Positions 1 through 64,000 of a stretch of DNA of 64,000 bases are shown here, in pieces; position 1 is the stretch's first letter, and every line of letters starts with the position of its first letter. The stretch spans positions 12,782-76,781 of the forward strand of contig CAZCUC010000003.1 in assembly GCA_964502225.1 (NCBI GenBank), written 5' to 3'. Made by a program: the position numbers and the translations under genes. Under the pieces are notes generated by a model. The model saw only the letters and a list, made by a program, of their open reading frames with translations, had not been told where the DNA came from and made no database searches. The stretch comes from an uncultured Pseudomonadales bacterium. Lineage in GTDB: Bacteria > Patescibacteriota > Microgenomatia > UBA1400 > UBA12108.

Positions 1-1678
1 CCTCGCGGCCTTTGAAGGTATCCCACTAAAGCTCCCCAAACTCAGTCGCAAACCAGGCAAAAATAGTGACAAAGATACATTAATCACAATCGACATCCAA
101 ACTCCCGTGGTACGACGTTTCCAAACCAGCGTTTTCAAAGGGATTAAAGTGGGTGACTCTCCAGCATGGCTCGTAGAGCGGCTTAAAGCCTACGGCATGG
201 AACCCATCAACAACATCGTCGATATCACCAACTTTGTCATGGTCGAGTATGGCCAACCCATGCATGCCCAGGATATAGCTAAAATGGGGGGCAAAGACAT
301 CACTATTCGCAAAGCAAAATCAGGCGAAAAACTCACCACCCTCCTAGGAACAGATGTCATCCTCACCCCTGATACTCATATTTTAACCTCAGGCGGCAAA
401 CCCACGGTGATCCTCGGGATAGTGGGGGGCAAGCAAACCGGCGTCACTGCTTCAACCACTGACATCATCTTGGACTCCGGCAACTACGACTCACGCGTCA
501 TCCGCAAATCCTCTCGTCAACTCAAAATCATAAACGAAACAGTCAGTCGCGACGACAAGTTCCTAGACCCCCGCGTCATCGATCTCGCCCTCGCGCGTGC
601 CACCGACCTCATCCTCGAGCTCGCAGGTGGGACCTACTATGATAACGATGATTACTATCCAGCTCAAGTCCTCCCCAAAACCATGGTTCTGCGCCTCAGT
701 CGCCTAGATCTCCTGAGTGGTATGAATCTCACTCTCCCCACTGTCAAAAAAATCCTCAAGTCTCTAGAGTACAGCGTGGTAGAAGAAGGGGAGGGGACAC
801 TCACTGTCGAGATCCCGTACTTCCGCACCGACGTCGAAGTCGAAGATGACCTGGTCTCGGACATTCTGCGGATTTACAACTACACGAATATTCCGGTAGA
901 GCCTCTAACTACGCCAGTTCCCCAGGATCTCACCCCGCCCATCTACTGCTTTGAAGAGCGCCTCCGCGATCTCCTTGTCGCCCAAGGTGCCCACGAACAT
1001 ATTACTAGCTCCCTTGTTAGCTCAACAGGTGCAGACGAGCAGGTAGTCTTAGCCAATGCTTTAAGCAGTGATCAAAACGCTCTACGCACCCACCTCACAC
1101 CTGGACTCAAGCACGTGTTATCGACCTACACTAAACACAAACAGACAAACATCCAGGTATTTGAAATTGGCAAAGTCTTCCGCCAATCGCAAGGCAGATA
1201 TTTAGAAGGTCGCCTCCTCACACTCGCTAGCAACTCTCCAGTTGCCGATTCGCTCGCCACGCTCATGTCCTCACTGGGGATTGCGGACTACCAAATCAAT
1301 CAGCAATACCAAATAATGATAGGCCAGCAAGTCGTGGGTACAACCGAGCCCAACTCCTATACACTCGTCACAGATACTCTCATGTCATATGCCAAATCTT
1401 ATACCGGGATCGTTTCTGAGTTTGACCATTTTACTTCGCTAGACATCTCCCTACTTTCACCCACTAAAGTGGTTTATGCGGATATCCAACAAGCACTTTC
1501 AATGATTAAAGTGAACTGGCATTCTCTATCCTGCAAATCCATGACCAAAATGGATAATACAACCAACAACTATCTCCTCACGATCACTTGGGACGCCAGC
1601 TCCAAAACAATCAATTCCGACAAACAAATTATTCTCAGCACTCTCAAAGAAAAGCTCGGGATCGAATCAAAATCTTAA
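1..1678 (+). CDS. pheT: phenylalanine--tRNA ligase beta subunit, 5' end cut by the window edge
   Basis: The frame is open from nt 2 with no stop, so the gene continues upstream; nt 107 is GTG, not a real start. B5-domain-like LRLSRLDLLSGMNLTLPTVKKIL, FEIGKVFR core, C-terminal FDX-ACB-like end. Confidence 0.8.
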   Translation, partial: LAAFEGIPLKLPKLSRKPGKNSDKDTLITIDIQTPVVRRFQTSVFKGIKVGDSPAWLVERLKAYGMEPINNIVDITNFVMVEYGQPMHAQDIAKMGGKDITIRKAKSGEKLTTLLGTDVILTPDTHILTSGGKPTVILGIVGGKQTGVTASTTDIILDSGNYDSRVIRKSSRQLKIINETVSRDDKFLDPRVIDLALARATDLILELAGGTYYDNDDYYPAQVLPKTMVLRLSRLDLLSGMNLTLPTVKKILKSLEYSVVEEGEGTLTVEIPYFRTDVEVEDDLVSDILRIYNYTNIPVEPLTTPVPQDLTPPIYCFEERLRDLLVAQGAHEHITSSLVSSTGADEQVVLANALSSDQNALRTHLTPGLKHVLSTYTKHKQTNIQVFEIGKVFRQSQGRYLEGRLLTLASNSPVADSLATLMSSLGIADYQINQQYQIMIGQQVVGTTEPNSYTLVTDTLMSYAKSYTGIVSEFDHFTSLDISLLSPTKVVYADIQQALSMIKVNWHSLSCKSMTKMDNTTNNYLLTITWDASSKTINSDKQIILSTLKEKLGIESKS

Positions 1679-4242
1679 GGGTTAGCCGAAGGGGAGGCAC
1701 TAGGTGCGACAAAGTCCCAGTTCACGTTTACTCCAATCCTCACAGTCGTATCACGCTCCTCACCATCCTTGGTCCTCACGACCCCTTTCAGTTCATGTGT
1801 TTTGTTGTCATCCACGGTGATGGTCGTACTCACTAGCTTTTCTCCTCCAAACGTTTCTCGCTGGTTTCCATCCACCAGTAGCTTTATCCACTCGATTTCT
1901 TTACTAGTTGTCACTCTCAGCCTCACTTCAAAAGTGTTGCTATTCAATTTTTCATGGTCGCCCGGCTTTTCAAAGCCTATGACTGTCTGGGTATTGCTCG
2001 CACAGTATTCTGTTGGGACCTTAAATTTGTCATTACTTTGACCATCAATCCAGGCTCGTATGTCGTTCTGCCAAGCGTTACTTTCTTGTTTCAAAACATA
2101 AAATTCCTTCAAATCGTAATCGTCACGTGCGATATCCACTTCACTAGCCAATTTATTATTATCAGCCTTGCATACTTTTACTTTTGTGTGGATCGGATCA
2201 GGCTCAGTCGGCGCAGTCCCTTTGGTAAAATAATCAGCCCTCGAGGGGTAGCCATCGTGCTCAGGGTAGCCAGATATTGTATCTACTTGGCGTGCCTCTA
2301 CACCACTAGGCGGTTTAAAATCATCGCCTTTATATTTTTCCCACGTCTTCAAAATTATTTTTCGCCAAATAGGGGAGGCACCAGTTACACCAGATGCTAC
2401 TTCCTTCATTGCAGTATTGTCATTATTGCCAACCCACACCCCAACCACAGCTTTTGTGCTCCACCCCACAGTCCAGTTATCTCGCTTATCATTGGTCGTA
2501 CCGGTTTTGACTGCGATCGATTTACCGGCCATATTCAAAAAACTATTCGAGCCAAAGGTCAGGAGTCGTGCGTTGTTGTCCGCCAACACATGATTGATCA
2601 AGAATGCCACTTCTTCACTCAGTACTCGCTGTTTCTGTGCCTGTTTGGCTTCGTACAGTGTCCGACCATTCTTAGTCACTTTTAGGATCGAAACCGGCTC
2701 GACTTTTTCCCCTCCATTTGCAAAAGCGCTATACGCATGCACCAAATCAAACAGTTTCACTTCACCCCCACCTAGTGTGACCGACAAGCCAAACCTCGAC
2801 ATATTTGCGGCTGTAGGCTCGAGGGTTTCAAACCCCATGTCATAGGCAGTCTGCAACATATCTTTTAGCCCAATCAGCGACAGTAGTTTTACGGCCGGGA
2901 TATTGAGCGAAGAACCTAGGGCATATCGCAGTTGGATCGGACCATTAAACTTGCCATCATAATTTTTTGGCTCGTAAAACTCTCCTTCTTTAGATCCGGG
3001 GAATTTGCTTGGTACATCGAGGAGCATAGAGGAGGGTGCATAGCCCTTGGCAAACGCGGTGGCATATGTCACTGGTTTGATGGCAGATCCAGGCTGGCGG
3101 AGCGACATCACCACATTGACTTGGCCATCGTAGTCAGGCGCAAAATAATCTTTAGATCCGACCATGGCCAGGATCTCGCCATTTTGTGGGTTCATCACCA
3201 TCGCGGCGCCGTTTGTGACGTGCACTTTTTCTAGTTTATCGATTTCTTCTTTGACCGCTGTCTGGGTAAAGTCTTGCAGTTCCGAGTCTAGTGTTGTCAT
3301 CACGGTATATCCACCCTCTTCAACCACAGCTTCTCCAAGCAGATCTACCAGCTGATCTTTCACATAAAACACAAAATGAGGTGCCTTTAGTGCCGCCGTT
3401 TGCTCTCTAAACTTTACTTCCGGTAGTTCTTTGAGGCTTTGATTCTCTTGTTCCTTGGTGATATAGCCATCCTCCCTCATCCGTCTCAATACTGCTGTCG
3501 ATCTCGCCACGTATGCTTGCTTATCGCTCCCGTACGGGGAGTATCGTGAAGGGGCTTGGGGCATACCAGCTAGTATTACTGCTTGAGTGAGCGTCAAATC
3601 CTTTGGCTCAACCCCAAAATATCTCTCCGAGGCCGAGGCTATCCCGATCGCAGTCCCTCCGTAGGGGGCTTCGTTTAGATACATTTGGAGTATTTCGTCC
3701 TTACTAAACTTATTCTCGATCTGCATCGACAATACGAGCTCTTTAAACTTGCGCGGTAGTGACCGCTCGCTGGTCAAAAGGACATTTTTCACTAGTTGCT
3801 GGGTCAAGGTCGATCCACCCTGGGCTCTACCGCGGGTGATCCCTCTGAGCATTCCCCGGATCATTCCCCAGGTACTAAAACCTTGGTGCGAGTAAAACTC
3901 TTTGTCCTCTATCGCAATCGTAGCTTGCTGTAGTTGGAGGGGAACATCTGCTATTTTGATCGGGATCCGGTTGTAATCTTGGTACAGTTCATACAGTGTT
4001 GCCCCATCTCTGTCCTCGATCTTGGTCGAAAATCCATCATGTCTCACAATTTTGTCTGGATCTGGCAAACTCCGGGAGAACCAGGCGAACATAATCAATG
4101 TAATTACAATCGCCCCCAGTGTCCCAAACAAGGCCGTGAGACCCAAATACTTCAAAATAGTTTGTTTATCCCACTTTGCGTGTGAATAACGATTTCTCTT
4201 CCCCTGGATCCGCTGTTTAAATGTTCTCGCCCAATCTTGCAT
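1675..4242 (-). CDS. class A penicillin-binding protein (transglycosylase/transpeptidase) with about 200 aa C-terminal extension
   Basis: N-terminal TM anchor; GT51 motif IAIEDKEFYSHQGFS; transpeptidase SAIKP (SxxK) and KTGTT motifs; long C-terminal tail after the TP domain. Confidence 0.85.
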   Translation of the reverse strand: MQDWARTFKQRIQGKRNRYSHAKWDKQTILKYLGLTALFGTLGAIVITLIMFAWFSRSLPDPDKIVRHDGFSTKIEDRDGATLYELYQDYNRIPIKIADVPLQLQQATIAIEDKEFYSHQGFSTWGMIRGMLRGITRGRAQGGSTLTQQLVKNVLLTSERSLPRKFKELVLSMQIENKFSKDEILQMYLNEAPYGGTAIGIASASERYFGVEPKDLTLTQAVILAGMPQAPSRYSPYGSDKQAYVARSTAVLRRMREDGYITKEQENQSLKELPEVKFREQTAALKAPHFVFYVKDQLVDLLGEAVVEEGGYTVMTTLDSELQDFTQTAVKEEIDKLEKVHVTNGAAMVMNPQNGEILAMVGSKDYFAPDYDGQVNVVMSLRQPGSAIKPVTYATAFAKGYAPSSMLLDVPSKFPGSKEGEFYEPKNYDGKFNGPIQLRYALGSSLNIPAVKLLSLIGLKDMLQTAYDMGFETLEPTAANMSRFGLSVTLGGGEVKLFDLVHAYSAFANGGEKVEPVSILKVTKNGRTLYEAKQAQKQRVLSEEVAFLINHVLADNNARLLTFGSNSFLNMAGKSIAVKTGTTNDKRDNWTVGWSTKAVVGVWVGNNDNTAMKEVASGVTGASPIWRKIILKTWEKYKGDDFKPPSGVEARQVDTISGYPEHDGYPSRADYFTKGTAPTEPDPIHTKVKVCKADNNKLASEVDIARDDYDLKEFYVLKQESNAWQNDIRAWIDGQSNDKFKVPTEYCASNTQTVIGFEKPGDHEKLNSNTFEVRLRVTTSKEIEWIKLLVDGNQRETFGGEKLVSTTITVDDNKTHELKGVVRTKDGEERDTTVRIGVNVNWDFVAPSASPSANP

Positions 4243-4271
4243 AGCGATTAGTATAGTGCTTTACCATCAGT

Positions 4272-4541
4272 ATGTCACTCTCGACTTCTGATCTACAACA
4301 ATTCTCAAAACTCTTAGATATCTCTCTAGAGAAAAAGCTGTCACCTCTCAGAGATAAAATCTCCACACTTGTCACCAAAGAAGATGTCACAAAGTTAGCT
4401 ACTGCAGAAGAATTAAATGTCTTGAGAAAAATAGTAATCTCATTACCCACCGGAAACCATTTGTCTAAATTAAAAGATGAGTTGCTGGAAAAAATTTCCC
4501 ATCTCCCAACCAAGGAACAATTTTACTTCTCCACCCTATAG
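4272..4541 (+). CDS. hypothetical small protein (coiled-coil-like)
   Basis: 89 aa ORF in an otherwise empty gap; no recognisable motif. Confidence 0.3.
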   Translation: MSLSTSDLQQFSKLLDISLEKKLSPLRDKISTLVTKEDVTKLATAEELNVLRKIVISLPTGNHLSKLKDELLEKISHLPTKEQFYFSTL

Positions 4542-4547
4542 TAGGTA

Positions 4548-4577
4548 TTGACACTCACAACCATTACATGATATAAA
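4548..4577 (+). promoter_or_regulatory. sigma70-like promoter TTGACA-N17-ATATAA(A)
   Basis: Perfect -35 TTGACA at 4548-4553, 17-nt spacer, -10 ATATAA/TATAAA at 4571-4577. Confidence 0.4.
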
Positions 4578-4583
4578 CTCTAC

Positions 4584-4821
4584 ACAAGTTAATAGGAAAG
4601 CGTCGAAGGAGCCTTAGTAGATTAAAGTAGGTAATCAGAGAGATGTCGTTTGCTGCAAGACATCCAAAGCTTTAATCGAAATTTACTCTCCTAAGCAGGT
4701 CTGACAAAATCAGACACGGTTGTCCCCGTAATCAGACTAAGATGTGTCACAAAGAAACAGAGCATCTGAACAAACAAGGTTATCCTTGATTATTTCAGAT
4801 CTCGCGTGAGCGAGATTTTTT
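4584..4821 (+). ncRNA. candidate structured leader RNA or small RNA, class undetermined
   Basis: Roughly 240 nt between a strong promoter and an intrinsic terminator with no ORF over 30 aa. Internal hairpins GATGTC-N11-GACATC and GTCTGA-CAAAA-TCAGAC. Motif GTAATCAGA at 4631, 4728 and 4822. Confidence 0.35.
4798..4821 (+). terminator. Rho-independent terminator
   Basis: ATCTCGC-GTGA-GCGAGAT stem-loop followed by TTTTTT. Confidence 0.55.
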
Positions 4822-4945
4822 GTAATCAGAGTTAACGAAACAGGGTTGGTACCGTCTGTCTTGCAGGCCCCTGTCTATATCCAATATTCGGAGTAATCCT
4901 ATTTTGGTTGTAGGCAGGGGCTTATTTGTTATTACAAGGAAAAAT

Positions 4946-5935
4946 ATGAAATCTATCGAAATCGAACTCGACAAAGCTTGGGAAAAGGCGCGGTCTTTTC
5001 CAGGCGAGCTAAAACTGTTAGGGCCAAACGATCTGGACTCTGACAGAATAGCAGGCATTTTTAGAGATTTATTGGAAAGGACCTACATTCGTCACGGGGT
5101 ACCACAACATGCGGATGAGTTTTCATCAGCTATCCGCGCTGGGCAAATAGAGCCATGTATTGTCACTCGTGATAACCAGCCGGTCGCTTGCGCCGCCTTG
5201 ATTAAACAAAGCGACGGGACAAGTGAACTTGGTCGTGCAGTCTCTGTCGAACCTGGTACCGGAGCCGGTAAGATCGCTATGCTCACGGCCACGCTCTCTG
5301 CAGGCACCTCGCCACTCGTTGCAGAAATCAGACTCGCAAAAACCTTTGCCGGAATACCAGGAGGCGAAGCTACTCAGCGTATCTGTCACGGGATTCTAGG
5401 ACTTGCAGTACACGCAATATTGCCCCCATTTAGACATGGCCGTCACCCAATTTCTGGGACTAAATACAACGAAATGTTTGGCTTTGCAGCTGAAAATGTT
5501 CAAATCATCGATTCAAGTCCATTGTCCACTGCAAACCAAGCGATTTCCACTCGGATAGACTCATTAACTCCAGTCAAAGATATGCAGCTGATGCAAGTCG
5601 ATCCATTTAAAATCGCTGTGCCTGTTAATTCAGGTATAAATATAAAAGATTTTCAGCGAGAAAGTAGATTTGGCGACCCTGGATGCACCATGACCGCCCT
5701 AGAAGCAAATGACCAAAACCTCTCTACTATTGCCTGGCTCATGGCACATGATTTTATCTTATCTGGAGTTGATCGCAACTTAGGAGAGAATGGGCTCCCA
5801 GTCCTACTCCTAGCCACACTCGCCCACGGGACCATGCTGGCACCAACCAAAGCAAGCGATACACTACCTCAACAGCTTAGAGCAGATATTTTACACATTA
5901 GTAGCCAATTTAATCAGTTAGTTGAAAGGAGTTAA
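4946..5935 (+). CDS. hypothetical protein: N-terminal GNAT-like acyltransferase fold fused to a C-terminal domain of unknown function
   Basis: ATG at 4946 preceded by AAGGA (the ORF-track start at 4904 is less likely). Segment VSVEPGTGAGKIAMLTATL resembles GNAT motif A (V-x-P-x-x-G-x-G); the remaining roughly 200 aa were not recognised. Confidence 0.45.
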   Translation: MKSIEIELDKAWEKARSFPGELKLLGPNDLDSDRIAGIFRDLLERTYIRHGVPQHADEFSSAIRAGQIEPCIVTRDNQPVACAALIKQSDGTSELGRAVSVEPGTGAGKIAMLTATLSAGTSPLVAEIRLAKTFAGIPGGEATQRICHGILGLAVHAILPPFRHGRHPISGTKYNEMFGFAAENVQIIDSSPLSTANQAISTRIDSLTPVKDMQLMQVDPFKIAVPVNSGINIKDFQRESRFGDPGCTMTALEANDQNLSTIAWLMAHDFILSGVDRNLGENGLPVLLLATLAHGTMLAPTKASDTLPQQLRADILHISSQFNQLVERS

Positions 5936-5936
5936 T

Positions 5937-6977
5937 ATGACATTGCTCACAATACTAGAAGAGTTAATTAAAGCAAAGACTCTCTCAGAAGATCGCAAAA
6001 CTTGTTTGGACACGCTCAAAAAGATCCAACCACAAATTCCAAACTCAGTTATAGATACTAAATCTGGAATTCTACTTTGGGGACATACAAACCTCGCTAC
6101 AACATCATGGTTGATCAATACTCACCTTGATGTAGTTCCAGGTAGTCCAAAACAATTTTCTCTCAAAATAAAAGGGGACAAAGCTTGGGGTAGAGGGGTA
6201 GCCGACGTAAAGGGTTGCGCCGCCATCCTTATTGACCAAGCAAAAAAATGGACAGGACTAGCCATACAAAAGAAAGTAACATTTATGCTGGTCACGGACG
6301 AAGAGGTCGGTGGAGCTAGCACCAAAGCCATATTATCTACCATGAAAGATTTGCAGGGTGCCATCTTTCTCGAACCCACTGGACTCCACATTACCACAGA
6401 GGCGAAAGGAATGATGCAAATAAAGATTGTAGCTAAAGGAGTCAGTTGTCACGGCTCACGTCCATGGGAAGGGGATAACGCGATCGAGATGCTTGCGCGA
6501 GGACTTGTCCAATTTCGCCTGACTCAACCTACTCCTACTCAAGAAACCCGAACCACTACGCTCAATTTTTCTCAAATCAAAGGTGGTGAAGCAATCAATC
6601 AAGTTCCTAGCTTTGCTGAGCTTTGGTGTGACGTGAGATTTAATCCTCAAGATAATCCAGCGGACATCGTTACTGAAATAGTCGCTTGTTTCCCTTCATG
6701 TGAAGTGGTAGTGGTCAAATGTGATTCACCCATCAACTGCGATAAGTCGACTAAAGTATTTGAGTCCGTTGTACGCGCTGTAAAGTCAGTCTCGATCAAT
6801 CCACTCACGCAGTTTGACCACGGTACGTCGGATGCCAGGCACGCAACCGCTCTGGGTATACCAGCGCTCGTTTTTGGCCCAAAAGGTGGAGGGCTTCACA
6901 GCGATCACGAATGGGTCAGTTTAAAAAGCCTAATCAAAGTACAAAACGTCCTCGATCACTGGATTAAAAATATTTGA
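5937..6977 (+). CDS. M20 family metallopeptidase / deacylase (ArgE/DapE type)
   Basis: HLDVVPG and GRGVADVKG M20 signatures. ATG at 5937 preceded by AAAGGAG (the ORF-track TTG at 5922 is rejected). Confidence 0.75.
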   Translation: MTLLTILEELIKAKTLSEDRKTCLDTLKKIQPQIPNSVIDTKSGILLWGHTNLATTSWLINTHLDVVPGSPKQFSLKIKGDKAWGRGVADVKGCAAILIDQAKKWTGLAIQKKVTFMLVTDEEVGGASTKAILSTMKDLQGAIFLEPTGLHITTEAKGMMQIKIVAKGVSCHGSRPWEGDNAIEMLARGLVQFRLTQPTPTQETRTTTLNFSQIKGGEAINQVPSFAELWCDVRFNPQDNPADIVTEIVACFPSCEVVVVKCDSPINCDKSTKVFESVVRAVKSVSINPLTQFDHGTSDARHATALGIPALVFGPKGGGLHSDHEWVSLKSLIKVQNVLDHWIKNI

Positions 6978-6996
6978 TACAATACTAAGGAGACAT

Positions 6997-8187
6997 ATGA
7001 CCAATACAAACGATATTTTAACCAGGGGAGTAGAAAACATTATCCCAAGTAAAGCTAAGCTACAGGAGCTCCTAGATAGTGGCAAAAAGCTCAATATCTT
7101 CCTTGGCATCGACCCCACCGCCACCCGTATTCATATTGGGCATGCCGTTCCACTACGCAAATTAAATGAGCTAGCTGGGCTCGGTCACAACGTCAAATTC
7201 TTGATCGGAGACTTTACCGCATTGATTGGCGACACCTCCGACAAAGATACCGAGCGTCCAGTCCTGACGAGCGAACAAATCCAAGCCAATTTTGAAACCT
7301 ACAAAAAACAAGCCGAAAAAGTGGTCGATTTTAGCAAAATCGAAGTCGTCCACAACTCTACCTGGCTCAAAGAGCTCAAGTTCGAAGATATAGTCAAGCT
7401 CGCCCAGCATTTCTCGGCCGGTGACTTTACCAGTCGCGAGCTCATCAAAAAACGACTTACCGAAGGTAAACACGTCGGTCTCCACGAACTTCTCTATCCT
7501 GTCATGCAGGGATACGATAGCTACTTTATGGATACCGATATCCAACTCGGTGGTACCGACCAGACCTTCAACATGCAAGCAGGTCGCATACTCCAAAAAG
7601 ATTTACGGGGCAAAGAATCATTTATCATCGCCAACGGTTTCCTATCAGGCACCGATGGCCGCAAAATGAGCAAATCTTGGGGTAATGCTATCTGGCTAGA
7701 TGATGATCCTATTGAAATGTACGGCAAGGTCATGTCCCTCAAAGACGATTTGATCATCAACTACTTCACACTCGCGACTGCACTATCTCTAGAAGAGATC
7801 GGTCAGATCGAAGCCAAGCTCAAAGCTGGCGATAACCCCATGACTTTCAAAAAACAGTTGGCCCACAGGGTCGTCACCGAGCTCCACAGTAGTGAACTGG
7901 CCGAGTCTGCTCAAAAACACTTTGAAAGTACCGTCCAAAAGAAGGAAGTTCCAGACGAAGTTGAAGAGTTCTTTACTCCCTTAAATGAATTAAAATCTCA
8001 TTTTGATGTACTCAAAACGGCTAACACAGGTTTTAGCAACAGCGATCTCAAGAGATTAGCTGCACAAGGAGCAATTTTATTTAATACTACAAAAACGCTT
8101 ACTGACCTGTCAGAAGAATACACCTTCACTGGCGGTGAAATTTACCAGTTGGGTAAGCGTACTTTCAGAAAGGTAAAAGGAAAATAG
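6997..8187 (+). CDS. tyrS: tyrosine--tRNA ligase
   Basis: Class I HIGH motif (RIHIGHAVPL), GDFTALIGDTSDKDTER, QLGGTDQTFN, KMSKS, C-terminal S4-like domain. The pattern fits TyrRS better than TrpRS. Confidence 0.75.
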   Translation: MTNTNDILTRGVENIIPSKAKLQELLDSGKKLNIFLGIDPTATRIHIGHAVPLRKLNELAGLGHNVKFLIGDFTALIGDTSDKDTERPVLTSEQIQANFETYKKQAEKVVDFSKIEVVHNSTWLKELKFEDIVKLAQHFSAGDFTSRELIKKRLTEGKHVGLHELLYPVMQGYDSYFMDTDIQLGGTDQTFNMQAGRILQKDLRGKESFIIANGFLSGTDGRKMSKSWGNAIWLDDDPIEMYGKVMSLKDDLIINYFTLATALSLEEIGQIEAKLKAGDNPMTFKKQLAHRVVTELHSSELAESAQKHFESTVQKKEVPDEVEEFFTPLNELKSHFDVLKTANTGFSNSDLKRLAAQGAILFNTTKTLTDLSEEYTFTGGEIYQLGKRTFRKVKGK

Positions 8188-8188
8188 T

Positions 8189-8290
8189 ATGAGTCTCACC
8201 AAACGCCAGCGTAAACTATGGACCATCATCACCGCCATCGCCACGCTCGCTCTCCTTGCCTCCTCCTTCGCCCCATTCTTCATGAACTAG
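8189..8290 (+). CDS. possible 33-aa hydrophobic peptide (MSLTKRQRKLWTIITAIATLALLASSFAPFFMN)
   Basis: Short ORF filling the tyrS-recG gap, with a basic N-terminus followed by one TM-like helix; below the ORF-track length cutoff. Confidence 0.2.
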   Translation: MSLTKRQRKLWTIITAIATLALLASSFAPFFMN

Positions 8291-8319
8291 TCATATTCTT
8301 CGTGATATACAATTGATTC

Positions 8320-10236
8320 ATGCAACTCAAAGACATTGCGGGCATTGGCGAAAAAACTCTCAGTATTCTCGAAAAGCACGGGATCACCACTATTCATGGG
8401 CTCCTCACACATTTTCCGCGCACCTATCGCACTTACAGATCGACCGATACTCAGGGGGCAGAGGTAGGGGAGTGGGTCAGTTTAGTCGGTACGCTCAGCC
8501 GCCCAGTCAGCCATCACACAACCCACACGACCACTCAGATCTCGACTTTCCAGGACGGGTCGGGCCGTCTTACTCTCCGCTGGTTCAATAGTCCCTTTAT
8601 TGTCAGGTCAGTCTCCCCAAGCGATACTTATTTAGTTCGTGGTCAGCTTACGATCTTTGGCAGTACCCGCCAAATTGTCTCTCCCCAAATCAAAGCAGTA
8701 GGGCCAGACTATTATCCGCCCGAAAACGATGAAATGGTCCCCATTTATCCGAGTCTCGGCATGCTCAAGTCCGGTAACTTACGCAAAATTATTTTTTCTG
8801 CACTCGAGAGCACACCACCGTTTGAGGATCCACTCTCGCCAAAAATTCGACTCAAACATAATTTGATTGATCTAGATACCGCCATGCACCTCATCCATCG
8901 TCCACCTTCAAGGAGTCTCCTTGAAGGTGCGATCCATCGTCTTGCCTTTGACGAGCTCTATACCCTCCAGCTAGAAAGTTTGCAAAACAGCGAGATAAAT
9001 AAAATCAAAACTGATCCTCTCCACTGGAACACGGCAAAACTGGAAAACTGGGTTACGAATCTCCCCTATACTCCAACTGGAGCCCAATCTCGTGTAATTG
9101 GTGAGATTCTCGCAGATTTATCCAAACCAATCGCCATGCACCGCTTACTGGCAGGAGAGGTCGGATCAGGCAAAACCTTGGTAGCGGCCGCCGCCATTTT
9201 TGCCTCATTCCATGCTGGATACCAATCACTCGTCATGGCACCTACCCAGATCCTCGCTGAGCAACTCTATGCATCCTTTAAACAATTGCTGGGTGACACC
9301 CTCGCAATCTCCTTGGTTACCGCCAGTTCGAAAGGTGACGTTCAGGCAGATGTGGTCGTGGGTACCCAGGCACTCCTGACTCCCAAGCACACTTTCGGTA
9401 AAGTTGGTCTCGTGATCGTCGACGAACAGCACAAATTCGGGGTCAAACAAAGAGAATATCTCAGTAGCCTGACTCCCGCCCCTCACGTGCTCATGATGAC
9501 CGCGACTCCGATTCCCCGTACTCTCGCCATGACCATTTTCTCCAATATGGATATCTCTCGGCTCGACGAGCTCCCCAAAAATCGTCTCCCCATCAAAACC
9601 TACCTAGTAGGAGAGGAAAAGCGAGACCGAGCCTTCTCCTGGATCAAATCCGAAATCGTAAACAATCATAACCAAGCATTTGTCGTGGTTCCCCTGATCG
9701 AGGAAGCCGAAGATGACGAGGGCAATAGCAAAAAATCCCTCAAACTCCTCGAGACCGATCTCAAAAAACGTTTCCCAGGGTTAATCATCGACATTATGCA
9801 CGGCAAAATGAAGGATACAGAGAAAACCGAGCACTTGCGCGCGTTTCGCGACGGGATTACTCAGATCCTGGTCGCAACCAGCATGGTCGAAGTGGGTATC
9901 GATATCCCTGGTGCCAATATTATGGTCATCGAGGACAGCGAAAGGTTTGGTCTCGCCCAGCTCCACCAGTTGAGGGGTAGGGTGGGGAGGGGATCTACTC
10001 AGGGGCATTGTCTAATTTTTACTGGTTCAGACAAACCCAAGGTCAAAGAGCGACTTACCTATTTTGCCAAAGAGATAAACGGAGAGAAACTTGCGATGTA
10101 CGATCTGGACAACCGTGGACCCGGCGAGCTCTTTGGCGAGTCCCAGTCCGGTTTCTTCTCTCTCCACTTTGCCTCGATCTACGATACTGCTTTATTGAAA
10201 GAAACCTACGAAGCTGTTAGAATACACTCCATATGA
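8320..10236 (+). CDS. recG: ATP-dependent DNA helicase RecG
   Basis: Walker A GSGKTLVAAAAIF, DEQHKFG box, QLRGRVGRG motif, N-terminal wedge region. Confidence 0.85.
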   Translation: MQLKDIAGIGEKTLSILEKHGITTIHGLLTHFPRTYRTYRSTDTQGAEVGEWVSLVGTLSRPVSHHTTHTTTQISTFQDGSGRLTLRWFNSPFIVRSVSPSDTYLVRGQLTIFGSTRQIVSPQIKAVGPDYYPPENDEMVPIYPSLGMLKSGNLRKIIFSALESTPPFEDPLSPKIRLKHNLIDLDTAMHLIHRPPSRSLLEGAIHRLAFDELYTLQLESLQNSEINKIKTDPLHWNTAKLENWVTNLPYTPTGAQSRVIGEILADLSKPIAMHRLLAGEVGSGKTLVAAAAIFASFHAGYQSLVMAPTQILAEQLYASFKQLLGDTLAISLVTASSKGDVQADVVVGTQALLTPKHTFGKVGLVIVDEQHKFGVKQREYLSSLTPAPHVLMMTATPIPRTLAMTIFSNMDISRLDELPKNRLPIKTYLVGEEKRDRAFSWIKSEIVNNHNQAFVVVPLIEEAEDDEGNSKKSLKLLETDLKKRFPGLIIDIMHGKMKDTEKTEHLRAFRDGITQILVATSMVEVGIDIPGANIMVIEDSERFGLAQLHQLRGRVGRGSTQGHCLIFTGSDKPKVKERLTYFAKEINGEKLAMYDLDNRGPGELFGESQSGFFSLHFASIYDTALLKETYEAVRIHSI

Positions 10237-10382
10237 CACCACTACCAAAACGCAAATGGTCCACACGCCGCCAAGGCAAGAGACGAGCTAGCATCAAACT
10301 GGCTCTCCCCAAGCTAGTAAAATGTAGTAACTGTGACCAAATGAAAAAGTCTCACACTGTCTGCACCAACTGCAACCAATAA
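10233..10382 (+). CDS. rpmF: 50S ribosomal protein L32
   Basis: 49 aa: MTPLPKRKWSTRRQGKRR...CSNCDQMKKSHTVCTNC (L32 N-terminus plus a zinc ribbon). Its ATG overlaps the recG stop (ATGA). Missed by the ORF track because it is under 60 aa. Confidence 0.8.
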   Translation: MTPLPKRKWSTRRQGKRRASIKLALPKLVKCSNCDQMKKSHTVCTNCNQ

Positions 10383-10706
10383 ATGAAAACCTCATCTGAT
10401 CCTAGACACAAAAAGCGCGAACTCAAAGTCGCCAAGTTATTTGGCCAAAGTTTTGTCCCAGGTTTTACCACTGACTTCGACGCAACTATCGCCCTCGCCG
10501 CACCCGAATGGCCACTCACTAGCATCAACAGGATCGATCTCGCCATTTTGCGCGTAGCCACCGAAGAAATCTTAAATACCGATACACCAGTCAAAGTCGT
10601 GATTGACGAAGCGGTCGAGATCGCCAAAAAATACGGCGCAGAAAACTCTGCTAGCTTTATCAATGGCGTTCTTGGTACTATATTAAAGAACAAACAAACC
10701 ATATGA
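10383..10706 (+). CDS. nusB: transcription antitermination factor NusB (short form)
   Basis: C-terminal block AILRVATEEILN...VKVVIDEAVEIAKKYGAENSASFINGVLG matches the NusB signature region. Starts immediately after the rpmF stop. Confidence 0.7.
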   Translation: MKTSSDPRHKKRELKVAKLFGQSFVPGFTTDFDATIALAAPEWPLTSINRIDLAILRVATEEILNTDTPVKVVIDEAVEIAKKYGAENSASFINGVLGTILKNKQTI

Positions 10707-11395
10707 ACAAACAGCTAGCCGACCTCCTCACTACTTTGGGTATCGTAGTCAAAGACGAACACTTGATCCAAAACGCCTTTGTTCACCGCTCCTACCTGAA
10801 CGAGTCCAAAGAATTCGAGATGTCCAACGAACGCCTCGAGTATCTGGGAGACGCAGTCCTCGAGCTGGCTACCTCGCATTTCCTCTACAATACTTACCCC
10901 GATTTCCAAGAGGGCATGCTGACCAATATGCGCGCCGCTTTAGTCCGCACTGAGTCCCTCGGTGATACCGCCGAAACACTCGGTTTTGCCAAACTACTTT
11001 TGATGAGTAAAGGCGAAGAAGCCACGGGTGGACGCAGTAACCGCTCTATCCTCGCCGATACCTTCGAAGCCTTCCTCGGTGCCATCTATCTGGATCTCGG
11101 CTACGAAACCTGCGTCACGCTCCTGAGCAAATATCTTTTCCAAAAAGCCGAAACCGTCCTCAAAACCGCCACCTACAAAGACAACAAATCCCTTCTGCAA
11201 GAAATTGCCCAGTCTCGCTACAAAGCTACTCCAGAGTACAGTCTAATTTCCGAGTCCGGTCCTGATCACGACAAGCAATTTGTCATGCAAGTTATCATCG
11301 CGGGCACCGATTATGGCTCAGGCAAAGGCAAGAGCAAACAGACCGCCCAAGAAGATGCCGCCAAAAACACTCTTGAGATGATCACTCATTCCTGA
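10703..11395 (+). CDS. rnc: ribonuclease III
   Basis: RNase III signature ERLEYLGDAVLEL plus a C-terminal dsRBD. Confidence 0.9.
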   Translation: MNKQLADLLTTLGIVVKDEHLIQNAFVHRSYLNESKEFEMSNERLEYLGDAVLELATSHFLYNTYPDFQEGMLTNMRAALVRTESLGDTAETLGFAKLLLMSKGEEATGGRSNRSILADTFEAFLGAIYLDLGYETCVTLLSKYLFQKAETVLKTATYKDNKSLLQEIAQSRYKATPEYSLISESGPDHDKQFVMQVIIAGTDYGSGKGKSKQTAQEDAAKNTLEMITHS

Positions 11396-11409
11396 TACAA
11401 TACGCAAAT

Positions 11410-11649
11410 ATGCTAAAAATTAAACTTGCTCGCATCGGTAAAAAAGGTCAACCACAGTACCGCATCGTCGTGGTTGAAGACAAAACCAACTCTGGCACCC
11501 GCCCAACTGCCGAGATCGGCTACTACAACCCACTTAGTGCAAATAAAGAGTTCCGGCTCGATTCCAAAAGCTACGAATCCTGGCTCACCAAAGGGGCTCG
11601 TCCCACCGACACTGTCCGCAGTCTCGTCAAACGCAACTCCACCAAATAA
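11410..11649 (+). CDS. rpsP: 30S ribosomal protein S16
   Basis: MLKIKLARIGKKGQPQYRIVV S16 N-terminus. Confidence 0.9.
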   Translation: MLKIKLARIGKKGQPQYRIVVVEDKTNSGTRPTAEIGYYNPLSANKEFRLDSKSYESWLTKGARPTDTVRSLVKRNSTK

Positions 11650-11703
11650 ACAATGACTAATCAATTATTCCTAAATACTTATTACTTTATCTAAGGAGTT
11701 TCC

Positions 11704-12042
11704 ATGCAAGATATACTATCGTTTATCCTCAAAAACATCACCACCACCCCAGATGACGTCAAAATCGATGTCCAAGAAGAAGAGGGAACCACCAACTACA
11801 TTGTCACCGTCAATCCAGCCGATGTTGGTCGTATTATTGGCAAAGAAGGCAAAGTTATCAAAGCTATCCGCACCATCATGCGCGTTATCGCCATCCAGCG
11901 CGGCGTCCACATCCGTATTTCTGTCGTCTCCGAAAACGATGCTCAGCCAGTTGGGGTAGACACCGTAGAACCAAGTGAAGCAGTTCCCGCACCAGTCGAG
12001 AGTGTAACTCAAGACGACGGTAGCATTACGGTAGAAGTATAG
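11704..12042 (+). CDS. KH-domain RNA-binding protein (YlqC/UPF0109-like)
   Basis: VGRIIGKEGKVIKAIR GxxG KH core; sits next to rpsP, the conserved position for this family. Confidence 0.7.
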   Translation: MQDILSFILKNITTTPDDVKIDVQEEEGTTNYIVTVNPADVGRIIGKEGKVIKAIRTIMRVIAIQRGVHIRISVVSENDAQPVGVDTVEPSEAVPAPVESVTQDDGSITVEV

Positions 12043-12766
12043 GACTACTCGCTTCAAACGGGGCAAACAGATCGTCCTTAGCCAAACTTGGTTGTTCAGC
12101 TAGGCTCCCACTAATAGAATCAAATTTGCGGAACTCCGAGAGCTGGGTAAAGTACTTTTCTTCTTCTTGTCCAAACAGGGTTACTTGACCTTTGACATCT
12201 ACTGTCGAGTTTGGGGCCCACAGCATCCCAAGTGTCAAAGTCAAGCTATATTGATCCCCGCCCAAAATTGCCACTTTAATATCCTTGATTTGCATGAGGG
12301 GCAGGACGTTCTCGATCGAGCGCAAAAATACATAAACATTCTCTTCCCCACCTCGCATCTTGATCTCGGTCTCTAGGCTTTGCAGGCCTACTTCTCGCTT
12401 GGCGACTTTCTTGGCCGACCCACTAGCTTCGTTTAGGTCACCAGGGGTTAGCGATAGTCCGCCAAAGGTCAGTCCTAGTTCTTTGGACAAACCCTCGATC
12501 GAGGCTAGATACAATAACACGTCCTTGCGCGGTGGCAGGGCACTATCTAGCACGCTCACTCTCTCTGCCAACACATTGGGATCCAATTTTGACAGCAGAG
12601 ATACTTTGTTGGTTATACTCTCTAGTTCCGTGGATTTTACTTCGATTTTGGCAAGCAGTTTAGTCGCATTTTGGTAAAGGGGGAACACGACCAAAGCCAG
12701 TAGGATCACGATCAAAAAAGTCAGGCCACCGGCCATCGCCATCAATTTGTGTCGCACTATCCACAT
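12026..12766 (-). CDS. pilO: type IV pilus assembly protein PilO-like
   Basis: N-terminal TM helix plus coiled-coil periplasmic domain; last gene of the pilM-pilN-pilO run. Confidence 0.5.
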   Translation of the reverse strand: MWIVRHKLMAMAGGLTFLIVILLALVVFPLYQNATKLLAKIEVKSTELESITNKVSLLSKLDPNVLAERVSVLDSALPPRKDVLLYLASIEGLSKELGLTFGGLSLTPGDLNEASGSAKKVAKREVGLQSLETEIKMRGGEENVYVFLRSIENVLPLMQIKDIKVAILGGDQYSLTLTLGMLWAPNSTVDVKGQVTLFGQEEEKYFTQLSEFRKFDSISGSLAEQPSLAKDDLFAPFEASSPILLP

Positions 12767-12768
12767 AC

Positions 12769-13317
12769 CTATTTCCCTCCCTTAGGCAGTGTCAAAGCCA
12801 AATTTATCTGGTAGGTGCCATCCTTGTTCTTTGTCAGCCCACGACTGATGGCCTGGGTAAAGTACTCGGTATCTCCCTGGTAATAGCTCAGCAGTTTACC
12901 CAGAGCCCCCACTGTGTCCGTCGTATACTGCACATTCAAGATATTATCTTCCTCAAACCCCACTCCAGTCACGTGCGTCCCAGCAATACTGGTGGCAAAA
13001 ATTTTCTGGAGTGACTCGCGGGTCAGCGAACGATCAGCCAAAAACCCGGTTACCAGCTTGAGTCGGCTTTTGAGATAAACTTGTTGGGCACTAGCCTGGG
13101 TCAAGCCCTGCATTTCTTTTGTCGCCGAGAGCAGTTTGGTCTCAATCCCCGATAGTTGTCGGCTCAGCACCAAGCTCCACATCGACATCGACACAATGGC
13201 AATAATTATCAAAATCAACCCAAAGATCGAATAGCGCAACAATTTTCGCTCCTGCTGGTAGTCTTTCTCGCTCAGCGTCTGCCGATTTTTGAGTAGATTA
13301 GTTTTAATATTGACCAT
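12769..13317 (-). CDS. pilN: type IV pilus assembly protein PilN-like
   Basis: Short cytoplasmic N-terminus, one TM helix, periplasmic domain; directly downstream of pilM. Confidence 0.55.
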   Translation of the reverse strand: MVNIKTNLLKNRQTLSEKDYQQERKLLRYSIFGLILIIIAIVSMSMWSLVLSRQLSGIETKLLSATKEMQGLTQASAQQVYLKSRLKLVTGFLADRSLTRESLQKIFATSIAGTHVTGVGFEEDNILNVQYTTDTVGALGKLLSYYQGDTEYFTQAISRGLTKNKDGTYQINLALTLPKGGK

Positions 13318-14343
13318 TTAAAAGACCCTCTGTGACAAACCAACCGCTACCGAGTACACTGCTTTTTCTCTGGGTATCACAATTCCTCTCCCAGGTTTGG
13401 CTGTGGCAAAGGGATCGGCTACAACCACCTCTATCCCCCCAAAACTCTCCGAGAGGTACGAGCCAAATTCTGGCAAATACGCCCCGCCACCAGATAGGAC
13501 TATGCGACCAACTCTCGTCTTACGCGAAGTCAAATGGTACTCCATGGCTTTGCGGATCTCTCCGACAATGTTGTTCAAAATAATCAACAGCCCCGTTCTT
13601 ACTTTGCCCTCGACTTGCGCCTGGTCTAATCCATATGTTCGCTTGTATTCTTCTGCCTGGGGGAGGGGGAGTGAGAGTGACTGGGCGAGCGCTCTAGTCA
13701 AAGCCACACCACCTGACTCCGCCACATACGAAAAAGACAGCGAAGCGCCATCTACTATGGCCAGGACGCTGGACATCGACCCCATATGCACTATCAAGCT
13801 GGTCGTCGCGGGGATCCCAAATGTCAGTGACCTGGCAGTAGCCACCATCTCGCTCTCGATGGCAATTGGCTCTAGACCAGTCGAGGTCAAAAAATCAACC
13901 ATCGCCTGGAGATATTTTTTTGGGGCGGCTACTAGGTAAACCAACATTTTCTTCTCGCTCGATCCAGCCACTTGCGACTCCAGGATCGAAAAGTCCAGCT
14001 CTACTTCAGCGACCGGGATTGGCACAAACTGCTCTGCCTCCCACTTGATTGCAGAGGTTAGCTCGGCCTCAGACATCTGGGGCATAGTCAAAATCCGGCT
14101 ATAGACTTTACTCTCTGGGACCGCCACCACCACTCGCTTGTCCCTGATTTTGAGACTGCTCACCAGTTGTTTGACGACGGGACCGAGTTTGGCGCCTACT
14201 TCAGGGTTGGTAAAGTCTATTGATCCAGCTGGGTTTACCGCGAGACCCACCGCCTCCACACTAAAACCTCTCGATCCCATCAAGCTTGATTGGGTTATTT
14301 TGATACTCGATGATCCAATATCTAGTCCAAAGTATGCAGTCAT
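13318..14343 (-). CDS. pilM: type IV pilus assembly protein PilM (actin-like ATPase fold)
   Basis: MTAYFGLDIGSSSIKI N-terminus typical of the PilM/FtsA-like fold; 341 aa. Confidence 0.75.
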   Translation of the reverse strand: MTAYFGLDIGSSSIKITQSSLMGSRGFSVEAVGLAVNPAGSIDFTNPEVGAKLGPVVKQLVSSLKIRDKRVVVAVPESKVYSRILTMPQMSEAELTSAIKWEAEQFVPIPVAEVELDFSILESQVAGSSEKKMLVYLVAAPKKYLQAMVDFLTSTGLEPIAIESEMVATARSLTFGIPATTSLIVHMGSMSSVLAIVDGASLSFSYVAESGGVALTRALAQSLSLPLPQAEEYKRTYGLDQAQVEGKVRTGLLIILNNIVGEIRKAMEYHLTSRKTRVGRIVLSGGGAYLPEFGSYLSESFGGIEVVVADPFATAKPGRGIVIPREKAVYSVAVGLSQRVF

Positions 14344-14369
14344 GGGCAGGCATTCTCCTTTAATTTATT

Positions 14370-15182
14370 TTATAAAACTTCTTTCACTATAGTTCCACCC
14401 GCAAACACAGCGTAATCAAAAATCGATGGGGGAGCATCTAGTCCTCGCTTGACCTCTATTTCCTTTCGAGCATCCCCACCACTCGCTTTTGACTGAATTA
14501 AATATAACTGATTTTGCAGTCCAGATCCAGATACAGATATCGTCGCCCCCGCATAAATGGGCTTGATTCGTAGCGCTGTCGTTCCTGCAGGCACAGCGTA
14601 TCCAGCTCCAGATACTCTGCTTAGATATGTACTGCCCCCGTCTACGCTCGCCGTAAACGAGTTACTAGTCGAGAGCGTACTACAGCCAGAGGAGTTGTAA
14701 TACCGCCTCACGACCGCATTGCTACCTTCTTGCATGGCAGTGACCTCAATCGCCGCCGGCGTCGTCTGGGACCCCTCAGTACACCCTGTGATATTCTCGG
14801 TTGGATCTATTTTCCTTGTCCAGGCGATAGTCAGGGGATTGGCGACGTTATAGCCACTCAAATCTAGGTGAGCGGTCTCTCCTTCTCTCACATACAAACC
14901 ATAACTCGTGGTCGTACTTACCGCAAAATCCCCCTGGAGCTGGCCAGAACTATCCGTAAAACTAGTTGTCCCGCTTGGCACTGTGCCTTGGCGCAAAGCG
15001 TTTAGAGCTTGTTCGACGCCAGTTTCTGCTACCGCAAAGGCGGCGCTACTTTCTTTCTCTTGTCTCGACAAAACGGTATCCGACAGACTCCTCGATGCCA
15101 CAGACATCACAATTGCTACAACTACCCCAATTATGATCAGCAAAATTAACCCAATTTGCCCATTCTTTACATTATTTTGCAT
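14370..15182 (-). CDS. PilX-N-like pilus-associated protein (membrane anchored, no prepilin cleavage motif)
   Basis: N-terminus KNGQIGLILLIIIGVVVAIV resembles PilX_N-type anchors; Ser/Thr/Gly-rich extracellular part with Cys pairs; first gene of the minus-strand pilMNO operon. Confidence 0.4.
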   Translation of the reverse strand: MQNNVKNGQIGLILLIIIGVVVAIVMSVASRSLSDTVLSRQEKESSAAFAVAETGVEQALNALRQGTVPSGTTSFTDSSGQLQGDFAVSTTTSYGLYVREGETAHLDLSGYNVANPLTIAWTRKIDPTENITGCTEGSQTTPAAIEVTAMQEGSNAVVRRYYNSSGCSTLSTSNSFTASVDGGSTYLSRVSGAGYAVPAGTTALRIKPIYAGATISVSGSGLQNQLYLIQSKASGGDARKEIEVKRGLDAPPSIFDYAVFAGGTIVKEVL

Positions 15183-15200
15183 GCCTCTATCAAAGCAAAC

Positions 15201-15229
15201 TTGACGTCATTCGTCAAACTCGCCATACT
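15201..15229 (+). promoter_or_regulatory. sigma70-like promoter (TTGACG-N17-CATACT) with the palindrome TTGACG-TCATT-CGTCAA overlapping the -35
   Basis: Seen directly at 15201-15229 in the 54-bp divergent region between the PilX-like gene (minus) and the pilin array (plus). The ATG at 15237 lies only 8 nt after the -10. Confidence 0.35.
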
Positions 15230-15236
15230 GGCTCTA

Positions 15237-15740
15237 ATGTTTGTAAATTGTAAATTGAAAATTATCAATTACCACAAGCTTCAGGGGTTCACTCTGATCG
15301 AACTTTTGATCGTCATGGCGATCCTTGGTATCCTCTCTGCCCTAGGTATCGGCAACTTTAGTTCTGCCCAAATCAAGGCACGCGACGTCGCCCGCAAAAG
15401 TGATCTTGCCACGATCGCCAAAAGTCTCGAGGCCTACGCCAACGATCATCGCAACTATCCGTCCTCCGATACCAGCAACCTCATTATTTGTCAGCCCAGT
15501 TCCGGCGACACCTGCATCTGGGGGAGCGCTTTCACCGATGGCACCACTCTCTACATGGCCAAACTACCAGAGGACCCAAATGGCGAGTACCAATACATCT
15601 CAACTGGCGATACCTATACTCTTTACGCTCACTTAGAAAATGCCAACGACCCCAAGATTGTCACGATTACTCCGTCTATCGATTGTGGCAGTGTCTCCCA
15701 GCCCTGTAATTACAAATTATCATCGAGCAACGTCCAATGA
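15237..15740 (+). CDS. type IV prepilin (pilin 1 of 6 in tandem)
   Basis: Leader ...KLQG | FTLIELLIV (G-1, E+5) class III signal peptide; ATG at 15237 preferred over the track start at 15156. Confidence 0.8.
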   Translation: MFVNCKLKIINYHKLQGFTLIELLIVMAILGILSALGIGNFSSAQIKARDVARKSDLATIAKSLEAYANDHRNYPSSDTSNLIICQPSSGDTCIWGSAFTDGTTLYMAKLPEDPNGEYQYISTGDTYTLYAHLENANDPKIVTITPSIDCGSVSQPCNYKLSSSNVQ

Positions 15741-16237
15741 TTCTAAAATCAAAAAAACTAAATCTTCGATCACCCTTTAAACTGGGCTTTACTCTTATCG
15801 AGCTCCTCATCGTGATTGCGATTATGGGTATTCTCGTCGCGCTCCTTCTGCCCAACTTGGCTAGCGCCCGCGAACGCGCCCGTGACTCTCGGCGCAAAAC
15901 TGACTTGAGCAATATCCAAACCGCCCTCCGTCTTTACTACAGCGACAACCAATCTTTCCCCGACACGACTACTTTAAACGCACTCTGGGGTAGCGCTTTA
16001 TCTAGCAACAACAACACCTACATGGCGGTCCTCCCTCGAGATCCCTCCTCCGCGCCGGGAGCTATTATCAGCTATGGTTACAATTCCAATGGCAATACTT
16101 ACATCCTTGTCTCTACCCTCGAAAATCTCTCTGACGCCGAGATTGCGGCTTCTCAACTGCGTTGTCCCAGTACTTATTCTGGCTACCAAGGTACCAACAA
16201 AGACGCCGGCTCCAACTACGTCGTCTGTGAGGAATAA
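15737..16237 (+). CDS. type IV prepilin (pilin 2)
   Basis: ...FKLG | [23 protein letters not shown]; a 17-aa leader; [14 protein letters not shown] segment shared with pilin 3. Confidence 0.8.
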   Translation: MILKSKKLNLRSPFKLGFTLIELLIVIAIMGILVALLLPNLASARERARDSRRKTDLSNIQTALRLYYSDNQSFPDTTTLNALWGSALSSNNNTYMAVLPRDPSSAPGAIISYGYNSNGNTYILVSTLENLSDAEIAASQLRCPSTYSGYQGTNKDAGSNYVVCEE

Positions 16238-16240
16238 TTT

Positions 16241-16642
16241 ATGACACATCAAACCAAGGGTGGCTTTACTCTTATCGAGCTCCTCATTGTGATCGCGATC
16301 ATTGCGATCCTCCTGGCTGTTGGCACCACTAGCTATCTCACTGCCTCCAAGCAAAGTCGCGATTCCAGGCGCAAAACCGATCTCGAGCAAATCCGTCAGG
16401 CACTAGAGATGTATCGCTCTGAGAATGGCACCTATCCCGCCCAGGGAGCCGGCAACACCCCCTCTGGTCTGACCCCAACCTACATCACAACCCTGCCAGC
16501 AGACCCCAAAGAGGGCACCTACTACTATGCCGTAGGCTCACCCGCCACCACCTACTCACTTTGTGCTACCCTCGAAATCGTCCCCGTTAGCCCAGTCAGC
16601 GGCTGTGGGACCGACAACAACTACAAAGTTCAGAATCCATGA
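16241..16642 (+). CDS. type IV prepilin (pilin 3)
   Basis: MTHQTKGG | [16 protein letters not shown]; [16 protein letters not shown], paralogous to pilin 2. Confidence 0.8.
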
Positions 16643-17112
16643 AACAACGACCTGGTTATACTTTAATCGAACTAATCGTCGTCATCTCGATCGTCGCGAT
16701 TCTCGTTAGTTTTGGTTTTTCGGCGTATACCAAATCGCAAAAACGCCAAATCGGCCAGACGGCAGGGGAGCAGATCATTAGTTTCCTCCAAGAGCAACAA
16801 AAAATCGCCAACATCGGCAAAAAAGCTTGCAGTGGCAAGTTTATTGGTCAGCAAGTTGTCTTTACTACCCCCAATACTTTATCGCCCACTAGTCTCTGCG
16901 ATGGCGACTCCGTCTCTGGCGAGTCTCTCAGCATCCCAGGCGTCACTTCCCTCAGTGCCCCTACCATGACTGTTATTTTTAATCCGCTCTCGCGGGGGAT
17001 CGACTTGGGGGGATCCAGTGAGCTTATTTTGACGTACCAAACTTCCTCCTCACTCACCTACACTATCAAACTGACCAGTTCAGGCACCATCGAGTACGAG
17101 GGGGCACAATGA
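16639..17112 (+). CDS. type IV prepilin-like minor pilin (4)
   Basis: MKQRPG | [16 protein letters not shown]. Confidence 0.7.
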
Positions 17113-17576
17113 TCATCAAGCAGGGTACCTCTATCATCGAGATCGTTATCGCCGCCGCCCTCATCAGCGTCACAGTCATTGCCGCCCTTGGTCTCACCAA
17201 TCGTTCGCAAAAACAAAATACCTACTCTCGCGACCTAGCCGAAGCCACCAAGTACACAACTCAAGCCGCCGATTGGTTGCGTACCCAGCGTGATATCGTC
17301 GGCTGGGCAACCATGGCAGACAAAATGACTACCGACGGCAACGACAGTGTCTACTGCCTCAACAACTTTCCCGCGACCGACTCCGATTTTACCTCGCTTA
17401 GCGCGGGGGCCTGTACATCTGGAGACTATATCCCCGGGACCCTCTTTACTCGCTATGCCATCATCGATACCACGAGCATCAATACTGGCGTAATCAAAGT
17501 TTCCCTCACTGTCACCTGGATGGAAAACGAAGCCCGCGAATCAACCATCGAACTGGAGCTTACCCAATGGCACTAA
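17109..17576 (+). CDS. type IV prepilin-like minor pilin (5)
   Basis: MIIKQG | [15 protein letters not shown] (G-1, E+5 retained, degenerate). Confidence 0.6.
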
Positions 17577-18061
17577 ATAAACCTGGCTTCTCTCTCATCG
17601 AGCTAATTGTGGTGATTGGCCTCCTCAGTCTCCTCATGCTCGCGATCTCCTCCACTATGCTCATGACTATTGTCAGTAGCAACCGCATCCGTACCTCCGC
17701 CAAAGTCAAACAAGCCGGCAACTACGCAATCGGTCAAATGCAAAGTCTTTTGCGCAGTGCCAAAACAGTCACCAGCTGTACCTCCCCAGAATCAATCGTC
17801 TTTATCAATTATGACGGGGGCCAAACCGAACTCCTCGCACAAGCCGATGCCAACAATCTCACCCGCATTGCCTCCAATTCTGGCACCTACTTAACTCCGG
17901 ACAACTTATCCACCACCAACTTTAGCCTCACATGCGAGCCAAGCGACGCCGATCCTTCACTAGTCAAAATCTCCTTTGATCTCGAAGATACCGTCGCCAC
18001 GCGCGAACTCGAAAATCCCTTACTCCACTTTGAAACTTCAGTTAGCCTAAGAAACCAATAA
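17567..18061 (+). CDS. type IV prepilin-like minor pilin (6)
   Basis: MALNKPG | [16 protein letters not shown]. Confidence 0.7.
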   Translation: MALNKPGFSLIELIVVIGLLSLLMLAISSTMLMTIVSSNRIRTSAKVKQAGNYAIGQMQSLLRSAKTVTSCTSPESIVFINYDGGQTELLAQADANNLTRIASNSGTYLTPDNLSTTNFSLTCEPSDADPSLVKISFDLEDTVATRELENPLLHFETSVSLRNQ

Positions 18062-18836
18062 TTTGATCACCAAACAACAGCGCAATCACAATCCCCGACG
18101 TCATAAACGGGACAAACGGGACATTGTCTTTCCTGGTCTTTACTCCACTCACTATGAGCAAGATCCCAATCACCGCGCCTAGCACAAAACTAGCTAGTAA
18201 GGCGACGAGCCCTTTTGGCCACCCAAGCAAGATACCCATATACATCGCGACGTACATATCACCCTCTGCCATCCCTCGTCCTTTAGTCATCTTATACAAA
18301 GCCCAAAATCCAGCATAAAAAATCGCCCCTACCACTATACTCACCGCCAAATCTCTGGGGTTATAAGCCTGGTAATACCACAAAACCAACCGGTACAAAG
18401 CAACCAGCAAACTCCCAATCCAGACAATATTTAGCAGTACTACTCCATAAAATAAATCTGCCACAGTCAAAATCGCGAGGATTATGCCGCTCATCAACCA
18501 AAAACCTGGCTGGATAATTGTCAAAGGCGCACTAACCAATCTAAAAAACCAAAACCCGACTGCGAGCCACCACACAAACAACAGCCCCACCATCATCTCG
18601 ACAATTGGGTAACGGTAGGAGAGGGGAGAGTGACAACAGCGGCTCTTCCCCCGGTATACCATAAAACTCACAATCGGGATCAGGTCATACCAAGCAAGCG
18701 TTTTCCGACAGTAATCACAGTGCGATCTCCCCGATACCCAGTTCTCATCCTTCATGGTTCGATCAATCAAAACGTTTACAAAACTTCCGATCGCACTACC
18801 CAAAAAAAATGTGAGAATGAAATACATCATTCTCAC
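18042..18836 (-). CDS. pilD: prepilin peptidase (A24 family)
   Basis: Polytopic membrane protein with the cytoplasmic zinc motif C-x-x-C...C-x-x-C (CCHSP...CDYCRK) and conserved Asp-containing loops. Confidence 0.8.
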   Translation of the reverse strand: MRMMYFILTFFLGSAIGSFVNVLIDRTMKDENWVSGRSHCDYCRKTLAWYDLIPIVSFMVYRGKSRCCHSPLSYRYPIVEMMVGLLFVWWLAVGFWFFRLVSAPLTIIQPGFWLMSGIILAILTVADLFYGVVLLNIVWIGSLLVALYRLVLWYYQAYNPRDLAVSIVVGAIFYAGFWALYKMTKGRGMAEGDMYVAMYMGILLGWPKGLVALLASFVLGAVIGILLIVSGVKTRKDNVPFVPFMTSGIVIALLFGDQIIGFLG

Positions 18837-18879
18837 ATTCTATCCTAGTATCTCAAATCTAGCACCTAAAATCTTAGAA

Positions 18880-19524
18880 TTATGGCAGACAGATATAGCA
18901 TCCAGTTGCCAAATCTGAGGATTGAGCCGTTGCACAAGTAGTATCATTGGGACATGCAACGGCGGGGAAATCACTTGGCAAAGATGCATTGCGATCAGTA
19001 TGACCAGCATTACCACATCTAGTCCAAGCTTCTTCTCTAAACGAGGCTGACTTGGGCACAAAACAGACATACGTACTCTCTCCTGACACGCCGGAGTTGT
19101 ATATCGAGAGGAAGTTAGAGGCGTTGGGATCGACAATGCGTGACGCAAACGAAGCCTTTATCTCGGCGGTACCACCACTAGATAGCACATCCAAGATATC
19201 TACTGCATCCACACCCACTGTGGTCCCGGGCACATTTAGCTCCAACAAATTATCTGATGACACTCCGCCAACCGGATCAGTCCAAGTGTTGTTACTCGCA
19301 CCATTAGTCATCCATGGATAAAACCCTTTGGCCGCATAAAACCGATCAACAGCCGAGATTAATTGCTCTGCATCAGAACGAGACCCAGTATCACGACCAC
19401 GGTTGATTTGCTCGATTGGATTAATCGACGCGAGCACCGCGACAGCCAGGATGCCTAGCACCGCAATCACGATCAGCAACTCGATCATGGTAAAACCAAA
19501 TTTTTTAATGCTACTCAACAACAT
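18880..19524 (-). CDS. type IV prepilin (seventh pilin; candidate major pilin), Cys-rich C-terminus
   Basis: MLLSSIKKFG | [14 protein letters not shown]; strong RBS AAAGGAG 7 nt upstream; C-terminal CATAQSSDLATGCYIC. Confidence 0.75.
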   Translation of the reverse strand: MLLSSIKKFGFTMIELLIVIAVLGILAVAVLASINPIEQINRGRDTGSRSDAEQLISAVDRFYAAKGFYPWMTNGASNNTWTDPVGGVSSDNLLELNVPGTTVGVDAVDILDVLSSGGTAEIKASFASRIVDPNASNFLSIYNSGVSGESTYVCFVPKSASFREEAWTRCGNAGHTDRNASLPSDFPAVACPNDTTCATAQSSDLATGCYICLP

Positions 19525-19580
19525 ATATACTCCTTTTGAGCTCGAACTCGAACTCGATTATCTCTCTCTATAACATCATA

Positions 19581-20777
19581 TTAGAACGCACTCGTCAAGT
19601 TGTAAATTGGGACAATGATAGCCACAATCAAAAAACCTACTCCTAGTCCAAGCAGAGCCATGATCACTGGCTCCATTGCAGTCGAGAGATTCTTGATGGC
19701 ATGTTCGGATTCGTTTTCAAAATACCCAGCGACACGGTTCAAAATTTCGTCTAGTTTACCGGTTTGCTCACCCACTGACGTCATCTGCGACACAATCATC
19801 GGGAAGACCGGGTGTTTAGCCAGCGATGTAGCTAAGGGGTTACCTTTCTCGACATCTTTTGCGACCTCCTCTAGTGCTCTTCGCATCACTTCACTATCTG
19901 CCACCTCTTTTACGATCCTCAGCGACTCAACGAGTGATACACCAGCCGAGGCGAGTAGGGCTAGGGTACGGTTGAACTCGGCCATCAGTACCATCGACTT
20001 GATTTTGCCAAAGATCGGTAGCTTTAGGACAATCACGTCATACTGGTAAGCGCCAATTTTGGTATTTTTCCACTGTTTAAAGGCGTAGCTACCACCCATA
20101 ATCGCCAGTCCCATCACATACCAGAACTTGACCATAAAATCCGAAATCGAGATTAGCAGTTGCGTGACAAACGGCAGTTTGATATCAAAGTCTTTATACA
20201 TCACGGTCAGCTTGGGCAGTACAAATATCATCATCACGGTCGAGACCAAGAGCATGCCCACAAGCACAATGATCGGGTAGATCATGGCCCCCTTTGTTTT
20301 CTCGCGAAACTCCCGCTGTTTTTCCAGTGTATCGGCTAGGCGCATGAGGATCGTATCTAGCACACCCGCCGACTCTCCCGCTTTAACGAGTGCGATATAA
20401 ACCCGCGAAAAAGTCTCTGGGTGGTGCAAAAGAGAATCAGCAAAAGTTGATCCACCCTCGATCGATCGCAGTACATCTGCCACTTTGGTCTGCAAGGCCG
20501 GTGGTACTTGCATCTGGAGGATCGAGAGTGCATCGGTCAGGGGCAGTCCCGCCCCGATCATGGTCGACAACTGCCGGGTAAAGTTCACCACATCGTCAAA
20601 CTTTACTTTTTGCCCAAAAGAAAATAGCGACTTGCCTGCTCCCAGTTCGTTGAGCTCAATGATAATCAGTTTTTGGTCACGCAAAACCGTAACGGCCGCA
20701 TCCTGATTCTGGGCTTCGACAATCCCTTTTCTCAGTTCTCCCTGCTCACTGCGAGCTTTAAATCTAAATCTTTGCAT
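19581..20777 (-). CDS. pilC: type IV pilus platform protein PilC (GspF family)
   Basis: Two GspF-like repeats with three TM segments; 398 aa. Confidence 0.8.
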   Translation of the reverse strand: MQRFRFKARSEQGELRKGIVEAQNQDAAVTVLRDQKLIIIELNELGAGKSLFSFGQKVKFDDVVNFTRQLSTMIGAGLPLTDALSILQMQVPPALQTKVADVLRSIEGGSTFADSLLHHPETFSRVYIALVKAGESAGVLDTILMRLADTLEKQREFREKTKGAMIYPIIVLVGMLLVSTVMMIFVLPKLTVMYKDFDIKLPFVTQLLISISDFMVKFWYVMGLAIMGGSYAFKQWKNTKIGAYQYDVIVLKLPIFGKIKSMVLMAEFNRTLALLASAGVSLVESLRIVKEVADSEVMRRALEEVAKDVEKGNPLATSLAKHPVFPMIVSQMTSVGEQTGKLDEILNRVAGYFENESEHAIKNLSTAMEPVIMALLGLGVGFLIVAIIVPIYNLTSAF

Positions 20778-20780
20778 ATA

Positions 20781-21842
20781 CTATTTTACCGCTCCCACTA
20801 ACCTGTTTAGCTCATCCACATTCAAAGCATAATCGCGCGCCGTAGTCAGACTGATTTTGCCCTCTCTATAAGCCTCAACCAGCGACATGTCGAGAGTTTT
20901 CATCCCTACATCAGTCGAGGTTTGCATCACGTTGGACAACATATGACTCTTGCCATCACGTATCAACGATCTCACGGCCGGGTTGGCAATCAAGACTTCA
21001 ACCACCGCAATCCGCTCGCCATCTTCCGAAGCAATTAGGCGCTGGGAGATGACTGCGCCAAGTGATAGGGCCAGCTGACCCCGTATTTGCTGTTGTTCTT
21101 TTTCGGGGAACACATCAACAATCCGGTCGATCGTTTGCGCCGCGGAGTTAGTATGGAGGGTGGCCAGCACGAGGTGCCCAGTCTCGGCAATAGTCAGGGC
21201 CGCCTCGATCGTCTCGTAGTCGCGCATTTCACCCACGAGCACCACATTGGGATCTTCACGCAAAACTGATTTTAGTGCCACGCCCCACGAGTGAGTATCA
21301 GCGTGTAGTTCTCTTTGCGAAATAATACTTTTTACTGGGGAGTGGACATACTCGACGGGATCTTCGATCGTGATGATATGCTCACTGCGACCTTCGTTGA
21401 TTCGTTTGATCATCGCCGCCATCGTGGTCGATTTACCATGACCTGTTGGACCAGTCACAAGTATCAATCCTTGTTTGATCTCGGTCAGTTGGCCGATAAT
21501 CGGGGGCAAGTGTAGCTCCTCTAGAGTTCTAATCTCGGCAGGAATATAGCGTAGAGCCGCGGCCACGTTGCCTTTTTCGTAATAGACATTGACCCGGAAC
21601 CTAGCTCCTCCAGGGAGCGAATGGGAAAAGTCCAGTTCTCTATCTACCTTGAGCAACTCCCGCTGTTGTTCGCTCAGGATCGAGTTGACGAGCTCCTCAC
21701 TCACAGCTGGTGTCACCACACTCGACTCAGGTACGGTAAGCAGTTTGCCGTGCAACCTAAGCATCGGGGGTACCCCGACCAAGATATGCACATCCGAAGC
21801 TTTGTACTGGACACACATCTCTAATATTTGTTTCATTTCCAT
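20781..21842 (-). CDS. pilT: twitching-motility / retraction ATPase PilT
   Basis: Walker A GPTGHGKSTT; PilT-size (353 aa) secretion ATPase lacking the long N-terminal domain. Confidence 0.8.
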   Translation of the reverse strand: MEMKQILEMCVQYKASDVHILVGVPPMLRLHGKLLTVPESSVVTPAVSEELVNSILSEQQRELLKVDRELDFSHSLPGGARFRVNVYYEKGNVAAALRYIPAEIRTLEELHLPPIIGQLTEIKQGLILVTGPTGHGKSTTMAAMIKRINEGRSEHIITIEDPVEYVHSPVKSIISQRELHADTHSWGVALKSVLREDPNVVLVGEMRDYETIEAALTIAETGHLVLATLHTNSAAQTIDRIVDVFPEKEQQQIRGQLALSLGAVISQRLIASEDGERIAVVEVLIANPAVRSLIRDGKSHMLSNVMQTSTDVGMKTLDMSLVEAYREGKISLTTARDYALNVDELNRLVGAVK

Positions 21843-21852
21843 ATTTACTCCT

Positions 21853-23568
21853 TTATGTCTTAGCTACGCGCATAACTTCTTCTACAGAAGTCACGCCTTC
21901 TAGTACTTTGAGATATCCATCTTGTTCCATGAGCACCATCCCGTCGCTAACCGCGGCTTGTTCTATTTGCAGTGCAGGGGATCTCTCTAGAATCAGTTTA
22001 CCAATTTTCTCGGTCACTTTCAGAACTTCAAAAATAGCTATTCGTCCCTTGTATCCCGTGTCGCCACACTTTTCGCATTTTCTCCCTCGCGTCAGCATGA
22101 TCGGTTTACCACCTTGCTGAGAGACATAAGCGTCATACAAAGGGCCCAGTACTTTCTTGATTTCATCTAGGACTGGTCCTGGGGGGGCATATTTTTCGCT
22201 ACAGTTATCACAAATTTTGCGCAACACCCGTTGGGCCACCACACATGTCATCGACGAAGCCAGCAAAAACGGCTCGGCTTGCATATCTAGTAGACGGGGT
22301 AGGGCACCTGAGCTCGAGTTGGTATGCAAAGTCGAAAACACCAAATGCCCCGTGAGCGATGCTTGGATGGCTAGGTCAGCAGTCTCATTATCGCGGATCT
22401 CTCCCACCATAATAATGTTGGGATCTTGGCGCAAAAATGACCTGAGTCCGGTTGCAAAAGAGAGTCCCGCTTTGACGTTGATTTGTACTTGGTTCACCCC
22501 GTCGATTTGGTACTCAACTGGATCTTCGAGGGTCACAATATTGACTCGCGCGGTGTTTAACATGTGCAAAACTGAGTACAGAGTTGTGGTTTTACCAGAT
22601 CCCGTGGGACCGGTAATTAGGACGATGCCGTGTGGCACCTTGATCGATTCTTCCACTATTTTGAGCGCCATCCCTCGCAAACCCAGCTCGCCCAGACTCG
22701 GCACGTTGGTTGTTTTACGCAACAACCGCATCACGATTTTTTCTCCATCTACCGTGGGGAGGGACGAAACACGCAAATCCACTTCTTGGTCCTCCGCCCG
22801 GAAACTGAACCGTCCATCTTGTGGCAGGCGGCGTTCATCGATTTTTAGTTCCGCCAAGATTTTGATACGCGAGACCACTGCTTCATGGACTTTGCGTGGC
22901 AGGACTAGTTTTTCTTGCAAAATGCCGTCAATACGATACCTCACTCGGGTGTGAGTCTCGAGGGGTTCGATATGGACATCTGAGGCTCTCGCCTTGACTG
23001 CAAACTCGAGGATCGTGGCCACGATTTTGGCGATTGGCGCTTCGCGGATCACATCTCCGATTTTTTCGATGTCATATACTTTGGAGCTAGCTTCATAATC
23101 CACCGATTCCTTTAGCACTTGGCTCACTTCAGCCGACAATCCCTGGGAGTAGCGCCTTGGGATCTCCTCGTTTAGCTCCTGTGCGATCGCCATGAAAGGT
23201 TTGACTTTGGTACCTGATTTTGCCTCCAAAAACGCGATCGATTGCAGGTCGAGTGGGTTGGCCATCGCCACCGACAACATTTTCGTTTTTGTCTCAAATT
23301 CAAAGGGGAGTGCCTGGTAGTGTTCGGCCACCGATTCAGGCAGTTTGGCGAGGGCTTCGGGGGCTGAGGCTAGCTCAGTCAAGCTCACAAAGGGTACATT
23401 GTAGAGTTTGGCTTTGGCTTTTATCAGCGAGACGTTATCCACTACTCCCGATTTCTCAACCAACTCATCCAGGGACTTCCCGGTCGCGTAACTTTCCTGT
23501 TCCAGGCGCGAAAAATCGGGGTCCGACAAAAGACCATCCTTTTTGAGGATGAGGGCAAGATCCTGCAT
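21853..23568 (-). CDS. pilB: type IV pilus assembly ATPase PilB (GspE family)
   Basis: N-terminal GSPII domain, Walker A GPTGSGKTTT, tetracysteine zinc motif CDNCSEKY...CEKCGDTGY. Confidence 0.85.
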   Translation of the reverse strand: MQDLALILKKDGLLSDPDFSRLEQESYATGKSLDELVEKSGVVDNVSLIKAKAKLYNVPFVSLTELASAPEALAKLPESVAEHYQALPFEFETKTKMLSVAMANPLDLQSIAFLEAKSGTKVKPFMAIAQELNEEIPRRYSQGLSAEVSQVLKESVDYEASSKVYDIEKIGDVIREAPIAKIVATILEFAVKARASDVHIEPLETHTRVRYRIDGILQEKLVLPRKVHEAVVSRIKILAELKIDERRLPQDGRFSFRAEDQEVDLRVSSLPTVDGEKIVMRLLRKTTNVPSLGELGLRGMALKIVEESIKVPHGIVLITGPTGSGKTTTLYSVLHMLNTARVNIVTLEDPVEYQIDGVNQVQINVKAGLSFATGLRSFLRQDPNIIMVGEIRDNETADLAIQASLTGHLVFSTLHTNSSSGALPRLLDMQAEPFLLASSMTCVVAQRVLRKICDNCSEKYAPPGPVLDEIKKVLGPLYDAYVSQQGGKPIMLTRGRKCEKCGDTGYKGRIAIFEVLKVTEKIGKLILERSPALQIEQAAVSDGMVLMEQDGYLKVLEGVTSVEEVMRVAKT

Positions 23569-23594
23569 GTCTCCATATTACATTAAATCTCAGT

Positions 23595-24707
23595 TCATTT
23601 GTATACTTGAGCTTTCCTCGCCAAGACATATCCAACCACTCCCAAAATTAGCGTGCCATATGTCACATGTGAGAGTGCAACCCCATGCCAAAACTGCCAG
23701 TCCGCCAGGTTTTTGATATTCAGCGCAACCAACACGTACGATATTGCCAAAGCAACCCCCATCCATCCCTTCGTTTCTCTTTGCTCACTCCACACTGCAT
23801 ATGCTCCAAGGTAGGGTATCAGGAGCCAGACAAAATAGTGTTGCCATGCCAATCCAGACCCGAGGATCATCGCCGTCACGAGCATACCAAACGCTAGCAA
23901 CTCTAGTTTAGGTTCTCGCCGATCTCGTGGCGTCACAATGTAGCCCATCCCTACCATGATTGCCAAACTCAGATAATTGATTATCCCTGCAATATTATCT
24001 CTTACACCAAGTCTTGCCAGCAAACCAGTTAGAGCCTGATTATAATAAACCTCATTCCCAAGCGTCGAAATGGATGGTATCACCTCGAAGACAAACTCCT
24101 TGACTAGAGCATAGCCCCAAATCTCTCCAGCCATTACCCATCCAGCTAGGTAGGTCGCCAGTGCAACTACGATGGTTTTGTATTTACGCTTCTTTAGATA
24201 AAACAACAACAAAACCAAGGGGGTTATTTTGATCCAAGCCGCAATTGCCAGCAAAATTCCGGCCCAACCATCACTCTTTCTCAGGTATGCATACAAACTC
24301 CCGACTAAACATGCAAGAATTACAAAATTGATCTGTCCCATCCCAAGCGTAAACTTGTAAGGGAACGACAACACAATTAGCGCTACGATCCAACTCCATT
24401 CACGTTTAGTGACTTGTGGCAATATCTTCACCATCATCCACAAGGATCCAGCCATGGCCAAAAGTGATAACACAGTCCATAGCTTCTCAGCTACTATATA
24501 CGGCATCCAAGCAATCGGCGCCAAAATAACCATGGCCGACATCGGATACTTCATGGCTATACTTGGATCTTGGTACATGCTAATACCATGCTGGAGATCC
24601 CACACAGCCTGGTAGTAAATCGCAAAATCAAATAAATGAAAAGTCCAGACAATTCTAACTACGGTAAAGATCGCAAACGCCCATATCATCCATAAAATTA
24701 GCTTCAT
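23595..24707 (-). CDS. polytopic membrane protein, GT-C / DUF2029 (GT87)-like glycosyltransferase candidate
   Basis: About 10 TM helices; N-terminal HLFDFAIYYQAVWDLQHGISMY resembles the DUF2029 DF..YY..A signature; immediately downstream of pilB on the same strand. Confidence 0.4.
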   Translation of the reverse strand: MKLILWMIWAFAIFTVVRIVWTFHLFDFAIYYQAVWDLQHGISMYQDPSIAMKYPMSAMVILAPIAWMPYIVAEKLWTVLSLLAMAGSLWMMVKILPQVTKREWSWIVALIVLSFPYKFTLGMGQINFVILACLVGSLYAYLRKSDGWAGILLAIAAWIKITPLVLLLFYLKKRKYKTIVVALATYLAGWVMAGEIWGYALVKEFVFEVIPSISTLGNEVYYNQALTGLLARLGVRDNIAGIINYLSLAIMVGMGYIVTPRDRREPKLELLAFGMLVTAMILGSGLAWQHYFVWLLIPYLGAYAVWSEQRETKGWMGVALAISYVLVALNIKNLADWQFWHGVALSHVTYGTLILGVVGYVLARKAQVYK

Positions 24708-24735
24708 TGCTTAATTTTAGCTTATACTACTTGAT

Positions 24736-25386
24736 ATGCATGCATTTATTGTGATCGGTGGCACAAAAGATACCCGGACCAGCTACATTCAGGATTTGCT
24801 CACTACCCCCACCGAGCTCATCCATCTCTACGCCGAAAAATCCTCGCTTACCATCAAACAAGTACAAGATCTAAACACTCCCCTCAGCATCTCCGCTAGA
24901 CTACCACGTCTAGTCTGGATCGAAGAAGCCAACTTGCTCACCATCCCTGCGCAAAATGCGCTCCTCAAAATGCTCGAAGAACCTCCCGCGTCCACCAATT
25001 TTTACTTAACCCTAGACTCTGCCACCTCGCTCCTCCCGACTATTCGCTCCCGCTGTACCCTAATCAATTTGCCAAATACGCCCAATTTGCCCAATTTGGC
25101 CAATTTGTCTGAATTAAAGCAAATCATGGCTCTCTCTCCAGGGGATCGTCTCACAGCTATTACCAAAAGAGATCGATCAGAAACTATCGCTTGGCTTACC
25201 CAAATCGAGTCGGCTTTAAAAGACAAGTTGTCTCTCACCACCATCACTCCCTCTAGCGCCAAAACACTAGCCAAAATCGCGCGCCTCGCCCTCCAAGCCC
25301 ACCGGGAACTGCTCGCCAATTGCAGTGTCGGCCTAGTCACCCAAAACTTCTATCTCTTACTACCTCACACCAGATCGACCAAGTAG
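24736..25386 (+). CDS. holB: DNA polymerase III delta-prime subunit-like (short form)
   Basis: AQNALLKMLEEPP clamp-loader box; no intact P-loop, as is typical for delta-prime. Confidence 0.6.
   Translation: MHAFIVIGGTKDTRTSYIQDLLTTPTELIHLYAEKSSLTIKQVQDLNTPLSISARLPRLVWIEEANLLTIPAQNALLKMLEEPPASTNFYLTLDSATSLLPTIRSRCTLINLPNTPNLPNLANLSELKQIMALSPGDRLTAITKRDRSETIAWLTQIESALKDKLSLTTITPSSAKTLAKIARLALQAHRELLANCSVGLVTQNFYLLLPHTRSTK
25069..25113 (+). repeat. tandem 9-bp repeat, 5 units (TTGCCAAAT ACGCCCAAT TTGCCCAAT TTGGCCAAT TTGTCTGAA), in frame within holB
   Basis: Seen directly; encodes LPN-TPN-LPN-LAN-LSE. Confidence 0.8.
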
Positions 25387-25397
25387 ACGGCTCATAA

Positions 25398-27431
<2,034 letters not shown>

Positions 27432-27502
27432 AAAATGTAAAATAACAAGAGTGGTCCTGAGCTTGCCGAAGGACGACACTCATTAATATAAAGGAGGAAT
27501 AT

Positions 27503-28003
27503 ATGTCTGACCAAAATATGCAAATCAAAGTCTATATCGAGATCCCAGAAGGGAGCAAGGTCAAATACGAACGTGACGAAGAAACGGGCATGCTCATGTG
27601 TGACCGCATCCTTCACACCCCCATGAACTTCCCTGGTAACTACGGCTTTGTTCTAGATTCTATGGGCGAAGATGGCGACCCCACCGATGTCTTACTCCTC
27701 ACCTCCGAAGCTATCATTCCTGGCGTTGGCATCAAAGCCAAATTGATCGGCATGCTCGAGATGACGGACGAAGAAGGGGTAGACACCAAACTCATCGCTG
27801 TCCCAGTCCAAAAAGTCGATCCTTTGTTTGGCACCTGGAACGATGTCTCAGATATCCCAGAGCACACCAAAAACAAAATCAAGCACTTCTTTGACCACTA
27901 CAAAGATTTAGAGCCAGGCAAATTTGTCAAAACCGGTGCCTTCCTTGGTGCCGCTGAGGCCGCCAAAGTATTAGAAGCCGATATGAAAAGAGGACAGAAA
28001 TAA
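27503..28003 (+). CDS. ppa: inorganic pyrophosphatase (family I)
   Basis: 166 aa; YIEIPEGSKVKYE...NYGFV family I PPase pattern. Confidence 0.85.
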   Translation: MSDQNMQIKVYIEIPEGSKVKYERDEETGMLMCDRILHTPMNFPGNYGFVLDSMGEDGDPTDVLLLTSEAIIPGVGIKAKLIGMLEMTDEEGVDTKLIAVPVQKVDPLFGTWNDVSDIPEHTKNKIKHFFDHYKDLEPGKFVKTGAFLGAAEAAKVLEADMKRGQK

Positions 28004-30784
28004 ATGGCCGATGAATCGATCTTGAAACCATTGGACTTGACCGACGAGACTGCGGAGCTGTCGTCGGTCCTCGACGAACCCGGCGATTCTGCTCCCACAA
28101 TTGAGCCAAATGAGCCTAATTCGGCAAATTTGGCTAATTCTTCCGACGTGGTTTCATCCGATCGCACCTCATTCCTCACTGTCGGTGCCCAAAAGCCTTG
28201 GGACATCGAGGAAACCAAGTTTGGCAAGATCGCGACCGTTGGTGTGGTAGACGAGATGAAAAAGTCCTACCTCGACTACGCCATGTCAGTCATCGTCTCT
28301 CGTGCCCTGCCAGACGCCCGCGATGGGCTCAAGCCCGTCCACCGTCGTATCCTCTTTGGCATGAAAGAACTCGCTCTCTTGCCACCTGCCAAATACAAGA
28401 AATGTGCTCGTATCGTTGGAGAAGTATTGGGTAAGTACCACCCCCACGGTGACACTGCCGTTTACGACGCTTTAGCTCGTCTAGCCCAAGATTTCTCTAT
28501 GCGTTACATGCTCGTGGATGGCCAGGGCAACTTCGGTTCTGTTGACGGTGACTCACCTGCCGCCATGCGTTACACCGAAGCTAGACTTGCCAAAATCACC
28601 GGAGAAATCCTCGCTGATTTAGACAAAGATACTGTGGACTGGATCGACAACTTTGACGGCACTTTCCAGGAGCCAACTGTCATGCCAGCCAAGCTCCCCA
28701 ATCTCTTGCTCATGGGCTCTGATGGTATTGCGGTCGGTATGGCCACCAAGATCCCCACCCACAACATTGGCGAGATCATCGACGCCGTCATCACTCTCAT
28801 CAAAAAAGGTGACTCACCCCGTGAAACCGAAATCAAAGACGACATCGGCATCGAATCTCGCCCCTACAAAGAACTAACCGGCGACTTCACCTCAGAAGCT
28901 ACTGTGGATGATTTGTTGGAAAGTGTCCAAGGACCCGATTTCCCCACTGGCGGTGTGATCTACGACGCCGAAGCTATCCGTGAGGTTTATGCTACCGGTA
29001 AGGGTAGGGTAGTAACAAGGGCAGTCGCCGAGATCGAAGAAACCAAATCCGGCAAATTCCAGATTGTGGTCACCGAAATCCCGTACCAGGTCAACAAAGC
29101 CAAATTGATCCAGCGCATCGCCGATCTTGTCCGCGACAAAAAACTCGATGGCATCTCCGACCTACGTGATGAGTCCGACCGCGAGGGTATGCGGATCGTG
29201 ATCGAACTAAAGAAAGCTTCTAAACCCAAATCAGTTTTAAATAATCTCTACAAACACACGGAACTGCAAAATAGCTTCCCCGCCAACATGGTCGCGCTCG
29301 ACGAGCAGGGCACGCCTCACCTCATGAACTTAAAAACCATCCTCGGTCACTACGTCAAACATCGCCAGACCGTGATCGTCCGCCGCTCACAATTCGAGCT
29401 CAAGGAAAATCGGGCGCGTATCCACATTTTAGAAGGCTATATTAAAGCGTTAGATCACCTGGACGAAGTCATCAAAACTATCCGTGCCAGCAAGGATACC
29501 GAAGAAGCCAAGGCCCAGCTCATCAAAAAGTTCGGCTTTAGCGAGATCCAAGCCGTCGCCATTCTCGACATGCAACTGCGCCGTCTCTCCGCGCTCGAAC
29601 GTAAAAAAATCGAAGACGAATACAACGCTCTCATGGTCCGTATCAACGAGCTTTTGGCACTACTCAAAGATCCCAAAGCGATCCTCTCCACGATCACCAA
29701 AGAACTCAATGAGCTCAAAGAGATCTACGGTGACCCTCGCAAAACCAAAGTCATCAAAGGTAAGCTCGGCGAGTTTAGTGAAGAAGATCTAGTCGCCGCC
29801 GAAGACAATTTGGTCGCAATTACGAGGGACGGCTATGTCAAACGCATGCCTCTCTCTACCTACCGCACTCAGCGCCGTGGAGGTAAGGGAGTCGTAGGTA
29901 TGACCACCAAAGATACCGACGAGATCCTCCACATGACGGTCGCCAATACCCACGATTTTGCGCTCTTCTTCACCAATACGGGCAAGGTCTACAGTATGCG
30001 AGTATTTGAACTCCCAGAGGGTAGTCGTACCGCCAAAGGGCAGGCCATCATCAATCTCCTCAATATCGAACAAGGCGAAATGGTTCAAGCTGTCTTGGCC
30101 GTCAACAAAGACTTACTCAAAGACAAAGGTCACTTTATCACCATGGCCACCTCAAATGGCATGATCAAAAAAACTCCGCTCTCTGAGTATGAAAGTATTA
30201 GGCAGAGCGGCAAGATCGGCATCTCTCTGCGCGATAATGACCAGCTCATCAAAGTCGAGATCAGCCACGGCCAAAACTACATTATCTTGGTTACCAAAGG
30301 CGGCAAATCCATCAAGTTCAAAGAAACCGACGTGACTGCAACCGGTCGCGACACCATGGGCGTAAAGGGTATGACTTTGAAAGCCGGCGACGCTGTAATT
30401 GCCATGGAAACCGTCGAGATTACCCCACCCAAGCCAGATGACAAAAGACGCAAGTTCTTCCGCGAGATCTTGGCTGTCACCGAGCACGGACTAGGAAAAC
30501 GTACCGACGTAGGCGAGTATCCCGAACAAAAGCGGGGAGGCCAGGGTGTCAAAGTCGCCGAGCTCTCTGAGCGCACGGGTGATATCGCCGCTGTTCGCAT
30601 GGTCACAGAAGACGATGAACAAGTCGTGATCACCACCAAGCAAGCCCAGGTCATTAAACTGCCACTCAAAAACATCAAAGTCCTCGGCCGCTCCACCCAG
30701 GGTGTCATCCTCATGCGCCCCGCCTCTGGCGACGTCGTCACTTCCGTGACCACCCTCCAGGACGCCGAGGAAGAGGAAGTATAA
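28004..30784 (+). CDS. gyrA: DNA gyrase subunit A with about 65 aa low-complexity N-terminal extension
   Basis: ATG directly abuts the ppa stop (TAAATG). The conserved core starts near [40 protein letters not shown]-terminal beta-pinwheel repeats and an acidic tail. Confidence 0.9.
28103..28138 (+). repeat. tandem 9-bp repeat, 4 units (GAGCCAAAT GAGCCTAAT TCGGCAAAT TTGGCTAAT), in frame in the gyrA N-terminal extension
   Basis: Seen directly; encodes [12 protein letters not shown]. Matches the 25439-25474 copy at 28 of 31 nt. Confidence 0.8.
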
Positions 30785-31221
30785 TGAAACAAGCAATTGT
30801 AGCTTGCGCCATTATTCATCAAAAAATTGGTAATGAAATTAAAATTCTTTTAACTAAGAGAACACTGACTGCTAACTTTCTACCTGGTATTTATGAAATT
30901 CCCGGCGGACATATTGAATACGGAGAAGAGTTAGTCGCTGGGCTAGAAAGAGAACTACAGGAAGAATTAAATCTCTCGGTAAAAGTGGGTGAATTATTCA
31001 CTGCTTTTACTTATCTACACAACGATACCCATACTGTCGAACTAGCATATTTCGCAAGTCCAACATCAGACATCAAACATATTAAAGTTAAGGAAGATGA
31101 GATATCCGAAAGTCGCTGGATCAATGAAAGTGAAATTGAAACAATAGTATCAGCAAACAAAAAACCAGACGATCCAGAAATTAGTATTCTAAAAAATGCA
31201 TTTAAGAAACTATCATTATGA
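30784..31221 (+). CDS. NUDIX hydrolase
   Basis: Nudix box GGHIEYGEELVAGLERELQEELNL. The gene is markedly AT-rich compared with its neighbours. Confidence 0.8.
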   Translation: MKQAIVACAIIHQKIGNEIKILLTKRTLTANFLPGIYEIPGGHIEYGEELVAGLERELQEELNLSVKVGELFTAFTYLHNDTHTVELAYFASPTSDIKHIKVKEDEISESRWINESEIETIVSANKKPDDPEISILKNAFKKLSL

Positions 31222-31670
31222 CTACAATTTTTGAATCAACCAATTTTATCGTCGAGCCACATCCAAGACCAGAAGTGGACAGACTTGATGGGGGACATAT
31301 CGTCATCAACCCCAAAGTCAAGATCGAGGATCGCCAGCAGTTAACTCCCGACCAAGCCAAGGAAATGATACGACTTACAATTCTGGTAGGCGAGGCGATG
31401 AAGCGGTACTACAAATCTATCGGGATCGAGCTTCACCGCGTTAATTATCAAGACAATGGCAACTGGCGTCCAGAGCAACATTACCATCTATACGGTCGTG
31501 CCAAAACCGCCAAATATCAAAAAGCTGGCGATCCCATTATTCCCGGCCACAAAGATGAATACCAAAATCTTACGGCCAACGACGTAGCCGGCCTCCAAAG
31601 AGAAATCACTCAGCTCCTCACCGAACCAAATTACTCCGACACTTCCTGGGGATTCTCTCTAACTCAATAG
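31218..31670 (+). CDS. HIT-superfamily-like protein with a variant triad (QHYHLYG)
   Basis: FIVEP...GHIVINPK...RVNYQDNG...QHYHLYGR follows the HIT fold pattern but only two of the three triad histidines are present. Confidence 0.45.
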   Translation: MTTIFESTNFIVEPHPRPEVDRLDGGHIVINPKVKIEDRQQLTPDQAKEMIRLTILVGEAMKRYYKSIGIELHRVNYQDNGNWRPEQHYHLYGRAKTAKYQKAGDPIIPGHKDEYQNLTANDVAGLQREITQLLTEPNYSDTSWGFSLTQ

Positions 31671-31674
31671 GTTC

Positions 31675-31690
31675 AATGGTTCGAACCATT
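31675..31690. repeat. 16-bp perfect palindrome AATGGTTCGAACCATT
   Basis: Seen directly, 4 nt after the HIT-like stop; shares the 14-bp core ATGGTTCGAACCAT with the two 26-bp palindromes downstream. Confidence 0.85.
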
Positions 31691-31822
31691 AGGCCTTTGT
31701 GTATTAATTATTTGAATCATCGATACAAGTTAATATCGTGATTCGAATTATGGTAGTAACTAGTATCTGTAAAGATTTTTTATATCTCCTGACTACCTAG
31801 AATAGGATATAATCCCACAATT

Positions 31823-32218
31823 ATGGAAGTTATTAAAAACGGCCAAGGTTCCCTGGAATTTAGCTATGAAAACGGCTTTATCCACATCCAGAACATTTAT
31901 GTTGGTGGAAAAAGAAGTGTTGGAAATGGTAGAGATCTGTTAGTAAAGTTTATAGAACAAGTGGGTAGGAATCAAAAAATTAGCGGGGAAATTGCACATC
32001 AAGAGACAGTTGCTATGTTGTATTCAATTTATGGCCAGCTAGCCATCGCGCAACCCAATACTTTGATCGCAATCCGAGAAATTGCAACTCTCCCCATTGT
32101 CCAAATTTTTGCTTCTGCTGAAATTGTCATTTCGGCAGTAGCACTAATCTACGTGCCAGAAATACAATCAGAGGATATCCACGAACGGTTTCACCGGCCC
32201 TTTTCAGGTCACACTTAA
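31823..32218 (+). CDS. small GNAT-like acetyltransferase-fold protein
   Basis: VGGKRSVGNGRDLL resembles the GNAT motif A (R-x-x-G-x-G/A). Confidence 0.35.
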   Translation: MEVIKNGQGSLEFSYENGFIHIQNIYVGGKRSVGNGRDLLVKFIEQVGRNQKISGEIAHQETVAMLYSIYGQLAIAQPNTLIAIREIATLPIVQIFASAEIVISAVALIYVPEIQSEDIHERFHRPFSGHT

Positions 32219-32247
32219 AAAGACAATGCTCAAGCTATAATAGCGTT

Positions 32248-32751
32248 ATGACAATCTCAATCCAAGACTACGACGCAACGGCCCCGCAACTATTTGAAGA
32301 GGCGAGGGGAGTGCTGCAAAATTTATTACCCGATGCCGAGATTCACCATGTCGGCAGTACCTCGATCCCAGGATTGGGCGGCAAAGGGATTATCGATATC
32401 ATGGTCGCAATTCCAGACTGGAAAACCAAAGCGCAGGATGGCAAAAAATTGGTGGAGCTCGGGTTTGCCCACGTCCACCCCGAGGAGAACGGTCGCATTT
32501 TTATGAGCAGGGTAGGGGAGACAGTGAAAAACGACGTCCACCTTCACCTCACCTATATCGGCAGTACCGAATACAAAAAAATGCTCGCATTCCGCGATTA
32601 TCTACGCTCACATCCCGACGAAGCTGAAAATTATCAGAAGCAAAAGCACCAGTGGCTCAAATCTGCCAGTGGTCACCGCCAGTTTTACACCGCCTCCAAA
32701 AACGACTACATTGCACAAATCCTCTCACTCGCTAAATCAGATCTATCTTAA
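32248..32751 (+). CDS. GrpB / UPF0157 family nucleotidyltransferase-fold protein
   Basis: IHHVGSTSIPGLGGKGIIDIMV is the GrpB family hallmark. Confidence 0.65.
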   Translation: MTISIQDYDATAPQLFEEARGVLQNLLPDAEIHHVGSTSIPGLGGKGIIDIMVAIPDWKTKAQDGKKLVELGFAHVHPEENGRIFMSRVGETVKNDVHLHLTYIGSTEYKKMLAFRDYLRSHPDEAENYQKQKHQWLKSASGHRQFYTASKNDYIAQILSLAKSDLS

Positions 32752-32757
32752 CCTAAC

Positions 32758-32783
32758 GGTTCGATGGTTCGAACCATCGAACC
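32758..32783. repeat. 26-bp perfect palindrome GGTTCGATGGTTCGAACCATCGAACC
   Basis: Seen directly; 7 nt after the GrpB stop and 44 nt upstream of the TrpR-like gene. Confidence 0.9.
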
Positions 32784-32826
32784 ATCCCAATTCGTGGCAA
32801 CTTCTCGGTTGTGATACTATCATTTT

Positions 32827-33132
32827 ATGCCACCAGTTTCTTATCGCAAACTCCCTGAGGAAATGTATAACCATCTTGTCAGCATCCTCATTCAAGTATT
32901 ATCCACAACCAACCAGACAAAAAGTGGTTTGCTGTTTGTCAATAAATTCCTATCATCCAGCGAGCTAACTATGCTAGCCAAGCGAGTAGGTATAGCACTT
33001 CTGCTCAAGCGTGGCTATACATATAGATCCGTCATGGATTACCTCAAAGTCAGTAAGGGCACGGTAGCAAAAGTGGCTGAAATAATTCATAGCAACGACC
33101 AAGAATCACAAAGTATTTTAAACAAATCATAA
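32827..33132 (+). CDS. TrpR/YerC-like helix-turn-helix protein
   Basis: SSELTMLAKRVGIALLLKRGYTYRSVMDYLKVSKGTVAKV is the Trp-repressor-like HTH pattern. Confidence 0.55.
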   Translation: MPPVSYRKLPEEMYNHLVSILIQVLSTTNQTKSGLLFVNKFLSSSELTMLAKRVGIALLLKRGYTYRSVMDYLKVSKGTVAKVAEIIHSNDQESQSILNKS

Positions 33133-33188
33133 CCAACAAACAAATAGGTGAAGTCCTTTCCAAATTTGATTACTATCTAGATAAACTC

Positions 33189-33208
33189 TTGCCACCAAAG
33201 GGTGGCAA
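33189..33208 (+). other. hairpin TTGCCACC-AAAG-GGTGGCAA downstream of the TrpR-like gene
   Basis: 8-bp stem with a 4-nt loop; no U-tract follows, so terminator function is uncertain. Confidence 0.3.
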
Positions 33209-33276
33209 CTGGCATGAATGGAGAATAAGAATAGAAGATAAACGAAGAAAGTCGGAAAGACCAATCTGAGAAATCC

Positions 33277-33302
33277 GGTTCGATGGTTCGAACCATCGAA
33301 CC
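33277..33302. repeat. 26-bp perfect palindrome GGTTCGATGGTTCGAACCATCGAACC, second identical copy
   Basis: Seen directly; 27 nt upstream of the cdd start. Confidence 0.9.
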
Positions 33303-33328
33303 TATTCTTTCTCTGCTAGAATTGTTCT

Positions 33329-33835
33329 ATGACACTCAGCGACTTATCCTGGATAGTTAGCACAAAAGATTCACAAACAGAACTCAACTGGATCAAGGCA
33401 GAAATAGAGCGGATAGGGCAGGGGAGTTTAGAAAAATTAGCCCAGGCCGCAACTGAGCAGAGTAAACATGCCTACGTCCCATACTCCCATTATCAGGTCG
33501 GGGTCGCCATCCTCACCAAATCCGGCAAAACCTATCTAGGCAACAACGTAGAGCGTGCCAGTTACAGCGAGACCGACCACGCCGAAGAATCAGCCATAAC
33601 TGGAGCCGTGGTAGATGGGGAAGTAGGTCGTAGTGGGCGCAAATTTCTCGTCGCTCTAGCCTGTTCCCACGCGGGCGACACCGCGCCCTGCGGTAGATGT
33701 CGCCAAATTATGATGGAGCATGCTGACAACTGTCTCGTTCTAACCGTCGATGTCGACGGGAAAATTCGTCGTATCACTTCGCTAAAGACCTTGCTCCCGT
33801 ACGCATTCTCACCCACCGACCTCGGGATAGAGTAA
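33329..33835 (+). CDS. cdd: cytidine deaminase
   Basis: AYVPYSHYQVGVAIL, zinc motif HAEESAI, PCGRCRQIMMEH. Confidence 0.8.
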   Translation: MTLSDLSWIVSTKDSQTELNWIKAEIERIGQGSLEKLAQAATEQSKHAYVPYSHYQVGVAILTKSGKTYLGNNVERASYSETDHAEESAITGAVVDGEVGRSGRKFLVALACSHAGDTAPCGRCRQIMMEHADNCLVLTVDVDGKIRRITSLKTLLPYAFSPTDLGIE

Positions 33836-33890
33836 CACTTCTAAAATCATATCTTGATAAACTGTTCTATATATAGTAAAGTAATGAGAT

Positions 33891-34406
33891 GTGAGTGAAT
33901 ATGTCTCTAAAGTACGCTCGTTAACTAATGAACAATTACAGTTACGTTTTCAATCAGTACTTCAAAGAAGTAGTTTTTTTGCAGAAATCGATGCACAAAT
34001 TGTCAGAGAGCTAGATGCCAATACCAGGTTAGGGCGCAACCCTTTGGATCAAGCAAAGCATGCACTACTTAAGCAGTACAACCTAGACACAATTCCCTCT
34101 CCTATAGAGAAATTTTTAGAAGCTATGTTTATGGCTCCGACTTCCGCCAAACCAATGATGATAGACGCACTTCGCGAAGCCGTAGACAATCTTGAACATT
34201 ATCCTGATCCTCCAACCATCATCCAGTTTCTATTAGCAACCTCCAAGGAAGAAGCAAGAATTCTTAGTCGTCAAAGTGCAATTCAGCAAGTTACAGATAA
34301 CGCTGAAGCAATTCGACGTGAAGCTATAGCCCAGGTCACTCATAACATGGGTTATTGCTCTGAATCTAAGTCTTCTCCAGCTCAAGTCAACAACCCATGG
34401 AAGTGA
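33891..34406 (+). CDS. hypothetical protein
   Basis: 171 aa ORF with a GTG start; helical, no recognised motif. Confidence 0.4.
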   Translation: MSEYVSKVRSLTNEQLQLRFQSVLQRSSFFAEIDAQIVRELDANTRLGRNPLDQAKHALLKQYNLDTIPSPIEKFLEAMFMAPTSAKPMMIDALREAVDNLEHYPDPPTIIQFLLATSKEEARILSRQSAIQQVTDNAEAIRREAIAQVTHNMGYCSESKSSPAQVNNPWK

Positions 34407-34424
34407 CTTTGGTACAATAGACTT

Positions 34425-35618
34425 ATGTCCAAACTAAAAGTAGCCGTCATCTTTGGCGGCAAGAGTCCCGAGCACGAAGTCTCGATCATCACGGCCGTCC
34501 AAGCCATGGCCAATATGCCCAAAGAATACGAGATTATCCCGATCTACGTCAGTAAAACTGGCGAACTCTTTAGTGGTGACAAACTCAAATCCATCGATAC
34601 CTATCAAAATATGCCACTCCTGGAGCAAATGGCCGAGCGCGTCGCGCTCCCCAGCTCTCCAGCAACCATCACACTCACCCCCACCACGCAATCATTTTTC
34701 AAAAAAACCGGCAAACCATTTGACGTCATCTTTCCCTGTTTCCACGGTGGGGTAGGGGAGGGTGGTTGGATCCAGGGACTGGCCGAGTTTTACGGTATCC
34801 CGCTTGTTGGGACCGGTCTAACCGGCGCGGCCATTGGCATGGACAAAGTGGCGATGAAGGCGGCCTTTGACGGCGCCAATATCAAGCAAGCTCCCTACAT
34901 CTGGTTTTATCGAAATGATTGGTATACTAAAGAAGCCACCTTTGTCAAAGAAATCGAAACTCATCTCAAGTATCCCATTTTCGTCAAACCCAGCCGGGGA
35001 GGATCATCCATTGGTACGACCTGTGCTAAAACCAAAGTCGAACTTATCCGCGCCATCGATCTCGCCGCCGCCATGGATACTAGAATAGTCGTTGAAGAGG
35101 GGATTACTGGGGCACGAGAGATCAATATCTCCATTATGGGCAACGCCGGCCACGATCTCGAATGTTCGGTCTGCGAAGAAGTCTTCCACGAAGGTTCCGA
35201 GTTCTTGGATTTTAAAGTTAAGTATCTACCTAGCGACAAGGAAAGTTTGGCAAGTAGTAAAAGTGAAGGTATGGCCAGTACGAATAAAGTAATTCCGGCC
35301 AAATTAGACAAAAAACTAGTAAATAAAATAGAGCAAATAGGTAAACTTATTTTCAACTTATTAGACTGCTCAGGGCTCGTTCGGCTTGACTTCCTAGTAA
35401 AAGGAAACGATGTGTATTGCATCGAGATCAACACTATTCCTGGTCTTCTTAGTTTTTATCTCTGGAAAAAATCAGGTTATACATATCCAAAATTGCTTAC
35501 TCACTTGATAGAATTAGCAGTTTTCAAACATGAGGATATTAAGAAGAATGTGACCGACTTTGCCTCGCCAATTCTTACCAACCTAAGTCAAGGAAAATTG
35601 GGTAGTAAACTGAATTAA
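34425..35618 (+). CDS. ddl: D-alanine--D-alanine ligase with C-terminal extension
   Basis: MSKLKVAVIFGGKSPEHEVSIITA canonical Ddl N-terminus; ATP-grasp core; about 60-90 extra C-terminal residues. Confidence 0.85.
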   Translation: MSKLKVAVIFGGKSPEHEVSIITAVQAMANMPKEYEIIPIYVSKTGELFSGDKLKSIDTYQNMPLLEQMAERVALPSSPATITLTPTTQSFFKKTGKPFDVIFPCFHGGVGEGGWIQGLAEFYGIPLVGTGLTGAAIGMDKVAMKAAFDGANIKQAPYIWFYRNDWYTKEATFVKEIETHLKYPIFVKPSRGGSSIGTTCAKTKVELIRAIDLAAAMDTRIVVEEGITGAREINISIMGNAGHDLECSVCEEVFHEGSEFLDFKVKYLPSDKESLASSKSEGMASTNKVIPAKLDKKLVNKIEQIGKLIFNLLDCSGLVRLDFLVKGNDVYCIEINTIPGLLSFYLWKKSGYTYPKLLTHLIELAVFKHEDIKKNVTDFASPILTNLSQGKLGSKLN

Positions 35619-36805
35619 TAATTTTCCGTCACATCATTTTCCAGTAGCACGAGAGGTTCTTTCTTCAGTTTCAAATCCCTGACAGCTCGCATAAAGTCCA
35701 ACGTTTTCGCGATATAGATCACCTTTACTTTTCCCCCGATCCCTCGCTCCAAGCTTAGGGTTCGCTCGTTGTGTCCTACCAAGATCACATAGTCTGCATT
35801 ACCAATTATCTCTTTGCCCAGTTCTTCGTGGATCTTGTTGCTCTCTCTCCCCAGCTCCACCAGTCCCGGTGTCACCAGTATTCTGACATACTTTTTCTGC
35901 TGTCCTAGATAGGTGAGGGCATCCACAAACCCGCGGTCGTTACTACTAAAGCTATCATCAATCACTTTCATTCCGTAGCGCTCACTCGTCATCTCAAATC
36001 TGTTTTTCACCTGCCTAACTTGCATATCAAAGTTAGTGATCCCAAACAATCTAGCGATTTTTTTGGCACCATCTAAATTGGCTTCATTTCTACTTGCCCC
36101 ACGCTTAGCCAGAGGCGAATTGGGGTACCATGTCGCCTTTACCCCCAACTTTTCCACATTTTTGACGACCGCTTCATCTCTCCCATTTGCCACTAGTTTT
36201 CCCTGCACTTTGTCCATATAAACCGCGATCTCGCTCTTAGCTATTTGGATATTCTCCCAGCTACCAAAGCGCTCTAGATGCTGTCTCGCCATCCCGGTGA
36301 GGATCCCAATATCAGGGCTTACCATCGTGAGTAGATGGGTAATGTCACCCATATGATAGGCGCCCACCTCTACAATAAATATCTCAGTCCTTTCATCGAC
36401 TTCATACTCTAAACACTTAGCAATCCCAAAAATGGTATTAAAGCTCTCTGGTGTTGCGACCGTTCGATACTTGGTCCGGATCAGATCGTAAGCATAGTTC
36501 TTGACGGACGTTTTGCCATACGACCCAGCGATCGCCACCACTCTGAGCCCGCGCTGTTTCAGCTGGGCAATGCGCGCTCTAGTTCGGTACCAAGTAACAA
36601 CCTCCGCAGTTTTGACAGCGCTGGCTATCAGTGTATTGGCACCCACTATCCCGAGGGGATACGATAACAATCTAGTTAGTTTTAGTCTTCCGGTCCAGCG
36701 TGCACGTTTGACCACCGACTCATCGATGTCACGACTAGCGGCCAAATACCTCTCAGTGTCGTACTGCTCGAGCTGGAGTAATGCCAAATTGGCTAATCTA
36801 CTCAT
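35615..36805 (-). CDS. murF: Mur ligase family protein, probably UDP-MurNAc-tripeptide--D-Ala-D-Ala ligase (MurF)
   Basis: GSYGKTSVKNY nucleotide-binding motif of Mur ligases; adjacent to ddl. Confidence 0.6.
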   Translation of the reverse strand: MSRLANLALLQLEQYDTERYLAASRDIDESVVKRARWTGRLKLTRLLSYPLGIVGANTLIASAVKTAEVVTWYRTRARIAQLKQRGLRVVAIAGSYGKTSVKNYAYDLIRTKYRTVATPESFNTIFGIAKCLEYEVDERTEIFIVEVGAYHMGDITHLLTMVSPDIGILTGMARQHLERFGSWENIQIAKSEIAVYMDKVQGKLVANGRDEAVVKNVEKLGVKATWYPNSPLAKRGASRNEANLDGAKKIARLFGITNFDMQVRQVKNRFEMTSERYGMKVIDDSFSSNDRGFVDALTYLGQQKKYVRILVTPGLVELGRESNKIHEELGKEIIGNADYVILVGHNERTLSLERGIGGKVKVIYIAKTLDFMRAVRDLKLKKEPLVLLENDVTENY

Positions 36806-37539
36806 TCGACTGCCTCCTGCAAAATCCGTAACGTCTGTTCATAGTGGCTCGAGTGCGGGTCATGTCCCGCCCCCCAGACGACTCTAACTCGCGAATGTCT
36901 CACCAATTTAGCGTAAATTTTTGTTAAAGGTAGAGGCAAGATCGGATCATTTTCTCCCCACACAATCGTCGTTTCAACCTCTATTTTTGGCAAATATTTA
37001 CGCAAATCTGTTTTAACTATCGCCCGGTACAGCTCCCGCAGGGCAGGGGTGTTACGATAATCCTCATCCATCAAAGACAGAGCAAGCTTGGCACGCACCG
37101 AGGCAGGGACCCATGCAAACAATTTTGAAACAAACTGGAGTGTCAGTCGTTTAATCGATTTTGGCTTGACTCCAGCCGGATCAATAAGTACGAGTCTCTC
37201 TATCAAAGCGGGGTAGTTCGATCCAAGCACAATCCCCACGCGCCCGCCGAGGGAATGTCCGAGGAGAATAACTTTTTCGATTTCCAGGTACTGGCAAAAG
37301 TCTTTGACGAGTTCACTATACTCAAAAATATTCGCTACCTTGGGCAAGCTCGATCCGCCAAACCCTGGGAGGTCTAAGACAAAAACCTTGCGTCCGCTCC
37401 ACTTGCTTAGATCTTGTGCCATCCTGATCCACTCGTTCCCACTCCGCCCCCAGCCGTGCAAAACCAAAATCGGTGTGCGTTTACCACTGCCTATTTCCTG
37501 ATAATTCCATAGCTGGTGTCCCACTGCAATCTGTGTCAT
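36802..37539 (-). CDS. alpha/beta hydrolase
   Basis: MTQIAVGHQLWNY...ILVLHGWGRSG...GHSLGG nucleophile elbow. Internal ATG at 37539 chosen because the upstream 88 codons of the track ORF cover a periodic noncoding repeat array and the divergent gene. Confidence 0.65.
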   Translation of the reverse strand: MTQIAVGHQLWNYQEIGSGKRTPILVLHGWGRSGNEWIRMAQDLSKWSGRKVFVLDLPGFGGSSLPKVANIFEYSELVKDFCQYLEIEKVILLGHSLGGRVGIVLGSNYPALIERLVLIDPAGVKPKSIKRLTLQFVSKLFAWVPASVRAKLALSLMDEDYRNTPALRELYRAIVKTDLRKYLPKIEVETTIVWGENDPILPLPLTKIYAKLVRHSRVRVVWGAGHDPHSSHYEQTLRILQEAVE

Positions 37540-37560
37540 ACCCCGATTATACGTGAAATT

Positions 37561-37640
37561 ATCTTTGAGTATCTTACAATTTCTTACAATATCTTCTAAT
37601 ATTAGCCAATATCTACCAACATCTGCTAAGATTGAATAAA
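37561..37640. repeat. eight tandem 10-bp phased repeats (ATCTTTGAGT ATCTTACAAT TTCTTACAAT ATCTTCTAAT ATTAGCCAAT ATCTACCAAC ATCTGCTAAG ATTGAATAAA)
   Basis: Seen directly in the divergent region between the hydrolase start (37539, minus) and the small HTH gene (37640, plus); consensus ATCTnnCAAT with a 10-bp period. Confidence 0.75.
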
Positions 37641-37900
37641 TGACCGATTCTCGCAAATTTTCTCTCCTAGCCAAACTCAGTAGTCTCGATGCCGAATCCA
37701 AATTATTACCTAGGCGATTAGAGATTCTCCTCACAATCCGCGACCACTCCCCCTGCAGTCTCGACTTTTTACAAAGGAATTTTGTGGGCACACCAGGGAG
37801 CACTCTTCGCTACGATTTACTCAAGCTCCAGCAGACAGGACTCATCCAAAAGCTCGGGGTCACCCGCGGAGCTCTTTACTCTGCCTCTCCCACCGAGTGA
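37640..37900 (+). CDS. small winged-helix DNA-binding protein (hypothetical)
   Basis: 86 aa; C-terminal STLRYDLLKLQQTGLIQKLGVTRGALY resembles a wHTH recognition helix and wing; convergent 25-nt overlap with the recombinase gene; no SD. Confidence 0.4.
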   Translation: MTDSRKFSLLAKLSSLDAESKLLPRRLEILLTIRDHSPCSLDFLQRNFVGTPGSTLRYDLLKLQQTGLIQKLGVTRGALYSASPTE

Positions 37901-38838
37901 TACTTTTCATGCACACTTTTTAGTTGCGGGTTGGTCACGTGGGTATAGATCTGTGTGGTCGCGATATTCTTGTGTCCTAGCATTTCCTGGACCTCACGTA
38001 GCCCTGCGCCGTGACTGATGAGATCAGTAGCAAAGCTATGCCTCATCACGTGGGGTGTAATCGAGTACGGCAGGTGCGCCAGGCGTCCATATTTAGCGAT
38101 GATGCGCTGGACAGTCCTCACATTCAGTCTCAGTTTCTCTCCAGCTTTGGGATCGTCGATCTCGGGCTTGGCTCCGCTATGGCGGATAAAGACGGGGTGG
38201 TAGTGATCATCTCGCTCACGCAAATATTTATCTATCCACTGTGCCGCCCGGTCGGACAGGAAAACTACCCGGATTTTTCTACCTTTACCCATCACCCCGA
38301 ACTCACGAGATTCTAAATTAATCGTAGTCTTGTTCAGTGACACCAGCTCCGATACCCGCAATCCAGTCGAGAAAAGAGTTTCCATAATCACTCTATCTCG
38401 CAATCCTTGGATATTGGATATATCCGCCTTTTCTATCATCGCTTCCACATGTGAATAATCCAAGAACTTGAGCGAATGCTCCTTGCCTTTGGGTAGTTCT
38501 AGTCGCTCCGGAGAGACTACTTCATAATCCTGCCTCAGCAGATACCGGAGCATCGATCTTAGTGCGATTACATAATATCCCTGGGTGACAGGCGAGAGAT
38601 ATTCACCTTTATCATTTTTATGTTGCGCCAAAAAGACACGGTAGGTCTTCAACATCTTAGAGGTCACGTCGCTCAATTCTTTGTCTGGATAATACTTACC
38701 CAACCAAGTGGAAAACTTTAATAGGTAAAATCGATAATTGCGAATCGTAAAAGGAGACACCTGTCGCTCGATTGTGAGGTACTCGAGGTACTCTTCAATG
38801 CAGGCCTGGAGTGTTGGAGTACTACCCTTAGCACTCAT
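37876..38838 (-). CDS. tyrosine site-specific recombinase (XerC/XerD type)
   Basis: C-terminal HVMRHSFATDLISHGAGLREVQEMLGHKNIATTQIYTHV (R...H-x-x-R...Y catalytic box); N-terminal SAM-like domain; 320 aa. Confidence 0.85.
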   Translation of the reverse strand: MSAKGSTPTLQACIEEYLEYLTIERQVSPFTIRNYRFYLLKFSTWLGKYYPDKELSDVTSKMLKTYRVFLAQHKNDKGEYLSPVTQGYYVIALRSMLRYLLRQDYEVVSPERLELPKGKEHSLKFLDYSHVEAMIEKADISNIQGLRDRVIMETLFSTGLRVSELVSLNKTTINLESREFGVMGKGRKIRVVFLSDRAAQWIDKYLRERDDHYHPVFIRHSGAKPEIDDPKAGEKLRLNVRTVQRIIAKYGRLAHLPYSITPHVMRHSFATDLISHGAGLREVQEMLGHKNIATTQIYTHVTNPQLKSVHEKYHSVGEAE

Positions 38839-39051
38839 ATAGTTTCGACTGCCAAATATCTCGAATTAAAATTGGGATGGATATATCCTACCATTTTACA
38901 CATACATACCCACCGCACACGATAGTCGTGTGACTATCCACCCTATAGTGGTAAATTAAGCAATCCTATAGTTTTGAAGTGTTTGACTCCTTAGGGCAGG
39001 GGAGTTAAACCATAGGGCCTACTCACATTGTGCGACATTGGATAAGCGTTG

Positions 39052-39705
39052 TCAACCACCGATAAATTCCAAGATATAATCATTCACCAATTTTGTGAAT
39101 ACTGGTTGATTTTTATAGTCGTGGCGCATACCATTTATCAATCGATAAATCTTAGGATCACATGCTCTGTTAAATAATCCCTGAGTCAAGTCAAAGGGAA
39201 CACGATCGTCCAGAGACCCAGCCAAGAACATTTTTGGACACTTAATACCCGATATCACAGCCCGAGCGTCAAAGAGCTGAGCATCCTTCACAAACTCATA
39301 AGGTATATCTACCTCACCATATCTCGAGCTAGCAAAAGAATAAACGCCTCTAGATTTCCACTCATCTAACCTAGACTGTATATCGTCACCGGTGGCAAAT
39401 CGGTATGGACTTACGACACACGCCAGCCTAACAATGTTCTTACGTTCTGAACTAGCTATGGTAGCCGCCACACCACCCAATGACACTCCAACCAAAGCTA
39501 TTTCTTCGTTGCTGAATTCATCTAAAGCTCTGTTAATTGTGTTTATGTGGGACGACAAACGATACTTTTCAAAGTTGCGACTCGACAGCTCCTCAGATTC
39601 CACAGTGACTGCCTCAATCCCAGCAAGCCGTGCTCGGTTCATTAAATCAATATGATGTGGCTCGTCGGCATAACCTAGGAATCCAGGAATAATAACGAGT
39701 TTCAT
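39052..39705 (-). CDS. alpha/beta hydrolase (esterase-like)
   Basis: MKLVIIPGFLG start chosen at 39705; LVGVSLGGVAATIA nucleophile elbow. Confidence 0.6.
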   Translation of the reverse strand: MKLVIIPGFLGYADEPHHIDLMNRARLAGIEAVTVESEELSSRNFEKYRLSSHINTINRALDEFSNEEIALVGVSLGGVAATIASSERKNIVRLACVVSPYRFATGDDIQSRLDEWKSRGVYSFASSRYGEVDIPYEFVKDAQLFDARAVISGIKCPKMFLAGSLDDRVPFDLTQGLFNRACDPKIYRLINGMRHDYKNQPVFTKLVNDYILEFIGG

Positions 39706-40442
39706 GGGACTAGTATAGCAAAACAAGATAGAAACTGAGTTCCCACCAGATACAGAGCCTGTACAATCGATTCTACGGCTCATTTATAGATCATCCCGAA
39801 CCATTGCATAGCCATAAAAGCCAATTTTCTACGGGTATCGTTCGGAAGTAGGTCATTTAGGGTATCTAAGTACAATGGGGGAGTTTGGGAAAAAGAAATC
39901 GACGCAACATCGCAAAATAGGCAATTACAAACATCAAACTTCTAAAATCTATAATCTCGGCTCCCCCTACCGAATTCGAGATGTATGTCATAAAAGATAT
40001 ATTGTGCGACATAGGAGAAACCCACTCTTGGGCACCTATGCGTCTAATAAAAGGGCGAATCTAGGCTCAGCGCCAAATTCGTATTTCACTGTAGTTGGAT
40101 GTACATCCTCTGCTCTCCATATATCCATCGCTCAATAAAGCTGTGTATAGTTAACACGTCGCGTCTACCTCCCACTCTCTCACCCTCCAGATGTATATCT
40201 GGAGAGACCACTCCCTCCCCAGATGTGTGACCTGGTGATCTTGGCAGACCCCAGACCAAGTTGCTACACCCCCAGAGCATACAGGGTACAAACTATATCA
40301 AACCTGTTCACAAAACTTACACGAATCAGTCGCAAGGATCGGATACTTTTTATCCACAATCGTGAAAAATTATAGGACATGTCGTGAAAAGCCTATAATT
40401 ATTATAGGATAACTAGAAATACTATAGGACTCCCCCCTCCCC

Positions 40443-41240
40443 TCACCTAGTCCAGCCAAAAAATACAGCACCAATCACTACCGTAAATACTATAGCCGCA
40501 AATCCTAGATATTCCTGGATTGTCCGGGCAAACAATCTCCCTTCTAAATCGTGTTGGAACAGCCCGAGTATCACGTACATTCCCATCGCCAAAACCACGC
40601 TAGCCAGCGGGACGCTAATTAGCCAAAACGACAACACGAGGGCTAGTTCGCTCACCACGACCGCACCAACGAGCGCATAATAAAACTCTCTCTTTATTGT
40701 GTTAGATACCACATACGACCACACGCCCTGCCAGAAGATAGGTAGCGATACCACAAAGACGAGCAGTGCCACTAGCCACCCAGCCACGTGCAGAGAAAAA
40801 ATCACGTGATACAAGAAGGCGCTAGTCAAAATAGAGAGGATAAAACCTACTGCCCTCGCCGCTCTCAGCAACTGGATGGTCCTAATCGACGCAACCGCAA
40901 AAATATTTACCGTCAACAACAAGCCATACATCGAGATCCCAAACAAGATCAGCACAATCGCTCTCGTGATTATTGCCTGTGGCAGTAAAAAGTAAAACAA
41001 CCCTACCGAGACCGGGTACAAGGTAGGCAAAATCAAGTTGACTACCCAGTTCACTCCACGCAAATCTTTAAGTAGCGACCAGGCAGTCAGTAGATATGCC
41101 GCCACACCAAAAAAAGCGATCGCACTGTATCGTGACTCTACTGGTAGTTTTTGGACTAGTAATAATCCAAACGACAGTAGGATCGATACCAAGAGGAATT
41201 TGCGCCGCTTGGTCATCCCACTCTTATCCCAGATTTGCAT
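40443..41240 (-). CDS. hypothetical polytopic membrane protein
   Basis: About 7 predicted TM helices; no motif recognised. Confidence 0.5.
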   Translation of the reverse strand: MQIWDKSGMTKRRKFLLVSILLSFGLLLVQKLPVESRYSAIAFFGVAAYLLTAWSLLKDLRGVNWVVNLILPTLYPVSVGLFYFLLPQAIITRAIVLILFGISMYGLLLTVNIFAVASIRTIQLLRAARAVGFILSILTSAFLYHVIFSLHVAGWLVALLVFVVSLPIFWQGVWSYVVSNTIKREFYYALVGAVVVSELALVLSFWLISVPLASVVLAMGMYVILGLFQHDLEGRLFARTIQEYLGFAAIVFTVVIGAVFFGWTR

Positions 41241-41928
41241 AAACCTCCTGTACGTCGTCGTAATCTGCCATTATTTCCAAAAAGTTCTCTACTTTTGCCG
41301 AGTCTTCAACCACAACCACTACTTTAGGTCGATACCCGATTGTGCCCCCTACTGTTTTACCTTTACTTTGGAGATACTTGATTACACTGTGCACCGTCTC
41401 TGGCAAAGTATAGATTGTCGATCCGCTCTCATCCACAACCACATCGCTCATCCCTAGATCAATCAGCTCTAGTTGGAGGTCCTCGTCGATCGAGTCTGGG
41501 GTATGGACTATCCCGCACTTGTCAAACATATGCATCACGCTCCCTTGCTCACCCATCCGCCCACCGTGTTTTTCCATCAGAGTCCTAATCTCTGCCACAG
41601 TGCGATTGCGGCTATCACTTACGACTTCTAAAATGACCATCACTCCATCTGGACCAAATGCCTCAATTATTAGTTCGGAGAGCTCCTCACCCGCTTTGCC
41701 CAGACCTTTATCAATTGCCCGGTCAATATTCTCTTTAGGCATATTCACTGCGCGAGCTTTATCCACCGCGAGGCGGAGCGAAAAGTTCATATCGGGATCA
41801 CCCACTCCCCCGCCTTTTTTTACGGCAATAGTTATATCCTTTGCCATCTTGGTAAACACGCTCCCCTTGACCTTGTCGTTCGCCGCTTTTTTGTGCTTGA
41901 TCGTACTCCACTTACTATGTCCTGACAT
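41224..41928 (-). CDS. YebC/PmpR family transcriptional regulator
   Basis: MSGHSKWSTIKHKKAANDKVKGSVFTKMAKDITIAVKKGGG hallmark N-terminus. Confidence 0.9.
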   Translation of the reverse strand: MSGHSKWSTIKHKKAANDKVKGSVFTKMAKDITIAVKKGGGVGDPDMNFSLRLAVDKARAVNMPKENIDRAIDKGLGKAGEELSELIIEAFGPDGVMVILEVVSDSRNRTVAEIRTLMEKHGGRMGEQGSVMHMFDKCGIVHTPDSIDEDLQLELIDLGMSDVVVDESGSTIYTLPETVHSVIKYLQSKGKTVGGTIGYRPKVVVVVEDSAKVENFLEIMADYDDVQEVYANLG

Positions 41929-42066
41929 AACCCTATTCTACCACCTGATCGGGAAGCAGGCGGAAAAATTTTACCCTTCTAAATCGAAAACTGACAGATG
42001 AAATTTTGACGACATTACAGGCGTGTAAACAGCCTGTACCGGAGATCAAAATTTGCGTCTGTCAGT

Positions 42067-42744
42067 TTGTATGTATTGACAAACGTCCTCATTCTCCCGA
42101 TAATGAGCCGATCAATGCATGACCTACACGACAAAGCCATTCGCGCAGCCTTATCTGGCAACTGGGAGCTCGCTGTCGAGCTCAACCTCGAGATTCTCTC
42201 TGACTTACCACAAAATATTCCCGCTCTCAACCGCCTCGGCCGTGCCTACACCGAGCTAGGTCAAAAAGATGCCGCCGAAGATGCCTACACCCAGGTTCTC
42301 AAACTAGACAAATACGACGCAATTGCCACCAAAAATCTCAAACTCCTCCCCCACCAAAAAAATAACTTAAGCGAAATCACTCTCGTCCAAGAAGATTTTA
42401 TCGAACTCCCCGGCATCACCAAGAGCACAATCCTGATCAAAGTCGCCAGTCGCGACACCCTCCTCTCGCTCGTCTGCAAGCAACATCTCAATCTCCTCCC
42501 CCGTACTCACCTAGTGGCAATCACAACAGACGACAAAATCTGCATTGGCTGTCTCCCAGACGATCTCTCCCTCAAAATTCGCGACCTCTTGAGCGCTGGT
42601 TACAATTACTCCGTTTGTCTCAAAGCGGCAAGCGACAATACCGCGACCATTTTTATCCGCGAACTCAAGCGTCCCAAAAAGCCCACTGCCGGTCCGACTT
42701 TTTCCCGCAGTAGTTACGTCACTCCTTCGCGCAAATCAAAATAA
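42067..42744 (+). CDS. TPR-repeat protein (hypothetical)
   Basis: TPR-like helical repeats (AIRAALSGNWELAVELN...LGRAYTELGQKDAAEDAYTQVL); the true start may be the internal Met MSRSMHDL. Confidence 0.45.
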   Translation: MYVLTNVLILPIMSRSMHDLHDKAIRAALSGNWELAVELNLEILSDLPQNIPALNRLGRAYTELGQKDAAEDAYTQVLKLDKYDAIATKNLKLLPHQKNNLSEITLVQEDFIELPGITKSTILIKVASRDTLLSLVCKQHLNLLPRTHLVAITTDDKICIGCLPDDLSLKIRDLLSAGYNYSVCLKAASDNTATIFIRELKRPKKPTAGPTFSRSSYVTPSRKSK

Positions 42745-43611
42745 TTCTTTCGCGTCTTTGCCCACCATCACCAGTACATTCGCCCGATACTCTGCTGGGA
42801 TAGCCTCTATTTTTGGCGTATCCAACTGGAACAGATTTTGGAAAATATAGTCTAGCTTCTCTGCCTCTAGGCCACTACTCACTTGCCAGCTACTCTCCTC
42901 TAGTTGGCGATCACTCTCTACCGATCTGACCATCACTACGTCTAGTCCCAAGTTACTCAAAAACTCCGCGAGATCACTCCCCAAGCCGTTCTCGCCACTT
43001 GCATTGACGATCGCTACGCTCACCGACTCCCCTCCTATACCCCAGTCAAACAATCTACTCCCGATATACTCCTGCAGACGTTTAGCTTTATATTTATTGT
43101 CTTCAATTACTCCGGCCCTAAACAGTTCTTTTTCATCTATCACCCGGCCGCGGTAGCGCAGAGACCTGGCAAACAATAGTCCAGCATCAAAACGGGAGAG
43201 ATTGGATTCTCCTTTTCTAAAGATACTCATAAATAGCTCTCTAGAAAGTGGGCGCTCACTCACCACATATCCTGGTACCGGCACACGCATAAATCCTTGG
43301 ATTTTTTGCCTAGCAAACATCCCGCCTCCATTGCCATTGTACGATCCCAATTTGTACAGCGATGAGATCCCATACTCGCCGTTACTCCTGGTCGTAATAG
43401 CCAACTCGGTCGGGAAAGGAATGGTGATTATTTGTTTCTCGACTGGGTCAAACGATACAAAACTCACTCCCTGACTAGGTTTGATCACAGCCAAGTTAAA
43501 GCGATAATTTGCGTGTCCTACCAGCTGGTTCCTCCCCCACTCCCTAATCCCTAGTCCTATCACAATCATCACCCCCACTATCGCCAGTACCCACGATACA
43601 TTCTTTTCCAT
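42736..43611 (-). CDS. LytR-CpsA-Psr (LCP) family protein with LytR_C domain
   Basis: N-terminal TM anchor; YRFNLAVIKP...VSFVSFDPVEKQIITIPFPTEL resembles the LCP core; VSVAIVNASGENGLGSDLAEFLSNLGLDV resembles LytR_C. Confidence 0.55.
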   Translation of the reverse strand: MEKNVSWVLAIVGVMIVIGLGIREWGRNQLVGHANYRFNLAVIKPSQGVSFVSFDPVEKQIITIPFPTELAITTRSNGEYGISSLYKLGSYNGNGGGMFARQKIQGFMRVPVPGYVVSERPLSRELFMSIFRKGESNLSRFDAGLLFARSLRYRGRVIDEKELFRAGVIEDNKYKAKRLQEYIGSRLFDWGIGGESVSVAIVNASGENGLGSDLAEFLSNLGLDVVMVRSVESDRQLEESSWQVSSGLEAEKLDYIFQNLFQLDTPKIEAIPAEYRANVLVMVGKDAKELF

Positions 43612-43634
43612 TGCTCTATGCTAACATATGATCC

Positions 43635-44714
43635 ATGCAACTTTCTGACTTTCACTACGACCTCCCTCTAGAGTTGATTGCCCAGGAGCCAGCGCACCCA
43701 CGCGACTCAGCTCGGCTCATGCTAATTAATCGCGCTAGCGGCCAAATCTCTCACCACCATATCTACGACCTGCCGGCCTTGCTCCCCAAGAGCTATTTTA
43801 TCGTCGCCAATAACACCAAGGTTTTTCCCGCGCGCATCATGGGTCACAAATCCACGGGAGGGAAAGTCGAGATCTTGCTCACCGAGCCGCTTGGTTCTAG
43901 TAGGTATAAATGTATCGCCCGCCCCGGTCTCAAAGTCGATGATGTTATCCTGTTTCCAAACGGTCTAACTGGGATTATCACTTCTGTCCACGACATCGAG
44001 CGTACAATCAAATTCAACCAAGAGGAGTCCACCCTTCGCACCACCCTCTCTCAAATCGGCACTATGCCCACTCCCCCCTATATCAAAAAACTCCTGGGCA
44101 ACTCCAAAGATTACCAAACGATCTATGCCAAATATGGTTTCTCCGCCGCCGCCCCGACCGCCGGTCTCCACTTTACGCCCGAATTACTCAAACAGATCAA
44201 ACTAGGTCATAGCTGGAATGAACTTACGCTAAACGTCGGCCTCGGCACTTTCCTCCCAGTCAAAGAAAACGATATTCAAGCTCACCACATGCACAGCGAG
44301 TCCTACACTATCTCTCCTACTACCGCGAGCCACATCCAAGCACTGAGACAATCGGGTCAAAAACTACTCTCGGTCGGGACAACCACTATGCGTGCCCTCG
44401 AATCAAACGTGTCCCTGCCCCATAGTTCCGAACCTTGCGCTAGCGAGAGTTCGGAACTTTTGCGCCCCGGTTCTTTTTCAACTGATATCTTTATCTACCC
44501 TCCCTACCAATTCCAGCTGACCGATGCTCTCATGACCAACTTTCATTTGCCCGGCTCCACGCTCCTCATGCTCGTCTCAGCTTTCTGCACATCCCCCCAA
44601 ACTCCTATCTCATTCACCTCGTTTGCAGATTCCCTCCTGGGTCGAGCATACACCGAGGCCATCGCCCACAAATACCGCTTCTTCTCATTCGGCGACGCCA
44701 TGCTGATTATCTAG
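43635..44714 (+). CDS. queA: S-adenosylmethionine:tRNA ribosyltransferase-isomerase
   Basis: MQLSDFHYDLPLELIAQEPAHPRDSARLM canonical QueA N-terminus. Confidence 0.9.
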   Translation: MQLSDFHYDLPLELIAQEPAHPRDSARLMLINRASGQISHHHIYDLPALLPKSYFIVANNTKVFPARIMGHKSTGGKVEILLTEPLGSSRYKCIARPGLKVDDVILFPNGLTGIITSVHDIERTIKFNQEESTLRTTLSQIGTMPTPPYIKKLLGNSKDYQTIYAKYGFSAAAPTAGLHFTPELLKQIKLGHSWNELTLNVGLGTFLPVKENDIQAHHMHSESYTISPTTASHIQALRQSGQKLLSVGTTTMRALESNVSLPHSSEPCASESSELLRPGSFSTDIFIYPPYQFQLTDALMTNFHLPGSTLLMLVSAFCTSPQTPISFTSFADSLLGRAYTEAIAHKYRFFSFGDAMLII

Positions 44715-44719
44715 CCTTC

Positions 44720-45058
44720 CTAAATACGGAAATTTTCGTAATGTCGCGGGCCACCAACTCGACCTTTTTGTTCAAACACGGTCTCTGCCTCAACTCGAAC
44801 ACTATCATCAAGTCTAGACGCAGCTTCAACTAAAGCGTGAGCCATCTCGGCTGGCATGCCAATTTGTTTTTCGATGACTTGCTCTGCAGATTCTAATGTA
44901 TATTTGGTCGATCCTTCGGCAACCAGTTGCACTTGATCGGAAGCAGTAATTATTCCGCTTCCCCATGCTGCCTGGAGACATTCTTTATCTTCACCTTCAA
45001 GCAGACCAATCGTGATCCTAGGTGAATGTGCGCCAGTCACTTGTGCATATGGTGCCAT
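44720..45058 (-). CDS. hypothetical protein
   Basis: 112 aa ORF; no motif recognised. Confidence 0.35.
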   Translation of the reverse strand: MAPYAQVTGAHSPRITIGLLEGEDKECLQAAWGSGIITASDQVQLVAEGSTKYTLESAEQVIEKQIGMPAEMAHALVEAASRLDDSVRVEAETVFEQKGRVGGPRHYENFRI

Positions 45059-45117
45059 AATGTATCTCCTCTTAAATATTTTTGGACATTGGGATAATTA
45101 TCCCACACCTAGTCAAT

Positions 45118-45918
45118 CTAGACAGACTTCAGATACTTCAGCACTTCATTCAACTCAGCATTATTCGACTCAAAATGGATCCGTTTCCCATTGCGCGGAT
45201 GCTCAAACTCTATCTTCTGCGCCTGTAGGAGCACCCGGTGTGCCCACTTGCGATCCTCCCGGCTCCGTTTGCGCCCTGCATAATCAAAGTCACCTACAAT
45301 CGGGTGTCCCATTTGTTTCGCATGCACACGGATCTGGTGGGTACGCCCAGTACGGGGCTTGAACTCCACGAGCGTAAATCCCACATATCCCCTATCATCG
45401 ACTTTTAGTTCCTTGGGGAACTCCCAATTATTATATTCAGTGCGGACTTCGTATCGCGTCACACTTTCTCTCCCATCCTCCCGCACCCCAAACTTTTTCC
45501 TATCATCCCTCCGCCTAGCAATTGGCAGGTCTATCTGGCCTTCTTTGGCATCCCAGTACCCATGGGTCAGGGCCATATATACTTTTTGCACACTGTGTTG
45601 CTTAAATTGTTTTAGCAGGCTCACAAACGCATCTGTAGTCTTGGCCATGACCATCACCCCACTCGTCTCTCTATCCAGCCTATGCACTAGTCCACTGCGC
45701 TCAACAAAATACTTCTCATCGTCTGTAATTTCTGATTTTGAATTTTGAATTTGTTTAGGATTTAGAGTTTGTAATTTAAGATTTACTATCTGGTATCTTC
45801 CGTCCCACCAGTCCTGCAGTGTGGGCTCAGTGATCGTTTCCGCCCTATTACACACGATCCCCGACGGCTTATCGATCACGACAATTTCACTATCTTCAAA
45901 AATGATTGGTATTTCCAT
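45118..45918 (-). CDS. RluA-family pseudouridine synthase with a low-complexity insertion
   Basis: HRLDRETSGVMVMAKT catalytic motif; insert YQIVNLKLQTLNPKQIQNSKSEITDD encoded by an AT-rich periodic stretch at 45720-45790. Confidence 0.8.
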   Translation of the reverse strand: MEIPIIFEDSEIVVIDKPSGIVCNRAETITEPTLQDWWDGRYQIVNLKLQTLNPKQIQNSKSEITDDEKYFVERSGLVHRLDRETSGVMVMAKTTDAFVSLLKQFKQHSVQKVYMALTHGYWDAKEGQIDLPIARRRDDRKKFGVREDGRESVTRYEVRTEYNNWEFPKELKVDDRGYVGFTLVEFKPRTGRTHQIRVHAKQMGHPIVGDFDYAGRKRSREDRKWAHRVLLQAQKIEFEHPRNGKRIHFESNNAELNEVLKYLKSV

Positions 45919-46019
45919 ACCAGTATTGTACCAGGCTGGTTACTGCTCATACCATGAAAGTCAGGTTGGCGGATGAAATTTTATCGAAATTACAGGCACT
46001 ACGTCGCCTGTACCTGAGA

Positions 46020-46313
46020 CTAAAATTTACGTCCGACAAGCTGACCTAGATATATTACAACCCCTACTCCGATTATCCAGTCCCAAAGATTATTATGCAA
46101 AATCCCCAAGAAATTCCAATTATCCACAACTCCTCCATACCAAACCCTACTCACCAGATTCCCTGCCCCGCCTATGAGCACCATCCCTACCCCTATGCGC
46201 TCCCACAATTCCCGCATTTTTCCCGCATAAACCAATAGGCAGATCCACACGACTACGACTATCCAGACTGGAATATTATTAAACAATCCAAACGAGATCC
46301 CATTATTTAGCAT
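46020..46313 (-). CDS. lipoprotein signal peptidase (LspA)-like, N-terminally short (97 aa)
   Basis: NNGISFGLF (N-x-G-x-A/S-FG box), GGAGNLVSRVWYGGVVDNWNF (GGA-x-GN-x-x-DR...VVD box) and HNNLWD (FN-x-AD box) are present, but the first TM segment found in full-length LspA is missing; the start lies 5 nt after the dksA-like stop. Confidence 0.5.
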   Translation of the reverse strand: MLNNGISFGLFNNIPVWIVVVVWICLLVYAGKMRELWERIGVGMVLIGGAGNLVSRVWYGGVVDNWNFLGILHNNLWDWIIGVGVVIYLGQLVGRKF

Positions 46314-46317
46314 TCAG

Positions 46318-46674
46318 TTACTTTGCTTTCTTGGCACAACTTACACAGAGCTCGGCAGTGGGGTCGATCCCCAGGCGATCAGTATCGATCATCTCTCCGC
46401 ACTGGACACATTTACCATAGCTCCCATCATCTACTCTCTTCATCGCTTCTCTCACACGTATGAGCGCCACGCTGGTCTCCTGCCCTAGAGCGGCCGATTG
46501 CGCATGACCAAATTGTTCTGCCGCCTCGGTGTCGTCGCTCGCATTATCATTCAGGCGACTAGCATCGGCAAATGGATCCTCTTTCGCCAGCGACTTTTTC
46601 CGGCGCAACAAATCCCCTTCCAATTTTTTCAGATATTCCCAGACCGATTGCAGGACATTACGTGGATATTGCAT
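46318..46674 (-). CDS. DksA/TraR-family C4 zinc-finger protein
   Basis: CVQCGEMIDTDRLGIDPTAELCVSC four-Cys zinc finger at the C-terminus. Confidence 0.75.
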   Translation of the reverse strand: MQYPRNVLQSVWEYLKKLEGDLLRRKKSLAKEDPFADASRLNDNASDDTEAAEQFGHAQSAALGQETSVALIRVREAMKRVDDGSYGKCVQCGEMIDTDRLGIDPTAELCVSCAKKAK

Positions 46675-46676
46675 AG

Positions 46677-47393
46677 CTATTTTCTCCTTATAATATTACT
46701 TAGCTTACCCCAGATCGTACTCTCACGTCTACCTATGCGCCGGTAAATGGTGTAGCCACTGACCGCATTGAGCAGTATACCAGGTACAAACTCGCGCAAA
46801 CCCAAATAGTAAACACCCACCAGATTGAGGAAAATGAGACTAGCCAACCCTTCTTGGGCCATACTTGCCCCTCCCTTGTACCAACTATAAAACCGGAAAT
46901 CTTTCCGCACTCTCGAGACTACCGCAAATGTAATCAAAGCAAAAACCCCTCCCCAAACATTTACTCTCCAATCGGGGTTAGTGCCATTGAGGATTGTGCC
47001 AATCCCCCCAAAAACCAAAACCAGAGCCAGGGTCACTACATATGCATCCGCCATTTTCCAGACCTGCCAATCATGGTTGCGCGCAAACAAAATCATCAGC
47101 ATTGCGCTCCCCACGATCCCAGACACTACATTTATTCCTGGGTATGCCAGTAGCGCCAAACTCCGGTAAAGTGTGCCTACCTCTCCCCAGTGTAGAGCGA
47201 CATACCCCATTCTGCCCACGACAAAGTAAGTGAGTACCGATAAAAAGAACCCATCAAACAAAGCAATTTCATCCCAGTGCTCATCTCTGCCCATTTTCCA
47301 CCAAAAATACAATCCGATAAATAAACCTATCGCCAAAAACACACCGTACGAATAAATCTTGATTGGTCCCAAGCTGATTAATATTGGTAGCAT
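46677..47393 (-). CDS. lgt: prolipoprotein diacylglyceryl transferase
   Basis: IKIYSYGVFLAIGLFIG...VVGRMGYVALHW Lgt pattern; 7-TM protein. Confidence 0.8.
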   Translation of the reverse strand: MLPILISLGPIKIYSYGVFLAIGLFIGLYFWWKMGRDEHWDEIALFDGFFLSVLTYFVVGRMGYVALHWGEVGTLYRSLALLAYPGINVVSGIVGSAMLMILFARNHDWQVWKMADAYVVTLALVLVFGGIGTILNGTNPDWRVNVWGGVFALITFAVVSRVRKDFRFYSWYKGGASMAQEGLASLIFLNLVGVYYLGLREFVPGILLNAVSGYTIYRRIGRRESTIWGKLSNIIRRK

Positions 47394-47437
47394 ATTTAGA
47401 CTTTACACTATACACTATTCACTCTACACTAATTCAT

Positions 47438-47905
47438 ATGCTTTCTATTAGTCATGCCGTGACAGGTGCCTTTATTGCAGTCAAGATCGGCAATCCGTAC
47501 CTAGCTATCCCCCTCATCCTCCTCTCGCATTACCTAGAAGACGCCGTCCCACACTGGGATGCTGGGACTGGGCTCGGCAACGGGAGCAAACCCAGGGAGC
47601 TAGCGGTCAAACACGGCCTAATCGATCTCGCCCTTGCCGCTATTTTAGTTTTAGTGTTTTTCCCTCCTTCCTCCTATGATCTATCCTCTATCATCTATCT
47701 CCTCAAAGAACCCCAAGTATGGGGTTCTTTGCTTGGTCTCCTCCCCGATTTCCTCGAGTCGCCACGCAACTTCCTCCGCTGGGAACCGGCATTTCTGAAA
47801 CCCATCAATAGATTCCACCACAGTTTCCACCACTCTATCCCCCGCATGATCGATGGTCTCGCCCCCCAATTCCTCCTCCTCACTCTGCTTTGGATTTTCA
47901 GGTAA
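47438..47905 (+). CDS. hypothetical membrane protein (possibly YdjM/DUF457-like metal-dependent hydrolase)
   Basis: MLSISHAVTGAFIAV N-terminus with His-rich loops (HHSFHH); start at the internal ATG 47438 preferred. Confidence 0.3.
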   Translation: MLSISHAVTGAFIAVKIGNPYLAIPLILLSHYLEDAVPHWDAGTGLGNGSKPRELAVKHGLIDLALAAILVLVFFPPSSYDLSSIIYLLKEPQVWGSLLGLLPDFLESPRNFLRWEPAFLKPINRFHHSFHHSIPRMIDGLAPQFLLLTLLWIFR

Positions 47906-48236
47906 CTACGTACCACCCTTTTGGACCTTCTCTAAAACGCTTAGCCTGTATAGCTAAAGCCGTCTCATATAACTCGATAGTGTCAGGTGATATCCCACCC
48001 GCCCCACGACCCTTTAACATCTTATGTATTAAAAGAAATTGATCAAAATCTTGAAGCAGTCGACGAGCTGCTTCCATCTGCGCTTGATCTAGCTCAACCT
48101 TTTGAACCACATCTGAAACAGGATTAGGTAAATCCATCGTCATCTGACCGGCCCTAGCTAAGCATTTGGCACACTCACCACATCTACACATTAAAAATAT
48201 ATTGTCGTCTAATTTCGACACCAAATCCATACACAC
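47898..48236 (-). CDS. hypothetical protein with a CxC...CxxC cluster
   Basis: 112 aa; CRCGECAKC near the N-terminus. Confidence 0.3.
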   Translation of the reverse strand: MCMDLVSKLDDNIFLMCRCGECAKCLARAGQMTMDLPNPVSDVVQKVELDQAQMEAARRLLQDFDQFLLIHKMLKGRGAGGISPDTIELYETALAIQAKRFREGPKGWYVVT

Positions 48237-48307
48237 CGACTACACTTGGGACAATCTGAGCGCAGTCTCGCTCAGCCACGCACAAGTGATATATAATAAT
48301 GGCACAT

Positions 48308-48391
48308 GCCTAGGTGGCGGAATGGTATACGCGCGAGTCTCAAAAACTCGTGGTTGTAATGACCTTGAGAGTTCGAGTCTCTCCCTAGGCA
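48308..48391 (+). tRNA. tRNA-Leu (anticodon CAA), type II with long variable arm
   Basis: Folded by hand. Acceptor GCCTAGG/CCTAGGC, 3-bp D stem with GG in the loop, anticodon stem CGAGT/ACTCG with loop CTCAAAA (U33, CAA), 16-nt variable arm, T arm GAGAG-TTCGAGT-CTCTC, discriminator A, CCA not encoded. -10 TATAAT at 48292-48297. Confidence 0.9.
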
Positions 48392-48399
48392 CAAACATG

Positions 48400-48687
48400 C
48401 TATTCTGATATTCTTGTCTTACCACTTACAACAAACTCCACGTTTTCATCAGTCATTTTTCCTGCTCTCACCATACACAACTTTAGACTACCATCAGTAA
48501 ATCTATGGGCCTGAGGATGTGCACAAAAGTACAAACTACCTTGAGCTACAACCTGGAGAATGCAATGAAAATCGACTGGCGTCCACATTTCTAGGTTTGG
48601 ATTGCCTTTGATCCCACAACTATTATTACATCCCGTCCATGCTACCCTATCGCCTTCAAAATTTATCGTTAGATTCCTTATCATCAA
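48400..48687 (-). CDS. hypothetical Cys-containing small protein, start overlaps the dnaB stop
   Basis: ATG at 48685-48687 overlaps the dnaB TGA (ATGA); 95 aa; no motif recognised. Confidence 0.35.
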   Translation of the reverse strand: MMIRNLTINFEGDRVAWTGCNNSCGIKGNPNLEMWTPVDFHCILQVVAQGSLYFCAHPQAHRFTDGSLKLCMVRAGKMTDENVEFVVSGKTRISE

Positions 48688-49994
48688 TGTGCCTTATCCA
48701 CCCCGTAGAACCGGACCCGGTCGCCCTTGAACCTCAAATCAATCGTCCGGAGTGCCCCGTTGCGGTGTTTGGCAATATTTAGTTTTACACTCGAGAGATC
48801 CTCGGCATCTTCGCGGTAGAGGAACATCACGACGTCAGCGTCCTGCTCTATACTGCCCGACTCGCGTAGATCAGACAACTGCGGTGCGCTCCCTGCCCCG
48901 CGGTGTTCGATAGATCTAGACAGTTGTGACATCGCCACCACCGGGATTTTTAATTCACGCGCCAAGTTTTTCAAACCCTGAGAGATCTCAGCCACTTCTT
49001 GGACCCGGTTCTCTAGGTTGCGCCCTTTCACCAGTTGCAAGTAATCCACAAACAAGAGTCCCAAGTTGTGCTCTGACTTTAGCCGTCTAGCCTTTGTTCT
49101 CATCTCCAGAACCGAAATTCCCGGGGTATCATCGATATAGAGTGGTGCCTCTGCCAGGACCCCCATCGCTTCCGACAGCTTTTCAAAATCTTGCGCCGTC
49201 AATTTCCCTGTTTTTAGTCGCCACGCATCGATATCTGCCTGGGAAACCAACATACGATCCACGAGCTCTTCTTTACTCATTTCCAGGGAAAAGTACCCAA
49301 CCGGGACCTTCGCCACGACACTGGCATACTGAGCGATATTCAAAGAAAACGCAGTCTTCCCCATCCCAGGTCTAGCGGCCAGGATAATCAAGTTCGAGTC
49401 CTGCATCCCAGCGAGGGTATTGTCCAGATCTGTAAATCCAGATGGCACTCCCCGCAGTGATCCCGATTTTTTCGACAATTCATCCAGCCGGTCAAAGCTC
49501 TCCGAGAGCACGTTTCTGATCGGGGTAAACCCTTGCTTCATACTCGCTTGAGAGAGGGAAAATACTTTTTGCTCTGCACTATCTAGGATCGCCGAGATAT
49601 CCGACCCCTCATCAAACGACATCTCGATCATACTAGAAGAATCAGAGATCAATTTACGCCTGGTGTAGTAGCCCTGGATGATCTCCCCGTAATGTTTAAT
49701 ATTGGCCGAGCTTGGCACCCCCTCGACCAGCGTAGAGATATAGCTCACTCCCCCCACGGCCTCGAGCAACTTCATGGTTTTCAGTTTTTGTGGCAAAGTG
49801 ACTAGATCAATCGGTTCCCTACCTTCAAACAGGATAATCATGGCCCGGTAAATATCGCCGTGCTTGTTTTGGTAAAAATGTTCCGGCTGCAAAAACTCGG
49901 ACACCTGCACAATCGCATCTTTATCGATCAAAATCGACCCCAGGACACTGCGCTCTGCATCATCACTATGGGGAGGAACTTTTTGTACTGCCAT
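48684..49994 (-). CDS. dnaB: replicative DNA helicase DnaB
   Basis: N-terminal DnaB domain; Walker A GMGKTAFSLNIA; 436 aa with no intein. Confidence 0.9.
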   Translation of the reverse strand: MAVQKVPPHSDDAERSVLGSILIDKDAIVQVSEFLQPEHFYQNKHGDIYRAMIILFEGREPIDLVTLPQKLKTMKLLEAVGGVSYISTLVEGVPSSANIKHYGEIIQGYYTRRKLISDSSSMIEMSFDEGSDISAILDSAEQKVFSLSQASMKQGFTPIRNVLSESFDRLDELSKKSGSLRGVPSGFTDLDNTLAGMQDSNLIILAARPGMGKTAFSLNIAQYASVVAKVPVGYFSLEMSKEELVDRMLVSQADIDAWRLKTGKLTAQDFEKLSEAMGVLAEAPLYIDDTPGISVLEMRTKARRLKSEHNLGLLFVDYLQLVKGRNLENRVQEVAEISQGLKNLARELKIPVVAMSQLSRSIEHRGAGSAPQLSDLRESGSIEQDADVVMFLYREDAEDLSSVKLNIAKHRNGALRTIDLRFKGDRVRFYGVDKAH

Positions 49995-50060
49995 ATCCTT
50001 ATTCTACAAAAATACTAAACAATCTTCACTACGTACCATGTACTATCTACTACCTACTAA

Positions 50061-50552
50061 TCACTCAAACGTAATCACTTCGGTCAAATCTTCACTTAGC
50101 CCTGCCCTGCTCAAGTTCAAACTCTTTACCACCCGACTCCCGTGCTCGTAAGCACTGACAAACTTGGCTGTCTGCTCGCCGTATGGCAGGACAAAATATG
50201 GCTCTAGTTTCGCAATCACTTCGATCAGCTCTTTGCTGGCTAGCGTATCTACGCCCAGGATTACCACATCGATATTCTCTAGCTCGCTGATAGTTTTTTC
50301 TGCCAATGCTTTACTCAAATTGCCTAGATAAGCAACGCGCATATCCTCAAACTGCACGACATACACAATATTTTCCTCTGCCTTGTACCCAAATACTGAG
50401 ATCCCCTCTACTTCGTACTCGCCGCTCTGGTTGATTACAAAGTCATCCCCGCCACTCTTGTGCGTGATACTCAGCCGGTTATCCTCGGTCAGCACTGACC
50501 CAGTTTTTGCTCTAATTTTAAAATTGCCTTTGCCGAGATAGCTTATATCCAT
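50061..50552 (-). CDS. metallo-beta-lactamase-fold-like protein lacking the His motif (degenerate)
   Basis: MDISYLGKGNFKIR...VVILGVD...YFVLPYG resembles UPF0173/MBL-fold proteins but H-x-H-x-DH is replaced (KGN); internal start 50552 chosen. Confidence 0.35.
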   Translation of the reverse strand: MDISYLGKGNFKIRAKTGSVLTEDNRLSITHKSGGDDFVINQSGEYEVEGISVFGYKAEENIVYVVQFEDMRVAYLGNLSKALAEKTISELENIDVVILGVDTLASKELIEVIAKLEPYFVLPYGEQTAKFVSAYEHGSRVVKSLNLSRAGLSEDLTEVITFE

Positions 50553-50621
50553 AGGAACATATCGTAGCACAACTTTCGCCCACTTTGCACTATTTACGTC
50601 TTGGGTTTGATGAGTTAAACT

Positions 50622-51065
50622 GTGGCCAAGATGAAAGTAAAAAAAGAAGTCACTGTAGCAGTTGTTATAGGTCTTATCCTCGCTCTCGTCGTCACGGGCG
50701 GCGTACTGCGCGCGCGCCACGCCCTCAAAAACATCAAGCTCCCAACCAAAGACAGTTTCCAGCTCGGACCCAAACCTAGTCCAGAGACCAAATCTACCGA
50801 ACTATTCGTCGAGCTCACAACTCCCGACAATCTAGTCACCGACCAACCCACCATGACGCTCAGCGGCAAAACACTCCCCTCTACCTACATCGCCATCTTG
50901 GCAGAAAAAGGCGAATACCTCATAGTCCCGAGCGACTTGGGTAGCTTTAGTCAGGAGGTAGCCCTCGTCAAAGGTGCCAACACGATCAAGCTCACTATTT
51001 ACCAAAGCAACGGCAACAAAATCGAGAAAACTTTAAACGCAGTGTACACTACCGCACAGTTGTGA
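50622..51065 (+). CDS. hypothetical membrane-anchored/secreted protein
   Basis: N-terminal signal anchor VTVAVVIGLILALVVTGGVL; GTG start at 50622 or ATG at 50631. Confidence 0.45.
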   Translation: MAKMKVKKEVTVAVVIGLILALVVTGGVLRARHALKNIKLPTKDSFQLGPKPSPETKSTELFVELTTPDNLVTDQPTMTLSGKTLPSTYIAILAEKGEYLIVPSDLGSFSQEVALVKGANTIKLTIYQSNGNKIEKTLNAVYTTAQL

Positions 51066-51089
51066 TAGAGTTTAATCTTCAAAAATAAT

Positions 51090-51788
51090 ATGCAGAAAAA
51101 AACCATAATTATCCCCCTTATCGCGCTAACTTGCTCTCTCAGCTCGTTTATCTTCCACTCTAGCGCCAAAGCAGTCACCTCCTCTCCTTCTGCCACCCCC
51201 ACCGTCAACGAATCTGATCTGGGAGAAATCACCGAGAACCTGAAAAAGCGTTTACAAGATTCTTTGACTCCAGCCCAGTCCCCCTCTGTCAGTACCGCTA
51301 GAGCATATATAGGTATAGTCAAAGATGTCATCAAAGATACCCTCATCATCGAAGACAAGGATGGCAAAAAGGATATCAAACTCGATGCCCAAACCAATAT
51401 TCTTCGGACCCCCGGCAACGCCACGATCAAAGTCGACAACATCCGCATCGACGACTATATTATCGCGATCGGCTACCCCCAAGATACCGACATTCTGCTA
51501 GGTAAACGTTTAATTGTCAGCGTCGATCCCATCAAACCACCAACCAAAAATACCGGCCTCGGCACCCTCACCAAAATCGCCAAATCTAGCCTCACCCTCA
51601 AAGTAAATGACACTGAACTAATCCTCACAACTACCGCCAAAACCATCTACAAATCAACTGTGGCCAGTATCGAAGCAAGCGATCTAGAGGTCGGCGACAC
51701 TCTCATCTTCACTTCCCTAGTCGAGAGCGAAAGCAAACAAACCGCAACTACCCTCATGCGCGTCCAGACCGCCGCCCTTGCTCAGTGA
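51090..51788 (+). CDS. hypothetical secreted protein
   Basis: Signal peptide MQKKTIIIPLIALTCSLSSFIFHSSAKA; mature part rich in beta-strand-like repeats. Confidence 0.45.
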   Translation: MQKKTIIIPLIALTCSLSSFIFHSSAKAVTSSPSATPTVNESDLGEITENLKKRLQDSLTPAQSPSVSTARAYIGIVKDVIKDTLIIEDKDGKKDIKLDAQTNILRTPGNATIKVDNIRIDDYIIAIGYPQDTDILLGKRLIVSVDPIKPPTKNTGLGTLTKIAKSSLTLKVNDTELILTTTAKTIYKSTVASIEASDLEVGDTLIFTSLVESESKQTATTLMRVQTAALAQ

Positions 51789-52105
51789 GCTATAATAAGT
51801 CCATGGCCGCTTCTTATCCCGATCAACACATGCAAAAACTCTTGAGTGCTCTCTCCACGCTCAAAACACCAGCGGAACTCGCGCTTTTCTTGCGCGATCT
51901 CATGACAGTCAAAGAGCTCAAAGATATCTCCCAAAGGTGGCAAATAGTCCTACTGCTAGAGCAAAAGCTCCCTTATCTAGAGATAGCCAAGCAAGTCGGG
52001 GTTTCCACGACTACAGTCACTCGCGTCGCCCTGTGGCTCAATCACGGCCAGGGTGGCTACAAAACAGCTCTCGCGCGTTTGCGCACAATCAACAAAAGTG
52101 CTTAA
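51785..52105 (+). CDS. TrpR-like protein, YerC/YecD family
   Basis: LFLRDLMTVKELKDISQRWQIVLLLEQKLPYLEIAKQVGVSTTTVTRVALWLNHGQGGY matches the YerC/YecD pattern. Confidence 0.7.
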   Translation: MSYNKSMAASYPDQHMQKLLSALSTLKTPAELALFLRDLMTVKELKDISQRWQIVLLLEQKLPYLEIAKQVGVSTTTVTRVALWLNHGQGGYKTALARLRTINKSA

Positions 52106-52113
52106 CTATAACC

Positions 52114-52365
52114 ATGATAAAACAGAAACCGACGCTCAACCATGCAGATATAGAACTACTCATTGGAATGATGAAGCTTCACTTTGTCACTCAAGATGGG
52201 TTCGCGCAATTTCGTTCAGATGTCATGGACAACTTTGATAAGCTACTCAAAAATACAACAACTACAAATGAAGAGCTTCTAGTCACACAATCGGTTGTCA
52301 CAAGTCATACTGAGCGTCTAGATAGAATCGACAATCTCATGAACCTACCTTCCCTTGCCATGTAA
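52114..52365 (+). CDS. hypothetical small protein
   Basis: 83 aa from the ATG at 52114. Confidence 0.3.
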   Translation: MIKQKPTLNHADIELLIGMMKLHFVTQDGFAQFRSDVMDNFDKLLKNTTTTNEELLVTQSVVTSHTERLDRIDNLMNLPSLAM

Positions 52366-52411
52366 TTTGTATCCGTAGGGGCGAATCATGATGCGCCCGA
52401 ATATTTAGGTA

Positions 52412-52441
52412 TTGACATTCCTCATATCACCATGGTAACAT
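52412..52441 (+). promoter_or_regulatory. sigma70-like promoter TTGACA-N18-TGgTAACAT (extended -10)
   Basis: Perfect -35 at 52412-52417; TG at 52433-52434; TAACAT at 52436-52441. Confidence 0.4.
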
Positions 52442-52447
52442 GAGAAC

Positions 52448-52574
52448 ATGAAACAAGTTAAGATCTCAATTGCTCTACACCATACCTCCCATACAACCGT
52501 GGCGGGGGTCCTCTTAGGATAAAAAAAAGAAATAATTAGTTTCTTCCCATACCCCGCTCACCAGCGGGTTTTTT
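52448..52574 (+). ncRNA. candidate small transcript / leader carrying a 24-codon ORF (MKQVKISIALHHTSHTTVAGVLLG) and ending in an intrinsic terminator
   Basis: Promoter-to-terminator unit of about 130 nt in a 230-bp gap; the small ORF 52448-52525 has no clear SD; an A8 tract follows the ORF. Confidence 0.3.
52553..52574 (+). terminator. Rho-independent terminator CCCGCT-CACC-AGCGGG + TTTTTT
   Basis: 6-bp GC-rich stem, 4-nt loop, T6 tract; 20 nt upstream of the next start codon. Confidence 0.6.
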
Positions 52575-52594
52575 GTATTAATTAAAGGAAATAT

Positions 52595-52891
52595 ATGAAA
52601 GAAAAATATAGTGACAATACATCACAAAAAGAAGTTACTCTGTATTACGCGTTGATGGCAGGAGCATTACTTCTTGGAGGCATTGGATCTCTGCTTGATA
52701 GGTCAGAAAATAATCTGGCTCAGGCAAAATTAGATCTCATTGCAAATCCAACTACAGCCCCAGAACGTTGTGATCCATACGGCTGTACATTGGTAGAGAG
52801 AAAAGTATGCGATGGCAATAATACAATATTCGATTTTAGTGACGATGTTTGTGAAGATATACTCGTTTGGACAACAAATTACTCAAGGTAA
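52595..52891 (+). CDS. hypothetical small Cys-rich membrane/secreted protein
   Basis: 98 aa with a TM-like stretch YYALMAGALLLGGIGSLL and 6 Cys in the C-terminal half; RBS AAAGGA upstream. Confidence 0.4.
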   Translation: MKEKYSDNTSQKEVTLYYALMAGALLLGGIGSLLDRSENNLAQAKLDLIANPTTAPERCDPYGCTLVERKVCDGNNTIFDFSDDVCEDILVWTTNYSR

Positions 52892-52893
52892 TA

Positions 52894-54006
52894 ATGTCTA
52901 AAACACTAGATCTTACTAAACAACTCGTCGCCATCCCCTCCTGGGTTGGCGCGGGTTGTAATGAAATAGCAGTCGGAGAATTCATCTACGACTGGCTGCA
53001 AGCAAACACAGACCTTTCTGTGATCAAGCAACCAGTCAAAAATGGTCGCTTCAACGTGATCGCTACCGACGACTCCCCTACCACCCTCCTCATCAACGGT
53101 CACATCGACACTGTCGAGGCAGGAGTCAACTGGACGAGTAACCCTTTCCTTCCCACTATCAAAGATAACCGTCTCTATGGTCGTGGCACTACCGACATGA
53201 AAGGCTCCCTAGCGGCCATGCTCACCGCCGTGTCCGAGGTCAAAAACACCAAGGGACTCATGGTGCTCTGCTATATCGACGAAGAATATGACTTTGCTGG
53301 CATGCTCAAGTTTGTCAAAGAGTATAAAGACAAAATCAAACCCCAGCTCGTGGTCTCACTCGATGGCTACGCCGACAAAATTGGCTATGCCTGTCGTGGA
53401 CTCATAGAAGTTCGATTTAAAGTTAGAGGTAAATCCAGCCACGCCGGTAGACCCAGCCTAGGTAAAAACGCAATTCTTCTGGGCACCGAGCTGGTCAATC
53501 AATTAATTCTAAAATTAGAGTCTGACTTTTCGGATCCTGTCCAAGGTCCCTCAACTTGCAATCTCGCCTACTTAAACGGCGGACTCGATCTGGGTAATGG
53601 CAAAGTTGGGCAGGAAGGCAATAATATCGCCGATATCGCTGAGTTAGTCTTAGATATCCGTCCAGCCGTCCCCAGTTTAGACGCTATGCAAGTCGAAGAA
53701 TTAATCACCACTCTCGCCAAAAAGTTGGGTATTCAAATTGAATCTTGGACCACGCGTCACAACTTAGGAGCTTGGTTTACCGACCCAGCAATTCTACAGG
53801 CTCAACTCGATTTGCCAGGCAACTACGAACCCTTTCGTGGCTACGTCGACACCCAGATGCTCTGGCAGTGCTGGGACGGCGTCACTTGTTGTGCCATCGG
53901 TGCTAGCACGCTAGAGTGTGCTCACGCAGTAGATGAATACGTGGAAATAAATAATCTCGAGAAAACCTATTTAAACGTAGTTAAACTTATCAAAAAACAG
54001 GTATAA
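52894..54006 (+). CDS. M20 family metallopeptidase (second ArgE/DapE-type paralog)
   Basis: INGHIDTVEAG and GRGTTDMKGSLAAML M20 signatures; ATG at 52894 preferred. Confidence 0.7.
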   Translation: MSKTLDLTKQLVAIPSWVGAGCNEIAVGEFIYDWLQANTDLSVIKQPVKNGRFNVIATDDSPTTLLINGHIDTVEAGVNWTSNPFLPTIKDNRLYGRGTTDMKGSLAAMLTAVSEVKNTKGLMVLCYIDEEYDFAGMLKFVKEYKDKIKPQLVVSLDGYADKIGYACRGLIEVRFKVRGKSSHAGRPSLGKNAILLGTELVNQLILKLESDFSDPVQGPSTCNLAYLNGGLDLGNGKVGQEGNNIADIAELVLDIRPAVPSLDAMQVEELITTLAKKLGIQIESWTTRHNLGAWFTDPAILQAQLDLPGNYEPFRGYVDTQMLWQCWDGVTCCAIGASTLECAHAVDEYVEINNLEKTYLNVVKLIKKQV

Positions 54007-54014
54007 TCAAACAT

Positions 54015-55229
54015 ATGCAAAAACAAAACCTGCAGACACTTAAAGGTTTCAGAGATTTTTTGCCCGCCGAAGTATACAAGAGGCAATGGGTCAAGGACAT
54101 CATGGTCAAAACGGCCCAGGCCTGGGGCTACGAACCCATCGAGACCCCTACCCTCGAATCGTATTCCGTGTTTAAAGGAGAGATTGGCGAAGACGAAAAG
54201 TTGTTCTACAAGTTTACCGACAATGGTGGTCGAGAAGTCATGCTCCGCTACGACCAAACCGTCCCTACCTGTCGCTATGTCGCGGCCAATCAAAACAATC
54301 TCACTTTCCCCTTCCGCAGATACCAAACCCAATCTGTTTTCCGAGCGGAGAACACCCAGCGTGGACGGTACCGTGAATTTACCCAATTTGATCTCGATAT
54401 TTTTGGGGTTAGCTCCCCCTCCGCCGACGCCGAGGTCATCGCCGTCAACCTCGACACGCTCCTCAAAATCGGCTTTAAAAAACCGGTCATCATTTTTAAT
54501 AATCGCGATCTCATGAAAGACATCCCCTACGACGCCATCGTGGCGATCGACAAGCTCAAAAAAATCGGCCGTGACGGCGTGATTGCCGATATGATCAGCA
54601 AAGGTATCACTGAGGCCGATGCCAACAAATATTTTGATGCTGTAGCCAATATCCAGCCCGACGAGACCATCAAAACTATCACCACTTATCTAGAAAACTC
54701 TGGTTTTGGTCAAGAATACTATCGTTTCGAACCCACGCTCGCCCGCTCTTTCTCCTACTCCCAGGGACCCATCTGGGAACTCGTGATTGAGGACTACACT
54801 GTGGGCTCAATCGGTGGCGGCGAGCGATACGATGGCATGGTGGAGCGTTTAACTGGGCTCAAAATGCCCGCAACCGGCATGGCCTATGGTTTTGACCGTA
54901 CTGTCGAGGCCGCCGATCAGCTAGGACTAATCCCTACCCAAGCCACCAAAACCCAGGCTCTCGTCACCATCTTTGCCCCCACCCTGCAAGGCCAGGCCTT
55001 GAAGGTCGCCTCTCGTCTCCGCGATGCCGGGATCAATACCGAGCTCTACCCTAGTCCCAGCGACAAGCTCGACAAACAGTTCAAATACGCCGACAAAAAA
55101 ACCATCCCCTACGCGGTCATAATCGGTGAAGAAGAAGCCGCAAACAACACAGTCACACTCAAGAATCTCGCCACTCGCGAACAACAAACCATTCCCCTTT
55201 CCGAAGCAATTTCCAATTTGAGTGCTTAG
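54015..55229 (+). CDS. hisS: histidine--tRNA ligase
   Basis: LKGFRDFLP N-terminus, motif 2 FRRYQTQSVFRAE...GRYREFTQFDLDIFG, C-terminal anticodon-binding domain. Confidence 0.9.
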   Translation: MQKQNLQTLKGFRDFLPAEVYKRQWVKDIMVKTAQAWGYEPIETPTLESYSVFKGEIGEDEKLFYKFTDNGGREVMLRYDQTVPTCRYVAANQNNLTFPFRRYQTQSVFRAENTQRGRYREFTQFDLDIFGVSSPSADAEVIAVNLDTLLKIGFKKPVIIFNNRDLMKDIPYDAIVAIDKLKKIGRDGVIADMISKGITEADANKYFDAVANIQPDETIKTITTYLENSGFGQEYYRFEPTLARSFSYSQGPIWELVIEDYTVGSIGGGERYDGMVERLTGLKMPATGMAYGFDRTVEAADQLGLIPTQATKTQALVTIFAPTLQGQALKVASRLRDAGINTELYPSPSDKLDKQFKYADKKTIPYAVIIGEEEAANNTVTLKNLATREQQTIPLSEAISNLSA

Positions 55230-55261
55230 AATTTGTTTAGGATTTTTATATTTGTGTGATA

Positions 55262-56185
55262 ATGGATCCAATGTCCAAAAATCGTCGTGGTGCCTATCTA
55301 GCTTTACTCTACAATGCTCTCGTCTGGGGTGCCGCCTTCCCCATCATCAAACCTGCCCTGAGTATCATTAGCCCCACCCAGTATCTCTATCTCCGCTTCT
55401 TGGTCGCAGGTATCCTCAGTCTCCCTATGTTTATCTGGTGGTATCACAAAGTCCGGCCGACCATGAAAAAACTCTCCCTATATCTGGTCATGGAGCTAGT
55501 CGGGAGCGTCCTCCCACTGCTCATCCTCTACGAAGGGTTAGAGCGAACGGCCGCCCTCGATGCTTCTCTCATTGGTGCGACAGGTCCCATTTTTGTCGTA
55601 CTCGGTGGAGTAATTTTTCTCCATGAGCGACAAGAAAAACGGGAGTGGCAAGGCCTCGCCCTCTCCATGCTGGGCTCACTCATCCTCGTCGCCGAGCCAC
55701 TCATCTTGGGTACCCACACCGATACTCCCTCCTCTAGTTACGGCAATATTTTGATTTTGCTTTACAACGTAGTCTGGGCAGTCTATGCCGTCCTGGCCAA
55801 AAAGATCTACAAAACCCATCCTCCGCTCTACTTTGGGGCCATCACCTATTTAGCTACCGCCCTAGTTTATGGGGGTTTACTCGCCTCGCAAGGAGAATTT
55901 GTACCATTATTTGAGAATTTGAGAATTTGGGATTGGAGAATTATGTTTCCCGTCCTCTACATGGCTACGCTCGGCTCCGTCGTGGCCAATATTTGCTATC
56001 TCTACGCCGCCAGTCGGATCGAGGTCTCCGAAGCCAATCTCTTTACCTACCTCAATGGTGTCGTCGCCATCCCTGCCGCCTATTTCCTCCTAGGAGAGCG
56101 ACCATCCTGGCTCACACTCATTGCCGTCCTCATCATCGCCTACGGCGTCATCCGCGCCGAAACAAGATCAAAATCTCGATTATAA
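55262..56185 (+). CDS. EamA/DMT-family transporter
   Basis: Ten TM helices in two EamA repeats. Confidence 0.7.
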   Translation: MDPMSKNRRGAYLALLYNALVWGAAFPIIKPALSIISPTQYLYLRFLVAGILSLPMFIWWYHKVRPTMKKLSLYLVMELVGSVLPLLILYEGLERTAALDASLIGATGPIFVVLGGVIFLHERQEKREWQGLALSMLGSLILVAEPLILGTHTDTPSSSYGNILILLYNVVWAVYAVLAKKIYKTHPPLYFGAITYLATALVYGGLLASQGEFVPLFENLRIWDWRIMFPVLYMATLGSVVANICYLYAASRIEVSEANLFTYLNGVVAIPAAYFLLGERPSWLTLIAVLIIAYGVIRAETRSKSRL

Positions 56186-56192
56186 TAATAAA

Positions 56193-56221
56193 TTGAGAAT
56201 TCTAAATTCTTCTGGTACAAT
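56193..56221 (+). promoter_or_regulatory. sigma70-like promoter TTGAGA-N17-TACAAT ending 8 nt before the rpmE ATG
   Basis: Seen directly; no SD between the -10 and the ATG at 56230. Confidence 0.35.
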
Positions 56222-56229
56222 ATCCTCCT

Positions 56230-56508
56230 ATGAAATCAGCCATCCACCCCACATACAATCAGATCACGGTCACTTGCTCCTGTGGTGCCTCTTTCCAGAC
56301 TGGCTCCACCAAGGATGCAATCACTGTCGATATCTGCGCCAAATGTCACCCTTTCTTCACTGGTGAGATGCGCTTCGTCGACCAACTCGGCCGCGTCGAG
56401 AAATTCCAGGCCAAACAACGTGCCGCTTCTGGCAAACGCGCCAAAAAAGATCGCAAAGGTTCTCAGTCCGGCCCCCAGACCTTGACCGATATTCGTGCTC
56501 AAGCATAG
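56230..56508 (+). CDS. rpmE: 50S ribosomal protein L31 with C-terminal extension
   Basis: MKSAIHPTYNQITVTCSCGASFQTGST...CAKCHPFFTG L31 zinc-ribbon pattern. Confidence 0.85.
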   Translation: MKSAIHPTYNQITVTCSCGASFQTGSTKDAITVDICAKCHPFFTGEMRFVDQLGRVEKFQAKQRAASGKRAKKDRKGSQSGPQTLTDIRAQA

Positions 56509-56535
56509 CTTATCTCCATACCGTATACTCAATCT

Positions 56536-57573
56536 ATGGCCACCGATCTTGTTGCGCTAATAGCCAAATACGACTCCCTAGTCCAAATGTCAGGTGATCC
56601 AGCCCATGCTACCAATCTGGCAGAAATCGGCGAAGAGCTCGCAGACCTCACCCCCAAAGCCGAGCTAGCCAAAGGGATCATTACACTAGAACAGCAAATA
56701 AAAGAAGCCGAAGAATTCTCAACCGGTAGCGACGAACTTGCCAACCTAGCCAAAGCCGAAATTTATGATCTTAAATCCAAGATCGCAAATCTTAAATCTG
56801 AACTGGCTAATCTCGAAACCTCCGCGGACACCGAGCAAGATAAAAGACCAGCTATCATCGAGTTTCGCCCTGGCGCAGGCGGAGACGAAGCCAAAATCTG
56901 GGCCGCCGATCTCGAGCGGATGTACAAACGCTTTGCCGAAATTGTCGGGATAAAGTATGAGCTGATGGACGAAGGGACCTGGCTCTTTTCCGGGCGTCCC
57001 AGCGACCCCAAGCTCCCTCAGGGCGCCTACGGCCTGTTCAAGTGGGAAAGTGGCGTCCACCGGGTACAGAGAGTCCCCTCGACCGAGTCCCAGGGTCGCA
57101 TCCATACCTCCACGGCCAGCGTAGCCGTCCTCCCCAAAATCGATCCCCAAAAAATTACGGTTCGGGATGAAGACCTCGAATGGCAGTTCTTCCGTGCCGG
57201 TGGCCATGGTGGCCAAAATGTGAATAAAGTCAGCACCGCTGTCCGGCTCATCCACCGTCCTACTGGCATCACCACCGTTTCTACCCAGGAGCGCTACCAA
57301 CAGCGCAACCGCGAAATTTGTCTCGATTTCTTGCGCAGTAAACTTTGGGAGATCCAAGAGGAGGAGCGCATCGCCAAACTCGAGGCTTCCCGCCGCTCCG
57401 CCGTCGGCCGCGGATCCAGGGCCGAAAAGATCCGTACCTACAACTACCCCCAGAATCGCGTTACCGACCACCGGGTCGGCCTCTCCTGGCACAATCTTGA
57501 GGCTATTTTAGAGGGCGACCTCACCGATCTCCTCTTCTCCCTCAACCAAGAAATCAACAAAGAGCCAGTTTAA
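56536..57573 (+). CDS. prfA: peptide chain release factor 1
   Basis: GGQ motif [19 protein letters not shown]; RF1-type PST tripeptide in [17 protein letters not shown] (RF2 would carry SPF); no frameshift site. Confidence 0.8.
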
Positions 57574-57596
57574 TAAGCACAGAGATTCTTTTTAAA

Positions 57597-58763
57597 TCAC
57601 TCCCCCTTTAGCTCGACCTGCAATTTCTTCATTTCTTTATCCCGGTAAACCTCAACCTCCACCTTATCCCCAATCTTCTTCTTGCTCAACAGCTCACTTA
57701 GCCCTCCCTCTACCTCAGACACGCTCTTGCCCTCAAACTTGGTGATAATGTCTCCCTTTACTATCCCGGCCAGAGCGGCCGTAGAATCATCCACCACTTC
57801 TACCACATACGCCCCCGCCGGCACATTGTTTAGGATCCCCTGCTCCTTACTTATCAGCTGGTAGCGCACCCCAAAGAATGGCCGCTCAAACTGGCCGGTC
57901 TCGTTAAAGTTTTTCAAGCTGTCTTTGACTACATTGATCGGGATCGCAAAACCAATATTGTTGGCCGCCTGCGAAACAGCCACATTGACCCCAATTACTT
58001 GACCAGCCGTGTTTAGTAGTGGACCCCCAGAGTTGCCCGGGTTGATCGCCGCATCAGTTTGGATCACATTATCCAGTTTTTCTGCCCCACTAAATCCATT
58101 TCCGGCTGTGATCCCTCGCCCTAGACCAGAGATCACGCCAGTGGTCACCGTGTGGCGGAACTCACCTAGCGCCGTCCCTATCGCCACCACAAAGTTGCCG
58201 ACTTTTAATTTATCCGAGTCGCCCATCTCAATGGCACTAAACTCGCCACTCGAGACCTTGAGGATCGCTAAATCATTCACTGGATCACGCCAAATTTTCT
58301 CTACCTGGTGTTCACTTTCGTCCTTTAGGACTACCTTGTAGTCGCTTGCTTGCCCCATACTCACCACATGTTTATTGGTTACCACGAGCCCAGTCTTATC
58401 CACAACAAATCCACTCCCAATATCGACTTGCTCAATATCTACCTCTCCGCTAGGTCTCGACCCTCTAAACATCCCAAACGGATCCAAAAAGTATTCTTGC
58501 AGTACTGGCTTTTCTCGTTTGTAAGTCACAGTCACCACTGCGGGAGAGACGCGCTCGGCTACTTCGGTCACGGCGCTTTCCTCAGTCAAGATTCTTTGTT
58601 CGACGACACGGCTGTTACCGACTCGCCGTAGGAGACTATCAATCACTGGCATTCCCCATAACTCCTGACTGACTGCACCACCGATAAATACAATCATGAC
58701 AAACATCCCAATCAATATCCCCATTCCCAGTTGATACATCCCCTGACTCTTCATATCCCACAA
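57597..58763 (-). CDS. HtrA/DegP-family serine protease with PDZ domain
   Basis: N-terminal TM anchor; TNKHVV (His), GNSGGPLLN (Ser) catalytic motifs; C-terminal PDZ domain. Confidence 0.85.
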   Translation of the reverse strand: MWDMKSQGMYQLGMGILIGMFVMIVFIGGAVSQELWGMPVIDSLLRRVGNSRVVEQRILTEESAVTEVAERVSPAVVTVTYKREKPVLQEYFLDPFGMFRGSRPSGEVDIEQVDIGSGFVVDKTGLVVTNKHVVSMGQASDYKVVLKDESEHQVEKIWRDPVNDLAILKVSSGEFSAIEMGDSDKLKVGNFVVAIGTALGEFRHTVTTGVISGLGRGITAGNGFSGAEKLDNVIQTDAAINPGNSGGPLLNTAGQVIGVNVAVSQAANNIGFAIPINVVKDSLKNFNETGQFERPFFGVRYQLISKEQGILNNVPAGAYVVEVVDDSTAALAGIVKGDIITKFEGKSVSEVEGGLSELLSKKKIGDKVEVEVYRDKEMKKLQVELKGE

Positions 58764-58899
58764 TATACAAAATCAATTGTTAAAATTCAACCTTGTCACA
58801 TTATGGCAAAAATTGGTGGATGAAATTTTGTCGACATTACAGGCGCGATAGCCGCATGTACCGAAGATCAAAATTTGCGTCCAGCAGTTTTTCAAAGAT

Positions 58900-60135
58900 T
58901 TACTTCAACAACGTCTCTATCGCTCTATCCAACTGTTCATCCAGATCTTTGGTTTCAATATCATCCTCGATTTTTACGTCTGGAGTAATCCCCTCTTTCC
59001 CTATCCATCTCCCCGATGGCAATACCCACTTTGCCACAGTCACATGGAGCGAGGATCCGTCAGCTAGCTCCTGCACCTCTTGGACCGTCCCCTTGCCAAA
59101 CGATTGTTCTCCCACGATCTCTGCTCGTTTGTTATCTTGCAGTGCCCCAGCCGTGATCTCCGATGCCGAAGCCGAGCCTTTGTTTACGAGCACTACCAGC
59201 GGGATACTAGTCAAGTTCCCTTTTCGATCCACATTGTATGTTTCACTATTTTTTCTCCCCTCTTGTTTTACGACTACTCCAGATGCCAAAAACTCACTCG
59301 TCACAAACACGGCCCCATCTAGATATCCTCCTGGGTTATTGCGCAGATCCAGTACTACGCCTGCCGGCTTGGCACTCACAATCTCTGCTACTTTTTGGAG
59401 CCATTCTTTGTCAGTACGGCCACCAAATTTGTGCAACTCCAGATGGGCGATTTTTTTGCCATTTTTCTCGATAAATTTGAGCTCAACCGATGGCACGACG
59501 ATCTCATCTCTCACGATGGTCACATCGTACGATTTTGGCGCACCATCACGATACATAGTCAAAATAACTGGTGTACCGCGCTCACCGCGGATATGGGTAA
59601 CAGCAGTAGGCAAGGTCATCCCCCTGGTGTCGAGATCCACGTTTTTCTTTTCGTCTTTAATATGCAAAATCAAATCTCCTGGCTTAACCGAGGCTTTATC
59701 TGCGGGTGAACCAGTAATCGGCGATACAACGGCCAGAGTTCCGTCTTTATACCCTAGCTCGATCCCCACACCAAAAAAAGCTCCACTCAAATCTTCGTTT
59801 GCTTGTTTGTTTTCCTTTGGTGGCAAGTACTGGGTATATGGATCATCCAGTGATTGGGCCAATCCCTGCATCGATCCCCAGGTCATCTTGGCGTAATCTA
59901 GTTTCGATGGATCGACATAGCTGTTCTCCAGCCGCTTCCATACTTCCCAAAACTTGCTAAAGTCAGCCGCTGTCACTGCGCCCTCACCAGAGTTGCCACT
60001 AAATTTGCGCACAATTGGGCTCTCACTTTTACCTAGTCTTATCTTGGCTGTCTCATACCCACCAGCAAAAACCAACACTCCAAACGATAACAGGAAGAAA
60101 AAGTTGCGAACATGCCTCAAACTTAATTTAGCCAT
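58900..60135 (-). CDS. S41-family C-terminal processing peptidase (CtpA/Prc-like)
   Basis: PDZ domain followed by VLDLRNNPGGYLDGAV and the VLVNKGSASASEI Ser/Lys-dyad region. Confidence 0.8.
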   Translation of the reverse strand: MAKLSLRHVRNFFFLLSFGVLVFAGGYETAKIRLGKSESPIVRKFSGNSGEGAVTAADFSKFWEVWKRLENSYVDPSKLDYAKMTWGSMQGLAQSLDDPYTQYLPPKENKQANEDLSGAFFGVGIELGYKDGTLAVVSPITGSPADKASVKPGDLILHIKDEKKNVDLDTRGMTLPTAVTHIRGERGTPVILTMYRDGAPKSYDVTIVRDEIVVPSVELKFIEKNGKKIAHLELHKFGGRTDKEWLQKVAEIVSAKPAGVVLDLRNNPGGYLDGAVFVTSEFLASGVVVKQEGRKNSETYNVDRKGNLTSIPLVVLVNKGSASASEITAGALQDNKRAEIVGEQSFGKGTVQEVQELADGSSLHVTVAKWVLPSGRWIGKEGITPDVKIEDDIETKDLDEQLDRAIETLLK

Positions 60136-60198
60136 ATCGAATATCCTACACGATAAACTGATTTACGGGAATACGGCTAGACTGATTTACTATTCAAA

Positions 60199-60417
60199 TT
60201 ACGCCGCAAATGGGAGTAGTGCGAGCATGCGTGCGCGTTTTACCGCGATGCGTAGTGCCCTTTGGCCTTTGGAGTCTAGTCCTGTGCGCTCTCTAGGTAG
60301 GATCCTGCCTTGCTCAGTCACGAATCTGCTCAGTGTAGCTACATCTTTGTAGTTAAACACGATAGGAGCATCACCTTTGCTCATAATTGGTTTTTCTGGT
60401 CTTGGTTTGCGTTGCAT
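60199..60417 (-). CDS. rpsR: 30S ribosomal protein S18
   Basis: [49 protein letters not shown]. Confidence 0.9.
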
Positions 60418-60459
60418 ATCTCTCCTTATTTTAGTATTTACAGCTTAGTATTTAGGATT

Positions 60460-60996
60460 TTAAAATGGTATATCCTCGACGTTCACGCTGTCGTCAACCG
60501 GCTCCGGAGCCTTCTCCGCTACTTTTTTGACAGCTTTCTTGGGTTTTTCTATCTCTGCCTCAGGTGCAGTTTCACTTTGTGGGACATTAGTCGCCTCTTC
60601 ACTCACCCCCACAAAATCATCTTCGTTAGCTCCACCCATAGGTGCCCCGTCGCGGTTGCGAGTATCCAGGATCATCATATTCTCGGCCACAATCTCGGTA
60701 ATCTCGCGTTGCTGGCCATCTTGACCGGTAAATTTGCGAGTCTGTAGGCGACCCTCAATAAAGATTTTGCGACCCTTAAACAAGAGCTGACCACAAATCT
60801 CGGCCAACTTGCTCCAGGCTACAATTCGGTGGAATTGGGTTTCTTCTTGGCGATCAGAGCCATCACCCGAGCTCCAACTGCGGTTAGTAGCCAGACCAAA
60901 AGTAGCTACAGCTGTACCAGACGGTGTATAGCGGACTTCGACATCGCGCGTCAGATTTCCTATGAGCATTACTTTATTTAGCGACCTAGATGACAT
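60460..60996 (-). CDS. ssb: single-stranded DNA-binding protein
   Basis: OB-fold N-terminus LNKVMLIGNLTRDVEVRYTPSG, Gly/Pro-rich linker, acidic C-terminal tail ending DIPF. Confidence 0.9.
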   Translation of the reverse strand: MSSRSLNKVMLIGNLTRDVEVRYTPSGTAVATFGLATNRSWSSGDGSDRQEETQFHRIVAWSKLAEICGQLLFKGRKIFIEGRLQTRKFTGQDGQQREITEIVAENMMILDTRNRDGAPMGGANEDDFVGVSEEATNVPQSETAPEAEIEKPKKAVKKVAEKAPEPVDDSVNVEDIPF

Positions 60997-61010
60997 ATTC
61001 CCTCCTATTC

Positions 61011-61283
61011 TTAAACTCTGACAAACATATATCTGAGTATACTCTCATCCATTTTAAGCATTTTATCCAGTAAGATCTGCTGTGCTGGCTCGAGGGTAAT
61101 TACGAAGTGTTCATACTGGGCCGTAGCCAGTTTTTTGATTGGATAAGCCAGGTGTTTAGAACCCCAGCTCTCCTGCTTATTGACTTCACCTTTAGTTTTT
61201 TTGGCAAAATCGGTCACTAGTTTCACAATACGTGCGACTTCGTCGCCTTCAGGCATCACTATAGTTAGTTCATATGTATTCAT
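61011..61283 (-). CDS. rpsF: 30S ribosomal protein S6
   Basis: MNTYELTIVMPEGDE...HFVITLEP; first gene of the rpsF-ssb-rpsR order. Confidence 0.85.
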   Translation of the reverse strand: MNTYELTIVMPEGDEVARIVKLVTDFAKKTKGEVNKQESWGSKHLAYPIKKLATAQYEHFVITLEPAQQILLDKMLKMDESILRYMFVRV

Positions 61284-61328
61284 AGGGGGGATTATAGCAA
61301 GAGCTGGTCAGACGTGCAATCGTCAAAA

Positions 61329-62426
61329 CTATTTCCCTATCATGAATTCTACGACATCACCCTCCTGCATCACATACGTCTTACCCTCTGTCCTCATCTT
61401 CCCCTTCTCCGCCGCACCCTTCCATCCGTTTAGCTCAATAAAGTCACTATAGTGGCAGACTTTGGCCGAGATAAAGTGTTTGACAAAGTCAGTATGGATC
61501 ACCCCGGCCGCATCTGGCGCCAGGCACCCCACAGGAATAGTCCACGCCCTCACCTCTAGCTCTCCTGCAGTGAGGAAAGATTGCAGTCCCAGCCTCTTGT
61601 ACGCCGCCGCAATCAGACTCTCTAGTCCTGTCCTCTCAATACCAGCGGACTTGAGGTATTCCAGTCGTTCTGCACCCTCAAACCCAGCCAGCTCCTCTTC
61701 CAGCTTGGCGCAGATGGCTACACAATCACTTACTTGAATCTCAATTTTCTTCACTCGCAGTCGCTCCACAAACTCGGCGATAATCGTACCCGATTTTGAC
61801 ATCCCTGCCTCATCGGTATTTAAGCAGAACATTTGGGGTTTGGCAGTCAGTAGAAATAGCTCTTTGGCCGCTTCAGCCTCTTCGTCCAGTAGGTCTACAC
61901 TCCGCGCGGACACTCCAGATTCTAGGGCACTACGTAATTTGAGCACAGCTGACCAGCGGACAGAATCAGTTTTTTCTACCTTACCATGGGGCTCTTTTTG
62001 TTTTTCTAGGGTCGAGAGATCGGCTAGTTGCAGTTCAGTTTCGATGGTCAGATAGTCTTCAACACTATCCCCACTCCCCGTCTGGATCACGTTGGAGTCC
62101 GAGAACGCGCGGACTACGTGCAAGATCACACTAGCTTCGCGGATATGCGAGAGGAATTTGTTCCCCAGTCCCTCTCCCTGGCTGGCACCCTTTACCAGGC
62201 CAGCGATATCGAGGAATGTCACCGTGGCCGGCACCAACTTGGTAGTAGAGACAATTGGCGCCAGTTTCGCGAGCCTATCATCAGGGACCGGGACAATGCC
62301 TACATTAGGTTCGATGGTAGCGAATGGATAGTTGGCCGCAAAAGCCTGCTGTTTGGACAGAAGCGCATTAAATAACGTGCTCTTCCCTACATTTGGCAAC
62401 CCCACTATTCCGACAGATAAACTCAT
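61329..62426 (-). CDS. ychF: ribosome-binding ATPase YchF (Obg-family)
   Basis: G1 motif GIVGLPNVGKSTLFNALL and C-terminal TGS domain (YVMQEGDVVEF). Confidence 0.9.
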   Translation of the reverse strand: MSLSVGIVGLPNVGKSTLFNALLSKQQAFAANYPFATIEPNVGIVPVPDDRLAKLAPIVSTTKLVPATVTFLDIAGLVKGASQGEGLGNKFLSHIREASVILHVVRAFSDSNVIQTGSGDSVEDYLTIETELQLADLSTLEKQKEPHGKVEKTDSVRWSAVLKLRSALESGVSARSVDLLDEEAEAAKELFLLTAKPQMFCLNTDEAGMSKSGTIIAEFVERLRVKKIEIQVSDCVAICAKLEEELAGFEGAERLEYLKSAGIERTGLESLIAAAYKRLGLQSFLTAGELEVRAWTIPVGCLAPDAAGVIHTDFVKHFISAKVCHYSDFIELNGWKGAAEKGKMRTEGKTYVMQEGDVVEFMIGK

Positions 62427-62509
62427 ATCTTGTATTGTACCTCATGATGCTCGTCCTCAGAGTCCCCCACTCCTCCCAGCCGGTAGTTTACAGGGAGAGA
62501 CCTTGTAAA

Positions 62510-63973
62510 CTATATCTCCCCCACTTTGTCCTCGTACTCACTGATCCAAAAGTCCATCTTGGCCTCTGGCATCAGGAACACTTTATCCGGCTTGAGCTCT
62601 TTAATAAACTCTTCCGTATGAGACACAATGATCATGGTTCCCTTGTACGATTTGAGGGCATCCAGGATCACCCGCTGGGACATCACATCCAGATAGGTCG
62701 TAGGCTCATCTAGGATTAAAAAATTTGCATCCGTCGAGCACAACATGGCGATCGAGAGACGCGTCTTCTCCCCTCCCGACAATGTCCCTACTTTTTGATG
62801 GACTTTGCTGGAGGGAAAGTTAAATTTACCCAGAAACGGTCGACAAAACGACTCCATCCGTTCACACTTGTCCATAAACAACTGCAAAACCGACTTGTCC
62901 ATATCAAAATCCTCAAACTCTTGGGAGTAATAGCCTAGTCGGTTCATTGCATTCCACTCGACCACTCCACTATCGGGTTTGATCTGCCCAATCAAGAGCT
63001 TGATCAAAGTCGATTTTCCCACTCCGTTGGGCCCAAGCATGGCGATTTTTTCACCCCGACGGATAGAAAAGTTCAGATTCTTGATCACTTGCAGGGTATC
63101 GTACGATTTAGAAATCGACCTAGCCGTCACGAGGATATCGCCGCTTCGCGCGGGCTCTGGCAGTTGGATCTTGATACTGCGCACCTCCGGCGGGAGTTCT
63201 GGCAATACTTCTTTGAGCCGCGCAATTCTCCTCTGCATCACTATGCGAGCATCCACGCCAATCACTTTGATCGCGTGCTCCAGCTTGGCGATCTGCCTTT
63301 GCTGGCCGACCACTTGTTTCTTAAAAACATCGGCCGCTTGTTTTTGTAGTTGCAAATACTTGGTGTAGTTGCCCTTGTACTCCTCTATTTTGTGGGTATG
63401 CTTGTTCACATAAATCACCCGGTCGATCGCTTTATCCATGAGCGAGAGATCATGCGAAATCAGGATCAAAGTTTTGGGGTACTGGGCAAGCAATCCCATC
63501 ACCCATTTCTTACCCTCTATATCCATAAAGTTCGTGGGCTCATCCAGCAGGAGGGTATCGGGTTCTTTAAGTAGTGCTCGAGTTAGTGCAAACTTGGTCT
63601 TGACTCCCCCACTATAACCCTGTGGTTTAGAGTTTAAATCAACCTCCCCTACCCCGAGTCCCGCAAGCAGTTTGCGGATTTTGTGCTCAGGGATCTCGCC
63701 GTCTGGATTGATATAAGCCATCACACTCTCTGCTTGGTCTAAGATTGGATCGCGCTTGACCTCTTGCGGGACCAGCTCCATGGTACCAGTAATATCCAAG
63801 GCACCTTCATCAGGGTACTCCTCCCCACGAAACAGTTTAAGCAGGGTCGATTTGCCTGTCCCATTCTCTCCCACCAGTCCTACTTTTTGTCCATCTTCAA
63901 TGCGAAAATTGGCCTCGACCAACAAGGGTTTCTCTCCGTAGCTAAAACTAAGATCTGTTACTCTGATACTCAT
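62510..63973 (-). CDS. ABC-F family ATPase (two ABC domains, no TM domain)
   Basis: Two Walker A sites (GENGTGKSTLLK, GPNGVGKSTLIK), two signature/Walker B regions (LLDEPTNFMD, LILDEPTTYLD) and an inter-domain linker, as in EttA/Uup-type proteins. Confidence 0.85.
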   Translation of the reverse strand: MSIRVTDLSFSYGEKPLLVEANFRIEDGQKVGLVGENGTGKSTLLKLFRGEEYPDEGALDITGTMELVPQEVKRDPILDQAESVMAYINPDGEIPEHKIRKLLAGLGVGEVDLNSKPQGYSGGVKTKFALTRALLKEPDTLLLDEPTNFMDIEGKKWVMGLLAQYPKTLILISHDLSLMDKAIDRVIYVNKHTHKIEEYKGNYTKYLQLQKQAADVFKKQVVGQQRQIAKLEHAIKVIGVDARIVMQRRIARLKEVLPELPPEVRSIKIQLPEPARSGDILVTARSISKSYDTLQVIKNLNFSIRRGEKIAMLGPNGVGKSTLIKLLIGQIKPDSGVVEWNAMNRLGYYSQEFEDFDMDKSVLQLFMDKCERMESFCRPFLGKFNFPSSKVHQKVGTLSGGEKTRLSIAMLCSTDANFLILDEPTTYLDVMSQRVILDALKSYKGTMIIVSHTEEFIKELKPDKVFLMPEAKMDFWISEYEDKVGEI

Positions 63974-64000
63974 CTGGCCATTCTACACGAGACCTGCCCG

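Follow-up and report, generated by a model that had tools for sequence, protein, structure and literature searches.

A stretch of 64 kb from an uncultured Microgenomates (CPR) bacterium, hereafter the window, carries a small gene island between gyrA and ddl. Plus-strand genes for NUDIX, HIT, 131-aa, GrpB, TrpR-like, cytidine deaminase (cdd) and 171-aa proteins are interspersed there with three copies of one palindrome (Table 1). The NUDIX, HIT, GrpB, TrpR-like, cytidine deaminase and Ddl identities proposed in an earlier, sequence-only reading were confirmed by Pfam, while the 131-aa gene, which had been called GNAT-like, gave no Pfam match even at E<=1. The NUDIX and HIT genes are translationally coupled to gyrA, and this transcription unit stops at the first palindrome. 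The last variable genes before ddl are cdd and the 171-aa gene (33329-34406). Across the window and its relatives, no trp or his genes were found near the TrpR-like gene, which has NUDIX, HIT, GrpB, cdd, hpt and peroxiredoxin genes as its neighbours.

Table 1. Features of the gyrA-ddl island and its surroundings in the window
Feature	Position	Strand	Remarks
NUDIX gene	30784-31221	+	Pfam
HIT gene	31218-31670	+	Pfam
Degenerate palindrome copy, GGTTCAATGGTTCGAACCATTAGGCC	31670-31695		Identified from sequence
Segment of 131-aa gene and GrpB	31696-32757	+	Absent from closest relative L048
131-aa gene	31823-32218	+	No Pfam family
Perfect 26-nt palindrome	32758-32783		Starts 6 nt past GrpB stop
Putative extended -10 (TGaTACTAT)	32812-32820	+	6 nt before TrpR-like ATG; from sequence pattern
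TrpR/YerC-family gene	32827-33269	+	147 aa in relatives; here frameshifted
Perfect 26-nt palindrome	33277-33302		Starts 7 nt past true TrpR-like stop (TGA 33267-33269)
-10 box TAGAAT	33317-33322	+	6 nt before cdd ATG
Cytidine deaminase gene (cdd)	33329-33835	+	Pfam
171-aa gene	33891-34406	+
XerC/D-like tyrosine recombinase gene	37876-38838	-	Syntenic in relatives

Palindromes and promoters of the window

The perfect 26-nt palindrome GGTTCGATGGTTCGAACCATCGAACC is present as two identical copies (32758-32783 and 33277-33302), and the degenerate 26-mer at 31670-31695 contains a perfect 16-nt palindrome at 31675-31690. No further copies were found in the whole 64-kb window. Based on shuffled sequence, no chance matches to the 26-mer are expected; the 14-nt core common to the three copies, ATGGTTCGAACCAT, was counted three times in the 64 kb, where 0.22 are expected and none of 100 shuffles reached three. 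The sequence-only reading had given the coordinates, sequences, shared core and improbability of these elements correctly, together with the distances of 44 and 27 nt from the two 26-mers to the next start codons. Its description of them as lying upstream of genes holds in that they precede starts, but they lie equally behind genes. The HTH gene is really 147 aa long, and therefore the three palindromes start 0, 6 and 7 nt after the stops of the HIT, GrpB and TrpR-like genes.

The palindrome consists of 10-11-bp arms around a TTCGAA/TCGA centre, with two outer-arm types, A and B, and contains three TCGA tetramers as well as GAAC(T/C) half-sites at 8-bp spacing. The degenerate copy shares one base with the HIT gene, the last of its stop codon. 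It has a right arm of the recurring type B (ATTAGRYY) and a degenerate promoter-side arm, and lies 140 nt from the next start codon; L051 and L056 have the same A'/B' form at the 3' end of the orthologous HIT gene. Computed RNA hairpins of the palindromes had energies of -19 to -23 kcal/mol with z of -4 to -6 (-19.1 kcal/mol and z -4.2 for 32758-32783), and one of the three window copies was called terminator-like, with a T-rich tail.

TAnnnT motifs were found 5-9 nt, mostly 6-7 nt, before the start of 25 of 58 genes, compared with about 6 expected. The extended -10 at 32812-32820 is thereby predicted to be a leaderless promoter of the TrpR-like gene, and the centre of the preceding palindrome lies 56.5 nt upstream of the start. 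The other perfect copy is followed by a T-rich tail and separated by 14 nt from the cdd -10 box downstream.

The TrpR-like protein and its linkage to the palindrome

In the TrpR-like gene of the window an AAAA run is one A short (33124-33126), and this 1-nt deletion leads to a premature TAA at 33130-33132. The original frame continues past the frameshift to the TGA at 33267-33269, and the homologues are 147 aa in length, so that the 100 aa first assigned to the gene had to be revised. The frameshift may have inactivated the circuit in this genome, or it may be an artefact of assembly. The Trp_repressor family (PF01371) was detected already in the truncated 101-aa ORF (39.1 bits, cut-off 27) and is present in all homologues. 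Profile searches matched the solved YerC/HisR-like proteins 3KOR (3.5e-12), 3G1C (6e-11) and 3FRW (7e-11), and E. coli TrpR at E ~0.01. The top Foldseek matches to an AF2 model (pLDDT 72) were 1TRR, 3KOR and 1TRO, with a probability of ~1, a TM (target) of 0.6 and an E of only 0.2. The protein is a small TrpR-fold HTH protein of the TrpR/YerC (HisR) family.

A palindrome was found upstream of the TrpR-like gene in all 12 lineages with upstream sequence (the window, L013, L039, L040, L043, L045, L047, L048, L051, L052, L053 and L054). It is kept whether the upstream gene is GrpB, gyrA, HIT, NUDIX or a divergently transcribed gene, the last in L039 and L043. This site lies 37-57 nt before the leaderless start (centres -37.5 to -56.5), at a distance from the -10 box that varies among lineages from 11 to 31 nt. 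A second copy follows 4-14 nt past the TrpR-like stop in the window, L013, L035, L040, L048 and L054, and a modified one lies behind the gene in L045, L051 and L052; at least eight lineages have copies on both sides of the gene. When loci were collected by DNA pattern alone, four of 22 distinct copies directly abutted a TrpR-like gene. The whole of a related MAG, JBDRPO01, gave four pattern matches and one degenerate copy. The palindrome is specifically linked to TrpR/YerC-like genes, in line with the sequence-only reading, and with only three copies in the 64 kb and four matches in this MAG it is not a generic genome-wide repeat.

The 26-mer recurs unchanged beside a YerC-like protein from Parcubacteria (L040) with only 29% identity. 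This protein and the 147-aa TrpR clade have in common the recognition-helix pattern S-[KR]-G-T-[IV]-A-[KR]-V. A different helix, G-K-T-T-I-A-H-V, is found in the Parcubacteria homologue P0072, the gene of which is flanked by two identical copies of another 24-nt inverted repeat, TGTATATGGTACTTATCATATACA. Recognition helix and site sequence co-vary, on the basis of this one contrasting lineage. The relative L055, whose island has neither a TrpR-like gene nor a canonical palindrome, carries different perfect palindromes at the corresponding gene ends.

Palindromes as putative operators

The palindromes are probably (about 0.65) the DNA sites recognised by the TrpR/YerC-family protein whose gene lies between two of the copies. 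This reading builds on what was directly observed: the sequence and its positions, the protein family, and the co-occurrence and co-variation of site and protein across genomes. The TrpR family, including HisR (YerC), binds palindromes of ~20 bp and often autoregulates (PMC9413887). Like TrpR and HisR, the protein is presumably dimeric, and it would occupy the site that precedes its own leaderless promoter, possibly in response to a ligand. As in HisR/TrpR systems, a small TrpR-fold HTH protein has a dyad-symmetric site upstream of its own gene, which makes autoregulation likely; this had been proposed before and is fitted by the upstream site in 12 of 12 lineages, with binding putative. The sign would be repression, the usual mode of the family. 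The copy behind the gene covers the -35 region of the promoter that follows, so that the neighbour, here cdd, may be co-regulated. The sites would probably double as unit boundaries, either terminators or insulators, since they start 0-7 nt past the preceding stop and can form a stable hairpin.

Known operators of HisR/TrpR have lineage-specific sequences which track the protein (PMC9413887), and the same is seen here on comparing P0072 with the 147-aa clade. The present system differs in its site of 26 bp instead of 18-20 bp, in a conserved C-terminal extension of 45 aa (LPPKG..W..WR), in having nucleotide-related hydrolases in place of trp/his genes as neighbours, in the second identical copy directly behind the gene, and in sites at convergent gene ends and within ORFs. 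The GAAC(T/C) half-sites at 8-bp spacing recall the GNACT half-sites and tandem 8-bp binding of TrpR, although their orientation is opposite to that in the E. coli trp operator. The CIRCE/HrcA and NrdR boxes are likewise long operator palindromes conserved across phyla, and CIRCE is active as an RNA hairpin, too. They belong to different protein families and serve fixed regulons (chaperones, ribonucleotide reductases), of which none was seen for the palindromes here.

Linkage and autoregulation are the parts of the earlier operator model that stand. The small regulon it placed under the TrpR-like protein does not, since the sites are followed by different genes in different genomes and no regulon is conserved. 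Further strain comes from the spacing to the promoter (11-31 nt), unusual for a fixed operator; from P0025 (L047), which keeps the recognition helix although the palindrome core differs at two symmetric positions; from copies in convergent gaps and within ORFs, which a simple operator leaves unexplained; and from indels among relatives that break at palindromes in a hypervariable island.

Unusual placements, gene reshuffling and alternative explanations

Comparison of 29 distinct copies showed that conservation stops abruptly at 26 nt, with R...Y at the ends, and that the hairpin does not extend further. Arms are combined as A/A, B/B and A/B, and the A/B hybrids recur although their outer stem is broken. 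About 7 copies occupy the space between two convergent genes, where there is no promoter (L024, L028, L031, L039, L047, L052). About 6 lie within ORFs (purB, leuD, GT2 and the AlaX-PheS junction) with no added protein length, all six reading frames of the element being open. Other 26-nt palindrome types, with compensatory differences, were found at the 3' ends of genes with no TrpR-like gene in the vicinity, which points to a structure-level role as well.

Such placements would suit a REP-like family of dispersed 3'-end hairpins, multiplied or homogenised, with the TrpR-like gene as the associated protein in the manner of RAYT and not as a conventional regulator. Short palindromes directly past stops, an associated gene flanked by two copies, several sequence types of one 26-nt architecture whose intragenomic copies differ by compensatory changes, adjacent intact and decayed copies at the 3' end of HIT (L030, L056), and open frames with copies embedded in ORFs all agree with it. 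This origin is nevertheless unlikely: the copies are few, whereas REPs number tens to hundreds; the protein is a TrpR-family HTH and not an HUH/Y1 transposase; the sequence is kept across superphyla, whereas REPs are lineage-specific; the in-ORF copies leave protein length unchanged; and the alignment of L055 and L056 is without a clear insertion.

The island was supposed to be accessory, and its gene content does vary, the block at 30.8-34.4 kb being hypervariable among the relatives compared. The segment 31696-32757 of the window is missing from L048, homology breaking off in the two palindromes, and in L051 its slot is held by an orf213-NUDIX cassette. GrpB with its palindrome precedes the TrpR-like gene in the window and follows it in L013, hpt is inverted between two sites in L039, and a 1166-nt indel between L030 and L009 begins exactly at a palindrome edge. 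The earlier alternative of a repeat-bounded cassette is supported by these breakpoints but is not the best reading. In its fuller form the palindromes would be site-specific or repeat-mediated recombination sites delimiting cassettes, perhaps attC-like or Xer-dependent dif modules, with the TrpR-like gene as a resident cassette or accessory factor. As with attC and the pdif modules of Acinetobacter, repeated symmetric sites lie between small accessory genes (NUDIX, HIT, GrpB, hpt, cupin, peroxiredoxin), the content and order of which vary between relatives, and the A/A, B/B and A/B arm combinations would fit. A dif site of ~28 bp, with two 11-bp arms and a 6-bp spacer, is compatible with the 26-bp architecture; to our knowledge the palindrome has no sequence resemblance to the dif consensus. 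The syntenic XerC/D-like recombinase gene, 4.6 kb away, would be a candidate only if recombination takes place at the palindromes; its link is by synteny only, no recombinase is linked to the palindrome outside the syntenic group, and no integron integrase (IntI) was found. Perfect palindromes of 26 bp are unlike attC (55-140 bp, imperfect symmetry), the genes have their own -10 boxes unlike promoterless integron cassettes, and the L009 indel has a site at one end only. Ordinary homologous recombination, between the 26-bp repeats or flanking genes, yields the same patterns, and the recombination-site model leaves the flanked TrpR-like gene in distant phyla and the site co-variation unexplained. 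This explanation is about as unlikely as the REP-like family.

Least likely are plain bidirectional intrinsic terminators with an incidental TrpR-like link: the stable hairpins just past stops, the filled convergent gaps, the terminator-like window copy and the different perfect palindromes at these gene ends in L055 agree with them, but the identical sequence beside proteins 29-100% identical and across CPR superphyla, the conservation ending exactly at 26 nt, the outer stem lost in A/B hybrids, T-rich tails in only ~1/3 of all copies, the copies within ORFs, the sites that precede the TrpR-like gene between divergent genes in L039 and L043, and a site co-varying with the protein in L058 do not.

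Taken as operators of the TrpR-like protein, the identical repeats would at the same time be points of insertion, deletion and reshuffling of small genes in the gyrA-ddl island. The palindrome also marks where neighbouring small genes were gained, lost or swapped.

The 26-nt palindrome and the adjacent TrpR-like gene

Two perfect copies of the palindrome GGTTCGATGGTTCGAACCATCGAACC were located in the window, and shuffled sequences gave 0 such matches. Its core ATGGTTCGAACCAT was found three times in 64 kb (0.22 expected), the third occurrence belonging to the degenerate copy 1, and there were no further copies. The palindrome sequences given in the sequence-only reading agreed with the window sequence. 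Each perfect 26-mer contains three TCGA (TaqI-type) sites, one TTCGAA site and GAAC(C/T) pentamers spaced 8 bp, and is free of stop codons in all frames. Methylation of the TCGA/TTCGAA sites by a resident restriction-modification system could, speculatively, modulate any protein binding at the 26-mers. Two perfect 13-bp inverted repeats elsewhere in the window, with 1-nt and 6-nt spacers, are unrelated in sequence.

Homologues of the helix-turn-helix protein have 147 aa (the TrpR147 clade), not the 100 aa proposed from the window. Compared with all of these the window gene is without one A of an AAAA run, and therefore its C-terminal 45 residues lie in another frame, ending at the TGA at 33267-33269. 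The frameshift marks a recent pseudogene or else is a homopolymer error of the assembly. The palindromes on both sides have stayed perfect, and the gene is intact in L048, the closest relative (92% nucleotide identity). An exact look-up with the truncated 101-aa ORF returned no match. As judged from its sequence, the protein is a bona fide member of PF01371. Profile comparison to solved structures placed the YerC/HisR-like entries 3KOR, 3G1C and 3FRW nearest, and the best match of the predicted fold was TrpR. The 45-aa C-terminal helical extension conserved in the TrpR147 clade is missing from canonical YerC proteins. TrpR recognizes GNACT half-sites and binds in tandem at 8-bp offsets, which is echoed by the GAAC(C/T) pentamers at 8-bp spacing, although the half-sites of the 26-mer are oriented differently from those of the E. 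coli trp operator. The 8-bp repeats would permit two overlapping dimers. YerC is the same protein as HisR, which represses in dependence on histidine, acts at palindromic operators of 20 bp and often autoregulates (PMC9413887). A second TrpR-family gene of the window, canonical and YerC-like, encodes 100 aa with the recognition helix VSTTTVTRV; TATAAT stands 6 nt ahead of its ATG in an intergenic space of only 15 nt, and no palindrome is nearby.

Based on loci fetched by the DNA pattern alone, 4 of 22 distinct copies, at three loci (L013, L035 and L040), directly adjoin a TrpR-like gene; if each genome has one or two such genes, chance alone would give well under 0.1 abutting copies. The connection between palindrome and TrpR-like gene drawn in the sequence-only reading was borne out, since a copy lies 37-57 nt before the start in all 12 TrpR147 or L040-type loci having upstream sequence (the window, L013, L039, L040, L043, L045, L047, L048, L051, L052, L053 and L054). 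It is kept whichever neighbour precedes the gene (GrpB, HIT, NUDIX, gyrA or a divergent gene), and most of the TrpR147/L040-type loci carry an additional copy 4-14 nt past the stop. The L040 protein, of a Parcubacteria-type YerC/YecD clade, is only 29% identical, yet its gene is flanked by two perfect 26-mers; the helix pattern S-[KR]-G-T-[IV]-A-[KR]-V is common to this protein and TrpR147. In L058, the gene of the Parcubacteria YerC-like homologue P0072, with helix G-K-T-T-I-A-H-V, lies between two identical direct copies of another repeat, TGTATATGGTACTTATCATATACA. The second copy is upstream of an alanyl-tRNA-synthetase-like gene, and the ends of the repeat (TGTA...TACA) are similar to motifs of TrpR and proteobacterial HisR given in PMC9413887. 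In L055 (about 78% nucleotide identity, 964-kb contig) the order is gyrA-HIT-GrpB-Prx-ddl, and the TrpR-like gene and the canonical palindrome are both absent from this interval. A TrpR147 gene appears to be absent from the entire contig, because in each of the 37 TrpR147 clusters the longest contig is of another size.

Taken with the linkage, the pairing of helix and site, and the L055 absence, the most economical reading is that protein and site are a cognate pair. We put at about 0.65 the probability that the palindromes are bound by the adjacent TrpR/YerC-family protein, and autoregulation is the function with the best support; the protein would bind the palindrome ahead of its own gene. 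The regulatory model proposed from the window was supported in part: the protein-site link and autoregulation were borne out, and the fixed regulon was not.

Features of the palindromes and gene orders of the gyrA-ddl island (pal, palindrome)
Feature	Locus	Coordinates (nt)	Description
Copy 1	window	31670-31695	GGTTCAATGGTTCGAACCATTAGGCC; perfection limited to 16 nt
Perfect copies	window	32758-32783; 33277-33302	GGTTCGATGGTTCGAACCATCGAACC
TrpR-like gene (+)	window	32827-33269	
Missing A	window	33124-33126	AAAA run
Supposed GNAT-like gene	window	31823-32218	
YerC-like gene (+)	window	51804-52106	100 aa
13-bp inverted repeats	window	8903-8929; 18808-18839	1-nt; 6-nt spacer
Homology breakpoints	window/L048	31689; 32758	
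Repeat	L058	7965-7988; 8333-8356	TGTATATGGTACTTATCATATACA
Perfect palindromes	L055	15762-15793; 16312-16345	GATAYAATGATTTAAATCATTRTATC type
Perfect palindrome	L030	1215-1242	GATAYAATGATTTAAATCATTRTATC type
Decayed relative	window	~31700-31727	GATAYAATGATTTAAATCATTRTATC type
26-nt perfect palindrome	L021	6947-6972	third type
26-nt perfect palindrome	L024	6868-6893	third type
Split palindrome	L045	3241-3290	21-nt insertion
In-ORF copy	L032	6259-6284	purB
In-ORF copy	L034	889-914	leuD
In-ORF copy	L042	5302-5327	GT2 glycosyltransferase
In-ORF copy	L033	8438-8463	GT2 glycosyltransferase
In-ORF copy	L005	3169-3194	GT2 glycosyltransferase
In-ORF copy	L023	3358-3383	AlaX-like/PheS domain junction
Xer-like gene, apparently interrupted	L029/L039	5332-7542/109-2319	
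Gene order	window		gyrA-NUDIX-HIT-pal'-unk131-GrpB-pal-TrpR-pal-cdd-unk171-ddl
Gene order	L048		HIT-pal-TrpR-pal-cdd
Gene order	L056		gyrA-orf187-HIT-pal(A/B)-GrpB-pal
Gene order	L051		gyrA-orf221-HIT-pal'-orf213-NUDIX-pal-TrpR-pal''
Gene order	L052		HIT-pal-TrpR-pal(B/B)-(HK/RR)
Gene order	L013		gyrA-pal'-TrpR-pal-GrpB-pal-ddl
Gene order	L039		gyrA-orf99-pal-hpt(reversed)-pal'-TrpR-Prx-ddl
Gene order	L043		gyrA-cupin-orf54-pal-TrpR-hpt-ddl
Gene order	L045		gyrA-pal-TrpR-pal(split by 21 nt)-...-ddl

Distribution and variants of the palindrome

The genome of the window is of the CPR/Patescibacteria: its GyrB belongs to a 90% cluster together with a protein from a 'Microgenomates group bacterium'. 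Scanning one genome per species for the palindrome gave 26 loci. The full [A/G]GTTCGATGGTTCGAACCATCGAAC[T/C] was present in about 11 of them (among these Woesebacteria, 'Patescibacteria group' and unclassified MAGs), with only 1-4 copies in each such genome; the other loci look like chance matches to the core. Sixteen additional loci came from a metagenome scan. The 14-nt core was not found in the literature searched. A DNA uptake sequence was dropped as an explanation since the copy number is far too low. A replication origin or terminus site was ruled out by GC skew, which is negative over the entire 64 kb with no inflection, and a known RNA family by an Rfam search of the window that returned tRNA-Leu only. 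As to phage or virus origin, the 22-mer was not found in IMG/VR viral contigs.

Several features are unexplained by a plain operator. Anything from 11 to 31 nt separates the palindrome from the -10 box, and copies exactly span the gaps between convergent genes in L024, L028, L031, L039, L047 and L052. Other copies lie inside ORFs, in frame but in differing reading frames, and the proteins are not longer; insertion is unsupported, as the lengths of GT2 and LeuD are normal. Nor does a plain operator account for the two discrete forms of the outer arms, A (RGTTCGAT) and B (RGTCTAAT), found as A/A, A/B and B/B, or for the other palindrome types. The B arm (TAGACT) was ruled out as a -35 box, its distance to the -10 ranging from 11 to 25 nt.

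Further 26-nt perfect palindromes at gene 3' ends have the centre ATGrTTCGAAyCAT in common with the canonical one. Those of the GATAYAATGATTTAAATCATTRTATC type overlap the stop codons of HIT, GrpB and NUDIX and are identical across unrelated contigs. In L056 the canonical palindrome is directly followed by an imperfect relative, CAATGATTTGAATCAT, and a more decayed one is present in the window. The third type, ACTACGAT[G/A]ATTCGAAT[C/T]ATCGTAGT, has two copies, differing by one compensatory pair, in a MAG that also carries three canonical copies. Differences among copies of both types are compensatory changes. The alignment with L055 is ambiguous: its AT-rich palindromes may be compensatory-mutation orthologues of the canonical ones, or the canonical copy may be an insertion of about 32 nt beside an older hairpin. 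A REP-like system without a RAYT is rather improbable.

Gene-order variation and transcription in the gyrA-ddl island

The gyrA-ddl interval is hypervariable in gene content and order in the window and its relatives. When the window is compared with L048, homology is lost within palindromes, which independently supports the cassette alternative of the sequence-only reading. A 1166-nt indel between L030 and L009 starts exactly at a palindrome edge, and in L045 a GC-rich insertion (GGTTCGATGGTTCGAACC-tgcctcgcgtcaaggcgggcc-ATCGAACC) divides the palindrome 3' of the TrpR-like gene. The palindromes are probably recombination breakpoints of this accessory island. The patterns fit recombination at repeats, site-specific or homologous, and equally exchange via conserved flanks. 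A Xer-like recombinase gene (37876-38838 in the window) is syntenic, 4.6 kb away, with no link to the palindrome at the other loci examined; a cassette-recombination role as the function of the palindromes is rather improbable. In one relative the Xer-like gene is apparently interrupted by about 1.2 kb, the tblastn matches to residues 1-272 and 264-318 lying far apart.

Pfam supported NUDIX, HIT, GrpB, Trp_repressor, cytidine deaminase and Ddl. No Pfam match was obtained for the 171-aa gene or for the supposed GNAT-like gene, an assignment that is therefore unsupported. HIT, GrpB and the TrpR-like gene end in stop codons that lie 0, 6 and 7 nt, respectively, ahead of the three palindromes, the last because this gene is longer than first called. 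TAnnnT was identified 5-9 nt ahead of the start codon in 25 of 58 window genes (about 6 expected), mostly at exactly 6-7 nt and often with a TG upstream of it; most of the other genes carry a Shine-Dalgarno sequence of the GGAG type. This pattern implies widespread leaderless mRNAs and their putative promoters in the organism. Such a -10 box precedes each of unk131, GrpB, the TrpR-like gene, cdd, unk171 and ddl. Translation of NUDIX and HIT is coupled to that of gyrA. It follows that the palindromes lie where three successive transcription units end, just ahead of the next promoters, and they are probably also hairpin boundaries of these units.

Folded as RNA, the perfect copies gave 11-bp/4-nt hairpins (-19 to -23 kcal/mol, z -4 to -6). 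Among 29 distinct copies conservation has a sharp limit at 26 nt, with ends R...Y, and complementarity of the flanking bases is not above chance, so the constraint is on sequence and not merely on the stem; that the palindromes are plain terminators is very improbable. Systematic extension of the hairpin past 26 nt was ruled out, as flanking pairs 2-8 are complementary only at chance level.

Implications for CPR genomes

To our knowledge, almost no transcription factors or operator motifs have been characterized in CPR/Patescibacteria. The 147-aa TrpR/YerC-like protein and its exactly defined 26-bp site are a candidate pair that can be tested. Conservation of the site extends from Microgenomates to Parcubacteria, and the site adjoins nucleotide-salvage-type genes vital to these auxotrophs.

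Tentatively, and as an unlikely reading, protein and palindromes might form a self-contained genome-plasticity system, by either of two routes. The palindromes would be protein-recognized, hairpin-forming boundary elements, and small nucleotide-salvage genes would be reshuffled at a hotspot beside gyrA. One route would be REP-like spread or homogenization without a RAYT; the other would use them as integron-like or dif-module-like cassette recombination sites, perhaps with the syntenic Xer-like recombinase. Because the palindromes mark where a hypervariable island flanked by two core genes breaks, they offer a handle on small-gene exchange in reduced genomes. Should the sites have roles besides that of operators, repeat and protein would be partners in a way that is new.
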